Assembly: GCA_964016885.1 (NCBI GenBank)
Contig: OZ024742.1
Coordinates: 159,650,001 to 159,714,000, forward strand
DNA length: 64,000 nt
Source: Eledone cirrhosa
Taxonomy: Eukaryota
Direction: 5' to 3'
The position numbers and the translations under genes are program-made. The notes beneath the pieces were generated by a model, which saw only the letters and a program-made list of their open reading frames with translations, searched no databases and was not told the DNA's origin. Shown here piece after piece: positions 1 through 64,000 of the stretch (positions are counted from its first letter, which is position 1; each line of letters starts with the position of its first letter).

Positions 1-950
1 GCCCTCGACCAATCGGGCAATGTGATCGGTGGAAACTCCACCTTGGCGTTCTATAGAGGATTAGTGGAGGGGAAGAGCGATGACGTATTTGGAGAAACTC
101 TAGGCGTCGACGAAAATCAACTAGCCAATCTCTTTGGAAGGACTTTCGGGCCGGGGCCTATGGACAACTTCCAGAAATCCCTGGCCTGGCAGTGCTACCG
201 AGGAGCTTTGCCAGTTCGGGATAAACTCTACAGGCATGGAGGTGCCGTCAGCGGGCATGTCCGAGATGCGCGCAGGGCGACGAAACCGTCCTGCACGTAC
301 TCGTCCAGTGTCCGAGCATTGCTGACTTGTGGGTTTATGTCGAACCCCTGCTGTCACGCGTAGGACAGATCCAGCTATCAGCTGAGTCCATCGTGAGGAT
401 TGCCCCGCCCTCCTCCTTTAGCCGGGAAGGGCAGGCAGTTTTTATCTGTCTGGTGGCCATGGCGAAAGAGATAGTATGGTGGACACGTTTGAAAGGGCTG
501 AAAACGAGCATTTACCTCTTCGGTGATGCCCTGATTAACTTTGTCAAATTTCATTTGAAAAGGAAAATCAGGGTAGAGAGGGAAGTGCTCTCTTCCCAGC
601 ATTTTGTTGAAAGATGGGTGAGAGAATCAAGTATGGCCCAAGTGAATGGGCCTACTCTGAGTATGTGTCTGTAAATTAAAGGTGGAAAACTGGGAGAGGG
701 CACTTGCCCTGGTGGTCAGGGTCACTGTGGTTTTTTAATGGGCTTTCTCCACAAATTTCCCTCGGAAGTCTTCCCCCTATTGGGGAATTTTTGATTGTTA
801 TTTTTTTTATTACAATCCTCTGTTTTTTTACACGCAGAAATGCCCAATTGTACCGTCCTGTATTGTCCTGTATTGTCCTTAATGTCTACTTTATGTAAAC
901 CCTTGTGGTTAATAAAGAAATCATTATTATTATTATTATTGTTGTTGTTG
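1..950 (+). mobile_element. Tx1/L1-clade LINE 3' part (zf-RVT/C-terminal region, frameshifted), 3' UTR and AATAAA-(ATT)n tail
   Basis: ORFs 22-363 and 327-674 join into W..YRGALPVRDKL...C..C...ETVLH....C....LW, typical of an L1/Tx1 ORF2 C-terminus. Ends in aataaagaaatc(att)n at ~911-950. Confidence 0.75.
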
Positions 951-1319
951 TTGTCAATAAAAGGAAATAATTATTTACAATCTGAGTTCATCTCCAGCTT
1001 AAGTAAACTTTGTTTTTCATCTTTCCGTGGTCGATGTACTGAGTTCAAATGTACTGAGTTCAAATCATCCCCCAAATTGCTTGTCTTATGCCTATATTAG
1101 AAACAATTTTTATTAAAAATATCATCTTAGCCATATATATAGCTGTGTAGTTCACTTCACAATTTACATCAATAATTTCGTTTTAAATTCATTCATATTT
1201 TTCTAAATTATTATCAAATATATAACTGTGTTTTATGTATCTCCAAAAAATCATTTTCCACAATGTTGTTAGTTACAGAAAATATGAAGAAATTCTAAAA
1301 CTTTTCTTCATCAGTTCAA

Positions 1320-1900
1320 TACACAAGAAGCTAAACATCACAACAGAGATGATAAAGGACCGTGAGACCTGGCACTATGCCGTTTTGGTGAAAACACTTT
1401 GCCAGCATAAAATGTGACCTGACTCATCCCTGTGTCCCTCTCCATTAGCACTCCTTAGTAGCTGAGCTCATGATCGGTGCACCCCCCCCCCCTTCCTTGA
1501 CCATGCACTCTCATCTCTAAAGTCCTGAGGCACCCTCATTGTCGGAACGTTGTAGATACTCTTTCCGCTCCATGCACACCCACCCTGTCCTACCAACTCA
1601 GACAAACACACTCAGAACACATTGTGAATTGGTTGGTGATAGAAATGACATCCAGGTGTAAAAAAACTTGCCAAACAAAGGGTTGGGAGGACCCTTCAGT
1701 TGTGTCAAAAACATGACAACCTCTCTATTGCTGGTTTCATGATAAAATGCACTCAGTAGAGCACGAAACCGTATGTAAGTGGGATGGTGATCCATGGCCT
1801 GTGTGGGAGGTCAGAAGGCCTGCTTGAGTACTGACTTGGTCTGCGAAAACTCGTCCACCCTTTGCTATCAGGGAAAAGGGATATTAAATGATGATGATGA
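1320..1900 (+). mobile_element. Decayed RTE LINE 3' end with (GAT)n tail
   Basis: TEMIKDRETWHYAV resembles the RTE C-terminal MxxDRxxWR motif; ends attaaatgatgatgatga. Confidence 0.45.
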
Positions 1901-2402
1901 TATTCATACAGATGTCTTTAGACATATGCATGTGTGTGTGTGTGGGTGGGGGGTGGGTGGGCGTGGGGGTTAAATATATATATATACAAGCTGAAATCAG
2001 TTTATGCGTCAGATTTTGCAAAGCAAGCGTCAAACATCCAGGAAGTTGCAGACATAACACGAGAACTTGAACTAAATCAAGTTTTGACAGATGTAACAAA
2101 ATGACTACGTCTGATTGTGACCATACCTGCCACATCTGCTTCCCGTGAGAGATCATTCATTTTTTTCATTAAAGCGAGTAAATAATTATATGAGGTGTTC
2201 TCAAAGGGGAATGAGATTAAGTAATTTGGTCTTCATTTACATGAGTAAGGTTCTTTTGAAAAAGATAAGGGTAGGGCGTAGTGTTGATACATTCTATAGC
2301 AAAGTGATCGATGAATTGCCAAAAATAAACGAAGATTTGAACTGATTTACAAATGAATTTTAAAATCTCATTATTTGAAGATTTTATTATTTACTCAGAT
2401 TA

Positions 2403-2609
2403 GGGCGGTGGATTGGCAGTATCAGTAGAGGGTCCGACACCATGTTACGTCCCTTTATGGTCTGAGTTCAAATCCCGCCGAGGTTAACTTTGCCTTTCAT
2501 CCTTACGGGGTCGATAAAATAAAGCACCAGTAATGTACTGGAGTCGATTTAATCGACTTTTTCCTCCCCCCAAATCACTGGCCTTGTGCCTATACTAGAA
2601 ATCATTATT
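2403..2609 (+). mobile_element. tRNA-derived SINE, family 1 (Meta-domain-like core)
   Basis: A-box-like head gggcggtggattggcagtatc, B-box gagttcaaatcc, core gcctttcatccttacggggtcgataaaat, flanked by TSD attatttactcagatt. Confidence 0.85.
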
Positions 2610-2991
2610 TACTCAGATTTCTCTCGTAACTAATAAGGTCATGAAGTCAAGTCTAGGATGTTACTAATGTGGGGACATCGAGTGCAGTGGAGAGTGGTAT
2701 CGAGCCCGAAGTGAGGCCTGTAGGTAGAAATACATTATCACACATTAAAATTCGCTCATATTACATTCACAAATGGAGGGGCGACGGTGAATAATTTTCC
2801 AAAGTGTGTGTGGGGCGAAGGCTCCACAACAGTCACACTATCCGCCATAGCGATTGGACTGCATCGTGGACTGCATGCCCTGCTTTCCAAGTTATACATA
2901 TATACACAACGAAAATGATAATTAAAAAGGGTTCGAAAAGTGCACCTGATATATATGTAACGAATAGATGGAATTGTTGGTATGATGGTTT

Positions 2992-5139
2992 TATAGCGAG
3001 ATTACTGGGTTGTATGAATGTAACAAAACGAGACATGGTTTGTGTGTATAATATTTAATTAACGGTAGATTTTATAGTTGACATGTCAATAGGAATAGAT
3101 GTTAGAATGAAGCAAAGTTAGTAGTTACCGTTTTGATTGCCAGGCAAACGCGGCTGGCAGAGGACGCCTGGCTAAGGCCAGGCGCCTGTTGGCCAAATTA
3201 ATGGCAGAGCCAAATGTGAGGCTCTTGACCAGGTGCCGAAAAGGCAAAGAGAGAAAGGAAGCTTAAAGTTGTTAGTTTTATAGGGCTCTGACCGGAAGTT
3301 GCAGAAAGGGTTCCACTTCCCGTCTAGATCCTAATCAAAACAAGGGAGACAACCGCTACATAACCTCCCGCCAGAATTTTAGTGTATAAAAATCGAAATG
3401 AAAATATGTAGCAAGTTGGCGAGAATGTTGTAACGGGCATGAAAATTACGACAAAAGAATGTTTGGAAAAATCAATGATAGATATCAAGGTAGCCAACCG
3501 CTCTTGGCCAGAGAACGACTGGACATCCATCTATCCATCACCCAAAGATACAATGTAATAAAGTAAAAGTAATAGAAGAGCTCAAAGTTCAAATGTACAA
3601 AATATAGTTCACAGGTGTGCAATCACATGACAGCAGGAAAGAAAGTGTGTTCCAGAGAATGAATGCAGGTGGTTTCTGTTCTGTGGTATATCGTGAAATT
3701 TCCAACCTCCGAATGGATTTTCTCACAGGAAGAGTGCTGCAAAAATGAATTCTCTGGCTTTGGTGAAGCTGTATTGATGTATTGCTGTTGCTGTTATATT
3801 GCTGTTGCTGCTGCTGTTGTCTCGCTGAGTGAGCGTATTCGGTGTTTAAATTCACAGTAAAATTTTTTAGAAAAAATGAGTTGCGCAAAGTGCTAGAAAT
3901 AGCAGCCGAAGTTGATGGTCGATGTTGAGAATGCGTTGACCTGGAAGGGTCAAGAGGCCAGCGACCAGAGAAATAAGCATTCTTAATAAATGCGCGGTTA
4001 TCAACGGTAAATTTACATTGTAAATTTATAAACCGGCAAATAGAAGAATATAGCTTAAGGCTGAAGAATCCTTGGGGAGAAATGTTATCTCTGGCGTGCG
4101 GCTGTCTGTGAGTAGAGACATCTCAGTGAATCGAGAATTTGTGCTGCCTACACGTGCCAATACAAGGTTGAAAAAAATAATATTTCTAACGCGCGAGAAA
4201 ATGATAGTGCAATTTTGAAAGTGACAATGATGAAAAAGAAAGGCTTCACTCAGCATAATTATTGGTGTGAACTTTGGGAAAAAAAAAAAAAAAAAAAAAT
4301 TGAACGATGAAGAAAACGATGAACAAAAAGGCAATGGTTCATCGAAAATAAATGTTCCTGTTGAAATGTTTTTTAAAGAATATCAAATTTCTTTTTTTTT
4401 TGTGTGTTTTGAAAGAGTTCGTTGTAAGAAACGAGAAACATATATATATATCGTGAAATGTTTTTTTTTTTTTTTTTTTTGTTTTGAAAGTGTTCGTTGT
4501 AAGAAACGAGAAACATATATATATTGGTGAAATGCGACAGTTAATTGATGCGTGAGAGAAAAAGTCTGTCTGTGCGAATTCCACATGTGCGTGTGTGCGT
4601 GTCCTTGAGTATTTTCATAGTTTGTCGCTAAATTTGCTGTGTATTCGTAATGTTACTCACAAAACCAGATGTGCTATTTTTTCTTTTTTTGGGGCGGGGG
4701 GGGGGGGGGGGTGACCACTTATAGCGATGAACGGCTGCGTGTTCGTATCACGTCAGGGTTACCAATATAGCGAGGATACTGGGTTGTATGAATGTAACAA
4801 AACGAGACATAGTTTGTGTGTATAATATTTAATTAACAATGGTAGATAGTATACTTGACATGTCAAAGATGAGGATGTTGTTAGAATGAAACAAAGTTAG
4901 TAGTTACCGTTTTGATTGCCAGGCAAACGCGGCTGGCAGAGGACGCCTGGCTAAGGCCAGGCGCCTGTTGGCCAAATTAATGGCAGAGCCAAATGTGAGG
5001 CTCTTGACCAGGTGCCGAAAAGGCAAAGAGAGAAAGGAAGCTTAAAGTTGTTAGTTTTATAGGGCTCTGACCGGAAGTTGCAGAAAGGGTTCCACTTCCC
5101 GTCTAGATCCCAATCAAAACAAGGGAGACAACCGCTACA
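2992..5139 (-). mobile_element. Non-autonomous LTR element copy A1, inserted in the 3' LTR of B
   Basis: LTRs 2992-3360 and 4766-5139 (TGTAGCGG...CTCGCTATA on minus); PBS 4733-4764; PPT ggcgggaggtta next to 3361; GTTT TSD at 2988-2991 and 5140-5143. The empty site gatggtttcaatgc is seen in B's other LTR. Confidence 0.93.
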
Positions 5140-5579
5140 GTTTCAATGCAAAGAATAATACCAGGATTGTGTTGTTACAATGTTTATTTTATTATAACAA
5201 TATTCAATTTGAATATTAAATGATAAAATCTATAACATGAAATATTCGTACAATAAGTTGGTGGCTCTTCGAGCCACGTAAATACAAGTATCACAGAGTA
5301 CTATATAATATAATTGTATTGTATCTGAAAGATACAATATGACGGACAGAAATAGTGCGTGTAAAAATGCAAGCAGTGTGAACTTACTATGTGTGCGTGT
5401 GTGCGTATTAGTATACTTTCTTATCTTAGCAGTAGTAGTATTCAATCAGCCAGGCGGGAAAGGCATGTGAGAAATTAGTGGACGGACTGTTTTTCGTGAA
5501 GGGAGATTTGACAGCGTAAGTGAATACCTCCTCTCTTATCTGTAGTACCACTTTTTCTGCTGGGTATAAACAAATCCTT

Positions 5580-5940
5580 GTATTTATAACTTCGTTGAAG
5601 TTAGAAGGATGGGTATATCATCTGACCTGTGGTTAGCATCTCCCAAGGGGTTGGTCTGCCGGGTGTAAACAACCCTCGTATTTATAACGATTGAAGTTAG
5701 AAGGATGGATATATCATCTGACCTCTTTTCTGCCGTGCGTAAACAACCATCATCTGACCTGTGGTTAGCATCTCCCAAGGAGTTGGTCTGCCGGGCGTAA
5801 ACAACCCTCGTATTTATAACGATTGAAGTTAGAAGGATGGATATATCATCTGACCTCTTTTCTGCCGTGCGTAAACAGCCATCATCTGACCTGTGGTTAG
5901 CATCTCCCAAGGGGTTGGTCTGCCGGGCGTAAACAATCAA
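5580..5940. repeat. ~130-bp tandem repeat inside the LTR of B
   Basis: Unit gtatttataac..gaagttagaaggatgg..atcatctgacctgtggttagcatctcccaagg occurs three times here and twice at 12122-12350. Confidence 0.85.
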
Positions 5941-6227
5941 CCACGGCTTGTCTCAAAGGCGGGAAAGCTCAGATTCCGTTTCGAATCTTCGCCGGTTTCA
6001 ATACAGGAGTATTCCGTTATAATACCCCTCTTCCAGTGAGAAAGCTAACGATCGAACGATCTAGGAATATGTGAAATGAAGATAGGTATAACTAGGTGTG
6101 TTGTTGAAGAAAATCAGAAAAAAAATACATTAAAGTCATTTATAAACAGGGGAAATGAAAGAAAACATGCAAAACAAATTTACATGCAGGAAAATGTACT
6201 GTGATGTTACATATAATTGAAAATGTT

Positions 6228-7561
6228 TGTAGCGGTTGTCTCCCTTGTTTTGATTAGGATCTAGACGGGAAGTGGAACCCTTTCTGCAACTTCCGGTCAG
6301 AACCCTATAAAACTAACAACTTTAAGCTTCCTTTCTCTCTTTGCCTTTTCGGCACCGATTCACAGAGCCTCTCATTGGGCTCCGCCATTAATTTGGCCAA
6401 CAGGCGCCTGGCCTTAGCCAGGCGTCCTCTGCCAGCCGCGTTTGCCTGGCAACCAAAACGGTAACTACTAACTTTGCTTCATTCTAACAACATCCTCATC
6501 TTTGACATGTCAAGTATACTATCTACTGTTAATTAAATATTATACACACAAACCATGTCTCGTTTTGTTATATTCATACAACCTCAGTAATCTCGCTATA
6601 TTGGTAACCCTGACGTGATACGAACACGCAGCCGTTTATCGCTATAAGTGGTCACCCCCCCCCCCCCCAAAAAAAAAATACCACATCTGGTTTTGTGAGT
6701 AACATTACGAATACACAGCAAATTTAGCGACAAACTATGAAAATACTCAAGGACACGCACACACGCACATGTGGAATTCGCACAGACAGACTTTTTCTCT
6801 CACGCATCAATTAACTGTCGCATTTCACCAATATATATATATATGTTTCTCGTTTCTTACAACGAACACTTTCAAAACAAAAAAAAAAAAAAAACATTTC
6901 ACGATATATATATATGTTTCTCGTTTCTTACAACGAACTCTTTCAAAACACACACAAAAAAAAAGAGATTTGATATTCTTTAAAAAAACATTTCAACAGG
7001 AACATTTATTTTCGATGAACCATTGCCTTTTTGTTCATCGTTTTCTTCATCGTTCAAGTTTTTTTTTTTTTTTTTTTTTTTCCCAAAGTTCACACCAAAT
7101 ATTGTGCTGAGTGAAGCCTTTCTTTTTCATCATTGTCACTTTCAACATTGCACTATCATTTTCTCGCGCGTTAGAAATATTTTTTTTTTTCAACCTTGTA
7201 TTGGCACGTGTAGGCAGCACAAATTCTCGATTCACAGAGATGTCTCTACTCACAGACAGCCGCACGCCATTTATCACCAGGGATTCTTCAGCCTTAAGCT
7301 ATATTCTTCTATTTGCCGGTTTATAAATTTACAATGTAAATTTACAGTTGATAACCGCGCATTTATTAAGAATGCTTATTTCTCTGGTCGCTGGCCTCTT
7401 GACCCTTCCAGGTCAACGCATTCTCAACATCGACCATCAACTTCGGCTGCTATTTCTAGCACTTTGCGCAACTCATTTTTCCTAAAAAAATTTTTTTTTA
7501 CTGTGAATTTAAACACCGAATACGCTCACTCAGCGAGACAACAGCAGCAGCAACAGCAATA

Positions 7562-7592
<31 letters not shown>

Positions 7593-7650
7593 AGCAATAC
7601 AGCAGCAGCAGCAACAGCAACAGCAATACAGCAGCAACAGCAACAGCAAT

Positions 7651-7684
<34 letters not shown>

Positions 7685-8632
7685 TACAGCAGCAGCAGCA
7701 ACAGCAACAGCAATACAGCAGCAACAGCAATACAGCAGCAACAGCAACAGCAATACAGCAGCAACAGCACCAAAGCCAGAGAATTTATTTTTGCAGCACT
7801 CTTCCTGTGAGAAAATCCATTCGGATGTTGGAAATTCACGATATACCACAGAACAGAAACCACCTGCATTCATTCTCTGGAACACACTTTCTTTCCTGCT
7901 GTCATGTGATTGCACACCTGTGAACTATATTTTGAACTTTGAGCTCTTCTATTACTTTTACTTTATTACATTGTATCTTTGGGTGATGGATAGATGGATG
8001 TCCAGTCGTTCTCTGGCCAAGAGCGGTTGGCTACCTTGATATCTATCATTGATTTTTCCAAACATTCTTTTGTCGTAATTTTCATGCCTGTTACAACATT
8101 CTCGCCAACTTGCTACATATTTTCATTTCGATTTTTATACACTAAAATTCTGGCGGGAGGTTATGTAGCGGTTGTCTCCCTTGTTTTGATTAGGATCTAG
8201 ACGGGAAGTGGAACCCTTTCTGCAACTTCCGGTCAGAGCCCTATAAAACTAACAACTTTAAGCTTCCTTTCTCTCTTTGCCTTTTCGGCACCGATTCACA
8301 GAGCCTCTCATTGGGCTCCGCCATTAATTTGGCCAACAGGCGCCTGGCCTTAGCCAGGCGTCCTCTGCCAGCCGCGTTTGCCTGGCAACCAAAACGGTAA
8401 CTACTAACTTTGCTTCATTCTAACAACATCCTCATCTTTGACATGTCAAGTATACTATCTACTGCAAATTAATGGCGGAGCCCAATGAGAGGCTCTGTGA
8501 ATCGGTGCCGAAAAGGCAAAGAGAGAAAGGAAGCTTAAAGTTGTTAGTTTTATAGGGCTCTGACCGGAAGTTGCAGAAAGGGTTCCACTTCCCGTCTAGA
8601 TCCTAATCAAAACAAGGGAGACAACCGCTACA
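6228..8632 (+). mobile_element. Non-autonomous LTR element copy A2 with folded-back 3' LTR
   Basis: 5' LTR 6228-6600; PBS 6602-6633; 3' LTR 8164-8464 followed by an inverted copy 8465-8632; TGTT TSD at 6224-6227 and 8633-8636. Confidence 0.93.
7537..7770 (+). repeat. Compound CAG/CAA/TAC microsatellite inside A2
   Basis: Repeats of cagcagcaacagcaata; the matching tract in A1 (~3780-3820) is short. Confidence 0.9.
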
Positions 8633-8829
8633 TGTTCATACGAAAAGTTTGTTGATTAAAAGTTCGTTCATTTCATAGAAACGGAAAAATGTTCTTTTGA
8701 TGTGGGTGATGCACAGAGTCAATTGATTTGTGTGTAGCAATAGTTCATGACCACAGAAATTGGCCGATTCGTTGAAATGTACAAATTAGCCGAAATGTCG
8801 ACCAGATGCATAATTTGTACTTACCCGAT

Positions 8830-11792
8830 AAACTTGTCCGTATAGCGTGGGCCATCGAACTGTTCTTCCAGATTTGGTGTGTCGGGGTTATGCAGAATTC
8901 GTCGTGTTTGTGTCGGGCAAAGTTGTTGGTGAGTCTGCTGGAGAAACGGTGGGTACTGATGGCAAATCCTGTTCCATGAACGCTTTTTTTAAACGGTCAA
9001 TGGAGACGGTATTTCGTTTCCCGTTCAAGTCGAGGACGAACTACTTAGGGCGTTTCTGTATCACCTCGTAGGGCCCGTAATATGGCGGACGAAGTTGCGA
9101 TGGAATACCGTTATTTCTAACGAAAACATGCGTCCATGTATCGATGTCTTTTGGTATGTGTGAAGTAACGTGTTGTTGTTTAGGGGCTGAAGGAGACAGA
9201 TGCGACATGGATGACCGTAAACGGTGACATATTTTGTTGGGTCTGGAAGTTCTTGTGGCGAAACAGGAGCGATCATTTGCCCGGGTAGAGCGAGTACCGT
9301 GCCATAAACCATTTCAGCCGGATAATGTCCGACTCCCTCCTTAACAGTGGAACGAATACCAAGAAGAATGAGTGGGAGGTATTCGAACCAGTTAGTGGAG
9401 TCTTCGTAAGCCTTGATAGATGCTTTTAGCTGGCGGTGGAAGCGTTCAACCATGCCGTTAGCTGCAGGGTTATACGCCGTTGTAAGGATGTGTTTACACC
9501 CGAGTAGACGAGTCAGTTCGGTAAAGAGGTGCAAATCGAACTGACGTCCTCTATCCATAGTCATGGTTGCAGGTGTGCCGAAACGAGAAACCCGGTGAAA
9601 CTAGCGTTTTGGCGACAGTTTCCGCGGTAATATCCATCAGGGGAAAAGCTTCTGGCCAGCGAGAAAATCGGTCGACACAGGTGAGAAGAGGAGTGTAGTT
9701 GTGAGAAGGAGGCAATGGTCCAACGATGTCTATGTGGACATGTTGGAACCGTGCATCAGGTGTTGCGAAAGAACCGATCAGGGCTTTGATGTGCCGGTGA
9801 ATTTTCGCCTTCTGGCACGCCATACAGTTCCTAGCCCATTCGCGGGTGTCCTTGCTGATGTTGGGCCACACAAAGCGGGCAACCATCAGTTTCTGCGTGG
9901 CTGGGACGCCAGGATGTGCCAGAGAATGCAGTGCCGAAAAAACGTTGCGTCGATGTTTCCGGGGCACGTATGGGCGCTCGTGGCCCGTGGAGATGTCGCA
10001 CCAAATATAACCTGCGAAGAGGGCATCGGGCATTCCTGCAATTTCAAGGATGATTTCCGGAGCTGTAGCAGTTCCTCGTCATCCTGTTGATCTGCTGCAA
10101 TCTTCTGGAGATCGATAGTGGCAGTGGTGTGGATTGCGTTAAGCTCCATGCGCGACAGGGCATCAGCTGCTGAGTTGGTGGCACCCTTAATGTACCGAAT
10201 GTCAGTAGTGTACTGAGAAATGAAGTCTAGATGTCGAACCTCCCTGGGTGAGTGGCGATCAGGCTTGGCGTTGAACGCGTACATTAGTGGTTTGTGGTCG
10301 GTGTATATGGAGAAAACACGACCTTCTAGCATGTGTCGAAAATGCTTGACAGCAAGGTATGCTGCCAATAATTCACGACTGAATGTGCTGTACTTAGTTT
10401 CGGCGGGTTTTAATGGCTTAGAGAAAAAAGATACAGGTCGCCAAATATCGCCAGAGAGTTGTTGAAGCACACCTCCAACTCCGAAATTGGATGCATCAGT
10501 CAATACACACATTAGGGCGTCAGGTTTGGGGTAACTCAGCATTTTCTCGGGCAACATTTTCTTCAACTCAGCGAAAGCGGTACATTCTTTTTCGCTGAGA
10601 TTGATGTTCGCGTTTTTGGTTGTACGCTGCCGCAGCAAATCTGTGAGCAGTTGGGCTGTCTCTGCACAGTGGGGTATAAATCTTCTGTAGAAGTTCACCA
10701 GGCCAAGAAATTATCGCAGTTTGCGGAGAGATGTGGGCTGTGGAAAATCAATGATGGATTTGACTTTCTCCTTAAGTGGGCGAATGCCATCTTTATCAAT
10801 GATGTGTCCCAGAAAATGAAGGGACGCAACTCACATTTGCTGGGGTTGATAACAATTCCGTATTCACGCAAACGTTCGAATAGCAGGTGCAGGTGCCTCT
10901 CATGTTCTTCCTCGAAGCCACTGGCCACCAGTAAGTCGTCGATGTATGCGTATACAAAAGGTAGACCTCTGGTGACTGTATCAATGAACCGTTGGAATGT
11001 CTGCGCTGCATTGCGCAAACCGAAAGGCATACGCAGAAATTCGAACATTCCAAAGGATGTTGTGACGGCGGTCTTCGGAATATCAGCGGGTTCCACAGGT
11101 ATCTGATTGTAAGCTCGCACAAGATCTATCTTCGAAAATATGCGAGTTCCGTGCAGCGAGCTAGAGAAGTCCTGTAGATGAGGCACTGGATAAGAGTCAG
11201 GCACGGTGCAGTTGTTCAGTGCACGGTAGTCGCCACAGATTCGCCAGTTGTTCGACTACTCCTTGGGTACACAATGTATGGGTGAGGACCAGTTGCTGCT
11301 GGACGGACGTATGATGCCGAGATCCAGCATGTGCTGAAATTCTTGTTTGACGAACTTCAGCCGGTCTGGTGGTAGCCTTCTAGGTCGTGCAGCGACAGGT
11401 GGGCCGTGTGTTTTTATGTGGTGGGTAACGTCATGTTTTACAGGGCAGGTGTTGAATACTGGTCGAGCTACGTCTGGGTATTTGTTGATTATATAGCTGT
11501 GTCGTGTTGTTGTTGCCGGTCGTGAAATAACTGGACTGACTGTGGCTGTCCAAGCGGCTATGCCGCGCACAGCGAGACCAGTGGAGTTGTCAACGAGTCG
11601 TCGGTTTTTCAGGTCCACTAGCAGTGAGAAGTGCTGAAGAAAATCAGCTCCTAAAATAGGGGTCGGCAGCTTAGCCACATCGAATACCCACTGAAAAGTG
11701 CGGCGTAGTCCTAAATTTAGTGTCAGGGACTGCTCTCCGTAGGTCGGAATAGGTGAATGATTCACCGCATTGTGACACCGTGAAACAGACAC
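8830..11792 (-). pseudogene. pol: Gypsy pol (protease C-terminus, RT, RNase H, integrase) broken by frameshifts and stops
   Basis: ILGADFL (protease), [18 protein letters not shown] (RT), TDAS..ELLA..YTDHKPL (RNase H), [23 protein letters not shown] and GPY (integrase) across ORFs 11256-11792, 10695-11204, 9886-10698, 9551-10033 and 9061-9564. Confidence 0.95.
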
Positions 11793-12435
11793 ACAACCTT
11801 CTGGTTGTGTGTCTGTTTCACGGGGTCACCAGTTGTAACGGATAGATGGAATTGTTGGTATGATGGTTTCAATGCAAAGAATAATACCAGGATTGTGTTG
11901 TTACAATGTTTATTTTATTATAACAATATTCAATTTGAATATTAAATGATAAAATCTATAACATGAAATGTTCGTACAATAAGTTGGTGGCTCTTCGAGC
12001 CACGTAAATACAAATATCACAGAGTACTATATAATATAATTGTATTGTATCTGAAAGATAAGTGAATACCTCCTCTCTTATCTGTAGTACCACTTTTTCT
12101 GCTGGGTATAAACAAATCCTTGTATTTATAACTTCGTTGAAGTTAGAAGGATGGATAAATCATCTGACCTGTGGTTAGCATCTCCCAAGGGGTTGGTCTA
12201 CCGGGCGTAAACAACCCTTGTATTTATAACGATTGAAGTTAGAAGGATGGATATATCATCTGACCTCTTTTCTGCCGGACGTAAACAACCGTCATCTGAC
12301 CTGTGGTTAGCATCTCCCAAGGGGTTGGTCTGCCGGGCGTAAACAACCAAGCACGGCTTGTCCCAGAGGCGGGAAAGCTCAGATTCGGTTTCGAATCTTC
12401 ACCGGTTTCAATACAGGAGTATTCCATTATATATA

Positions 12436-14400
12436 TATAAAGGATCTTTATAACGTGTAGAAATGTTTGATGTTAGCAAAGGCTGCTTTCTTCGTTTTGG
12501 ATTTTCAAAACATGTTGTTAGGTTAAAATGTTTTTTCGCTAAAACTCCTGCATGCTGATTTTCGATTACATGCTTTGGGTCAATTCTGTCTTTGCTGAAG
12601 TAAGGGATACAACTGATTTTTTTTTTTAGTCGCTTGTGTGTAAATGAGGTCGGTTGCATCTTTTCACATGAGGTTCTGTAATTGTGGTTTGTAGCTCTGT
12701 CCTTGTCAGTATTTTTTAATGATTTCGGCTGTCGTGTACTCTTAATAATAGGATATTTTTGTAAGAGGTTTTTCATTTTTTTTGTCTTTTTGTAGTATAG
12801 TTAGGTTTAGTTGTATGTGTGTATAGATTTCTCTGTTTTGGGGGTTGAAGGTTGAGCTGGTATGACTTTTTTTCCTTTTTTACTTTTGTTTCTCGTAGGA
12901 CTTAAATATAAATTTTTTTTTTTTTTTTACTTTTTGAATGCTATCGTTGATTATATGTAGAGAGTATTTTCTCTTGATGAGTATATATTTTATCTCCTCT
13001 AGTCTGCGGTCCCTTGTTGTGTTTGAAACTATTGTGCAGATTCGCTTAGCTACATTATGTGGAAGGTGCGTGCATGGGCTGGATGAGCAGGTGTGAAGAG
13101 GAGGTATTGCCGGGAGTCGGAGGGTTTGAAACAAACGTCAGTTTCTAGTTTTGTGTTTCTTTATGTTATTAATATGTCAAAGAAAGGGGGTTTTCCGTTA
13201 CTAAATTCCATAGTGAATTATGTGTTAGAGTTAATGGGGGCTTGAAAATTCCTTAGTTCATCAAGATTCTCCCTCCACAAATTAAAACAGACAGTTTTCT
13301 TTCTGAAGGCACTCACATGAATTAGTCATGGTATCCCATGACTAAGTTGGCATGTGGTGACGCTACTTTGGTATCCCATGACTAAGTTGGCATGTGGTGA
13401 CGCTACTTTGGTACCCATGGCTGTTTCTGATTTCGTCGAATATGAAATAATTGTTTTTTTAGGATGAATTCAAGACTTTCTATGATGAAGTGTCTGTTAA
13501 TAGCTCATGAGGGAATGCGTTTAGCCAGTATAGGATAGCTTCGATTCCGTAGTCGTGAATGGTGTTACTATATAGGTTCTCAACATCAAATGAAATCATG
13601 TAAATATTTTGGTTTACTATATTTGGTAGATGGTTGAGAAAATCTGGGTCATCTCGTATGAAACTCCAGATGTGTTTGATGAGAGGTTTTAATAAGATGT
13701 CAAGGAAATTACTTAGGCGATGTGTCTCACAAATTGAGCCCGCAATGGTGGGTGTCGATTGGTGTGGGTATATTTACACAGTTTTTTTTCATCGTATTGC
13801 ATGTTTCATTAATTAGTTTGTATTTGTGCACTTTGGGTAGGAAACATAGATTGTTTGTTTTACCTCTAGAATTTGTGAGATAATCAAATTCCTTGTCTGT
13901 TAGACAGGTTTGGTATGGGGGTAGTAAATCAGTGAGTTGTTTCATCACTTTATGACGATTGTATTCCTTGGCTTCTACATAGCATGCATTGTTCCGTAGC
14001 ATTCTGTACAGTGCGTTTGTAAAGGTTTGCGTCCATAATGACAACGGCGCCTCTTTTGTCAGCTTCTTTTATAACAATATTTTGATTTAGTTTTAGGTCG
14101 TTTAGTTGTTTCTAATGTTGTCTGCTGGAGTTTGGCTCAATTTGTGGAGTTTTCAGGTTATTCATTGGGAAGTTTGAGATGTGGTCACAGAATTCATCCA
14201 AGGCTGCATTTCTGCCTCTTGGGGGTTGGAATTCTTTTTCGTTTTATACTAATGATTTATCACTATCTTCTTCAAAGTAAAATGTTCCGCAAGTCTGAGT
14301 CTTCTACAGAAGTCCGAAATATCATCTTTAATTTCTACTATATTTGGTTTTTGAGGTGTTGGTGGATAATTTTAATCCTTTGTTTGAAAGGATTGAGTTC
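12436..14400 (-). mobile_element. Decayed Penelope-like element (RT region)
   Basis: Minus-strand frames give LPKVHK, LSNFLDILLKP, SFDVENLYSN and TAMGTK, typical of PLE RT; a 40-bp tandem duplication lies at ~13330-13409. Confidence 0.75.
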
Positions 14401-14618
14401 CAGCAGAAAAAGAGCGAAAGGACAGCATTACCTTGATAACTACCATCAATCCGAAATGACCGTCAGTAATTTCCTATTGCTTCTGCTTGAACTCGCCAGA
14501 TGGCGCCCCGCCATCAACTTCCAAATTTCATGGTTAAAGGCTTTCAAATGTTTATTCGAAAACATAGCGTATGTTATTACATACAAAATACACATACCAC
14601 TATGTTGGAGTGCACACC

Positions 14619-14668
<50 letters not shown>

Positions 14669-14723
14669 GCACCTTATAAAAAATAATAGTGGATTAGTCC
14701 ACTTTAATTATATCTATATATTA

Positions 14724-16250
14724 CTAGAGTGAAACATTTAGCGTGCAGGTAGCTGTCCACCAGGGATCTGTTCTTAGCCGTGTCCTCTTTATTATCGTCC
14801 TGATGGCTATGACAGAGGAGTTTAAGAATCGCTGCCCATGGGAACTCCTGAATGTAGATGATCTAACACTTATAGCTGAATCTTTGGCAGAAATAGAGAA
14901 GAAATTCCAAATCTGGAAGCATAGCCTACAATCAAAGGGTCTTAAAGTCAAAGACTAACGTCCTAGTATGTAGAAGGGGAAACATGGCCCTGATCCCCAC
15001 CCCCTAGAGAAATGCCCTTGATCTGTGTATAGGAAAAGCATAGATAGAAATTTCAACCTCTGTCCCAAATGCAAACTATGGATACCCAAAAGATGTAGTG
15101 GGATCTCAGGCAGATTAGCTAAGAACATAGGTTTTACATGTGGCTGTTGCACAGGTGCAGTAAAAAGCAAACGCCCACAGGAAACAAGCGCTATCAAATT
15201 CGTGAAATGTTCCATAGAAGCAGTAGACAGCTTCTGCTACCTGGATGACCAAATCAGCAGTGGCGGTGGGTGTTTCGAAAGTAAAGTAGCCAGAGTGAGA
15301 ACGGGATGGAAAAAGTTCAGGGAGCTACTACCACTGCTAGCTGCACCAGGTTTTTCCCCTCAAAATGAAGAGCGAGCATATTGTATGATGTGTGTATATG
15401 AACAGCAATGTTACATGGTAGTGAGGCCTGGGCACTGTGTGCAGATGACATGTGGAGATTGGAAATAAATGTAGCCTGCATGCTTCAATGGATATGTAAT
15501 AGTAATATACATGTACAACAAAGCATTAATGAACTGAAAGAGAAACGAGGCACAAAAGGGATCAGCTGCAGTGTGCAGGAGAGGAGATTACGTTGGTATG
15601 GACATGTGATGCCTATGAAGGAAGGCAGCTGTTTAAAACGGTGCAGAGTGCTAAAAGTTGATGGAAGCTATGGAGTAGGTAGACACAGGAAGGCTAGCGA
15701 TGGGGTGATAAAAGCTGACCTTGCACAAATGCACCTCTCAAAGGCGATGGCACAGAACAAGTCTCTGGCATTATGTAGTAATTCAGAAGACCTGCCTTCC
15801 CATATGCACGGGTTGAAACATACATCTAGTAAGTACCATCTTCCTTTCCATCCCACTTCCATACACCTCTCACGTCATAACAGTCCACCTACGTCCTAAC
15901 ACAACACCAACGTCGTAACACCCCAACCTTCACCTACGTTCCTAGATCTACCTCCCCAATCCCCACGCATCTCTCACACCAAGTCTCCAATCTGCACTCT
16001 ACAGTGATCATGTTGGTGACACGGAAAAAAAGGTCCCAGTCCACATTGTAAAGTCATCGCGTAGGAGTCAACAAAAAATGCCCAGTTCACTCTGTAAATG
16101 TGGTTGGCGTTATGAAAGGCTTCTCGTCGTAGAAAGCGAGCCAAAAATCAGTTCTGTATGAGCAAGACACAGCCATCTGATCTGGTTTGTCTAACCCATG
16201 CTTACGTGGGAAAATGAACGTTAAAAGGTGATGATGATGATGATGATGAT
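14724..16250 (+). mobile_element. 5'-truncated RTE LINE, same family as 59520-63130, with PHD-like insert and (GAT)n tail
   Basis: VHQGSVLS, WELLNVDDL, CPKCKLWIPKRC, FCYLDD, RLRWYGHV; tail gttaaaaggtgatgatgatg. Confidence 0.88.
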
Positions 16251-16357
16251 GCTATATGAAACACATTGCAAACTGGCTTATATCTTCCTAGGTACATGGT
16301 GTTTCTCGGAACAAGCTGATGTTATTGATGCTTTATTCATCATCTATTAGAAAGTAT

Positions 16358-16400
<43 letters not shown>

Positions 16401-16405
<5 letters not shown>

Positions 16406-19400
16406 CAACATCAACGTACTTATAAGAAAATTACGTGCTACTAATGGTATCATTGTAAAAGCAGATAAAACATCTAATGTATATACCATGGGCCTTAACA
16501 CATACAACGATTTTATACGCCGCGAATTACATAAAAAATACAAGAAAACTACAGCGTCTACACTCAACAGCATTAATATAGTAAAATAACATAGTAAAAA
16601 AACTTAAAATATCAGATAGAACCGAGCCTCTTACACCTTGTGAACCTACTTTTAATCTGAAGGATCATAAATGTAACTTCGAAACCAACCCTACTATTAG
16701 AATAATATATCCTTCAAAATCAGATATAGGTAGAATTAGTAAATTTATACTAGACAGAATATTACCACAAATTAAGAAACAACTAATTATTAAGCTCTGG
16801 GGTAACACAAGTGAAGCAATAGACTGGTTCAACTCATTAGATAATAAAGAATCGTCCGACTCTATACAATTTGACATAAATGACTACTACTCTTCTATCT
16901 CCCCAGTGACCCTTAATAAGGCATTATCCTTTGCCCAAAATCATTCGGATCTTTCGACAGATGAAATTAAAATAATACTAGCCCCTAGAAGAACTATCAG
17001 TAAATTCGAAAACAACTACTGGGAGAGAAAAAATAGACTAAATAACTTCGATATCACTATGGGATCGAACGACTCAGCCCAAATCACAGACTTGGTTGGG
17101 ATTTATATAGCATATCTCTTACAAAATGAATTTGGTAACCTACAAGGTGGAATCTATAGAGATGATACTCTACTTTTAGCTAAAAATATAAATAGCCAAT
17201 ACTTAGAGAGATTAAGGAAGAAAAATAGAAAATTTAGGCCTTAGCATTACTTTTGAACCCAACTCTAAAAAAGTCAATTTCTTAGACGTATCATTAACTC
17301 AGGACTTATAACACCTTTCCATAAAAATAATGAAAATTTAGCTTACATTGACTATAACTCGAACCATCCTAGATCTATAATTAACTCCATAGCGCATAGT
17401 ATATCCCTTAGAATCTCACGCCTATCCTCTAACCAAGATATTTTTAATGAACACGCTAGCTACTATAACTTAGCTTTACTTAAGGCAGGCCACAAAGAAC
17501 GACTCAAATACATACCTAACGCAAATAATAACACCTCACTTAACGTTAACAACACTTCCCATAACCATATATTCAACAAACCTAGATCTAAACGCATAAA
17601 TAGACACCATATACCTAATTTTAATAAGCAAATTGATAATAATAATACCACCAGCGGACATAGGAAATATAGAAACAGAAACTACTTATGGTTTAATCCT
17701 ATATTTAACTCCTCTATTAAAACTAAGCTTCCTCTTACTTTCTTTAAATTAGTTGACAAACACTTCCCTAGAATACATAAATATCATAAAATCTTTAATA
17801 GAAAAACTATCAAACTATCATACTCCACTGACAACAATTTAGAATCACACATTCACAAAATTAACTACTTAAGAATTCATAATAAAAGTAGCCCCCATAG
17901 AACTTCCATATCACCAAATATAGAACACACACATATTACATCATCGCAACCAAATACACGCATAAGTACACCAACACAATTCACCAACAAATCTAATTCG
18001 CAGCGCATATAACAATCTTCAAAATAATACAGTAGAACCGGCGCATAGAAAAGCATTTCTATGTAATTGCCATTTGCCCGACAAATGTCCTCTACTAAAG
18101 AAAAACGTAGTATACTTGTGTACTATCAACTCAGGTAGCTTGGCATGGTATTACATTGGTTCCACAGCTGATGTTTTCAAAAAACGGTGGTACGTGCACA
18201 GACATTCTATGATTAATAAAAAGCAATCAAATACAACAACTCTTGCGAATAAAATTTGGCAATTAAAAAATGCAGGCACTAAATACGAGATCAGCTGGAA
18301 AATTCTTTCAACTGCCAAGGCCTATAAAACTGGTATGACCCATTGTAGGCTTTGTAATATGGAGCTCTTCCAAATTCTTAATTTTAGTAAAACCCTTCTT
18401 AACAGTAGAATTAAGCGAACTATTTTTTGCCGGCATAAATCAGCATCTAAGTTCCTGAACTTTAAACCATCTTAACACCATTTTTTCTCCTTATTCCTCT
18501 TTACACTTCTAGAACTTAATGCGATTTCAAATTACCATAAACTTCACAATTATGTGGGAATAACCTATAAACATTTGTATTAACATAATTATCTTTTTTA
18601 TTACCATTATTTTTATTGTTTATTTACATTCATATCATTTATTATCATTTTTTATATATATACATATTTCAACATGTGTCTTTATATTTCTCCACTTAAA
18701 CATACCCTTCGAGATCACTTTATCTTAAATTATATTATATAGCTAACTAACTATTTTACACAGTAATGTATATTCATCCGTACCTTAATTTTTCTCATCT
18801 CTCTATTCTTCATATCCGTATATTATTTTTCTCTTCTAATCCATTTATTATTGATTAATTTCTATCCTCTCTACTCCCCCATCCCTCCTAATTTTCCTCT
18901 ATTTCTTTTTCATCTTCCTTACCCATCCCTCCTCGTCGCCTACGATATATTTTCCCCCTTCTATCCTTCGCTACACATATCTTTATTATTATTAATATCA
19001 TAGGGCGGTGGATTGGTAGTATCAGTAGAGGGTCGGACGCCATGCTTTCCAGCATAGTTACGTCCCTTTATGATCTGAGTTCAAATCCCGCCGAGGTTGA
19101 CTTTGCCTTTCATCCTTACGGGGTCGATAAAATAAAGTACCAGTAATGCACTGGTAATTTGCTGGCCTTGTGCCTAAAGTAGAAACAATTATTAATATCA
19201 TATCTATTTTAATACGATAGGTTGATTTCGTAAAGTTGCCGGTTATACTTTTAACTATATATTAGTCCCTTTCTCTGTTTATTTATCATTAACAATAATA
19301 TTGCTGTAGTAATTTGAATTCTTAAATTTACCGTTACGCATATATTTTTATATTTACTTTGAATCTCCGATGAAATGATATGATTATATGTATTGTAAGT

Positions 19401-19513
19401 AGATTTGTACATCTCCAATATTTAGCAATTTATAGACAATTCTACCATGGAAACAATTGTAAGACTATAATTAAATACACTTGTTTGTTTTGTCAACCAT
19501 GTTATTCTTAACT
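16401..19513 (+). mobile_element. Naiad-type Penelope-like element (RT plus C-terminal GIY-YIG), decayed, between (TA)n tracts
   Basis: VKADKTSN, FDITMGSNDSAQITDLVG, GIYRDD, CNC..CPL..VVY..YIG, WKIL..C.LC..E..LLN..CRH (18074-18475); degenerate hammerhead at 19364-19465. Confidence 0.85.
19002..19190 (+). mobile_element. SINE family 1
   Basis: Same head and core as 2403; TSD attattaatatcata. Confidence 0.88.
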
Positions 19514-19562
19514 TTATATATATATATATATATAATATATATATAATATATATATATAATAT

Positions 19563-19614
<52 letters not shown>

Positions 19615-19753
19615 AACAAGTAAGACCCCGGCGGCTGAGCTCAAGCCATTTCGACGGAACGGCTTACTTGTTCCTATTACCTACTCTACTAACCTAAGTA
19701 TTGAGTACTTTGGTGCGTTATGGTCCACCTGGTTCCTTACCACATTTCCTTCG

Positions 19754-19821
<68 letters not shown>

Positions 19822-19831
19822 TATATAATAT

Positions 19832-19863
<32 letters not shown>

Positions 19864-19893
19864 ATATATATAATATATATATATAATATATAT

Positions 19894-19960
<67 letters not shown>

Positions 19961-19988
19961 ATATATATAATATATATATATATATAAT

Positions 19989-20032
<44 letters not shown>

Positions 20033-20314
20033 AATATATATTATATATATATTATATATATATAATATATATATATTATATATATATAATATATATATAT
20101 ATATATTATATATATATTATATATATATAAATATATATATATTTGGGAGCCCCTACATGGACACACTAGAAGGGGAAGACCAAGGTTAACATATGTTGAT
20201 GCCCTAAGGACAGACACTGGTCTGTTGGAGATGCAGGATATGGCAGCGATAATGAGGGACAGAGACCGCTGGAGAGAACTCGTCCATGGATCTCGGGAAT
20301 TTTACCCGCCTTAG

Positions 20315-20346
<32 letters not shown>

Positions 20347-20360
20347 ATATATATATATAT
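19514..20360. repeat. Long interrupted (TA)n microsatellite
   Basis: Roughly 550 bp of AT dinucleotide with two short embedded inserts. Confidence 0.95.
20143..20314 (+). mobile_element. Extremely 5'-truncated RTE-type LINE end inserted in (TA)n
   Basis: Open frame WEPLHGHTRRGRPRLTYVDALRTDTG...MRDRDRWRELV*, matching the RTE GRP/DRxxWR C-terminus. Confidence 0.8.
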
Positions 20361-21861
20361 TTATTAAAATAACAGATTAAAGTTTAAGCAAAGAATCGCT
20401 GCTTTCACCCTTAACGGGATCTTCTGAAACTAACAAACCGCCAATAGATTCAAGCAGTGACTTTACACGCATACCCATTCTTTTCGTTACCCTTTAAGAA
20501 GGAATACGACGTCACTTTCAGCTTATATCTGGAGTCTAAAAGACAATCACACCCTATATAAGTTACACTGGGAGATCCTAGCTAGGGCTAGATCGTATAA
20601 CGGAAATAAAAGATCATGTGACCTCTGCGCCGCTGAGGCCCTGGAAATACTCTACGCCAAAGATCACATCTTAAACAAAAAATCTGAGGCAATTTCGGCT
20701 TGTAAACATGAATTGCACAAAACTTTCCTGTATTACAGCCCCACATTATACCCTAACGGATAGTACGAACTATACGCGGATATTTTACGTCTTGATGTGG
20801 TAGCTAAGTATATGTTATGTTTATACCATTACTTATTTGTATAGATAAGTATATATTACCTGTATGTTTTGTGAAGGTACGTATACTTTCTCGTACGTAT
20901 ATTTGATTGTATATGTTATGGCGTATATATTATATATTCTGGTACATATGCTTTTGGTTATGTGTATAAGCGAGTTTTGCGTTTGTGTGAGTATGCGGGT
21001 TCGTACGTATGTAGGGTGTGTGTATATGTGTACTTTGTGTTTTGGTTGACGTTCGTCTCCGAACATATGTGTATTTACATGCAGGTATGTGTGTGCGCTT
21101 GTTATATACGTATTTATTTATTTATTTAATTATATGTATACACACACACACATATATATATATATATTTTTTTTAATATATATTTTTATGTGTATTTGGT
21201 GTATACATTCGAATGCGTGGGGGTACAGGTGTTGCGTGGGTTCTGTATGTGCGTGCGGTTTTTTGGGGGGTTTTGTGTACATGAGTCTATTTGTATACCT
21301 ATGGCGAGTGTTTTGCGTATGCTTGTGTATGTACGTATTTGGATGCGTGTATGTATTTATTTAATTTCAATTACCTCTGTATTCTATTTACTTTATTCTT
21401 AACTCTGAAGCCGAGAACCATTCGGTTTCCTAGTTAGAATTTTAGTCTACGACTTCAGTTATACCTTTTACGTGGTTTTGTCTTTGCGTGCAATTGTTCT
21501 CCCCGCTTCATATATGACATATTATCTTCGTTTTTTTCGTTCATTGCCAGAGAACGTCTCTATGAACCACCTAATAGAATATTAGTCTACGACTTCTTTT
21601 ATACCATAAACGTGGTTTTGTCTTTGCGTGTAATTGTTTTTCACTGCTCCAAATAATGACGTATTATATTTGTTTTTTCCCGTTCTTTGCCAGGGAACGT
21701 TTCCACGAACCAAAGTATCGTCTTCCTGTTTTCCTCCGGTTGCAACGTTTTTTGAAATATACACTTCTGCGTTCACAGATTGACTTTGTTAGTTTCAGAA
21801 GAACACGTTAAGGGTGAAAGCAGCGATTCTTTGCTTAAACTTTAATCTGTTATTTTAATAA
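20361..21861 (+). mobile_element. 5'-truncated Naiad-type PLE bounded by ~75-bp inverted ends
   Basis: 20500-20715 encodes TTSLSAYIWSLK..WEILARARSY..CDLC..E..ILNKKSE..CKH; 20361-20436 is the reverse complement of 21786-21861. Confidence 0.8.
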
Positions 21862-21948
21862 ATATTTGCTCTACGGTTCTTATATATTTGATATATATTT
21901 ATCCTTATCGAGCCCTCTTTGGATTTTAGTCTTCAAATTTATTATTAT

Positions 21949-22033
<85 letters not shown>

Positions 22034-22529
22034 TATGTACACGTACATACATATATGCATACAGACATACAGTAGTATGTATACATACATATACATACAT
22101 GCACACATATATATATGTACGTATGAATTCACCGAACATTTATTATAATGCGTGGTGTGTTTGTAAACAAACATCCCGTATTAAGCCGTAGTGTCCAGCA
22201 ACCATCGTTGCTCGTTTGTTCAACACTGACAAAGGAACGCTGTACTAGTTTCAAGCTTATTAGCTATCGTCAGCAACGTATACCTTCCTGCCAGATTGTT
22301 GAACGTATATACTTACCTTATGCATATTAACGGCTGAGTAGCCCAATTTGCATATCGAGTGGGTTAATCGGCCGGATGCACCGAAAACGATAAACGTAAA
22401 TTGGGCTACTCAGCCGTTAATAAATGCAAATCGTTACTGATACACTTTTCCGAAGTATTCATTCATGTTTCAATTACTACATCGTCATTTCTTTTACATC
22501 TTCTAAACAAATTAAATTAGTGGTTGGCA

Positions 22530-23302
22530 TGTAGTGGTATTTACTGGAGTGAATAACCCTATGGCTAACTGCACTAAAGACACATCGAACTTTATTTACA
22601 CTCTGCACACTATAGCCGCCTTAACCCTGGAATACAATCCAACACCAGACGAACCTCGTAATCAATGAGTGCTTCGACCGTCGCAGCGCCCGTAACTGTA
22701 GTTGAGATCGATTTTGGCAGTTTCGACCTCTACTAACGGTACTGTTGGTTCACCCGGGGTCACAGCGTCTGACACAAGCCAAAGCGCTCTCCAGTCGAGT
22801 AAGAGACAAGACAAAACAAGAACTTATAGCAATTAAGCTATAACAAGTATTTGACGAAGGGTATTTATGAAAATTTAGAATGTTTATATGGTAATATGTA
22901 TAGCATATTGGTTATTTAGTTGTTATGATAATAACAATGTTGCTAGAAGAGATAACATGATTGTTAGATGTAATAATATGAATATAATATAAAGAATATA
23001 AGAATATAAGATTTGATTTATATAGTTTACTTTACGTGAATTAAAAGGTACAATAAACAAGTTACCATGAGTTGCGGTCTATTTATAGCAGTAAATCCTT
23101 ACATATTTAGTTGTATATCCTATCGCTTCGATGTCTCCGTGTGGAATAGCCTGATACAGGCCCTATATATAGCTGTCACTTCCTGTTCCCCAACTTGAAA
23201 GGACAGCCCACGCATGAACTTGTTAACACAATAAATGTGGTGACCTAAAATTTGATCTCTAGGTTTCACCCAAAGTTCAAGGCGCGGACAGATTTCGCTA
23301 CA
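22530..23302 (-). mobile_element. Putative LTR of a third LTR family, with adjacent PPT and internal remnant to ~23900
   Basis: TGTAG(T/C)G...CTACA termini; TATA-like boxes near 23080 and 23165; AATAAA near 22592 on minus; purine tract aggtagggaactaa directly before the LTR on minus. Confidence 0.6.
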
Positions 23303-24399
23303 TTAGTTCCCTACCTAGATCGATGCTGGAGCAGCGATCGATTATAAAAGGTGTAGCAGAAACTGATTCCTAGACGCGTGTCCCAAAACACACAAAATGT
23401 GGATACTGCGCCCACACTTCGAGTGTAGAGAAATTTGGAGAGAGAAAAAAAAAATAGTATGACTGAGTATGCGTGTGTGTGTGTAACATTTAGAAGGAAC
23501 TGTAAAAATACAAAGTTGTGGTCATGTATTTCGAACTGTTGTGTATGGATGGATGGGTTACGGTTTCGGATTACGATATGACAACACAGAGGATTATTTC
23601 TCTCGATGTATCATCATACGTAAGATTCTCTTCAGTGAGTCGAGGTTTACGCTATGACATGAGTGTATGCAATTTTGAGTTTGCATGCTCAGTGAGTCGA
23701 ACAATAAAGTAACCGTGGTTTGATTATCATGTGTTAAATAGCTATTGTCGAACCTTGACCAATTGAATCTCGATGTATTATCATACGTAAGATTCTCTTC
23801 CTGTGAGTCGCGGTTTATGCTATGACATGAGTGTGCTCAGTGTTTAGTTTGAATTGGTTTTTACTTCTGTATATTTTAATTTAGCTGGCAATCAATGTTT
23901 ATCATTGACTGACCAACAGTTAAAAATATAGATATAAATATATATAGTCTATCAAAGTTCTTTCATCACACACCTGTGACATCATCAGTGGTACTATTAT
24001 GTTTCCTCCCATTGTATTGTAATGTCTACACCATTTTTATTTTTATTTATTCTTTGCGCATGCATTTGTGTGTGTGTTTTCAGTTTGGTGTGTGTGAGTG
24101 TCGGAGTCTGTTTGTGAATGTATTCTGTCTTTGTTCATTAGTGTGTGTTTATTGTACCTGTGTATATTTATCTATATTTATCTTAGGTCAGTATTGTGTG
24201 TTTGTGTATGGTTGTTGTTGTTATTCCATTTATTTTTTCTGTTCAATTTTGGTTTTCTTAGTTCTATTTCAGTTGCTTATCTGATTTGTCTACTTGTTGA
24301 GTCATTTCTATGTTTGATATTATTTTAATTTCTATCTTGTCTATATTACCATCATGTCTTTGTCTGGCATGTTTGTATAGTACTGAACCGTCTTTTTGT

Positions 24400-24890
24400 C
24401 CTTTTAATTCAACCTAATGTTGATCTATTCTCTCTCCTATGCTTCGAGCTGTCTCACATTTAGCTAATTTCTCTCCAGAGGTTGCATCCACGAACATGAC
24501 ACTCTGGTATCTCTGGTTGTTGTACCATGAAGTGGCTTTCCCTATCTTATGTTTAGTCCTATCTATGCTATTCCATGATTTGTTCCTGTACAATGGGCAT
24601 ATCCCTTTCATGTCGAGAAGGCCTACTTAGCCTCATGCATTAGCTAACCTATTTAGAAAGACCCTAAGAAAGACGCATCTAAAGATTAAAGTGGTAGGAA
24701 CTACCATAAAATCCCTGATCAAAACATACCCCTTTAAGAAAACTCACTGTACTAATAGGAAATGTGTTATATGTAGAAAAAAATCCACAAATAAATTGTA
24801 AAACTAAAAATGTAGTCTATAGCATAAGCTGTAGACAAGTTACTTGCAGAAACATGACAACGACATACATAGGTGAGATGTATGAATTAT
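24400..24890. mobile_element. Penelope-like fragment, part on each strand (linker and GIY-YIG start)
   Basis: Minus: PLYR..W..SVMFVDATSGEKLA. Plus: C..C..C..CKTKNVVYSISC...YIGE. Confidence 0.65.
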
Positions 24891-24899
24891 GAATGATTT

Positions 24900-27540
24900 G
24901 GTACTTTCAAAATGACTTTCTTCCAACACTTCAACGCCACTCATATGTGATTACCAATGGATACTCAGTATTTGGCAAAGATGAACATTTTCAAGCTTTT
25001 TATATTTAGGTGGTACATGACCCAAGTTTCACATGCACACAGCAATGAAGATAATATACATGATCTGTTCACCTTTATCTTTGTATCAATGGAAATTCCA
25101 CATTAACACCTGAGACGCCCATCTAATTTACTAAATGAATCACTTGCCTTCTTTATTCATAAAGAGATTTCATGTTCAAAGTTATTTGTCATGTTAACTG
25201 TTCCGCCTAAATACACAAATTTATCCACAACTTTCAATTATTTCCCATACACATAAATACTAGGCTCAATGAAGACCTTGCCCAGAGCAAGCAAATACAT
25301 GACAGCTGCCCAGACTCAGTGTCAACCCAACTTATTGCATACAAAAGAGTGCATCAGGTGCTGCATATCACTCTCAGAGTCAGAAACAAGATCACAGTCA
25401 TCTGCATTTTTAAATATTTACATATTAAAGAAGTAAACACCTTTGTTTTGGCAACAAACTGTCTATTGTTAAACAACTTACCTCTTGTACAACACCTGAT
25501 AAAACTCCAAGTGTGCAGTCCTCAAAAGCCACAAGGAAAACCATAGAGAGATACATTACAGACAGTGTAAGTGCTGGTATATCCCCTTGTTTTATTCAAC
25601 AAAAATGGGATTTGACGCCTGTCCACCTATATTGACACAAGCTTGCATACCTTCAAGAAAACCTCTCAGGACTGATATACTTGTCTGGACAACTGACTTT
25701 AGTAAGAATCTTCCATAAGGCACTCCTCCTCACTGTATTAAAAACATTTGTCAAGTTAATAATGAAATTTTACAAATCCATTCCCTGCTCATTGCACTTC
25801 TGCAGTTGCCCCATAGAATTGATCATGTCAGTTGTCTCTCTGCCACATCTAAATCCTCGCTGCAGCTCAGGAAGAACGTTACCAGTAATCTTATCAATTA
25901 ATCTGTTCAGTGTGATCCTACACATGACTTTTCCCACATCTGATAGGAGGGATATCAAACAATAATTACTAGTGTCATCCATTGCACCATTTCCTTTATT
26001 AAGCACAACAATCAATGCATCTTTCTTGTTTTGGGGAATGTTTTCTTCTTCCCAAACATTACATATCAGGTTTGGGAAAAGTCGAAGAATGTTTTGACTT
26101 CCACATTTAGCACAAATATCATCTATCCCTGGTGACTTTCAATTGTTGATTTTTTTTTTCACCCACTTCAACTTCATCCAAGGAAGGACTTTCTGTAAGT
26201 ACATCAGTTGTAGACTGATTAGGAACTGAGTTAATAAACTCCTCATTGAAGTGTTACCTCCACGCCAGAAGGATATTCTTTGAGTCTCTAAGCAATTCAT
26301 TACCATTCTGAGATTTCAGAGGTGCAATTGGAGAAGAATAAGGACCTTAGACTTCTTGCAATAAGTTGTAAAGTAGTTATGTATTGTCTCCTTCAACTAT
26401 ATTTCACTCCTTCTACCTCCTTGCCCACCTGCAAACACTCTCACCATTGCTGTCTTCTTTTCATTAAGTAGCACTTGAATCCCTTCCTCATTTTCCTCAA
26501 AATAGCTTCCAGGTTACCTATCAACAAAATTAAGAACAGCTGCCAAAGTATCATAAGTTTTGAGATTTCCCTATAAGTCATCACATCGAATCTCATCTAA
26601 CTTTCTCATTAAACATTTTTAATCTGAGCAATATTTCTTTTCGTTAGAACAACACCATATTCACATTTTCAGCTTCATCACAAATTTCACTGAAGTGTGA
26701 ATAAGACGATGGTCTGTCCAGCATTCAGCTCCCTGCAACACACAGACATGACAGCTATGCACAAGAGCAAAACCTATCATATGCCACTGCTTTGAACCTG
26801 GATGTTTACAGGTTGACTTATAATTCTTGTTCTGCTGGAAGAAAGTGTTAGATATACAAAGACTCCTGGCACTTGCAGAAGTAACAAGCCATTGCTATTA
26901 CATTTTCCAATGCCATGTTTACCAATCACATCCAAAGTTTTGTGGTCCTTCCCATTCCTAACATTAAAATCCCAACTATGAGAATTTTATCAGATAGAAG
27001 GATCTTCCAGACAAGTATTTTTAGGGAAAGATAAAATACAAGCATTACATTTTCTGTAGAGCAAATAGTCAGAGCATATACTCTCACAATTGTAATGAAT
27101 AGGTTCTTGGATATAGTGGAACCCTCATAGAAATAAGCCAATCAGAGAAGCCACGAGGAATCTCATCTAGTTTAGTTTGGAAGCAATTGTATTTTTAACA
27201 GCAAATGCAAATCCAGCTCCCTTCTTCCATGCTTCTAACCTTCCATTCCAAGAAAAAAATATATTCACCAGACCATTCCTGAAAATGACTCTCCTCAACA
27301 ACATGGTTTCAGAGAAGGCTACATCTTATAATGTTGAAGCTCTTTTGCCACAATAACTGATCTTCTTTCAGGATGAAACAATGTAGGTTCACAGTCTAAC
27401 AATGTTTGGATATTCCAGCAATCAATATTAGAAAGCCTGGGTTTTGGTTTTCTCACAGCAGCTGGATGACAACTGGGCCCAGGCTGTAGTGCCCTGGGAC
27501 ACCTGCTGAGACAGATGCTTTCACTCCCCATTACAGTATT
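24900..27540 (-). mobile_element. Old RTE/BovB-like LINE, heavily decayed
   Basis: WNIQTLLD..PERRS (APE start), KHPGSKQWH, LPELQRGFRCGRETTDM and KFVYLG remnants. Confidence 0.8.
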
Positions 27541-27789
27541 GCCACTGATTAATGCATCATTATTATTAACTGTTTTGCTTTTGGGAGCTAGAACCAGCCA
27601 TGTTCATGCAAATCATGTGAAAGATGTTTAAATCAAGTGATGCCTATGTTTGAAGCCTTTTAAGTAAAGGAAAGATGCTCAAAAGTTACCTTCCTCACTA
27701 AGCAGGGTATGTGGGGTTACTGGTTTAGTTGCTGACTATCTGACCATGCAACATACATACATATATATATTCTGCATGTAATAACTGAA

Positions 27790-29830
27790 TGTAATAACAG
27801 AAAGAACAGGACTAGTTAGGAAATTACAAGTACAATCCATTAATGGAACAGTAAAAATATATAAAATATTCCAAATATTTTGCATCTAATAACTCCATGT
27901 ACACATGTACAGATACAAAACATATGGACATGCACACATATAACTCTAAACATCCACATCCACATATAAAATAACATCCATACCTGCACATACATGCATC
28001 GGAACTCTCTGCACACAATAAAACAGTGGCTCACAATGTGTTTGCTGTGCCTGTCCTAACACCAACGTTTGGAATACTCAATTGGACGGTAGACAAAATT
28101 GATGTTAGGACTCGAAAAATACTAAACAACATTGGAAACTTCCACATCAACAATGATATAGACCGCCTCTACTTGAAACATGAGCAGGGAGGCAGAGGTC
28201 TAACATCAGTCCAGACAGCATTTGAGTGTTGCATCATATCCCTCTGACAACATCTAAAAACCTCAAAGCATAGGAGCCCATCTATTGAGCAAGTCTATCT
28301 GCATGAGACAGATAAGATCATGGGAGTAGGGAAGGTACTCCTTGAAAGATATTCCCTGCATGATAATAAAAAACTCACATCCAAGGAAATTTCCCAGCTG
28401 TACCGCAGTGAATCCATGGATGAAAAACTACATGCTTATCAGCGAAAAAATCATGCATGGGTATGTTGCCAGGAGGCTCCAGGGTGAGAGTAATATAGAT
28501 AAGGAAAGTAGTCTATCTTGGACAAGCAACCGCTATATTGGCTCCCACTTTGATGGATATGCTTTTGCATTCCAAGAACAGGAAATAACACAAAATACCT
28601 GATTCACAAAAGAGATAGGGTTGCAGGAAAAACACCTAGATGTGAAAAGTGCAGACTCTGCGGAATTAACATCGAAGATGTCACCTATGTCATAAGCAGC
28701 TGTAGGCATGATGTACTGGCCAAAACACTGTACAATGCAAGCCGTAGAAAAGATCGCCCTGACAATAAGCACATTAAAAGCTACAGCAATGTGGAAGACA
28801 TACAGATACATAATATGAAAGAGTACTGGTGGAATGTTCCAGTAAAAACCCCAATAAAGTGCAGGCATAACAGACCAGATATAATGATATGGGATAGGGA
28901 AAAGAAGGCATGCACAGTAGTGGAAGTTAGCTGCCCAGCAAATGCCAATATAATATCAAAGATTAACGAAAAGGAGAATATCTATGCAGAACTAATGAGA
29001 AATCTGCAGATACTCCCTGACTATACCTTCAGGTTTATGCCTGTGATTATTGGGGCACTGGAATATATTAGTAACTGCCTCAGTACAAATCTTGAGAAGC
29101 TGGGTTTCACAGAAACAGAAAGAACAGGACTAGTTAGGAAATTACAAGTATAATCCATTAATAGAACAGTAAAAATATGTAAAACATTCCCAAAATTCTG
29201 CATCTAATAAATGCATATACACTTGTACAGATACAAAGCATATGCACATACAACTCAAAACATACACATCCACTCATACAATAACATCCATACCTGCACA
29301 CATATGCATGCAGACATGCATATATATCTACCTAGTTGATGTGTAAATTCCAATGAGAGAGTCTTGTATCTATGTTAGAAACCGATTCTCTCTCTATTGG
29401 CAAAAAATTGTGAAATTATAAAACCAGAAGAACAACCATATTATTGTTGTTTGGGACCACACATTGAAAATTTGCTCTGTTGTAGAGATCAGCTGCCCTC
29501 TTGATGCCAACGTTGTAAGAAAAATACAAGAGAAGGAGGATATCTACAGACCATTGATGACGTGAGGAGTTCGCAGATCCAGTACCCAAGATACAGGTTA
29601 TATACCAACCCGCTTCGACCAACGTATAACTGAACTTGGATTTGTGGACAAAGAGCGCAGCTTCCTAATTCATAGACTACAAATGGCTGCGATAGCTGGC
29701 TACATCATAATTTGAAAAACATTCTAGCGATTCAACGGATGAAATTTCTTTTCTTTTACAACCATGCTACCAGGAAGGTGGCCGGTCAAAAATGTACTCA
29801 AAATTAAGAGGAAGAGAAACATACATACAT
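27790..29830 (+). mobile_element. R4/Dong-like RLE non-LTR element fragments in tandem
   Basis: HNVFAVPVLTPTFG..W, RLYLKHEQGGRGL, CRLC, HNRPDIMIWD..VEVSCP..KENIY (RLE). 27790-28020 repeats the 3' end at 29110-29330; another RLE remnant lies at 29430-29750. Confidence 0.82.
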
Positions 29831-30119
29831 ACATATACACACACATACATGCATCTTGCAGTTATTTGGCAATGTATTAAATAGAAAAATAAACTAATTA
29901 TAACAGAAAATTAGCTGACATACTTTTAGCTCGGCAGCAGTTGTTGTTATTGATAGTTATTACCTATGATTGAGTGATGATTGATGATGATCAAATAAAA
30001 CACAATACAATAATAATTAGAAAAAGAAAATGATTGATTGTAAACATAAAAACTTATTGACTAAGTTCATTGTCAGCAGCATACCTACTACTACTATTAC
30101 TGCTGCTGCTGCTGCTAAT

Positions 30120-30750
30120 AATAATGGTTTCTTATATAGGCACAAGGCCAGCAATTTTGGAGATGGGGAAAGTCAATTAAATCAACCCCAGCGCGTGACT
30201 GGTAATTTATTTTATCGACCCCGTAAGAATTTTAAGGCAAAGTTAACCTCGGCGGCATTTGAACTCTGAACGTAAAGGGCCGTAACTCTATGCTGCAAAG
30301 CATGGCGTCCGACCCTGTCCGATACTGCCAATCCAATAATAATAATTGTTTCTACTTTTGGCACAAGACCAGCAATTACCTAGTGTATTACTGGTACTTT
30401 ATTTTATCGACCCTGTAAGGATGAAAGGCAAAGTTAACCTTGGCAGGATTTGAACTCAGAATGGCAAGGGCCGCAACTCTATGCGTCCAACCGTCTACCG
30501 ATACTGCCAATCCCCAATCCAATAATAATAATGGTTTCTTATAAAGGGACAAGGCCAGCAATTTTGGGGGGAGGGGAAAGTCGATTAAATCAACCCCAGT
30601 GCATGAATGGTACTTTATTTTATCGACCCCGTAAGGATGAAAGGCAAAGTTAACCTCAGTGGGATTTGAACTCAGACTGTAAAGGGACGTAATTCTATGC
30701 TGCAAAGCATGGCACATGACCCTCTACTGATACTGTCAATCCACCACTAA
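30120..30750 (-). mobile_element. Three tandem SINE family 1 copies joined by (AAT)n
   Basis: Three successive cores tttatcgacccc..aaggcaaagttaacct..tttgaactc. Confidence 0.88.
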
Positions 30751-30825
30751 TAATAATAATAATAATAATAATAATATTAATAATGACTTCTTTATTAGCC
30801 ACACAGGGCTCGCAATAGGAAAATA

Positions 30826-31258
30826 TTAACCCTTTAATGTTCAAACCGGCCAAAACCGGCCAGAATTCTCTACTTTTTTCTGTTGAAACTGACTATAACT
30901 GTTCACTCAAACTGATGTTAAGGTATTGTTCTCAAAATAAATACTTTCAAAATCTCATAGATTCGATATTATGTGAGATAATTATGTGAGGTATAGCCTT
31001 TACCATGAAAATACAATAGTATATATAGAATAATTGTTTCTACCTTTGGCACAAGGCCAGCAATTACCCAGTACATTACTGGTACTTTATTTTATCGACC
31101 CCGCAAGGATGAAAGGCAAAGTCAACCTCAGCGGGATTTGAACTCAGATCGAAAAGGGACGTAACTATGCTGGAAAGCATGGCGTCCGACCCTCTACCGA
31201 TACTGCCAATCCACCGCCTTATAGTATATATAGAATAATGTGAATGTTAAAGGGTTAA
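30826..31258 (+). mobile_element. piggyBac-type MITE interrupted by a SINE (31035-31219, minus)
   Basis: TTAA|CCCTTTAA...TTAAAGGG|TTAA ends; the SINE is flanked by a 19-bp TSD atagtatatatagaataat. Confidence 0.8.
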
Positions 31259-31259
31259 G

Positions 31260-33300
31260 GACAGCACAGAACAGTACAGTGAGGGGTATTTTTGTGTAAA
31301 ATAAAATTTGTAACAGAGACAAAGAAATAACCTTTTAAAAAATCAAACATAACAAATTTCCCCAAAATGGGGAGATTCCGAATGTCACTCGTGGAAAAAA
31401 AAAAAGCCACGGTTACCCTGACCACTAGGCCAAGTCCCCTGTTTCAGTTGTTGTCCTCCAATCTACAGGCATATACTTAAGGCAGGCCCATTCACTCAAA
31501 CCATGCTCACCACCCTCACCCATCTTTCAACAAACTAAGCACTTCCTTCTACACCCTGATTTTCTCTTCAGCCGAAACCTGAAAAAGTTAAGCAGGGTCC
31601 GCTGAAGAAAGTGCTTGTCTTCAACCCTTTCAAATGTGTCTACCACACAATCTCATTTGCCATGGCCACCAGGCAGATAAAAACTTCTAAAGATAGCATC
31701 TTTATAATGCACTCACTTGATAGTTGAATCTATCCCAGAGATGCCAGCTGGTGTTCGACTTAAACACACAAGTCAGCAATACTTGGACACTTGATGAGCT
31801 ATTGCAAGATGGTTTTGTTGCCCTATGTGCATTCAGACAGGCCTGGCTGACAACATTTCTATACCTGTAGATTTTACTTCGAACTGGCAAAGCTCCTCAT
31901 GAGCACTGCCAGGTCAGGGACTTCTGGAAGTTATCCATGAGCTCTGGACCAAAAATCCTCTGGAAAAGAGTTGATTTTTGTTAATGGCCAGACCCTCCCT
32001 AAGAATGTTGTCATTTTTTCCTACCACTAAGCCTCTATAGAATGCCAAGGTGGAGTTTCCACCAATTGTACTGCCCAATTGGCTGAAGGCTGTGAGTGCT
32101 TGAAGACATTCCAGCTTCCAAGTGTTCCTTCTCGGTCTTTCTCCATTAAGAAGACAAGCTGGGGAAAAATGTGTCTAGCAAACGGTGACCACACATGCTC
32201 ACTGGAGATGTAACCTCAGCATATTTGTGCATCATCTGCCTCGGTATGCCCAATCCTCCACTCAGAGTCTGTTGACAGGAAGTAGACTGCTTGACTAGTG
32301 AAACCTGTCTCTTCCACAAAAAGTGAAAGAATAATAATAATGATTTCTTTATTGGCCAGTGGCACCAAAAACATTCAGGGAAATATTAATAAATATTGAC
32401 AATGAGGATTTACATAAAACGAGTAAAGAAAAATATTAACAACATTTTCTAATAATAGGAAGTACCACCTAAAGGTAATTAAGGATCCTCACAGATATGA
32501 GATCACACCAATCCCCATGGGCACCATAGGCAAGTGTCATTCAATTTTCTATTCTCTCCAGTCTACAGCCACATGCTTAGAATAGACCCTTTCACTCCAA
32601 CCATTCTCACTACATTCACCTACCTTTTAACAAATATACTTGGAGATGACAGTTCTTCCTTCCCCACCCTTACTTTCCTTTCCAAGTGGAACTTGAAAAA
32701 GTTAATGAAGGCTTAGCCAGAGAAGAATATGTCTGTCTTCAGTCCTTTCTGCCTTGTCCAAACAGGGTAAAAGAAGACACCAGGTTGATTTTCACAACAA
32801 CCATATCCATCGTACAAGGAACAACAGCAGTTTGACAAAATTCAACAAGTTTGAATGCACAGACATTGGGTGAGAGTGTAGAACAATTTCATTGCTCTGC
32901 ACTCATCTCAGAGAGGCCAATCTTTCAGCATTCTCAGCAATGCTTCTCCCTGACATCTCAGTGGCACTACTAGGTCTAGGATTTCTGGAAATTAAGTCCC
33001 CAAGGCAAAAGTGACCCAGAAAAGTTCATTCTGGTCAATGCTTAGAGTTCCTCTAAGAACATCCTCGCTCTTGCTCACCACTAGACCTGTATAGAATGCT
33101 AACATAGAATTTCAACCAACTGCATTGCCCAAGTTGTGGAGGGCTGTGAGCATCTGATAACATTCCAGTCTTTGCTTGACTCATGACTGCAACTAAGTGA
33201 AAGGGATAAGATGTAGTTAAACTCAACTGATAAAGGTCAACCACACCTGTTCACTGCTTAGGAATGTTTACAAATGCTGTAGCTTCAGTATATGTATGAA
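31260..33300 (-). mobile_element. Decayed Tx1-like LINE pieces, same family as 1-950
   Basis: 31900-31960 is the reverse complement of the atggacaacttccagaaatccctg region; the 31702-31890 ORF aligns with 22-363; Tx1 tails at ~30780 and ~32335. Confidence 0.7.
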
Positions 33301-33604
33301 CATCAATAGCCACAGTATAAAAGCAACATAGTCAAATATATATGAGCTGCAGAAAGACATGCTTGATAAAGGGTAACCACATATGTCCATTGTCTAGGAA
33401 CAATTGCCATAGGCTTAGCACATGTCTGCAGAGCACTAGCATGTCTCTATTTATTTGATTTCATTCTCATTTGAAAGTTGCAGTTAGTTCTCAGTGAATT
33501 TGATCCATCACTAAGTGTCCATTTTTATATGTCTATGAAAAAAGCTCACAGACTATTCTGTAAGGTGGTAGTACTGGTACCATGAAAAATGCTCACAATC
33601 CACG

Positions 33605-34800
33605 CTGTAATCAGAAAAAGGGAGGTAGGTGTAAAAGCCAAACTCGCTATTTTCAATTCGGTATTCGTGCCAACCCTTATCTATGGTCACGAATCTTGGG
33701 TAATGACCGAAAGAATACGATCGTGAATACAAGTGGCTGAAATGGGGTTATTCCAAAGGTTCTCTGGACTAACATTACTCGATAGAGTGCATAGTTCGGA
33801 GATCAGAGAATCACTGCAGGTAGAGCCACCCCTTCTCTGAATTGAGAGACCACAGTCTTGATACTATGAGCATGTGGTTAAAATGTCTCAAGAAAGAATT
33901 GCTTGATAGATTTTACAGGCAAAACCAACCAGCAGGAGCAGACCCTAGCAAGATGGTTGGATTGTAGCGAAAGAAATGTTTTTCACAGTGTTTTCTTTTC
34001 CCTTACAGACACGGTCACCAAGTGAGTGACCTGCAACCTCGCAAATAAGACAATAGATAAAATTCCCCCGATGGAAGGATTTAAGGCAACAGTTGTATGA
34101 AGAACATTTCCTAGTGCCATCAGTAAAATAACTACCGGTCATTATAAAAAGGGCGGTGGGTTGGCAGTATCGGTAGAGGGTCGGATGCCATGCTTTGACG
34201 CATAGAGTTACGGCCCTTGCCATTCTGAGTTCAAATCCCGCCGAGGTTAACTTTGCCTTTCATCCTTACGGGGGTCGATAAAATAAAGTACCAGTAATGC
34301 ACTGGAATAATTGCTGGCCTTGTGCCAAAAGTAGAAACAATTATAAATAGGTTGTCGTGTGGCTCTAGTGTCACTCAGTTCACTCCCTTTCCGTCTGAAC
34401 AACACAGCTTGTCCATATAACGGTTTATTTCTAGCTTCACACTGCCGACTACAACTTGTCATTTTTCTTTTAAGGGAAAATCCCATTGTAAATAAAAGAT
34501 TCGTGCACAACACTGAACACTATATTCATTTGTGAACACTATAATCAAACATAATACTTATGATTTGAAGTAATCAAATTTTTTTCTTTTTGTTGAAGGT
34601 AAGTAAAGATATAACCAGATATAAACCAGAATTGTTGGTATTTGTTGTGTTTGTCATTTCTTCCACAACAAATAAACTTCGCTTCAGAATAATATCCATG
34701 AGCTTTGCTGGTCTCACTTGGGCCGGATTAGTTGGAGAGGGTTGCTTCTGACAGGACCCTCTCAGAAATAAGTGAGCAAAGAAGAAGACCTCGACTGAGT
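33605..34800 (+). mobile_element. RTE (Rex3/Expander-like) 3' region, split by a non-RTE insert and a SINE (34151-34345)
   Basis: KAKLAIFNSVFVPTLIYGHESWVMTERIRS; related pieces at 44150-44400 (minus) and 49330-50100. Confidence 0.7.
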
Positions 34801-34842
34801 TTCAACAAGAGTCGCAATGAACAGCACAAATCATTATATATA

Positions 34843-34995
34843 TGCTTTCCAGCGTAGTTATGCCCCTTTACGATCTGAGTTCAAATCCCGCCGAGGTTAA
34901 CTTTGATTTCATCCTTACGGGATCGATAAAATAAAGTACCTGTAATGTACTTGGTAATTGCTGGCCTTGGGCCAAAAAAAGTAGAAACAATTATA
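34843..34995 (+). mobile_element. SINE family 1, 5'-truncated
   Basis: B-box, core and tail present. Confidence 0.8.
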
Positions 34996-35225
34996 TTAGA
35001 ACTCTTCATTGAATATGATTCGTTCAAACTCCCAACACTTGCACGTTATAAGAATATTAGATACTTTAACGGTAAACTCCGCCAGTTGCAGACTGGGCAA
35101 GAATATTAGAAGAAACCCCTAATTTCTTCCCTTGTAAATGCCATCAAAATGTTGTTTTTTTTAAAATCTTTACTTAATCTAAAATTTACGTATTTAAACC
35201 CTTTCCTATTTACAATTTCTCCAGA

Positions 35226-35281
<56 letters not shown>

Positions 35282-36505
35282 TCCTTTTTTACAAATAACA
35301 AAGGTTTTTTATTTACAATTGTATAAATTTACTGTAACACATAAGAACTACCATAACGCATCCTCTATATACCTGCAACTTCAAAAGTCAGAATTTTTTT
35401 ATTTCCCTTATCTAAACTCTTGGCTGGCTCTAAGTCTTTCAGGCCACTATATTGCCTGTCTGCCTGCTTAAGTTAGCAGGCAAACAAATATATAGATTTT
35501 AAGCGACGGAAGGACCGACGTGTGGGAAGGATATTTTATAAATAACGTTTGCCACGTACCTCATCTTCAACTTTATCAACTTTCTTGTGTTTATAGCCAG
35601 TATAACAATTACAGTTTTACTGCCTACACTATGGCAATTTCTATAATAGAAATTTCTGTTATCTAATAGGAAATGAGTTATCTGTATCTTACATACAGGA
35701 CATGATTTCATGGTCAATAATTGATTCTTTTTAAATATCTATTTTACATATATATAAATACATGTGTAGATAGCAAGTACTTATGATTGCCCGTCTCGTC
35801 GCTGACACATCGACTTTCGAAATTTATTAAACTTCTTGCGACTTGTAATTCGTAACATATTTATACGGTGAGTGCATATTATTTATATTGTATTTAAATT
35901 GTGTGGCAGCTCTAGTTTTCATATTTTTAAGCGATAGATAAAAGTATATATATAAGAGAGGAGGAGGGAGAAGAAGAAGAAATAATACGAGCGATCTGAA
36001 AAAAAGAATAGCACTAAACAGAAAAGGCATTACTATAACACCATTAATTACAAAAACAACTACTGTTACTACTACTACAATACCACCTCCAGCATCACTA
36101 ATTACTATAACAACAATAACACCAATCACTATTTCAACAACAAATCACTGCACGATTAAAAACAACAAGAAAATAAACCAAGGCAATGAGAACTATTAAA
36201 AAGAAGAAAAAGTGGGAGATGAATTTCGTCAAGTTCCATAACATTGCGGTCTACTTAGCGTGTGGATGCGAGACATTTAAGCACCATAACGTCTGAATAA
36301 TAACTCATGTTTACATAACATCTCAAACCTCCTCGTACAATCGACAAAGTGTAAAGAAATCTGTTTTTTTTTCTTCTTTTTCATGTGTATATCTATCTAT
36401 CGCTTGTTTGGCTGTTATTAATTGGTGATATTCATAGTTAAAACACCATGATTTTCGGATCTTCAATTTAGGTAAGTTTACAAGCTATGTATATTTATTT
36501 TTTTA

Positions 36506-36573
<68 letters not shown>

Positions 36574-37019
36574 AAAAATTGAACGGGAACAAAACAGAGA
36601 GGCAGTACGAACAAAGGTTTATTAGTTTCACATATATATATATATATATAATTCTTGATGTGAAATCGTGAGTTGATACCGATATTGTTATATATGTGGA
36701 GATGGTCATGTTGCCAATAAAAAGAAACTACGCACCCCTTGATTTTTTTACTTTATCTTTATTGCTCGTTATTCATTTGTTCATCAAAGTTCTTTCTTCA
36801 CACATTATGACTTCCTCGATGACTATCTGTTCTCTTTTGTGCCTCCTCTTCTTCCTGGTCTTAAACTTCTACTCCATCTTGTATTTTGTTTTGCCAATTT
36901 CCAAACTGGCCTGCAACCCATGGCTGGCGGTTGGTCTCATTTATGTGGGTAAAATGCAACTGATCAAGAAAACTAATTTAAAAAAATGGACATATATGAC
37001 GATTTAACGAGAAGATTGT

Positions 37020-40000
37020 ATGCTGGAATATCTGTACACTGTTGTATTTACCAAGCTCTGGTTGTCCTGTGCACAGCACTGCTCTAATTTGTAGGAAACT
37101 CTCGTTATAATGTTGATATTGTCACATTGTTTAAGACAAGGCTATCTGAGTCCAGTTACTCCTTGTTTTACAAAGGGAGGCTAGGTAACTGTATTGTGTC
37201 TGGCGCTGGCTTCGCTGTTAAAATGCACTTAGTGACACATCTAACAAAACTGCCCCATGGCTTTTCAGGTTGCATTATGTCATTGCGTTTACAGCTTGCT
37301 TTGAGACAGTTAATGACAGCGCCATAATTGCTAATGCACCAACTCTTGTTAGTCCACATGATGAAATAAACAGATTCTAAGATAAGTTGAGGTCAATACT
37401 GAAGAATTTTGATAAGAATAAGAAATTGGTATTTTGGGGAGATTTCAATGCCCGAATACTTGGTTCAGGCAGAAGGATAAATATAAGTCAACAGGAAACA
37501 CCCATGTTCAGGTAACTGGCACATTCTTGATTATGTGATTGTCAGAAGAAAAGTTATAGCAGGTATCAAGTCTGTTTGCGTGATACTGAGTATTGGACAG
37601 ATCATTGTCTCTTACAAGCCTCCTTATTGGTCACTGTCTGTCACAAGCGAAGTTGTGAGGGTGCAAAAGTTCTATGAGGCATGTCAAACTGAGGGTCCTG
37701 AGGACCACAAGAGTCACATGAAAACTAATTGCACACATTACAACTAATTTTACGAAAATAAAACCTGCTCACATTGTAAAAACCTTTGTGTGGGCCGCAT
37801 GTTTCACATACCTGCTGTAACACATTGATCTGTCTCAGTTAAAATGCCCAGGAAAACTTGGAAAATATCAAGAAGCAGTGTAAGCAATCAGCATCATTAG
37901 CATTGATGACCTATATAGCAGCTTTAGCAAGCAGCTCTATGAGGCTGCTGCCACTACACTTGATTTTGTTAACTCTTCAGCATTTACATTACTCTATATT
38001 TACTGTTATATTTTTGTGGTAAAAGCTTTATCTCACATAATACCGAATCTGAGATTTTGATATCATTTATTTTGAGAACAATACCTTAATATCTGTATGA
38101 GTGGCCGATTACAGCCAGTTTGAACAGAAAGAAGTGAGAGAATTCTGGCCTAATAAAGCTAGTTTAAATGTTAAAGGGTTAAATATAAACATCAAGATTG
38201 GTTTAAAGAAAACAAGGTACTTGTCACATCCCTCTTGAAAAAAAAGATTGCATATCACAAGATATTATCTTGTTTAATGCAGGGTAAAGAGCATAATAAG
38301 TTAGCGAAAGAATTTAGAGAGTGCAAAGGTCCAGTGTGAGTTTTGTGCAGCAAAGGATAAGTGGTGACATGAGAAGGCCCTGGAGATTCAGCCATCTGTT
38401 CACAGGTGAGACTCAAAATCTTTGTTCCACCAGTTGTGTGCTGTCCTTCATCTGTCTTTCGTTATTTTGTGAGCAAAGACTGGTAATGTGCTTTTTACGT
38501 AAGCCAGATGAAATTAAGATCAGATGACAGCAACATTTTAGTGATGTGTCAGTGGTCAGTTCTGTTATTTTTGACAGGCTTGAACAATCTCCTGTAAACT
38601 ATGAACTTGATGATGAAATTGCTTGAGCTGTGAGACTGATGAATACCAGAAAAACCTATGGGCATGATAACATCCTTGCTGAACTGATATAATAGGGCAG
38701 TGGAGAGATACTGGGTTTACTTTGTACCATCTATCATTGGATATTGGAGCAAAGGCATAACAAGAGTGGAGAGATGCCATTCTCGTGTCCTTGTATAAGA
38801 AAGAACCCAAGGATCGGTGTGATAATTTTTTGAAAAATTATTGCAAGGATATGTTTGAATCGTTTGCTGCACCATGTTACACATAACATTTTGCCTGAAT
38901 CACTATGTGGTGTTTGGCAGAACCTAAGGACAACAGATATGGTCTTTATAGCATGACAAGTTCAGAAGAGGTGTAGAGAGCAACAACTGGATTTATACTA
39001 GTGTTTTATTGATGTGACAAAAGCCTTGATGCCATTAATAGGCCAAATCTTTGGGGAATCCTGTTAAGTTCACAAGACTTATTCGATCCCTTCACGATAG
39101 GATGAAGGCTTGGGTATGTAACAATAGTGAACTGCTGGATCCCATCTCAGTTAATTCTAGAGTGAAGCAACATGATCATTGTTCACTGTCTTCTTTGCAA
39201 TTGTTGTCTTGCAGGCTTTTCTGACAGTGATTCTCACATATATATCCGGTATTGCACAATAGGAAAGATTTTTAACATCCGTCATTTTATCATTTTACAG
39301 CAGTAACAAAAACATTCATGTCCATGATTTGCAGCCTTCTGTATGCTGACGATTATGATCTTGTCACTCACACTGAGGCAGATCTTCAACAACTTTTTCG
39401 ACCTTATGTGTGGAATTCACTGTTACAATCAGCCTCAAGAAGACTGTTGTAATATATCAGCCAGCACCAGGCAAGTTGTATATCCCACCACCCATATAAG
39501 TGGATACATTGCTTACTTATGTAGCTCCCTATCCAGGTTTAATGTCCTTGATGAGGAAGACAATTATGGACTTTCTAAGGCTTGGGATGCATATGAAAGG
39601 CTTGAGTCAAGGCTCTAGTAAAAAATCTGTCGTAAGGTAGCCAACAAAAGTAGAGGTCTACAAACTTTTATCTTGACAACTTTGTTGTTTGGATGCGAGA
39701 CTTGGACGACATACTGCAGGCATATCCAGCACCTTGATTGCTTTTGCCAGCATTGCTTACATTCTCTATGAAAAATTTCATGGCAATCATATGTGCCTGA
39801 CACCAGAGTACTGCAGCTGGCCAATAAGCTGATTACTGAGACCATGATTATGAAACATTGACTTAAATGATCTGGTCACTTGGTCTGCTTAGGGAACACC
39901 CGCATGCCAAAACAAGTCCTGTATAGCAAAATGTTTGAGAGCAAACGACCCCAGTGCAAGCTGTAAAAATGGCACAAGGACTGCCTAAAAGACACAATTA

Positions 40001-40330
40001 AAAGGTTTTACATCGATACTAATACATTAAAAAACAACTAAATTACATATGCTGAGTTGAAAAAACCTGTTTAATATATGGAAGATATTAGCCTCCGGCC
40101 TGGGAAAGGAATGAATCTCTTTCATGCGATGAATGTGGCCGAGTTTACTTAATTAGCCACAAATGATGTCATAAAAACACCACCATCTACCAATATGACA
40201 TCCAGGTTGATTTCTCTTGCAAAGTGTATATGTTAGCCAGTGGACTCACTTGGCATTACAAATCTCAGCATCCCAAAAGGCAAGCTGCTGCATGAAAACT
40301 GACATGTGAGCATTCTGGTATAGCATACAA
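37020..40330 (+). mobile_element. Old RTE/BovB-like LINE, heavily decayed, containing a piggyBac-type MITE (~37970-38182)
   Basis: GAGFAVK, LGDFNAR, WHILDYVIV, LLYADD, TLLFGCETWT remnants. Confidence 0.78.
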
Positions 40331-41026
40331 GTCCCTTGCAGGTCTGTGTATCTGCACGAGGACGTTAAATGATGATGATGATACACACACACACACATCA
40401 TCATAATCATCATCATTTAATGTCTTCTTTCCCTGCATGTACATGTGTGACCTGTGTGCATATATATGAACAGATACAATGAGTCAATTAACGACTGATA
40501 GAAATTTAGATAGCCAAAAGTAAGCAGGATAGGCAGATCTAGATCTAGAGAGAAAAGAAAGGGAGATAAGAGAAAGTACATAACCATATATTACACTCTC
40601 TTACATATGCATAAGGTGGTTAATTTAGCAGAGTCATTAGAACATTGGGCATTTGTTCTGGGTCTCTGCATTCTGAATTCAAATCCCACTGAGGTCGACT
40701 TTGGGGTCAATAAAGGAAGTACCAGCCCAGTGCTAATGCAGCCATCTCTCCTTCCATCTGTCACACTCTGGATATTCTATTGGATCAGAGGAGGGAGGGT
40801 TGATGGGGTGTTTGTGTGTGCTCATGACTACACAGGTATCTAAAACCCTTAGTAAAATCATGTTACATATTATCAAACCAGACTAGATTGTGAATGATAT
40901 CTGTAGTTTTTTATACACACATATCATTCATTAGTATTTTTAATAGTTAGCTTATAATGATTATAACATAAACTAAAATACTAAAATAGGCATAATAAAA
41001 CTTTGTGACCATTGATTCTTTCACAG

Positions 41027-41368
41027 AATCCTTGAGCCTTAATCATTCCTTCATCAAATCCTTGAGATCCTTATCATCCCCTTCATTGAATCCTTAACCC
41101 CCTCATCAACCACTTCATCGAATCCTTGAGTCACTCATCAACTCCTTCATTGAATTTTTGAGTCCCTTATTCATCCCTTCATTGAATCATTGAGCCCCTT
41201 ATTATCCTCTTCATTGAATCATTGAGCCCCTCATCAACTCCTTCAGTGAATCATTGAACCCCTCATCAACCCTTTCATCGAATCCTTGGGCCCCTCATTG
41301 ACCCTTTCATCGAATCCTTGGGCCCCTCATTGACCCTTTCATCGAATCCTTAACTTTTCATCAACCCC
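41027..41368. repeat. 31-32-bp minisatellite, about 11 units
   Basis: Unit gaatccttgagcccctcatcaacccttcatc with variants. Confidence 0.9.
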
Positions 41369-42535
41369 ACATATGTACAAACATATCTAAGTAAATATAT
41401 AAATCAGTAAACAGCAAATAAAATAAATAGACAATAAAAACTAATTATATATAAATCAGAAAGCTGTATAAGCAAATTGTATTTTATTGTATTACTATTG
41501 CCATCAGTAATGATGGGAATACCACTGAAAGTACTTAATTTTTGGAGTCTAGGATTAGTATGCCATATATACCAGGATTCTTGGATATATGAACAATCAT
41601 ACAAACTGGTAAATTTTTGTTTTAATAAATTAATGATTTGCATAAGAGAAACCCTATAGAGTATGTTGATTGCTAACATCTAGAAGTGATATTTTAATAA
41701 TTTACTTCTAGGATATAATTACATAAACATTCAGCACATATCTAAAATGACATACAGGATTAAATGTATGAGTAATTTTTGAGAAATAACTAACAAGGAT
41801 AATCTAGGGTTTGAGCCCTGGACATTGTGATTAGAAAATGAACTTCTTATTGTAACAACGTGACTGATATAGGAAATGTACTCTGTGTATGTGTGTATAA
41901 ATTATAAAGAGTTACAGACATAGATACTTATAAATAAATATACGAACATACGTGTTGTGTTATTGTGGTTAGGATGGTGTCGTAAATTAGCAGAATCATT
42001 AAAGCACAGTTCGATTGACTCCTTGCGGTCAGTATTGACCACCTGGATGACCATTGCACTAAAATCTTTATAGCCACACTATATTGATTTCTTATTTGAC
42101 ACAAGGCCAACAAATTTGACAGAAGACAAATGTTGATTAAATCAACCCTGGTACTTTATTTCATCAACCCCTGAAAGGATGAAAGGCAAAATGGACCTCA
42201 ATGAAATTTGAACTTAGAATGTAAAGAGCTATAACAAATATTGTACTGGCATTTTACCCAACACTCTACCAATTCTACCAATCTATTATCCTTATCTCTC
42301 TCTTTTTACCTGTAACCCCTGCTGGTTTTGTAGGGGCACTGAAGTGACATATAGTGTTTCTTGGGCATTTTAAATCTGGCAGCGTGCATCTCTTCTCCAG
42401 GTTTGAACACAACTGATTTCTTCCAGACAAAGAGAGAGAGGGTGACAGAGAGGAAGTGATAAAGAAATGTAGAGGAAGAATTAACTCCAGTACTGGACTG
42501 GTACAACTCATTTTTTTTATCATCCACGAAAGAAT

Positions 42536-42920
42536 GGAGGCATATGGCTTAGTGGTTAGAGCTTTGGCCTTGCAATCGAAAGGTTGTGAGTTCAATTCTC
42601 AGACCGGGTGATGTGTTGTTTCCTTGAGCAAGACACTTTATTTCACATTGCTCCAGTTTACTCAGCTGTAGAAATGAGATGATAGGGACTGGGGTCCATA
42701 TCATTCCACTGCAAAGTGGTCATGGAGGTGCCACGGCAAAATAAAAAAAGCACCCAGCCCACACTGTAAAGTGGGCATGTAGGCGCCACTGAAAAAAAGC
42801 ACCCAGCACTCACTGTAAATGAGGTTGGTGTTAGGAAGGGCATCCAGCTGTAGAAATCAAGCCAGAATCAGTTCCCGTCCCACCCTTGCAAGCAGGGAAA
42901 AGCGGACGTAAAATGATGTA
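42536..42920 (+). mobile_element. tRNA/CORE SINE (family 2) with RTE-derived 3' part
   Basis: Head tggcttagtggttagag..gagttcaattc, CORE-like tccttgagcaagacacttt, aggaagggcatccagc segment and gat tail. Confidence 0.82.
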
Positions 42921-43674
42921 AGGATAAAAGGGAAAGTTGACCTTGACGGGATCTAATTTCAGAGCACAGAGAGCAGGAAAGAATAACACAAAGCATTTTA
43001 TCTAACATTCTAACAACTCTGTCAAATTGCTGCCTCTATCACCCTTATAGCCACACTATATTAAAATGTATTCATAACTTTTCTTGGTAGTTTTGTAACT
43101 TATAAACAAAAACATTGTATTCTGTACACTGCAACTTGTTTATTTTTTGTTATATTTTAAATTCCTGTATACAACTGAGATTTTGTGTTTTTGTTACTCA
43201 TAATACTTCTTGCTTACATTGCTTGCTGACAGTTGTTTATTGTGGAACATATTCCCACACTTGAATCTTTGCTTATGAATTCAACAGTGTTTATACAAGA
43301 GTACAAACATCTTATATGCTTCTTTTTCTCTCTTGACTCATAATTAACTTTCCATTTAACTTGTTTTCATCTAAATCTAGTTTGATTTTAAAAAGAAATG
43401 AAAGAGTAGAAATACGTAAGATACATAGATGCAGATATATATATATATAGAGAGAGATAGATAGATAAATAGATAGATAAAGGGGCGGGGGTTATTACAT
43501 AGCAGCTGATTTTCGTGAACAAGTGTTTCCTTTTACTGTAGACTTCAAGTAATATTGATCACATCATGATGACTGTTGACAAAATTTGGCTGACAACAAG
43601 AGCTGCCACAACAACAACAACAACAGTAGCCATAACAACATCATGACTCTATATCTGAGTAATTAAATATGGTT

Positions 43675-43970
43675 TGAAGGTGCATGGCTTAGTGGTTAGG
43701 GTGTTAAGTTCATAATTAGAAAGTTATGAGTTTGGTTCCTGCTCCAGGTGGCAGACACTTTATTTCACCTTCCAACAATCCACTTAGATGGAAAAAAATT
43801 AGTTGCACCTGTAGTTCAAAGGGTGAGCCTTGTTATTGACTGTGTCATGCTGAATCTCTCTGAGAACTACCTTCAATGTACATGTGTTGGGAATGCTTAG
43901 TCACTTGTATGTTAATTTCATGAGGAGGCTGTTTCATTAATCGAACCACTGGAACACTTGTCAAAACATT
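43675..43970 (+). mobile_element. Older tRNA/CORE SINE
   Basis: tggcttagtggttaggg head and agacactttatttcac; similar remnants at 46935-47250 and 49150-49310. Confidence 0.6.
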
Positions 43971-44399
43971 ATTTTAATGTGCAGTTCTAAATCTAAATTT
44001 TGTGCTGTTCTAAATTTAATTTTGTGCAGTTCTAATTCTAAATTTGTGTAGGGCACATCTAATTTTGTCTTTTACTCTTCTTTTTTGCCCACTTATTTCT
44101 GGGAGGTTTGACACATTCCAGCAGGCCTTATTAGAAATAATTGTCTCCAATTGATTTGGCTGGTTCCTCAAGTGAGACCAACCAAGCTCATGGATATTAT
44201 TCAACCATAGTACTCTTGGTCTACATGTGCGTCTCTTGCCTGTAAAACCTGCCCAGCAATTCTTTCCTTAGACATTATAAACATATGTTTGTAATATTGG
44301 ATCTGTGATCTCTGAGTTGGACAAGTAGCAACTCTACACGGAATGACTGCATGATCTCCAAGCTATATTGAGTAATGTTACTCCAAAGACCCTTTGGCA

Positions 44400-44830
44400 G
44401 GGCTTTTGGGAAGGATGAAATTTGCCTCAAGATGTTAAAAGCCTAAAATAGAGAAGGTATTATCTTGCTGACTGTTGTGTGTTAGGAGGCCTGGATTTCT
44501 GGAAAGGCACCTGAGCAATGGCAATCAAAAGTGATAATCCCAGTTCTCAAAATGCATGTCAAAATCCCCCAAAGGTGCATCCTGTCACCTCTCTTGTTTA
44601 TAATCTTCATGAACAGGATTAACATATGTAGCCAATTTGGAAGTGGTATCAGGACCAGCGGGTGTAGGATCAATCAGCTGGGATTTGTAGACAGCATGGT
44701 ATTACTTAACTTATTGGAAGGTAATCTCCAATATTCACTGAATAGGTTTGCTGCTGAAAGCTGCATGGCAGGAATGAAAATTAGTATTGGGGAGACTTAG
44801 ACACTTGTCATCTCAAGAAAGCTTGTGCAG
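44400..44830 (+). mobile_element. RTE RT fragment
   Basis: QRCILSPLLFIIFMNRI...GMKISIGET. Confidence 0.65.
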
Positions 44831-45985
44831 TGCACATCTAATTTTGTGTAGTTCTAAATCAATTTTTGTGCAATTTCAAGTCTAATTTTGTGCAATTTTA
44901 AATCAAACTTTATGCAGTAAGTGTACATTTTGTGTTAAATATTACATGCACTTAGATGATAAATTATGGTTAAAAGACTAAAATCACTTATAAAATGTCG
45001 GAAATATCCATTACAAACGCTTCTCAGGCTCAAAGTATATCAAACACTGGGTCATGGCATCTACCTCAGAGATTTTGGCAATTCTAAAATTTCTGTGAAA
45101 TAGGCTGGGTTAGTGCAGTATGTACACTCATGAAAATAATTATAGAAAATTAAAGAAAATGACAACATATTTCCTGAGGCAACATATAAAACATTACAAC
45201 AATAAGTATATAATTGAAATAGGCAACCCAGTAAAGATGAAAGACAACCTCTAACACAATGTAACAACATCACTCACAATAGAAATAACACCCAGTATCA
45301 AGTAACTAAATAAAGAAATGACAAACCAAAGCAAAGGAGAAAGCTGACATATATTCCAACTGCTTCAGAGGCAGTGTATTGGCAAATTGATTAGGGCATC
45401 AAATTAAAAATGCCTTATTATTTATTCTAGCTCGCTGCATTATAAATTCAAATCCCACCAAGGTCAACTTTCTCTTTCATTCTTTCATGGTCAGTAAATA
45501 AAGTACCAGTCTTGTAGTGGGGTTGATTCTCTCTCTATCTCAATTCCTCATTTCCTTTCTTTCATTCTCTCTTTCTTTCACTAGAAGAAATCAGCTGTGT
45601 TTTGACCTAGAGAGAAATGGGCTCTGCCAAGTTTAAAATACCCAAGACATGCCATGTGTCAGAATAGTGCCCCTATGACTTTATCAAGAGCTAAGAGTCT
45701 TTTACTTACTCATTAACCAGAAAACAAGCAATACAACAATAATGTACAAATTAATTAGCTACATCGAAATTGTAACAATGTCCACACCACAATTACAAAT
45801 TCTAGCAATCTACCCACCCTCCAACAGTTAGCAAATTCATTCATTTTTTATAGATTCTGTCCCAGAATCAACACTAACATAAAATACATATCTTCCCTCT
45901 TGGTCAGGCACAAACATCCTTCTTAAAGCAGTAGACTGCATGAGATATGACTCATCATAAGGTTAGCTGCACTGCTAAAAATATT

Positions 45986-46207
45986 TAATCCTTTAGCATT
46001 TAAATAGTCATATCCAACCATAATTCTCTCAACTCTTTCTGTTAAAACCAGCTGTAACTGGCCACTCATACTGATGTTATGGTATAGTTCTCAAAATAAA
46101 TTATATAAAAATCTCATAGTTATTATGTGAGATAATTATGTGAGGTAAAGTCTTTACCATGAAAATATAATAGTAAATATAGAGTAATATAAATACTAAA
46201 GGGTTAA
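45986..46207 (+). mobile_element. piggyBac-type MITE
   Basis: ttaa tcctttagca...tactaaaggg ttaa; internal sequence matches 30826-31258. Confidence 0.78.
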
Positions 46208-46476
46208 GGTACATGAAATTAGGCATTCCATTCAGAAAACATCCCTACGACTCCATCAGCAGTTACAAATCCATAAATATTTATCTGTGGTATTTTTTTA
46301 TGGCTGAAAGTGATGTTTGTGGCTGAAGTAAATAAAACAACTCATTCTAGTTGATGTTCTAACAACAATTCACTACTTCACCACAGATATAGAAAACAAA
46401 AATATTAAGGATTATTTGCTATTCCTCCATGGCATTAACATGGCTCTATTGAAAGACATTATAATTTTTTTATTTT

Positions 46477-46670
46477 AGGGCAGTGAATTGGCAGTATCGG
46501 TAGAGGATTGGACGCCATGCTTTCTAGCATATGTACATCCCAATAAAGTCTGAGTTCAAATCCTGTTGAGGTTAACTTTGCCTTTCATCCTTACGGGGTC
46601 AATAAAATAAAGTACCAGTAATGTACTGGGTAATTGCTGGCCTTGTGCCAAAAGTAGAAACAATTATTAT
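46477..46670 (+). mobile_element. SINE family 1
   Basis: Head, B-box, core and tail present. Confidence 0.85.
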
Positions 46671-47075
46671 TTTTTTGTTTAGTCACGTGCTCATAACACT
46701 TTTAAAGATATCTGAGAGGGAGGATCGGAAGTATTCCCACACCAGGGCAGAGATCTGAATGAACTAAGTTCACAACATGGTTTTGATACTGACTAATAGT
46801 TAACCCACTTCAGTAAAAACCATGGGACAGGCATGGATGTCACACCATCCCCAATCTCAACTCTCCATTTTAGCAAACCTGTGACATAATGAATGAAATA
46901 AACTATGTGTGTGTGCAGATAAGAGACATAGATGCAGGCATGGTTCCGTGGTTAAAGTTTCTTTCGCAACCATGTGGTTTCAAGTTCACTTCCACTGCGT
47001 GGCACCTTGAGCAAGTCCCTTGTGTTGGCCAGTGCCTTGTGAATGAAATTGGGTAGAAGTCCTTCGTGTGTAAAT

Positions 47076-47122
<47 letters not shown>

Positions 47123-47659
47123 AAGATAGGTAGGTACGTAGATATGTGTGTGATGTATGTTTACGTTTGTCTCTGTCTATGTCCTGTAACCTAGCGGTTC
47201 GACAAAACACAGATCTGGTTTGAGTGCTTGAAACAGAGTGAGCTCTGACTAAAACACCCCAAAGCTAGGTGGTGGTATTAAGCCAGGTGACAGATTAAGT
47301 CTGCCACTAAAGAACTCAGAGCACAAAGTACTTCGCAAGTAGATCAATGTAGGATTTGAACACAGAATGCAAAGAGCCTGAAGAACAAATATTGCAAGAC
47401 ATGTCATCTGATGCTCAACAATACCACTGTGCCAATTCCACCACCTTAGACTGTTACTTTATTTATCAACTCTGAAAGGATGGAATGCAAAGTTTGACTT
47501 CAGTGGAATTTGAACACAGAATGCAATGAGTTAGAATAAACACTGTAAAGTATTTCAGCCAACATTCTATCACTTCTTCCAATTTGATGTTTTAAAGTTT
47601 TCTCTAAAAATAAGACTTGCTGTCTTTACAAAACAAATATATGCAATTTAGTCTAGTCA

Positions 47660-47850
47660 TAATTGTTTCTACTTTTGGCATAAGGCCAGCAATTACCCAG
47701 TGCATAACTGGTACTTTATGTTATCGACCCCGTAAGGATGAAAGGCAAAGTTAACCTCGGCGGGATTTGAACTCAGAATGGCAACGGCCGTAACTCTATG
47801 CGTCAAAGCATGGCGTCCGACCCTCTACCGATACTGCCAATCCACCGCCC
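47660..47850 (-). mobile_element. SINE family 1, young
   Basis: TSD tttagtctagtcataat on both sides. Confidence 0.9.
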
Positions 47851-49329
47851 TTTAGTCTAGTCATAATGAGAGAAAATCGTTTATTACAGTTAAACTATTA
47901 GCCTTTGACATTAAATTTATCAGATAACAATAATGTTATAATATCAACAAATTTAATTATTGATTGTGAAATTTTATTATGGAAAAAACTTGTATAAATA
48001 AAATATATAATTATGTTTAAAATATCAACATCATCATTTTGTTTACTTCTCCATGCTTGCATGAGCTGGACTGGTCCTCTCCATCACATCATAAATAAAA
48101 AAGAAAATGGAGGAATTTAACTCTTATATAACCACAAGTAATTGTACGAAATGTTGCACATCATCATCATCATCGTTTTTCCATTTCTCCATGCTTGCAT
48201 GAGTTTTATGGGGTTTTTTTCCACTTATCACATTCCTTCATCATCTCCTCTACGAGATTCAGCTATTTGAGATCTGCTGTTACCACGTCTACCCAAATCT
48301 CCCTTTGTCTTCCTCTGTTGCTGCTACCTTCCACTGAGAATTCCTGCCATTTCTTCACCCAACAATCATCATCCATATGCATCACATGGCCCATACGAAC
48401 ACAGTTTTCTCCCTTGCAAACTACATTTGATTCCTCTTAAGCTCAGTTTCTCTCTTGGGTTTATTAATTCCTAAAATAGATGTAATCATATTAATTCATT
48501 ATATTTCCAATAAATTGATTTATAAAAATGCTGATAATCTTCAGTTTGTCTTGGAATCATTAATTCACTCTGGTTGTTGTATCAAAGTCATCAAAATAGT
48601 TCAATTTGAACTTCATAAAAATGTGCCAAAACAAAATATATAAAGAAATACAGAATCTAAAATATAATTTTGCTCATCATCATCATCACCACCACCACTG
48701 TTTAACGTCTTATTTTCCATGCTTGCATGGGTCAGACGGAGTGTCCATGTTATGAGACATGTCTAGCCAGTTGGCTGTGCCATACTTTGCTCAAACAGGA
48801 CTGTATTTTGGCTAGGTTTTTTACAGCTCAATGCCCTTCCTAAAACTAACTATGTTTACAGTGATATTATCATATATAAAATTTTCTCTTGGTAAACATA
48901 ATTTTTTCCTTCAATACATTGTAATAATTTACGTACAATCTCCCAATGTCTACTGTAGTGGGGGGTATACAATATTCACATTAATTTTTTTCTTTCGTGA
49001 GCTAAAAAGAAAACATTTCTGAAAAAGATACATAGTTTATGACTTTTTCTTTTAAAAGATGTGACACAACAAAACTTCAGCAATATAAGGGCAAAATGGT
49101 AGCCTACTTGGAATATGCATACATATGTACATACATTTGTATGTATGTTGTGAAGGCGGTAGCCTAGTGGTTAGATATTTCAGCTCACAATCGCAAGGTC
49201 GTAAGTTTTATTCTCGCAGTGTCCTTGAGTAAGACACTTTATTTTACAGTGCTCCAGTTCATTCAGCTGGCAAAAATAAATTGTAACTGTAATTTGAAGG
49301 GCCAACATGTTCATGAGTGATGGAAGGGA

Positions 49330-50105
49330 GGAGGCTGAATAAATTCAAAGAATTGTAGAAGCTGGTGCAGTAATGCACCAACTTCAGTATTCAGCAATCA
49401 GAAGGGAGGTAGGTATAAAGGCCAAATTCAGTATCTTAAATTTGGTATTCTTGCCAACTCTTATCTATGGTCATGAATCTTGGGTAATGACTGAAAGAAT
49501 ATGATCGCAAATACAAGCAGCCCAAATGTGGTTCCTCCAAAAGATCTTTGGAGTAACATTACATACTTTGGAGTAAGATTGGATACTACTTCCCTGAATT
49601 GAGAAATCACAGCTCCAATACTATGGGTATGTGGTAGAATGACTCGGGAAAGAATTGCTGGACAAATTTTACAGGCAAAACCATCCAGCAGAAGACCCAG
49701 GGATAGACCCCGAGCAAGATGGTTAAATAAGATCCATGAGCTTGGCTGGTAAATAAAAGATTTGTGCACAACACTGAGGCTTTACCCCCTATATTCATTT
49801 GTGAACACTATAATCAAACATAATAATTATGATTTAAAGTAATCATATTTTTTTTTCTTTTTGCTGAAGAGAAGTAGATATATATTAAACCAGAATTGTT
49901 GGTATTTGTTGTGTTTGTCATTTCTTCCACAACAAATAAACTTTGCTTCAGGATAACATCCATGAGCTTTGCTGGTCTCACTTGGGCCGGATTAGTTGGA
50001 GAGGGTTGCTTCTGACAGGACCCACTGGAAGGAGTGTTTCAGGACTCTGCCCCAACAATCCTTTCAGGAATAAGTGTGTGAAGAAGAAGTTGAAGATGAA
50101 GATAT
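49330..50105 (+). mobile_element. RTE 3' region with the same internal insert as 33605-34800
   Basis: LIYGHESWVMTERI; 49750-50020 is nearly identical to 34489-34760. Confidence 0.7.
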
Positions 50106-50190
50106 TCTTACTACTACAAGCATTTTAACAGTATTTTCCCTGTTAAAACAGGACCCTATGACAAGCTTCATTTTTCCCCATCATCTATAT

Positions 50191-50826
50191 CAAAGGTTCT
50201 CAAATTAGTTGCCACTCATCCCCCGGAGGGCATTGAGAAGATTGAGGGAGGTGCTGGGGCCTACAGGGGTGGGAGGTGGTAGAGATGATATAATTGTATA
50301 TTAAATATCAAATGATACATATATATATAAATATACTAAAATATATAAAATATATTTATTTATACATAGTATTTATTATATATCCTCCCACTTCCACCAA
50401 CACCACCCTTTCTCTGTAAAGTTATTTTGGTACCACAACATCCAGTCCACACTAAAGTAGTCGTGTAGGTGTCATTACAAAAAAAAACCCAGTCCACACT
50501 GTAAAGTGGTCATGTAGGAGACACGGTAAAAAGGCTCCCAGTCCACACTATAAATGTGGTTGGTGTTAAGAAACAGTTCTATATGAGTGAGACACATTCA
50601 CCCAACCAATCTTGCCTTAAGTGGGACAATTCCCATCTAACCCATGTTAGCATGGAAGATAGGCGTTAAACGATGATGATGATGATGATGAAATTAACGA
50701 TTTTATTTATTATATATTATTTACAATTTTCATGTTGTCAGGTCTCTCTGGAAATAGGGTTGGGTGGTACTGATGGTATTAAATGGCCATGAGGGGGCGG
50801 TGACCCCAAAAGTTTGAGAACCTCTG
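50191..50826. mobile_element. hAT (Charlie-like) MITE carrying an RTE-tail SINE fragment (~50400-50690)
   Basis: Terminal inverted repeats caaaggttctcaaa / tttgagaacctctg and an 8-bp TSD atctatat (50183-50190, 50827-50834). Confidence 0.85.
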
Positions 50827-51399
50827 ATCTATATCCTTCCTCACTAATTCCCTGGCTTTCATTTTCTCCTCTATCCTCTTTAATTATGCCTTTCTTGATC
50901 ATCTCCTTCCCCTATCTCCTGCATTCATTACTATCACTTCTTTCACCCAGACAATGTCATCCTTCCTCAATATCTGACTCAACCATCTCATTTCATTTCT
51001 CTTCATAACATTCATCACTGGTAATATTTTTATCATCCTCTACATTTCATTGTTTGTCTTGCTCCCTCTGAGCGATATTCCATTTATTCACGAAACCATT
51101 CTCATTTTTTCTCCTTCCATCCTTATCTGTTGCTCCAAATTCATCAGCCATGTCTCATTCCCATAAACTGAGAAAACTGTTGAACCCTCATACATTGATG
51201 CATGACAGGAGAGTCCATCATATGTATATATTGATGCGTGTTTCAGAAATATATTAATTATTCAATAAGATTAGGGAATTTCACAACAAACTACTTCGTA
51301 AAATGCCTTGGAAAACTAGTATAGGTCACTGAATCTCAACAAATTGAATATATGCTCTGGCATAAATTTCTTGTATTGTTATTTTACTTTTTGGAAAGA

Positions 51400-51750
51400 C
51401 ATCATCATCATCATCATCATCATTTTACGTCTGCTTTTCCCTGCTTGCAAGAGTGGGACGGAAACTGATTCTGGCTTGATTTCTACAGCTGGATGCCCTT
51501 CATAACACCAACCTCATTTACAGTGAGTGCTGGGTGCTTTTTTTCCATGGTGCCTACACGTCCACTTTGCAGTGGAATGATATGGACCCCCAGACCCTAT
51601 CATCTCATTTCTACAGCTGAATAAACTGGAGCAATGTGAAATAAAGTGTCTTGCTCAAGGAAACAACACATCACCCGGTCTGAGAATTGAACTCACAACC
51701 TTTCGATTGCAAGGCCAATGCTCTTACCACTAAGCCATGTACCTCCATGT
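51400..51750 (-). mobile_element. SINE family 2
   Basis: Reverse complement of 42536-42920 with (CAT)n tail. Confidence 0.85.
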
Positions 51751-52407
51751 ACATCATAACTACCTTTCCCTTGTCCTTTGAAATCAATAATGCTGATCAC
51801 CCATTTATGAATATTTATGATCACAACAAGTCTCAGCAGTTATTTATTATATCAGCAGTTATTTATTATATAATTTTATAATTTCGTTCATTTTACTCAA
51901 ATTTTCAAATAATTTTAATCCTTCTTTGGTTAGTTTAAGTCAGATATCTTTTACATCCTAATAGAGAAAGATGTAAAGGTTATAGAGAAAAGATAAAATG
52001 CAATAAAATTTATAAATTTCTTATTGGAGAAATTAACAAAAGTTTTTGCATAAAATCATGATCGAAGGTTTTTAGATAAATACAACCATTTTAAAACAAA
52101 CAATTTTGTATTGCAGAACCAGGGCAATCTCAGGTTGTTTGGCATCAAAAAGGTTAATGAAATGTTTTTCACGGAATTTACTAAAATTATTTATAAGTTC
52201 ATTATTAAGATAGTAATGTAACATATAGTTCTTATATAAAATCATATTGGAAGATTTTAATTCAAATATGGACATTTAAAAATTGGTAGTTTTGTTTCAT
52301 AGAAACAGTTGGTATCGCTGGATTGGTATCAAAAGGTTAGATATCCCTTCCCCCATCCTGAAACTAGCAGGTGTAACATAGCAGTTTTTAGTTATCATCA
52401 GATTAAA

Positions 52408-52580
52408 TAATTGTTTCTACTTTTCGCACAAAGCCAGAAATTACTCCAGTGTATTTATTTTATCGACCCCATAAGGATGAAAGGCAAAGTTAACCACGGC
52501 AAGATTTGAACTCAGATCATAAAGGACCGTAACTCTATGCTGCAAAGCATGGTCTCCGACCCTCTATCGATACTGCCAAT
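52408..52580 (-). mobile_element. SINE family 1
   Basis: Core and tail present. Confidence 0.8.
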
Positions 52581-52880
52581 AATGAAGAAAGATTTTGTTA
52601 TATATTTCTGAGTCCCTTGAAGTCTTATTATGACATCTTGTCATATATATTATTTATTTATATATCAGTTGTAATTGTCATCTGAGTTCTGAATTTCATA
52701 AGAACATTGTTTTTTGTTACCCTGCCACACTTCCTCTTTTGATCATATATTTTTTATTTGATATTGTAATTGTTGAACATTAACATCATTAGTTACAAGG
52801 GTCTGATTTGCTTATCACTGATTCATCGCATCTCCTATGGTAAGAGTGTAGTTTGGTGTAAACAGGATCAGCACAGCCAT

Positions 52881-53107
52881 TAACCCTTTAGCATTTACAT
52901 TACTCTGTATTTACCATTATATTTTTGCAGTAAAGGATTTACCTCACATAATTATCTTACATAATATCGAATCTATGAGATTTTGATATTATTTATTTTG
53001 AGAACAATACCTAAATGTTGGTATGAGTGGCTGGTTACAGCCGGTTTGAATAGAAAGAGGTGAGAGAATTCTGGCTGTATATGGCTGGTTTAAATGCTAA
53101 ATAGTTA
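52881..53107 (-). mobile_element. piggyBac-type MITE
   Basis: ttaaccctttagca start; reverse complement of 45986-46207. Confidence 0.75.
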
Positions 53108-54899
53108 TGGCCAACTAGGTAGCCACCTAGGATGTAGACTTTAGAGAGATGCATAACTGAATCTTAAAGGCTCACAGTTTTATGCAAATTTGTTTAATTA
53201 ACAGTCTGCAACAGATTTGAGGGTACTAATGAAACTTGTTAAAAAAATTAACACAGCCTCTGATGTTACATGATATGCTTAAAACTGAAAGTGAAATATT
53301 AGTCAGAACTTTGCGGTGAATTCCATCCATTTGCGGGTTGTTTCGGGCCTAAGCAATGGGATGTGGGAAAAATTCAAAAGTACTCTCGATACTGTCGTGG
53401 ACTGTAAATTGAATATATAATAAGCTTCTGAGATCAATAAATTAATCACTAAACATTTTTGCCATGTTGAAATGTTGTAGAAAGGGTTGTATGATGTTAT
53501 AATATGTAACAATGGTTTAGCATGGTTGAAGGTAGATTGTGTGGTGGAAATTGCTGGTTTAGTAATTTTCTTAGTGTGACCAGAGAAAGTAGCATCAAAA
53601 CCTAGGTTTGTCAACTTACCAAACTAAATGAAAGCCAATTTTATTTGTGAGAATGGGGTTGCATAAATGGGAGACGGTAGCTCACATTGTAGAGCAAGCC
53701 TAAGGTACTAAATATCCAGTTGCTGGCTCTGGATGTAGAGCAAATATCAATAGGGGACTTTATTCAAAGAACACTATCATATATATGCATATACATGTGT
53801 GTGTGTGTGATATCAGATCACATGATATAGATAATGATCATACATATTTTACATAAAACTATGATGGGTTTAATGGGTTTTCATATTTGACATAATCACA
53901 CAAACATGTATATGCATATATATATATAAAAAATAATAATAATGAAATTATTGTGTAAAGTGCTCAGGTGCATGTATAGTACATAGAATAATATACAGAT
54001 GTCAGGGAAGTGAATATATGTAAAGATTTAGTTCAGTACTACAACAATGCTATACCAGGTGTCTATGTTTCATTGATCGTCTGATGATTAACTTGTTCAA
54101 CCTGTGCTGATGAAAATATGGGCACAGGTTGAACAAGTTGATCATCATATGATCAAAGAAACATGTGTATCTGGTAAGGTGCTGTAGTACTGATCTAAAT
54201 TTTTATATTTAAACTCGCACTATGGATTTGAGTTGCCCTACACCTTGGATTTTATTTTTACCAAATATATATATATATAAATTACACAATAATCAAAGCT
54301 ATGTTCAAATAATTTTATTGCTGACAATCGTTTCTTCCAAAGTTTTGTATGGAATCATCGGAGCACTAGCAATGTTTGTACATATAATTAACCTCCTATT
54401 CAACTGAACAATCATATAGATACATGGATATTAATGTTGTCAACAACAGTTTTGTATTTACAGAGTGGAATGGATGCAACATAGATTTCAAGAGAATTGT
54501 ACAATAATTAAAATTAAAAATTAAAAGATTAAAAAGGCACAGAGTGGAATGCATGCGACATTGATTACAAGGGAATAGTATAATAATTAAAGAGGCATTA
54601 AGGTAGAAAGTTACTCGTAAAACGAGGACACTAGCAGTACATATGCAAGTGTATAAAGAGTGCAAATGCGTTAGGCATATACAGGAAGGAAACAAGCAAT
54701 GGTACTAGGCATATATAATTACTGCATGGCAAAGGTATCACATAAAATAACATATGTTTACAAGCATATCAGGCAGGCAAAGATGTTTGTGTATTAAAAT
54801 TATGGGTTTATGGTGGATGTAGTGTGACAGTTGTTTCTGTAATGTTCAAATATGTATGTGCTGAGAGTATCAATGTTATTGCTATCTTTTCCATCACAT

Positions 54900-56099
54900 T
54901 GGCTATATTTTATTTTAGTGAATGTTTTTAATCAGTTACAGCCATCGATTGTACACCGGTCCTATTATATTGTTATCGGGGGTTCGAATTGTTGTGAAGT
55001 GATTCTTCTAACGGTTTAATTTCCAGAAGTGAGTTTGAGATCTATATTAAGGGGAGGTAACTAGCAATTAAATTGTATATGATAGAAGAAATTAGAAAAA
55101 ATGGGGAAAATGTATAGTTGTTTACAGCTCCAATTAGTTAAATTCTTTGTGTTGATATACATTATATTGTGTTATAGGTGAATCCCTTTTATATAATGCT
55201 ATTTGTTTATATTTAATTTTAAATACAATCTATTTTCCTATAATACATTAAAGGTCTCATTATATTGTTACTTATACTTTATTCAGTAATGGATAGATAA
55301 GCTATAGGAAAAAATGTATAGTTGTTTTCAGGTCCAATTAGTTAAAACTCTTGTGTTATTAATATACATTATATTATGTTATAAGTGAATCCCTTATATA
55401 TACTTCTATTAATTTATATATTTAATTATAAATATAATTTATTTTCCTATAATACATTAAGTGTCTCATCATATTATTATCTATCCATTACTGACTATAA
55501 TATAAGCAAGCTATAGTGGTTATATTAAATGGTGTTAACTTTATGTTTATTCCTAATAGTTATTGTATAGTATAAAGTTTGAGATAAAAAGGAGTTAGGT
55601 AGAGGGATGAGCTGATCATAGAGTGTGATGTTGTGGGGGTACTTATATGCTGATAAGACCTAGAGGTGAAGTGTTAATGGTGGTGAGGAATTCAGATCTG
55701 ACATTGTTATATACTAGCAGCTAGGTTTAAAGCTATGGAAAGAGTGTCGGTGGTAGTGCTGACACATGGAAAAAAACCTCTGATTTTCTATTTAGGAGGT
55801 CTAGTTTAGAATAGATTATAGTGCGGGTCTCTAGAAGACAGAGGTTACATAATTTATTCGGTGGTTTATATATATATATATAGTGGTAGAATACTGGAAG
55901 GTAATATCCATAGTGGTAGAGCACTCAGTCCATGAGACAAGTTAGGTAGAAGTGGTTACACAACAGTTAGTTCACCATACCAAGAACAATTGTTTCACCT
56001 TAGGGATCCTCAGCTCGTAATGGACCATTATGAGCTGAGGATCCACTAAGGTGAAACAATTGTTCTCGGTATGGTGAACTAACTGTTGTGTAACCACTT
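54900..56099 (-). mobile_element. Naiad-type PLE remnant: endonuclease C-terminus, 3' UTR with internal duplication, palindromic hammerhead end
   Basis: KLCNLCLLETRTII..LLNRKSE (55760-55865); palindrome 55950-56099 abutting (TA)n. Confidence 0.7.
56032..56067 (+). ncRNA. Minimal type I hammerhead ribozyme motif (PLE type); mirror copy on minus at ~55982-56016
   Basis: gag-CTGAGGA-tccactaaggt-GAAAC-aatt-GTT-ctc: complete core, short stem I, palindromic minimal stem III. Confidence 0.6.
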
Positions 56100-56119
56100 A
56101 TATATATATATACATATCA

Positions 56120-56400
56120 TCTTCATCATCACCGTTTTACGTCCATTCTTCCACACTAGCATGGGTTAGACGGGTTGTCCTGTTGTAGGCAATGCTAGGT
56201 CGGGTGACTTTGTCTTGCTAAAATGGGAACTGATTTTGGCTTGATTTCTACAGCTGGATGCCCTTCCTAACACCAACCTCATTTACAGTGAGTGCTGGGT
56301 GCTTTTTTACCGTGGCACCTACATGGCCACTTTATAGTGTGGGCTGAGTGTTTTTTTTTGTGACACCTCCACAACCACTTTGCAGTGGGAGGAGACGGGG
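56120..56400 (-). mobile_element. RTE-tail SINE fragment (family 2 3' part)
   Basis: gctggatgcccttcctaacaccaac segment and (cat)n tail. Confidence 0.7.
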
Positions 56401-56839
56401 TCATATTGTCTACATATTTATGTGTATATATATATATATATATAAGTTAACAAGCTATCGTTTAATGTAATCCAAGTAGAGGTTATGAGTACTCTGTGTC
56501 GAGGATAGTTTTAACGTTCAGCGTTGTTTCACTCAACAAGAAGTTTCCTTGGTCGGGTGGCTGATTTAAGAGAGTTCCTAGGTAACCAGTTCTTGGAAAA
56601 ATAATAGTAAATGAGTGAAGAAGAACGTGGTCAGCTGTACAATAGGGTTTATTTAAAATATTAACAATTGTTTCATTAGTCCAGTGTGTCTAAAAATCGC
56701 TGATCGCTAGAAGCCACGTCACTCGATTTTAATTACAGTCAATACCCGACCAAATTATCAGAATACTGATCTGTGTACATGATACAGTATGCTAGTATTT
56801 ATAGATACATGGGAGAATAACATAAATGAAAACAATAAT

Positions 56840-57342
56840 AATAATGATTTCTAGTATAGGCACAAAGCCAGTAATTTGGAGGGGAAAGTCGATTAAATTG
56901 ACCCTAGTACATTACTAGTGCTTTATTTTTAGCGACCCCGTAAGGATGAAAGACAAAGTTAACCTCGGTGGGATTTGAACTCAGACCGTAAAGGACCGTA
57001 ACTCTATGCTGCAAAGGATGGTGTCTGACTCTCTACTGATACTGCCAATCCACCACCAATCTTAACTATAATAAAGGAAGGTCTGCGGGATAGCGTCCAG
57101 AATATATTTTTTTACCCTGTTTGTAAAATAAGTTGGATTACTTTGAATAAATAATTGTTTCTACTTTTGGCACAAGGCCACCAATTACCCAGTGTATTAC
57201 TGGTACTTTATTTTATCGACCCCGTAAGCATGAAAGGCAAAGTTAACCTCGGCGGGATTTGAATTCAGATTGGAAAGGGCCGTAACTCTATGCTGGAAAG
57301 CATGACGTCCGACCCTCTACCGATACTGCCAATCCACCGCCC
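56840..57342 (-). mobile_element. Two SINE family 1 copies (56840-57058 and 57152-57342)
   Basis: Both have the core; the second has TSD ctttgaataaataat. Confidence 0.88.
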
Positions 57343-57832
57343 TTTGAATAAATAATGAATGAATATTACATAATTTATGTGCTAAATTTCGTGGCTGTTG
57401 ATTTAATATGTTTTATAGCTTATTTAAAGATCTTTAAAATTCAATTCTTTAAAATTATCAAATGTCAACACTTCCGGTTAGCGGCCGTTATATTGTAATA
57501 CTTATAATCGCATATATTTCTGTCGCTAATTTTCTCCTAATGCAGTTTATATATAATGTCTTTGTTTTAATATATCATGGATTACTGATTACAGAAGACA
57601 GTGTAACATAGGCTTTGTTCAATTTCTGTGTATATTGTCAATTACGATTTTATTTGATGTATCATATTTACATGCATATATATTTGTGTATAATATCAAT
57701 ACACACACTACACATGCTAGCAGAAAACCACCCTTAGGGTGGTTTTTCTGCTAGTAATAGTAATAATAATAATAATAATAGTAGTAGTTGTAGTAGTAAT
57801 AGAGGGGTGTGCAGTGATGAGGGATAGAGGCG

Positions 57833-58225
57833 TAAATAAAAAAATGGATCACCCAAATAAATAATAGATCCATCAAATTAAAAATGGATTACCTAAATAA
57901 AAAATGGATCCATCAAATAGAAAAGGGATCCCCCAAATAAAAAACGGTCCTTTCAAATAAAAAGCCCCCCCCCCCCCCCCAATAAAAAATGGACCCCACC
58001 CAAATAAAAAGACGGATACCCTCCCAAATAAAAAAATTGATCCCCTGAATAAAAAATGGAGCCCCTCAAATAAAAAAATGGATCCCCCAAATAAAAACCA
58101 GATCCCCCCCCCCCCAATAAAAAATGAATCTTCCCCAAATAAAAAAAGCCCCACCCAAATAAAAAATTTAACCCCCAAATAAAAAACGGATCCCCCAAAT
58201 AAAAAGCCCCCTCCTCCAACAAAAA
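57833..58225. repeat. ~20-bp minisatellite
   Basis: About 18 units of aaataaaaaatggatccccc. Confidence 0.9.
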
Positions 58226-58283
58226 GCATCAATAACATGTGGGGTGCCGCAGGACACAGTCTTCGAACCATTATTGTTTTTCA

Positions 58284-58474
58284 TGGCGGTGGATTGGCAG
58301 TATCGGTAGAGGCTCGGACGCCATGCTTTCCAGCATAGTTACGTCCCTTTACGATTTGAGTTCAAATCCCGCTGAGGTTGACTTTGCCTTTCATCCTTAC
58401 GGGGTCGATAAAATAAAGTACCAGTAATGCACTGGGTAATTGCTGGCCTTGTGCCTAAAGTAGAAACAATTATT
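58284..58474 (+). mobile_element. SINE family 1
   Basis: Complete head, core and tail; TSD attattgtttttcatggc. Confidence 0.88.
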
Positions 58475-59500
58475 GTTTTTCATGGCTCTCTCAGACATCC
58501 CCTCTGTAGTACATACAACATCCCTCACTAGCTATGCTGATGACACAAAGGTAGCACAGGCAATCAAAAACCCGGCTGATGCTGCCCTTTTACAACAAGA
58601 TCTGGATGCCATATACAAATGGGCTGAGGACAACAACATGCAGTTTATTGCTGGAAAATTTCAAGCCCTACAATACCAACCTGCAAACACAAAGACAATA
58701 CAACACAGCTACACTGGACCAGGAGGGATCAAAATCCCTCTGTTGAAATCGATACGAGACCTGGGGATTGACATGAGTGATGATGCATCTTTTTCTTCAC
58801 ACATCATGAGGGTGGCAACAATGTACAGGCGACTCACTGGCTGGATCTTGAGGACTTTCCAGACAGTAGACCGAGAGACAATGTTGATACTATGGAGGAC
58901 ATATGTCCTAAGCCGTCTGGACTACTGCTCCCAGCTATAGTCACCCCATAGTATCAAACTAACCACAGAGCTTGAGGCAATCCAATGGAGGGACACCAAG
59001 AGGATTTCCATGATGAAGGAGATGAGCTACTAGGAGTGACTAAAAGAACTGAAACTCTACTCCTTGAAGCAAAGAGAGGAGATATACACAGTGATATACA
59101 TATGGAAAATCCTGGAGGGTCTAGCACCAAACTTTGGCATTGAGAGCTGGACCAACCCATGAACAGGACGTCACTGTGTGGTGCCAAAGGTCTCATCTTT
59201 CAAATCTAGAAGAAGGAGCAGATATTGTAATAGCCTGGGGTTCAATGGCCCTCAACTCTTCAACAAGCTGCCAAGAAATTTGAGAGATCTGCATGGTGTG
59301 GACGTGAATGTTTTCAAGAAACATCTTGACACCCTGCTATCCAGGATCCTGAATGAGCCCACAGCATGGTACAAAGGTAACCAAAGGGCAGCAGCAATGA
59401 ACTCCCTCTTACATCAATGGCCAGCCAACACAGGCTGGAAATAGAATGTGTAGCAACAAGGGCGGTGCCTCAGCATGGCCTCAGCTGGATGGCTGGAATA
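58475..59500 (+). mobile_element. CR1-group LINE, 5'-truncated (RT C-terminal half)
   Basis: SYADDTK, LQQDLDAIYKWAEDNNMQF, RDLGI, ILRTF, SRLDYCSQL. Confidence 0.88.
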
Positions 59501-59519
59501 GGTAAGAGTATACATATAT

Positions 59520-62500
59520 CATCATCATCATCATCATCATCAACGTTTAACGTCCGTGTTCCACGCTTGCATGGGTTTGGACGGGGGTTTTCCCACTTGA
59601 GGCAAGAGTGATTGCCTTGCTCGCATAGGACTGTCTGGCAGGTTTTCTACAGTTGGATGCCCTTCCTAACACCAACCACATTTACAGTGTGGGTCTGGGA
59701 GGTTTTTACCGTGTTGCCTACACGGCCACATTACAGCGTGGACTGTGTGTTTTTTTGTCGTGACACCTATACGATCTCATTTGTTTCGGCCTGGATGGTG
59801 TGGCACCAACATAACTTTACATAGAAGGGGGCGGTGTGGATGGGGTGGGGGTGGTGGGATGGGGGTGTATTTTGTTAGAGATGCCTACTGACTGTAGTAG
59901 GTTTTACTTTGTATTTAGGTAAGGCGGGTCTTCTCTATTACTGAGTACCGCCAAAGGTCTCGGTCCAGTGACATTGTCTTGGTGAGGTGTAAGTGTGTGA
60001 GGTCGGAGTTTATCAGCTCGTCCCAGGTTTTTCTGGGTCAGCCTATTCCGTGGCTACCGTCTATCTTTATTGCCCTGCACTTTGTTATACAGCTATCGTC
60101 CTTCATGCACATCACGTGACCATACCAACGTAGCCTTCTCTCTAGTAAACAACATCTGATCCCTCTTATTTCTAAAATTTTCCTTAGTTCGTTTATGCTT
60201 TGTCGTTCACGTATATTACTATTACACATCCAGCGGAGCATGCAAGCTTCGTTTCTCTCTAGTCTGCGTATATCCTCTGCACACAATGCCCAGGTCTCAC
60301 TGCCATGCAACATTGCTGTTCGTATGCAGGCATCGTACAACCTGCCTTTCATTTTTAGGGAGAACCCTTTAGCGGCTAATAGTGGTATAAGCTCTCTGAA
60401 CTTTTTCCACCCAGTTCTGACTCTAGCTACTGTACTTTCAGAGCACCCTCCCCCACTGCTGATTTTGTCACCCAGGTAACAGAAGCTGTCCACTATTTCT
60501 ATAGAACCCTCTGCGCAGTTGAAAGAGCTAGTATTTTGTGGGCACTTGCTGCTACTTATTGCCCCAGAACACCGGCCACATGTAAAATCTACGTTCTTAG
60601 TTAGCTTACCTGTGATCCCACTACATCTTTTATGCACCCAAACTTTGCATTTGGGTCACAAAATGGAATTCCTACCTACGCCTTTCCTACACACTGAGCA
60701 TTGCCACTTCCTGGAGGGGACCGCCGCCTTATTTTCTTTCTTACAAACTAGAACTTTAGTCTTAGCCAGGTTAATTTTAAGGCCTTTTGATTCTAGGCCG
60801 TGCTTCCATGTTTGGAATTTCTTCTCTAGCTCGGCCATTGATTCAGCTATAAGCGTTAGATCATCTGCGTATAGGAGTTCCCATGGGCAGCCGGTCTTGA
60901 ACTCCACTGTTATAGCCTGGAGGGCGATAATAAATAGTAGGGGGCTAAGAACAGAGCCCTGATGAACACCAACTTTTACACTAAACTCTTCACTATATTC
61001 GTTGCTGACTGTTTCTTTATACATGGCTTGTATAGCTCTCACAAGCCATTCATCAACACCTAGTTTTCTAAGAGCCCACCAGATAATGGAACGGGGGACT
61101 CTGTCGAAGGCCTTCTCCAAGTCGACGAAAGCTAAGTATAGGGGTTTACTTTTAGCTAGGTACTTCTCCTGTAGTTGTCGTACAATGAAAAGAGCGTCTG
61201 TGGTACTTTTTCCTGACACAAACCCGAACTGCATTTCATCTAGATCAATTCGCTCTCTGATTAGTTGCGCTATTACTTTTTCCGTGACCTTCATGACCTG
61301 GTCGATTAATTTAATGCCTCTATAGTTACTCCTATCTAGAGCATCTCCTTTACCCTTATAACAGTTAACGATGATGCTGCTACGCCAGTCCTTCGGAACA
61401 ACCCCATTCTGTATGACTTGGTTGACTATCCGGGTGACCATGGTGTGTCCCACCGTACCAGATGCCTTCAGCATCTCGGCAACTATTTCCGAAGGCCCAG
61501 CCGCCTTGCCTGTCTTCATATCTTTGATTGCCTTACTTATTATACTACCCTCGACTAACACTGCTGGTCCCTCTATTGGGTTGATGTGGGGGAGACTGTC
61601 TTTCTCCCATTTATTCTCCTCATTTAGTAGCCTTTCATAGTGACACTTCCAAGCTACCTTCTTATCGGCGTCGGTGATAGCAAGTATGCCGTCATCGTTA
61701 AGTACACACTTCTCCCCGACAATATCACTGTTTTCCTTGACACATTGCCGAGCAATCCTGAACACCTCACGTTTTTGGTCCTCACGTTGTAGAACATGCT
61801 TGAACTTTCTTTCCTCTGCTTCCCTTCTTGCGAGGTACACTTGTCTCCTAGCTTCCCTCCTGGCCACTTGATAGTCTTCTCTGCTTCCCCCATCCCGCCA
61901 TACTTTCCAAGCCTGCTTTTTGGCCTTAATTGACCCCTCCACCTTACTGTTCCACCACCATGTTACTCTCCTCCTGCCTACAGGCCTGCTCCAGCCACAG
62001 ACTTCGTCTGCTGCCGTCAGCAGGTTTGCTTTCAGGAATTCCCACTGTTCCTCTACCTTGTACGTCTCTAATTGCTCTTCCTTACTGTCGAAAGCATCAA
62101 GTAATATGCTTTGGAATTTATTTTTGGCTGTGGGGTCCTTTAGCTTCCATATTTTTCTCCTGAGGATAGTCCTCTTCTGTTGTCTAGTACGTCTCGTCCT
62201 GACTATTAGGTCGCTAATTATCAGTCTATGTTGGGAGGTGCATTCTTCATGGGGGAGGGATTTAGTGTTTACGACAGTCACTTTGTCACGTCTTCTGGTA
62301 AGGATATAATCTACCTGGCTGGTATGTTCCCCTGATCTGTAGGTGATCAAGTGATTGTCTCGTTTTTGAAGTTAGTGTTGCAGATAGTTAGGTTATTTGC
62401 GTCACAGAATTCCAGGATTCTGGAGCCTTCCTCATTTCTAGTACCAAACCCATAGCCACCATGGATTTCGTCGTAGCCGTCACAATGTTGTCCAACGTGA

Positions 62501-63130
62501 CCGTTTAGGTCGCCTGCAATAATTATATAGTCACTGTCGGTTATTTGGGAGGTAGTGAGCATCAGTGTCTCATAGAATCTGTCTTTTATAGTGCTGGGCA
62601 GTCCGGATTGGGGTGCGTACGCGGATATTACTGTCACCGTAGTTCTATTGAGGACAAGTCTTATTTTAATTATTCTGTTGTTCACTCTATTTACGTCTAT
62701 TATCTTATCTGCCCACTTTTCTGCTACCATGATTCCTACTCCACCCAGCCCATTGTCGTTTACCACCCAGAAAAGCTTATAACATCGTTTTCTACCCACA
62801 ATGAATCTAGCAGATCCACCCCTCCACCTGGTCTCTTGAATACAACAAACATCGACCTCCTTACGTTCAAGCATTTCTACAACCTCGTTAGAGCAACCCT
62901 TTAAGGTGCCTACATTCAAGGTACCAAATCTGAAGTTTTGGATTGCGTTTGGGGGGTGGGAAAGGTGGGGAGCGGGGGGAGATGGGGTTATGTTAGCCAT
63001 CCGCGGCCGAAACAAAGAGGCATGCTCGCATTCTCGTCCACGAGGTGTGTTTGTCTTTAACTTTGGCATTGTCGCTGAGCGTCCAGATTTTTCTCTCTTC
63101 AACTCTCCGGAACTCCGTAGTCCTTCCATC
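59520..63130 (-). mobile_element. Near full-length RTE-clade LINE (APE endonuclease plus RT with PHD-like insert); one frameshift and two in-frame TGA stops
   Basis: GTLNVGTL, CIQETRW, SAYAPQ, GDLNGHVG (62347-63129); NYRGIKL, QFGF, FVDLEKAFDRV, HQGSVLSP, LLYADD (60656-62350); RLRWYGHV (60038-60637); (GAT)n tail at ~59520. Confidence 0.95.
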
Positions 63131-63634
63131 CTACATATCGAAGGCGACCAGGTAAGCGATAGTATAGGCCTCTGGCTTATGATTGGTCCACGTAATAATA
63201 ATGGTGGTGCGTGGGGGCGGGAAGGAGGGGTGTTGAGTTGTTAGCGAGAAGGATAGGTTTAAGTGAGATCCCCGTATTTAACGAACGTAAACAAAAATAC
63301 AAAAACTTCCGTATTTTACAAGCATGACAGAAATACAAGAGATTTGTTTTGGAAAATACAGGGGGAAATAGGATGGATGGATGGCTAGTGAGACAAGAAT
63401 TGGAAAGAGGATAGAAAAAATGCTATTGGAAGGACTAAAAATGCTATTGGAAGGACTATGGAATTAGGCGGATGTTAGAAAAGGTAGAAAAATGAGTACA
63501 TTACATTATACCATGAATGAAATTCAGCCACAAGTTTGGCGAAAGTGAATTACTTTGTCTTATATATGTATATGGGTAGAGAGAGAGGGGGGTGGGTAAT
63601 TTGACCGCATGTTGTAGAGTGTGGTGGAGGGGGA

Positions 63635-64000
63635 GAAGTTGGTGTTAGGAAGGGCATCCAGCTGTAGAAATCTAGCCAAAATCAGTTCCTGTATGAGCAA
63701 GACAAGTGGTATTTGAACTCAGAATGTAAAGAGCTGGAACAAATACTGCAAAGCATTCAGTCAGTTACCCTAAGGACTCTGCCAGTCCATCACCCTTGAC
63801 TGGTACTTTATTCATTGACACCAGAAGGATGAAAAGCAAAATTGACTTCTGCAGGATTTGAACTCAGAACACAAGAAACCAGAAGAAATACTGCCGGACA
63901 TTTCAGTCAATGCTCTACCTGGTGAAAAATACATAGCAAAACAATTGAATAAATATTGATTTCTAATTTAGGCTCAAGGCCAAAAAATTGGGCGAAGGGC
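63635..64000. mobile_element. Decayed SINE fragments (families 1 and 2)
   Basis: aggaagggcatccagctgtagaa on plus; ggatgaaaagcaaa..ggatttgaactcag, the family 1 core in reverse orientation. Confidence 0.65.

Follow-up and report, generated by a model that had tools for sequence, protein, structure and literature searches.

Inverted LTR ends in a CsRn1-type retrotransposon family: a recurrent U3/U3 insertion and its probable origin in reverse transcription

The locus and its two-U3 element

The window, by which we mean the whole stretch of 64,000 nucleotides of Eledone cirrhosa DNA that was analysed, lies on contig C3 of a 3.0-Gb genome. It holds two copies, A1 and A2, of an LTR element that we call family A, together with the broken remains of a second LTR retrotransposon, host element B; A2 is located between the pol of B and its 3' LTR. 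The features, in positions of the window, are:

2956-6023, minus strand: 3' LTR of B (approximate bounds), interrupted by A1 and an insertion of ~180 bp
2992-5139, minus strand: A1, an ordinary family member (TGT...ATA) with the duplication GTTT, inside the 3' LTR of B; our internal control
6224-6227, no strand: left TGTT, 4-bp target-site duplication
6228-8632, plus strand: A2, whole element, with TGTT on both flanks
6228-6600, plus strand: A2 5' LTR, 373 bp, TGT...ATA, followed by T and the PBS
6601-8163, plus strand: A2 internal region, non-coding, with CAG/CAA repeats, colinear with A1
6602-6619, plus strand: A2 PBS of the CsRn1/tRNA-Trp type, with the family's usual mismatches to the PBS printed in the accessible part of PMC2582038
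8152-8163, plus strand: A2 polypurine tract (PPT) and TTA spacer, ahead of the 3' LTR
8164-8464, plus strand: A2 3' LTR, positions 1-301 of 373 only, cut 3 nt before ATTAAA
8465-8632, minus strand: inverted arm of A2, reverse complement of LTR 1-168 without mismatch; ends in CA, the U3 terminus
8467-8472, no strand: AATTAA common to donor and acceptor, starting 2 nt past the junction, inside the inverted arm
8633-8636, no strand: right TGTT, 4-bp target-site duplication
9061-11825, minus strand: broken pol remnants of B (RT, RNase H, integrase order; GPY motif)
11834-12433, minus strand: 5' LTR of B (approximate bounds), then a PBS identical to the published CsRn1 type

A sequence-only reading had described A2 as an element in which the 3' LTR lacks its last ~72 bp and continues into an inverted copy of its own beginning. 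Both parts of this description are borne out: 301 of the 373 bp are present (72 bp missing, one mismatch to the A2 5' LTR), and 8465-8632 is the exact 168-bp reverse complement of 8164-8331, agreeing with the 5' LTR at 167/168 positions. The element ends read TGTAGCGG...CCGCTACA, with TGTT at 6224-6227 and 8633-8636. In the 5' LTR a TATA-like motif stands at LTR 79 and an ATTAAA at LTR 305, with putative roles as promoter and poly(A) signal, respectively. The longest frame of the internal region gave no Pfam hit, and at ~6640-6660, ~45 bp 3' of the PBS, there is a look-alike of the U5 tip plus PBS.

Two finer points of that reading stand in part. The variants carried by the inverted arm do match A2 but are specific to a sub-lineage rather than to A2, one of 109 other LTRs being identical over the 168 bp. 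The AATTAA at the switch point is common to donor and acceptor as claimed, but it is offset by 2 nt; the junction 8464/8465 itself shares no base, and the two intervening bases (CA) derive from the inverted, short arm.

The two TGTT flanks had been taken for a true target duplication, and an alignment of uninterrupted relatives of B confirms this. We fetched 29 relatives, 25 of which carried the 12-mer key that made the empty site readable; all 25 have a single TGTT, and the same empty-site form is seen in Logan contigs, so that the duplication is real.

An artefact in the form of a library chimera or an assembly error might be suspected from the 100% identity of the A2 arms and from the matches listed, in which no contig bridges the junction (none of the 28 Logan contig pieces listed spans 8464/8465, and the runs may be those of other individuals). 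We give this very little probability: a chimera would not halt at an LTR terminus and then resume at the duplicated 4-mer in B, and four further loci, described below, share the form; in three of them 3-4 changes have since accumulated between the arms.

Within the window, the GPY motif after the integrase and the RT, RNase H, integrase order are confined to B. The gag of B is absent from the window and family A is devoid of a coding region, hence there is no CHCC Gag motif to read. B, which carries the pol remnants in the window, is a candidate for the helper of family A. A1 and A2 were considered as a convergent pair and rejected as such; they are divergent, independent insertions. Copies of A seem to recur in or beside B-family sequence, at 2992-5139 and 6228-8632 (two copies within this window's B alone) and at the loci L066, L243/L040 and L149/L052. 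The LTR ends of B appear to be mirror-image (start TAT, end ACA) despite its CsRn1-type PBS; the TA run around B makes the start ambiguous, and a motif search in B relatives gave nothing. Elsewhere in the window, the long open frames (571, 297 and 205 aa) of another element occupy 60038-63240 on the minus strand, a dispersed repeat family of ~200 bp has more than 10 copies, and a tRNA gene was not found.

Family A and its termini

Sequence features mark family A as non-autonomous and as a gypsy family of the CsRn1 type; its LTRs have the form TGT...ATA, and it counts about 600 insertions. The opening 20 bases of its LTR have 1,162 exact matches genome-wide; 639 termini, in seven classes, are not preceded by TA (532 of the 639 were listed); TA-preceded termini, ordinary 3' LTRs included, were viewed for the first 245 Mb of C1. 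The last three LTR bases (n=167) are ATA in 152 cases, AAA in eight, ACA in four and others in three. A sample of 160 termini (120 random and 40 targeted, resolved by script) comprised 70 two-LTR copies, 57 solo LTRs with a 4-bp duplication, three U3/U3 insertions, two 3' LTR starts and 28 unresolved cases; the 4-bp duplication was resolved automatically in 130/160, and the TA end had integrated normally in at least 127/160.

The CsRn1 clade (CsRn1, PwRn1, AgCR), as portrayed in the accessible text of PMC2582038, shares with A a tRNA-Trp-type PBS, a PPT before the 3' LTR, a 4-bp duplication without fixed sequence and LTR ends of the form TGT...ATA or TGT...AAA; clade features matching A also appear in the available portion of PMC3630058. 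Given this match in PBS, duplication and LTR ends, TA is a normal and working end in the clade. A reading of the TA end as a handicap, bypassed by an element with two CA ends, does not hold, TA being a published feature of the clade and most sampled copies having integrated normally. Family A is unlike CsRn1 in that it encodes nothing, and A2 in that it lacks the U5 end and has a second U3 end, a form that the accessible text of PMC2582038 does not describe. Direct LTRs, a PBS, a PPT, the lack of coding capacity and many copies place A among the non-autonomous LTR retrotransposons (TRIM/LARD), at ~2.1 kb against the limit of under 1 kb in the TRIM definition quoted in excerpts of PMC10886601. 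An autonomous partner with A's LTRs was absent from the fetched loci, and A's internal frames gave no Pfam hit.

The PBS is exactly as printed in the accessible part of PMC2582038 in 10/68 A 5' LTRs and in B, and differs from it at 1-2 bases in most remaining A copies, A2 included; a mismatched PBS is kept in 47/68. The two LTRs of a copy diverge unevenly: over 57 pairs, divergence amounts to 0.005 per site in positions 1-250 versus 0.021 in 251-373 (~4x), and 16/57 pairs have at most one difference in the first part and at least three in the second, where the last bin may hold boundary-calling errors. A1 shows the same pattern, with 2 versus 12 differences (first part versus last ~120 bp). 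Asymmetric LTRs arising from mixed templates are known in HIV (PMC9278108, in excerpt). With its retained mismatched PBS and its LTR-pair asymmetry, family A looks like a primer-recycling element. Since 5' and 3' LTRs often differ solely in the last ~120 bp, dating by LTR divergence would overstate ages in this family. Tandem A copies together with their flanks occur at G000:C14:21.37-21.47 Mb (13 listed, ~5.7-kb period), C2:87.36-87.38 Mb and C1:204.43 Mb, where they are carried in larger tandem duplications.

Recurrence of the form and origin of the joint

A search of the genome for more copies of the A2 junction, proposed together with the original description, found the junction once (up to 1 mismatch), and the architecture recurs at four other loci. 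The 532 termini, listed by class, were merged and searched for convergent pairs within 3 kb; five pairs emerged, and sampling added one with an unlisted partner. In five insertions, each with a different junction, both ends are exact U3/CA termini and the flanking 4-mers are identical:

A2: element to 3' LTR 301, plus inverted 168-1; duplication TGTT
L032, C1:206960725: LTR 1-302, plus inverted whole LTR; duplication AATG
L070, C4:101426855: element to 3' LTR 330 of 353, plus inverted whole LTR; duplication AAAC
L071, C6:14649053: 5' LTR, PBS and about 50 more bases, plus inverted whole LTR; duplication ATAT
L190, C8:31102732: element to 3' LTR 279, plus inverted 354-1 of 369; duplication GACA

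The rate is at least 5 in roughly 600 insertions, about 0.8% as a lower bound. With 639 termini placed uniformly, one would expect ~0.1 pairs that converge within 3 kb and ~0.001 that are also flanked by identical 4-mers; this model ignores clustering, which raises the chance of neighbours. Termini preceded by CA seemed enriched, and examination of 19 further ones yielded no extra U3/U3 case. The U3/U3 form is a real and recurrent by-product of LTR retrotransposition, a rare repeated accident. The claim that integrase accepted a substrate with two U3 ends is likewise supported by the real duplication, the exact U3/CA termini and the four further duplication-flanked loci. L070 has lost its true PBS, and what follows the LTR there is the look-alike of U5 tip and PBS noted above for A2.

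Two candidates were rejected as U3/U3 cases for their distance or identity, namely C4:243078908/243095983 (17 kb apart, independent) and L087 (inverted neighbour at 72%). A third, L241, was the sole independent pair converging within 3 kb that we inspected; it consists of two solo LTRs 1.3 kb apart with their own, different duplications and 91% identity. Such neighbours do exist, and double insertion at one target has been described for other element classes (10.1101/158386, in excerpt), as it would have to be here if a second family member had entered the same 4 bp in the opposite orientation and the middle had later been deleted. Yet each of the L241 partners lies within a duplication of its own and their identity is just 91%, and target 4-mers are diverse, with a chance of a match of about 0.01. 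The surviving U5 tips of L032, L070 and L071 without a third copy of the duplication after them largely refute this origin, which we hold to be extremely improbable.

Two further loci lie outside the count of five because the duplication is absent. L069 (C3:283800252) is a 53-bp hairpin, and L033 (G000:C4:11438562-11438604) has 34 bp of the U3 end, inverted, facing a 5' LTR in head-to-head orientation; this LTR retains the final bases of the PPT, and its U5 tip is altered. Both may be accounted for by one-ended insertion, in which integrase inserts the U3 end alone and a host polymerase extends the free U5 end on viral DNA before it is joined to the chromosome; in the available text of PMC5041404 this is described for ASLV and HIV, with copying from either viral strand, so that, as in A2, one terminus is replaced by copied, possibly inverted, element sequence. 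However, that route leaves one host-made junction with host deletions or long duplications, whereas all five A cases have two exact termini and an exact 4-bp repeat, and the TA end of the family integrates normally. As an explanation of the five it has next to no probability.

The arms themselves bear on where the joint was made. One arm is at most one LTR long in 5/5 cases (168; 353 of 353; 353 of 353; 334 of 334; 354 of 369), and in 3/5 (L032, L070, L071) the end of that arm is the U5 tip followed by 0-2 bases, which can also be read as part of the other arm. Junction homology is nil at L190 and 2-3 bases at L032 and L070; A2 has 6 shared bases, set off from the junction by two mismatches. 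Between an arm and its own element there are 0-4 differences, as against medians of 15-37 in comparison with 109 other LTRs; the own element is strictly the nearest of these in 3/5 cases and is tied by one LTR at A2 and by three at L032. The inverted LTR of L070 is identical to the 3' LTR and differs from the 5' LTR at 15 positions. The exact U3/CA ends, the arm of no more than one LTR and the common sub-lineage point to a joint made in DNA outside the chromosome.

Such a joint could also arise from two cDNAs that are inserted at one target by their U3 ends, or joined tail to tail, with end-joining after trimming and reduction of one partner to a single LTR by LTR-LTR recombination; integrase would still accept U3/U3 ends, and the junction would be the work of repair rather than of reverse transcriptase. 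This explains the exact U3 ends and the 4-bp duplication, end-joining would account for near-blunt junctions with 0-3 shared bases and a free cDNA end for an intact U5 tip, and solo LTRs are plentiful (57, next to 70 two-LTR copies, in the resolved sample). The second partner must, however, shrink to one LTR or less in 5/5 cases, and in a family as diverse as this, with medians of 15-37 differences, two independent cDNAs would need to come from one source each time for the arms to lie 0-4 differences from their own element. We regard it as unlikely.

A later genomic rearrangement, in which a template switch during replication or repair led to reverse copying of the LTR start with a return at the element end, would preserve the duplication and explain arm identity. 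It might be aided by the imperfect terminal inverted repeat of the LTR, and the inverted end of A2 plus one base does match the original end at 7/8 bases. A switch-and-return inversion, in an element whose ends are normal, exists at L166 (G000:C4:8361460-8364660; TG...TA ends, duplication CTAT), the 5' part of which is a 300-bp palindrome; its fold at TTAATTAA runs through the PPT and rejoins internal sequence, U5 and PBS being lost. Against this, a return inside the five shared terminal bases predicts hybrids in which a U3 body ends in TA; the three genome-wide matches to such a hybrid are two 3' LTR starts and one 5' LTR start, so that no hybrid is among them. CA is kept in 5/5 cases, no more bases match past the terminus in 3/5 on the side tested (L071: 4, in a palindromic duplication), and in three cases both switches would have had to hit an LTR tip precisely. 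This origin seems distinctly improbable to us.

An origin of A2 before integration is thus the best explanation, and its timing during reverse transcription is the probable one. Of the earlier proposal of a fold-back during reverse transcription, the pre-integration origin stands, through the duplication, the exact U3/CA ends and the four further cases. A simple self fold-back does not: a self-folding strand has no cause to stop at the U3 start of the 3' LTR and would continue past the PPT, as the fold at L166 does, so the partner was likely a separate strand with its 5' end there.

A strong-stop route and its consequences

In the reading that we favour, and consider probable, reverse transcription gave rise to A2 by linking plus-strand strong-stop DNA to a second strand of plus sense, and integrase then inserted the product by its two CA ends. 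The PPT would prime several strong-stop DNAs, each running from the exact U3 start to the U5 tip or short of it. The 3' end of one of them (in A2 cut short at LTR 168) would anneal through AATTAA to a plus-sense strand and be extended; in A2, the piece 1-168 would have paired near its 3' end with plus-sense LTR 304-309 (region 302-309), or else the two strands may have primed each other. The short arm supplies the two bases next to AATTAA, as expected if it was the primer, and the product fits RNA and plus-strand DNA equally well as the template. Copying back over the strong-stop piece would run off its 5' end and leave a second blunt U3 end, and the exact duplications suggest that a helper integrase joined both U3 ends in one concerted reaction. 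This route is reconstructed from the end products of five events; loss of long palindromes from genomes or assemblies may bias the survivors towards short arms.

Strong-stop DNAs of the required kind have been described. According to the accessible text of PMC5371799, second-round plus-strand strong-stop DNA of Ty3 starts at U3, ends at the U5 tip and is reported to be displaced, and dead-end strong-stop products accumulate in particles; a similar statement appears in excerpts of PMC2939329. The PPT recycling of Ty1/Ty3 laid out there (PMC5371799) resembles A in its several strong-stop DNAs from U3, one kind of which ends at the U5 tip, and in a PBS that is not inherited from the tRNA, A keeping a mismatched one. 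In Ty1/Ty3, as far as that text goes, the surplus strands are dead ends, whereas in A they have apparently been built into integrated DNA. The inversion circles of autointegration (SISYPHUS, Ty1, MLV) also contain inverted segments made inside the particle; in the available part of PMC7197481 they are circular, both ends being consumed, and remain uninserted, in contrast to A2, a linear two-U3 product in a chromosome. For RSV, unequal recognition of U3 and U5 ends has been reported (PMC12789967, in excerpt).

The five A cases are natural germ-line insertions. The same pair of att ends is accepted in vitro, where the integrases of Ty1 and avian retroviruses take two-U3 model substrates. In the literature searched, which was covered in part and from which subscription journals were mostly missing, we found no report of natural U3/U3 insertions.

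In shape A2 resembles DIRS elements with their inverted LTRs, MITEs and foldback TIR elements, having long terminal inverted repeats that match at 167/168 bp. The likeness of A2 to a TIR element made from an LTR retroelement, remarked upon in the sequence-only reading, accordingly holds for its shape and fails for movement as a unit. TIR elements move as units in multi-copy families; the A2 junction, tested genome-wide, occurs once, and comparison of the four other junctions with each other leaves five cases with five junctions, for which reason we reject A2 as a TIR transposon, MITE or foldback element. DIRS elements use a tyrosine recombinase and insert without a duplication of the integrase type. 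A2 was rejected as one of them on account of its lack of a coding region, its 4-bp duplications and its gypsy-type PBS/PPT. A2 is not a new class of mobile element, and any function is hypothetical.

The 3' LTR of A2 breaks off immediately ahead of the ATTAAA of LTR 305, and on the plus strand this motif next occurs at 8655, beyond the inverted arm; that arm holds the TATA-like motif of LTR 79 facing back into the element. Read-through RNA is predicted to fold, trivially from the repeat, into a perfect stem of 168 bp. Since retrotransposition from A2 would rebuild ordinary LTRs, the U3/U3 form should not be inherited; it is predicted to be a dead end, and the unique junction fits this.

The insertions offer germ-line fossil evidence that a gypsy-type integrase takes two U3 ends in a concerted reaction and, on the favoured strong-stop route, that surplus strong-stop DNA can reach chromosomes; at a frequency of at least 5 in roughly 600, the process can be counted in other genomes and put to the test in Ty3 particles of yeast. 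A wider generalisation is conceivable, if doubtful: primer-recycling LTR retrotransposons might routinely (~1% of insertions) turn dead-end strong-stop DNA into two-U3, integration-competent DNA, and thereby into ready-made hairpins that seed small-RNA silencing loci. If this were true, each U3/U3 insertion would be a perfect hairpin with convergent LTR promoters, in A2 also without a 3' poly(A) signal, and an expanding family would for that reason seed its own small-RNA silencing loci; its repeats being inverted, the class would escape programs that find LTR elements. This is a possible route by which a spreading retrotransposon family makes the inverted repeat that triggers its own silencing, the role of the hairpin RNA being a prediction.

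Three-LTR tandems, and LTRs followed by a partial PBS joined to a piece of U5, were observed at L150, L093, L113 and L176, and are further products of aberrant transfer or recombination.
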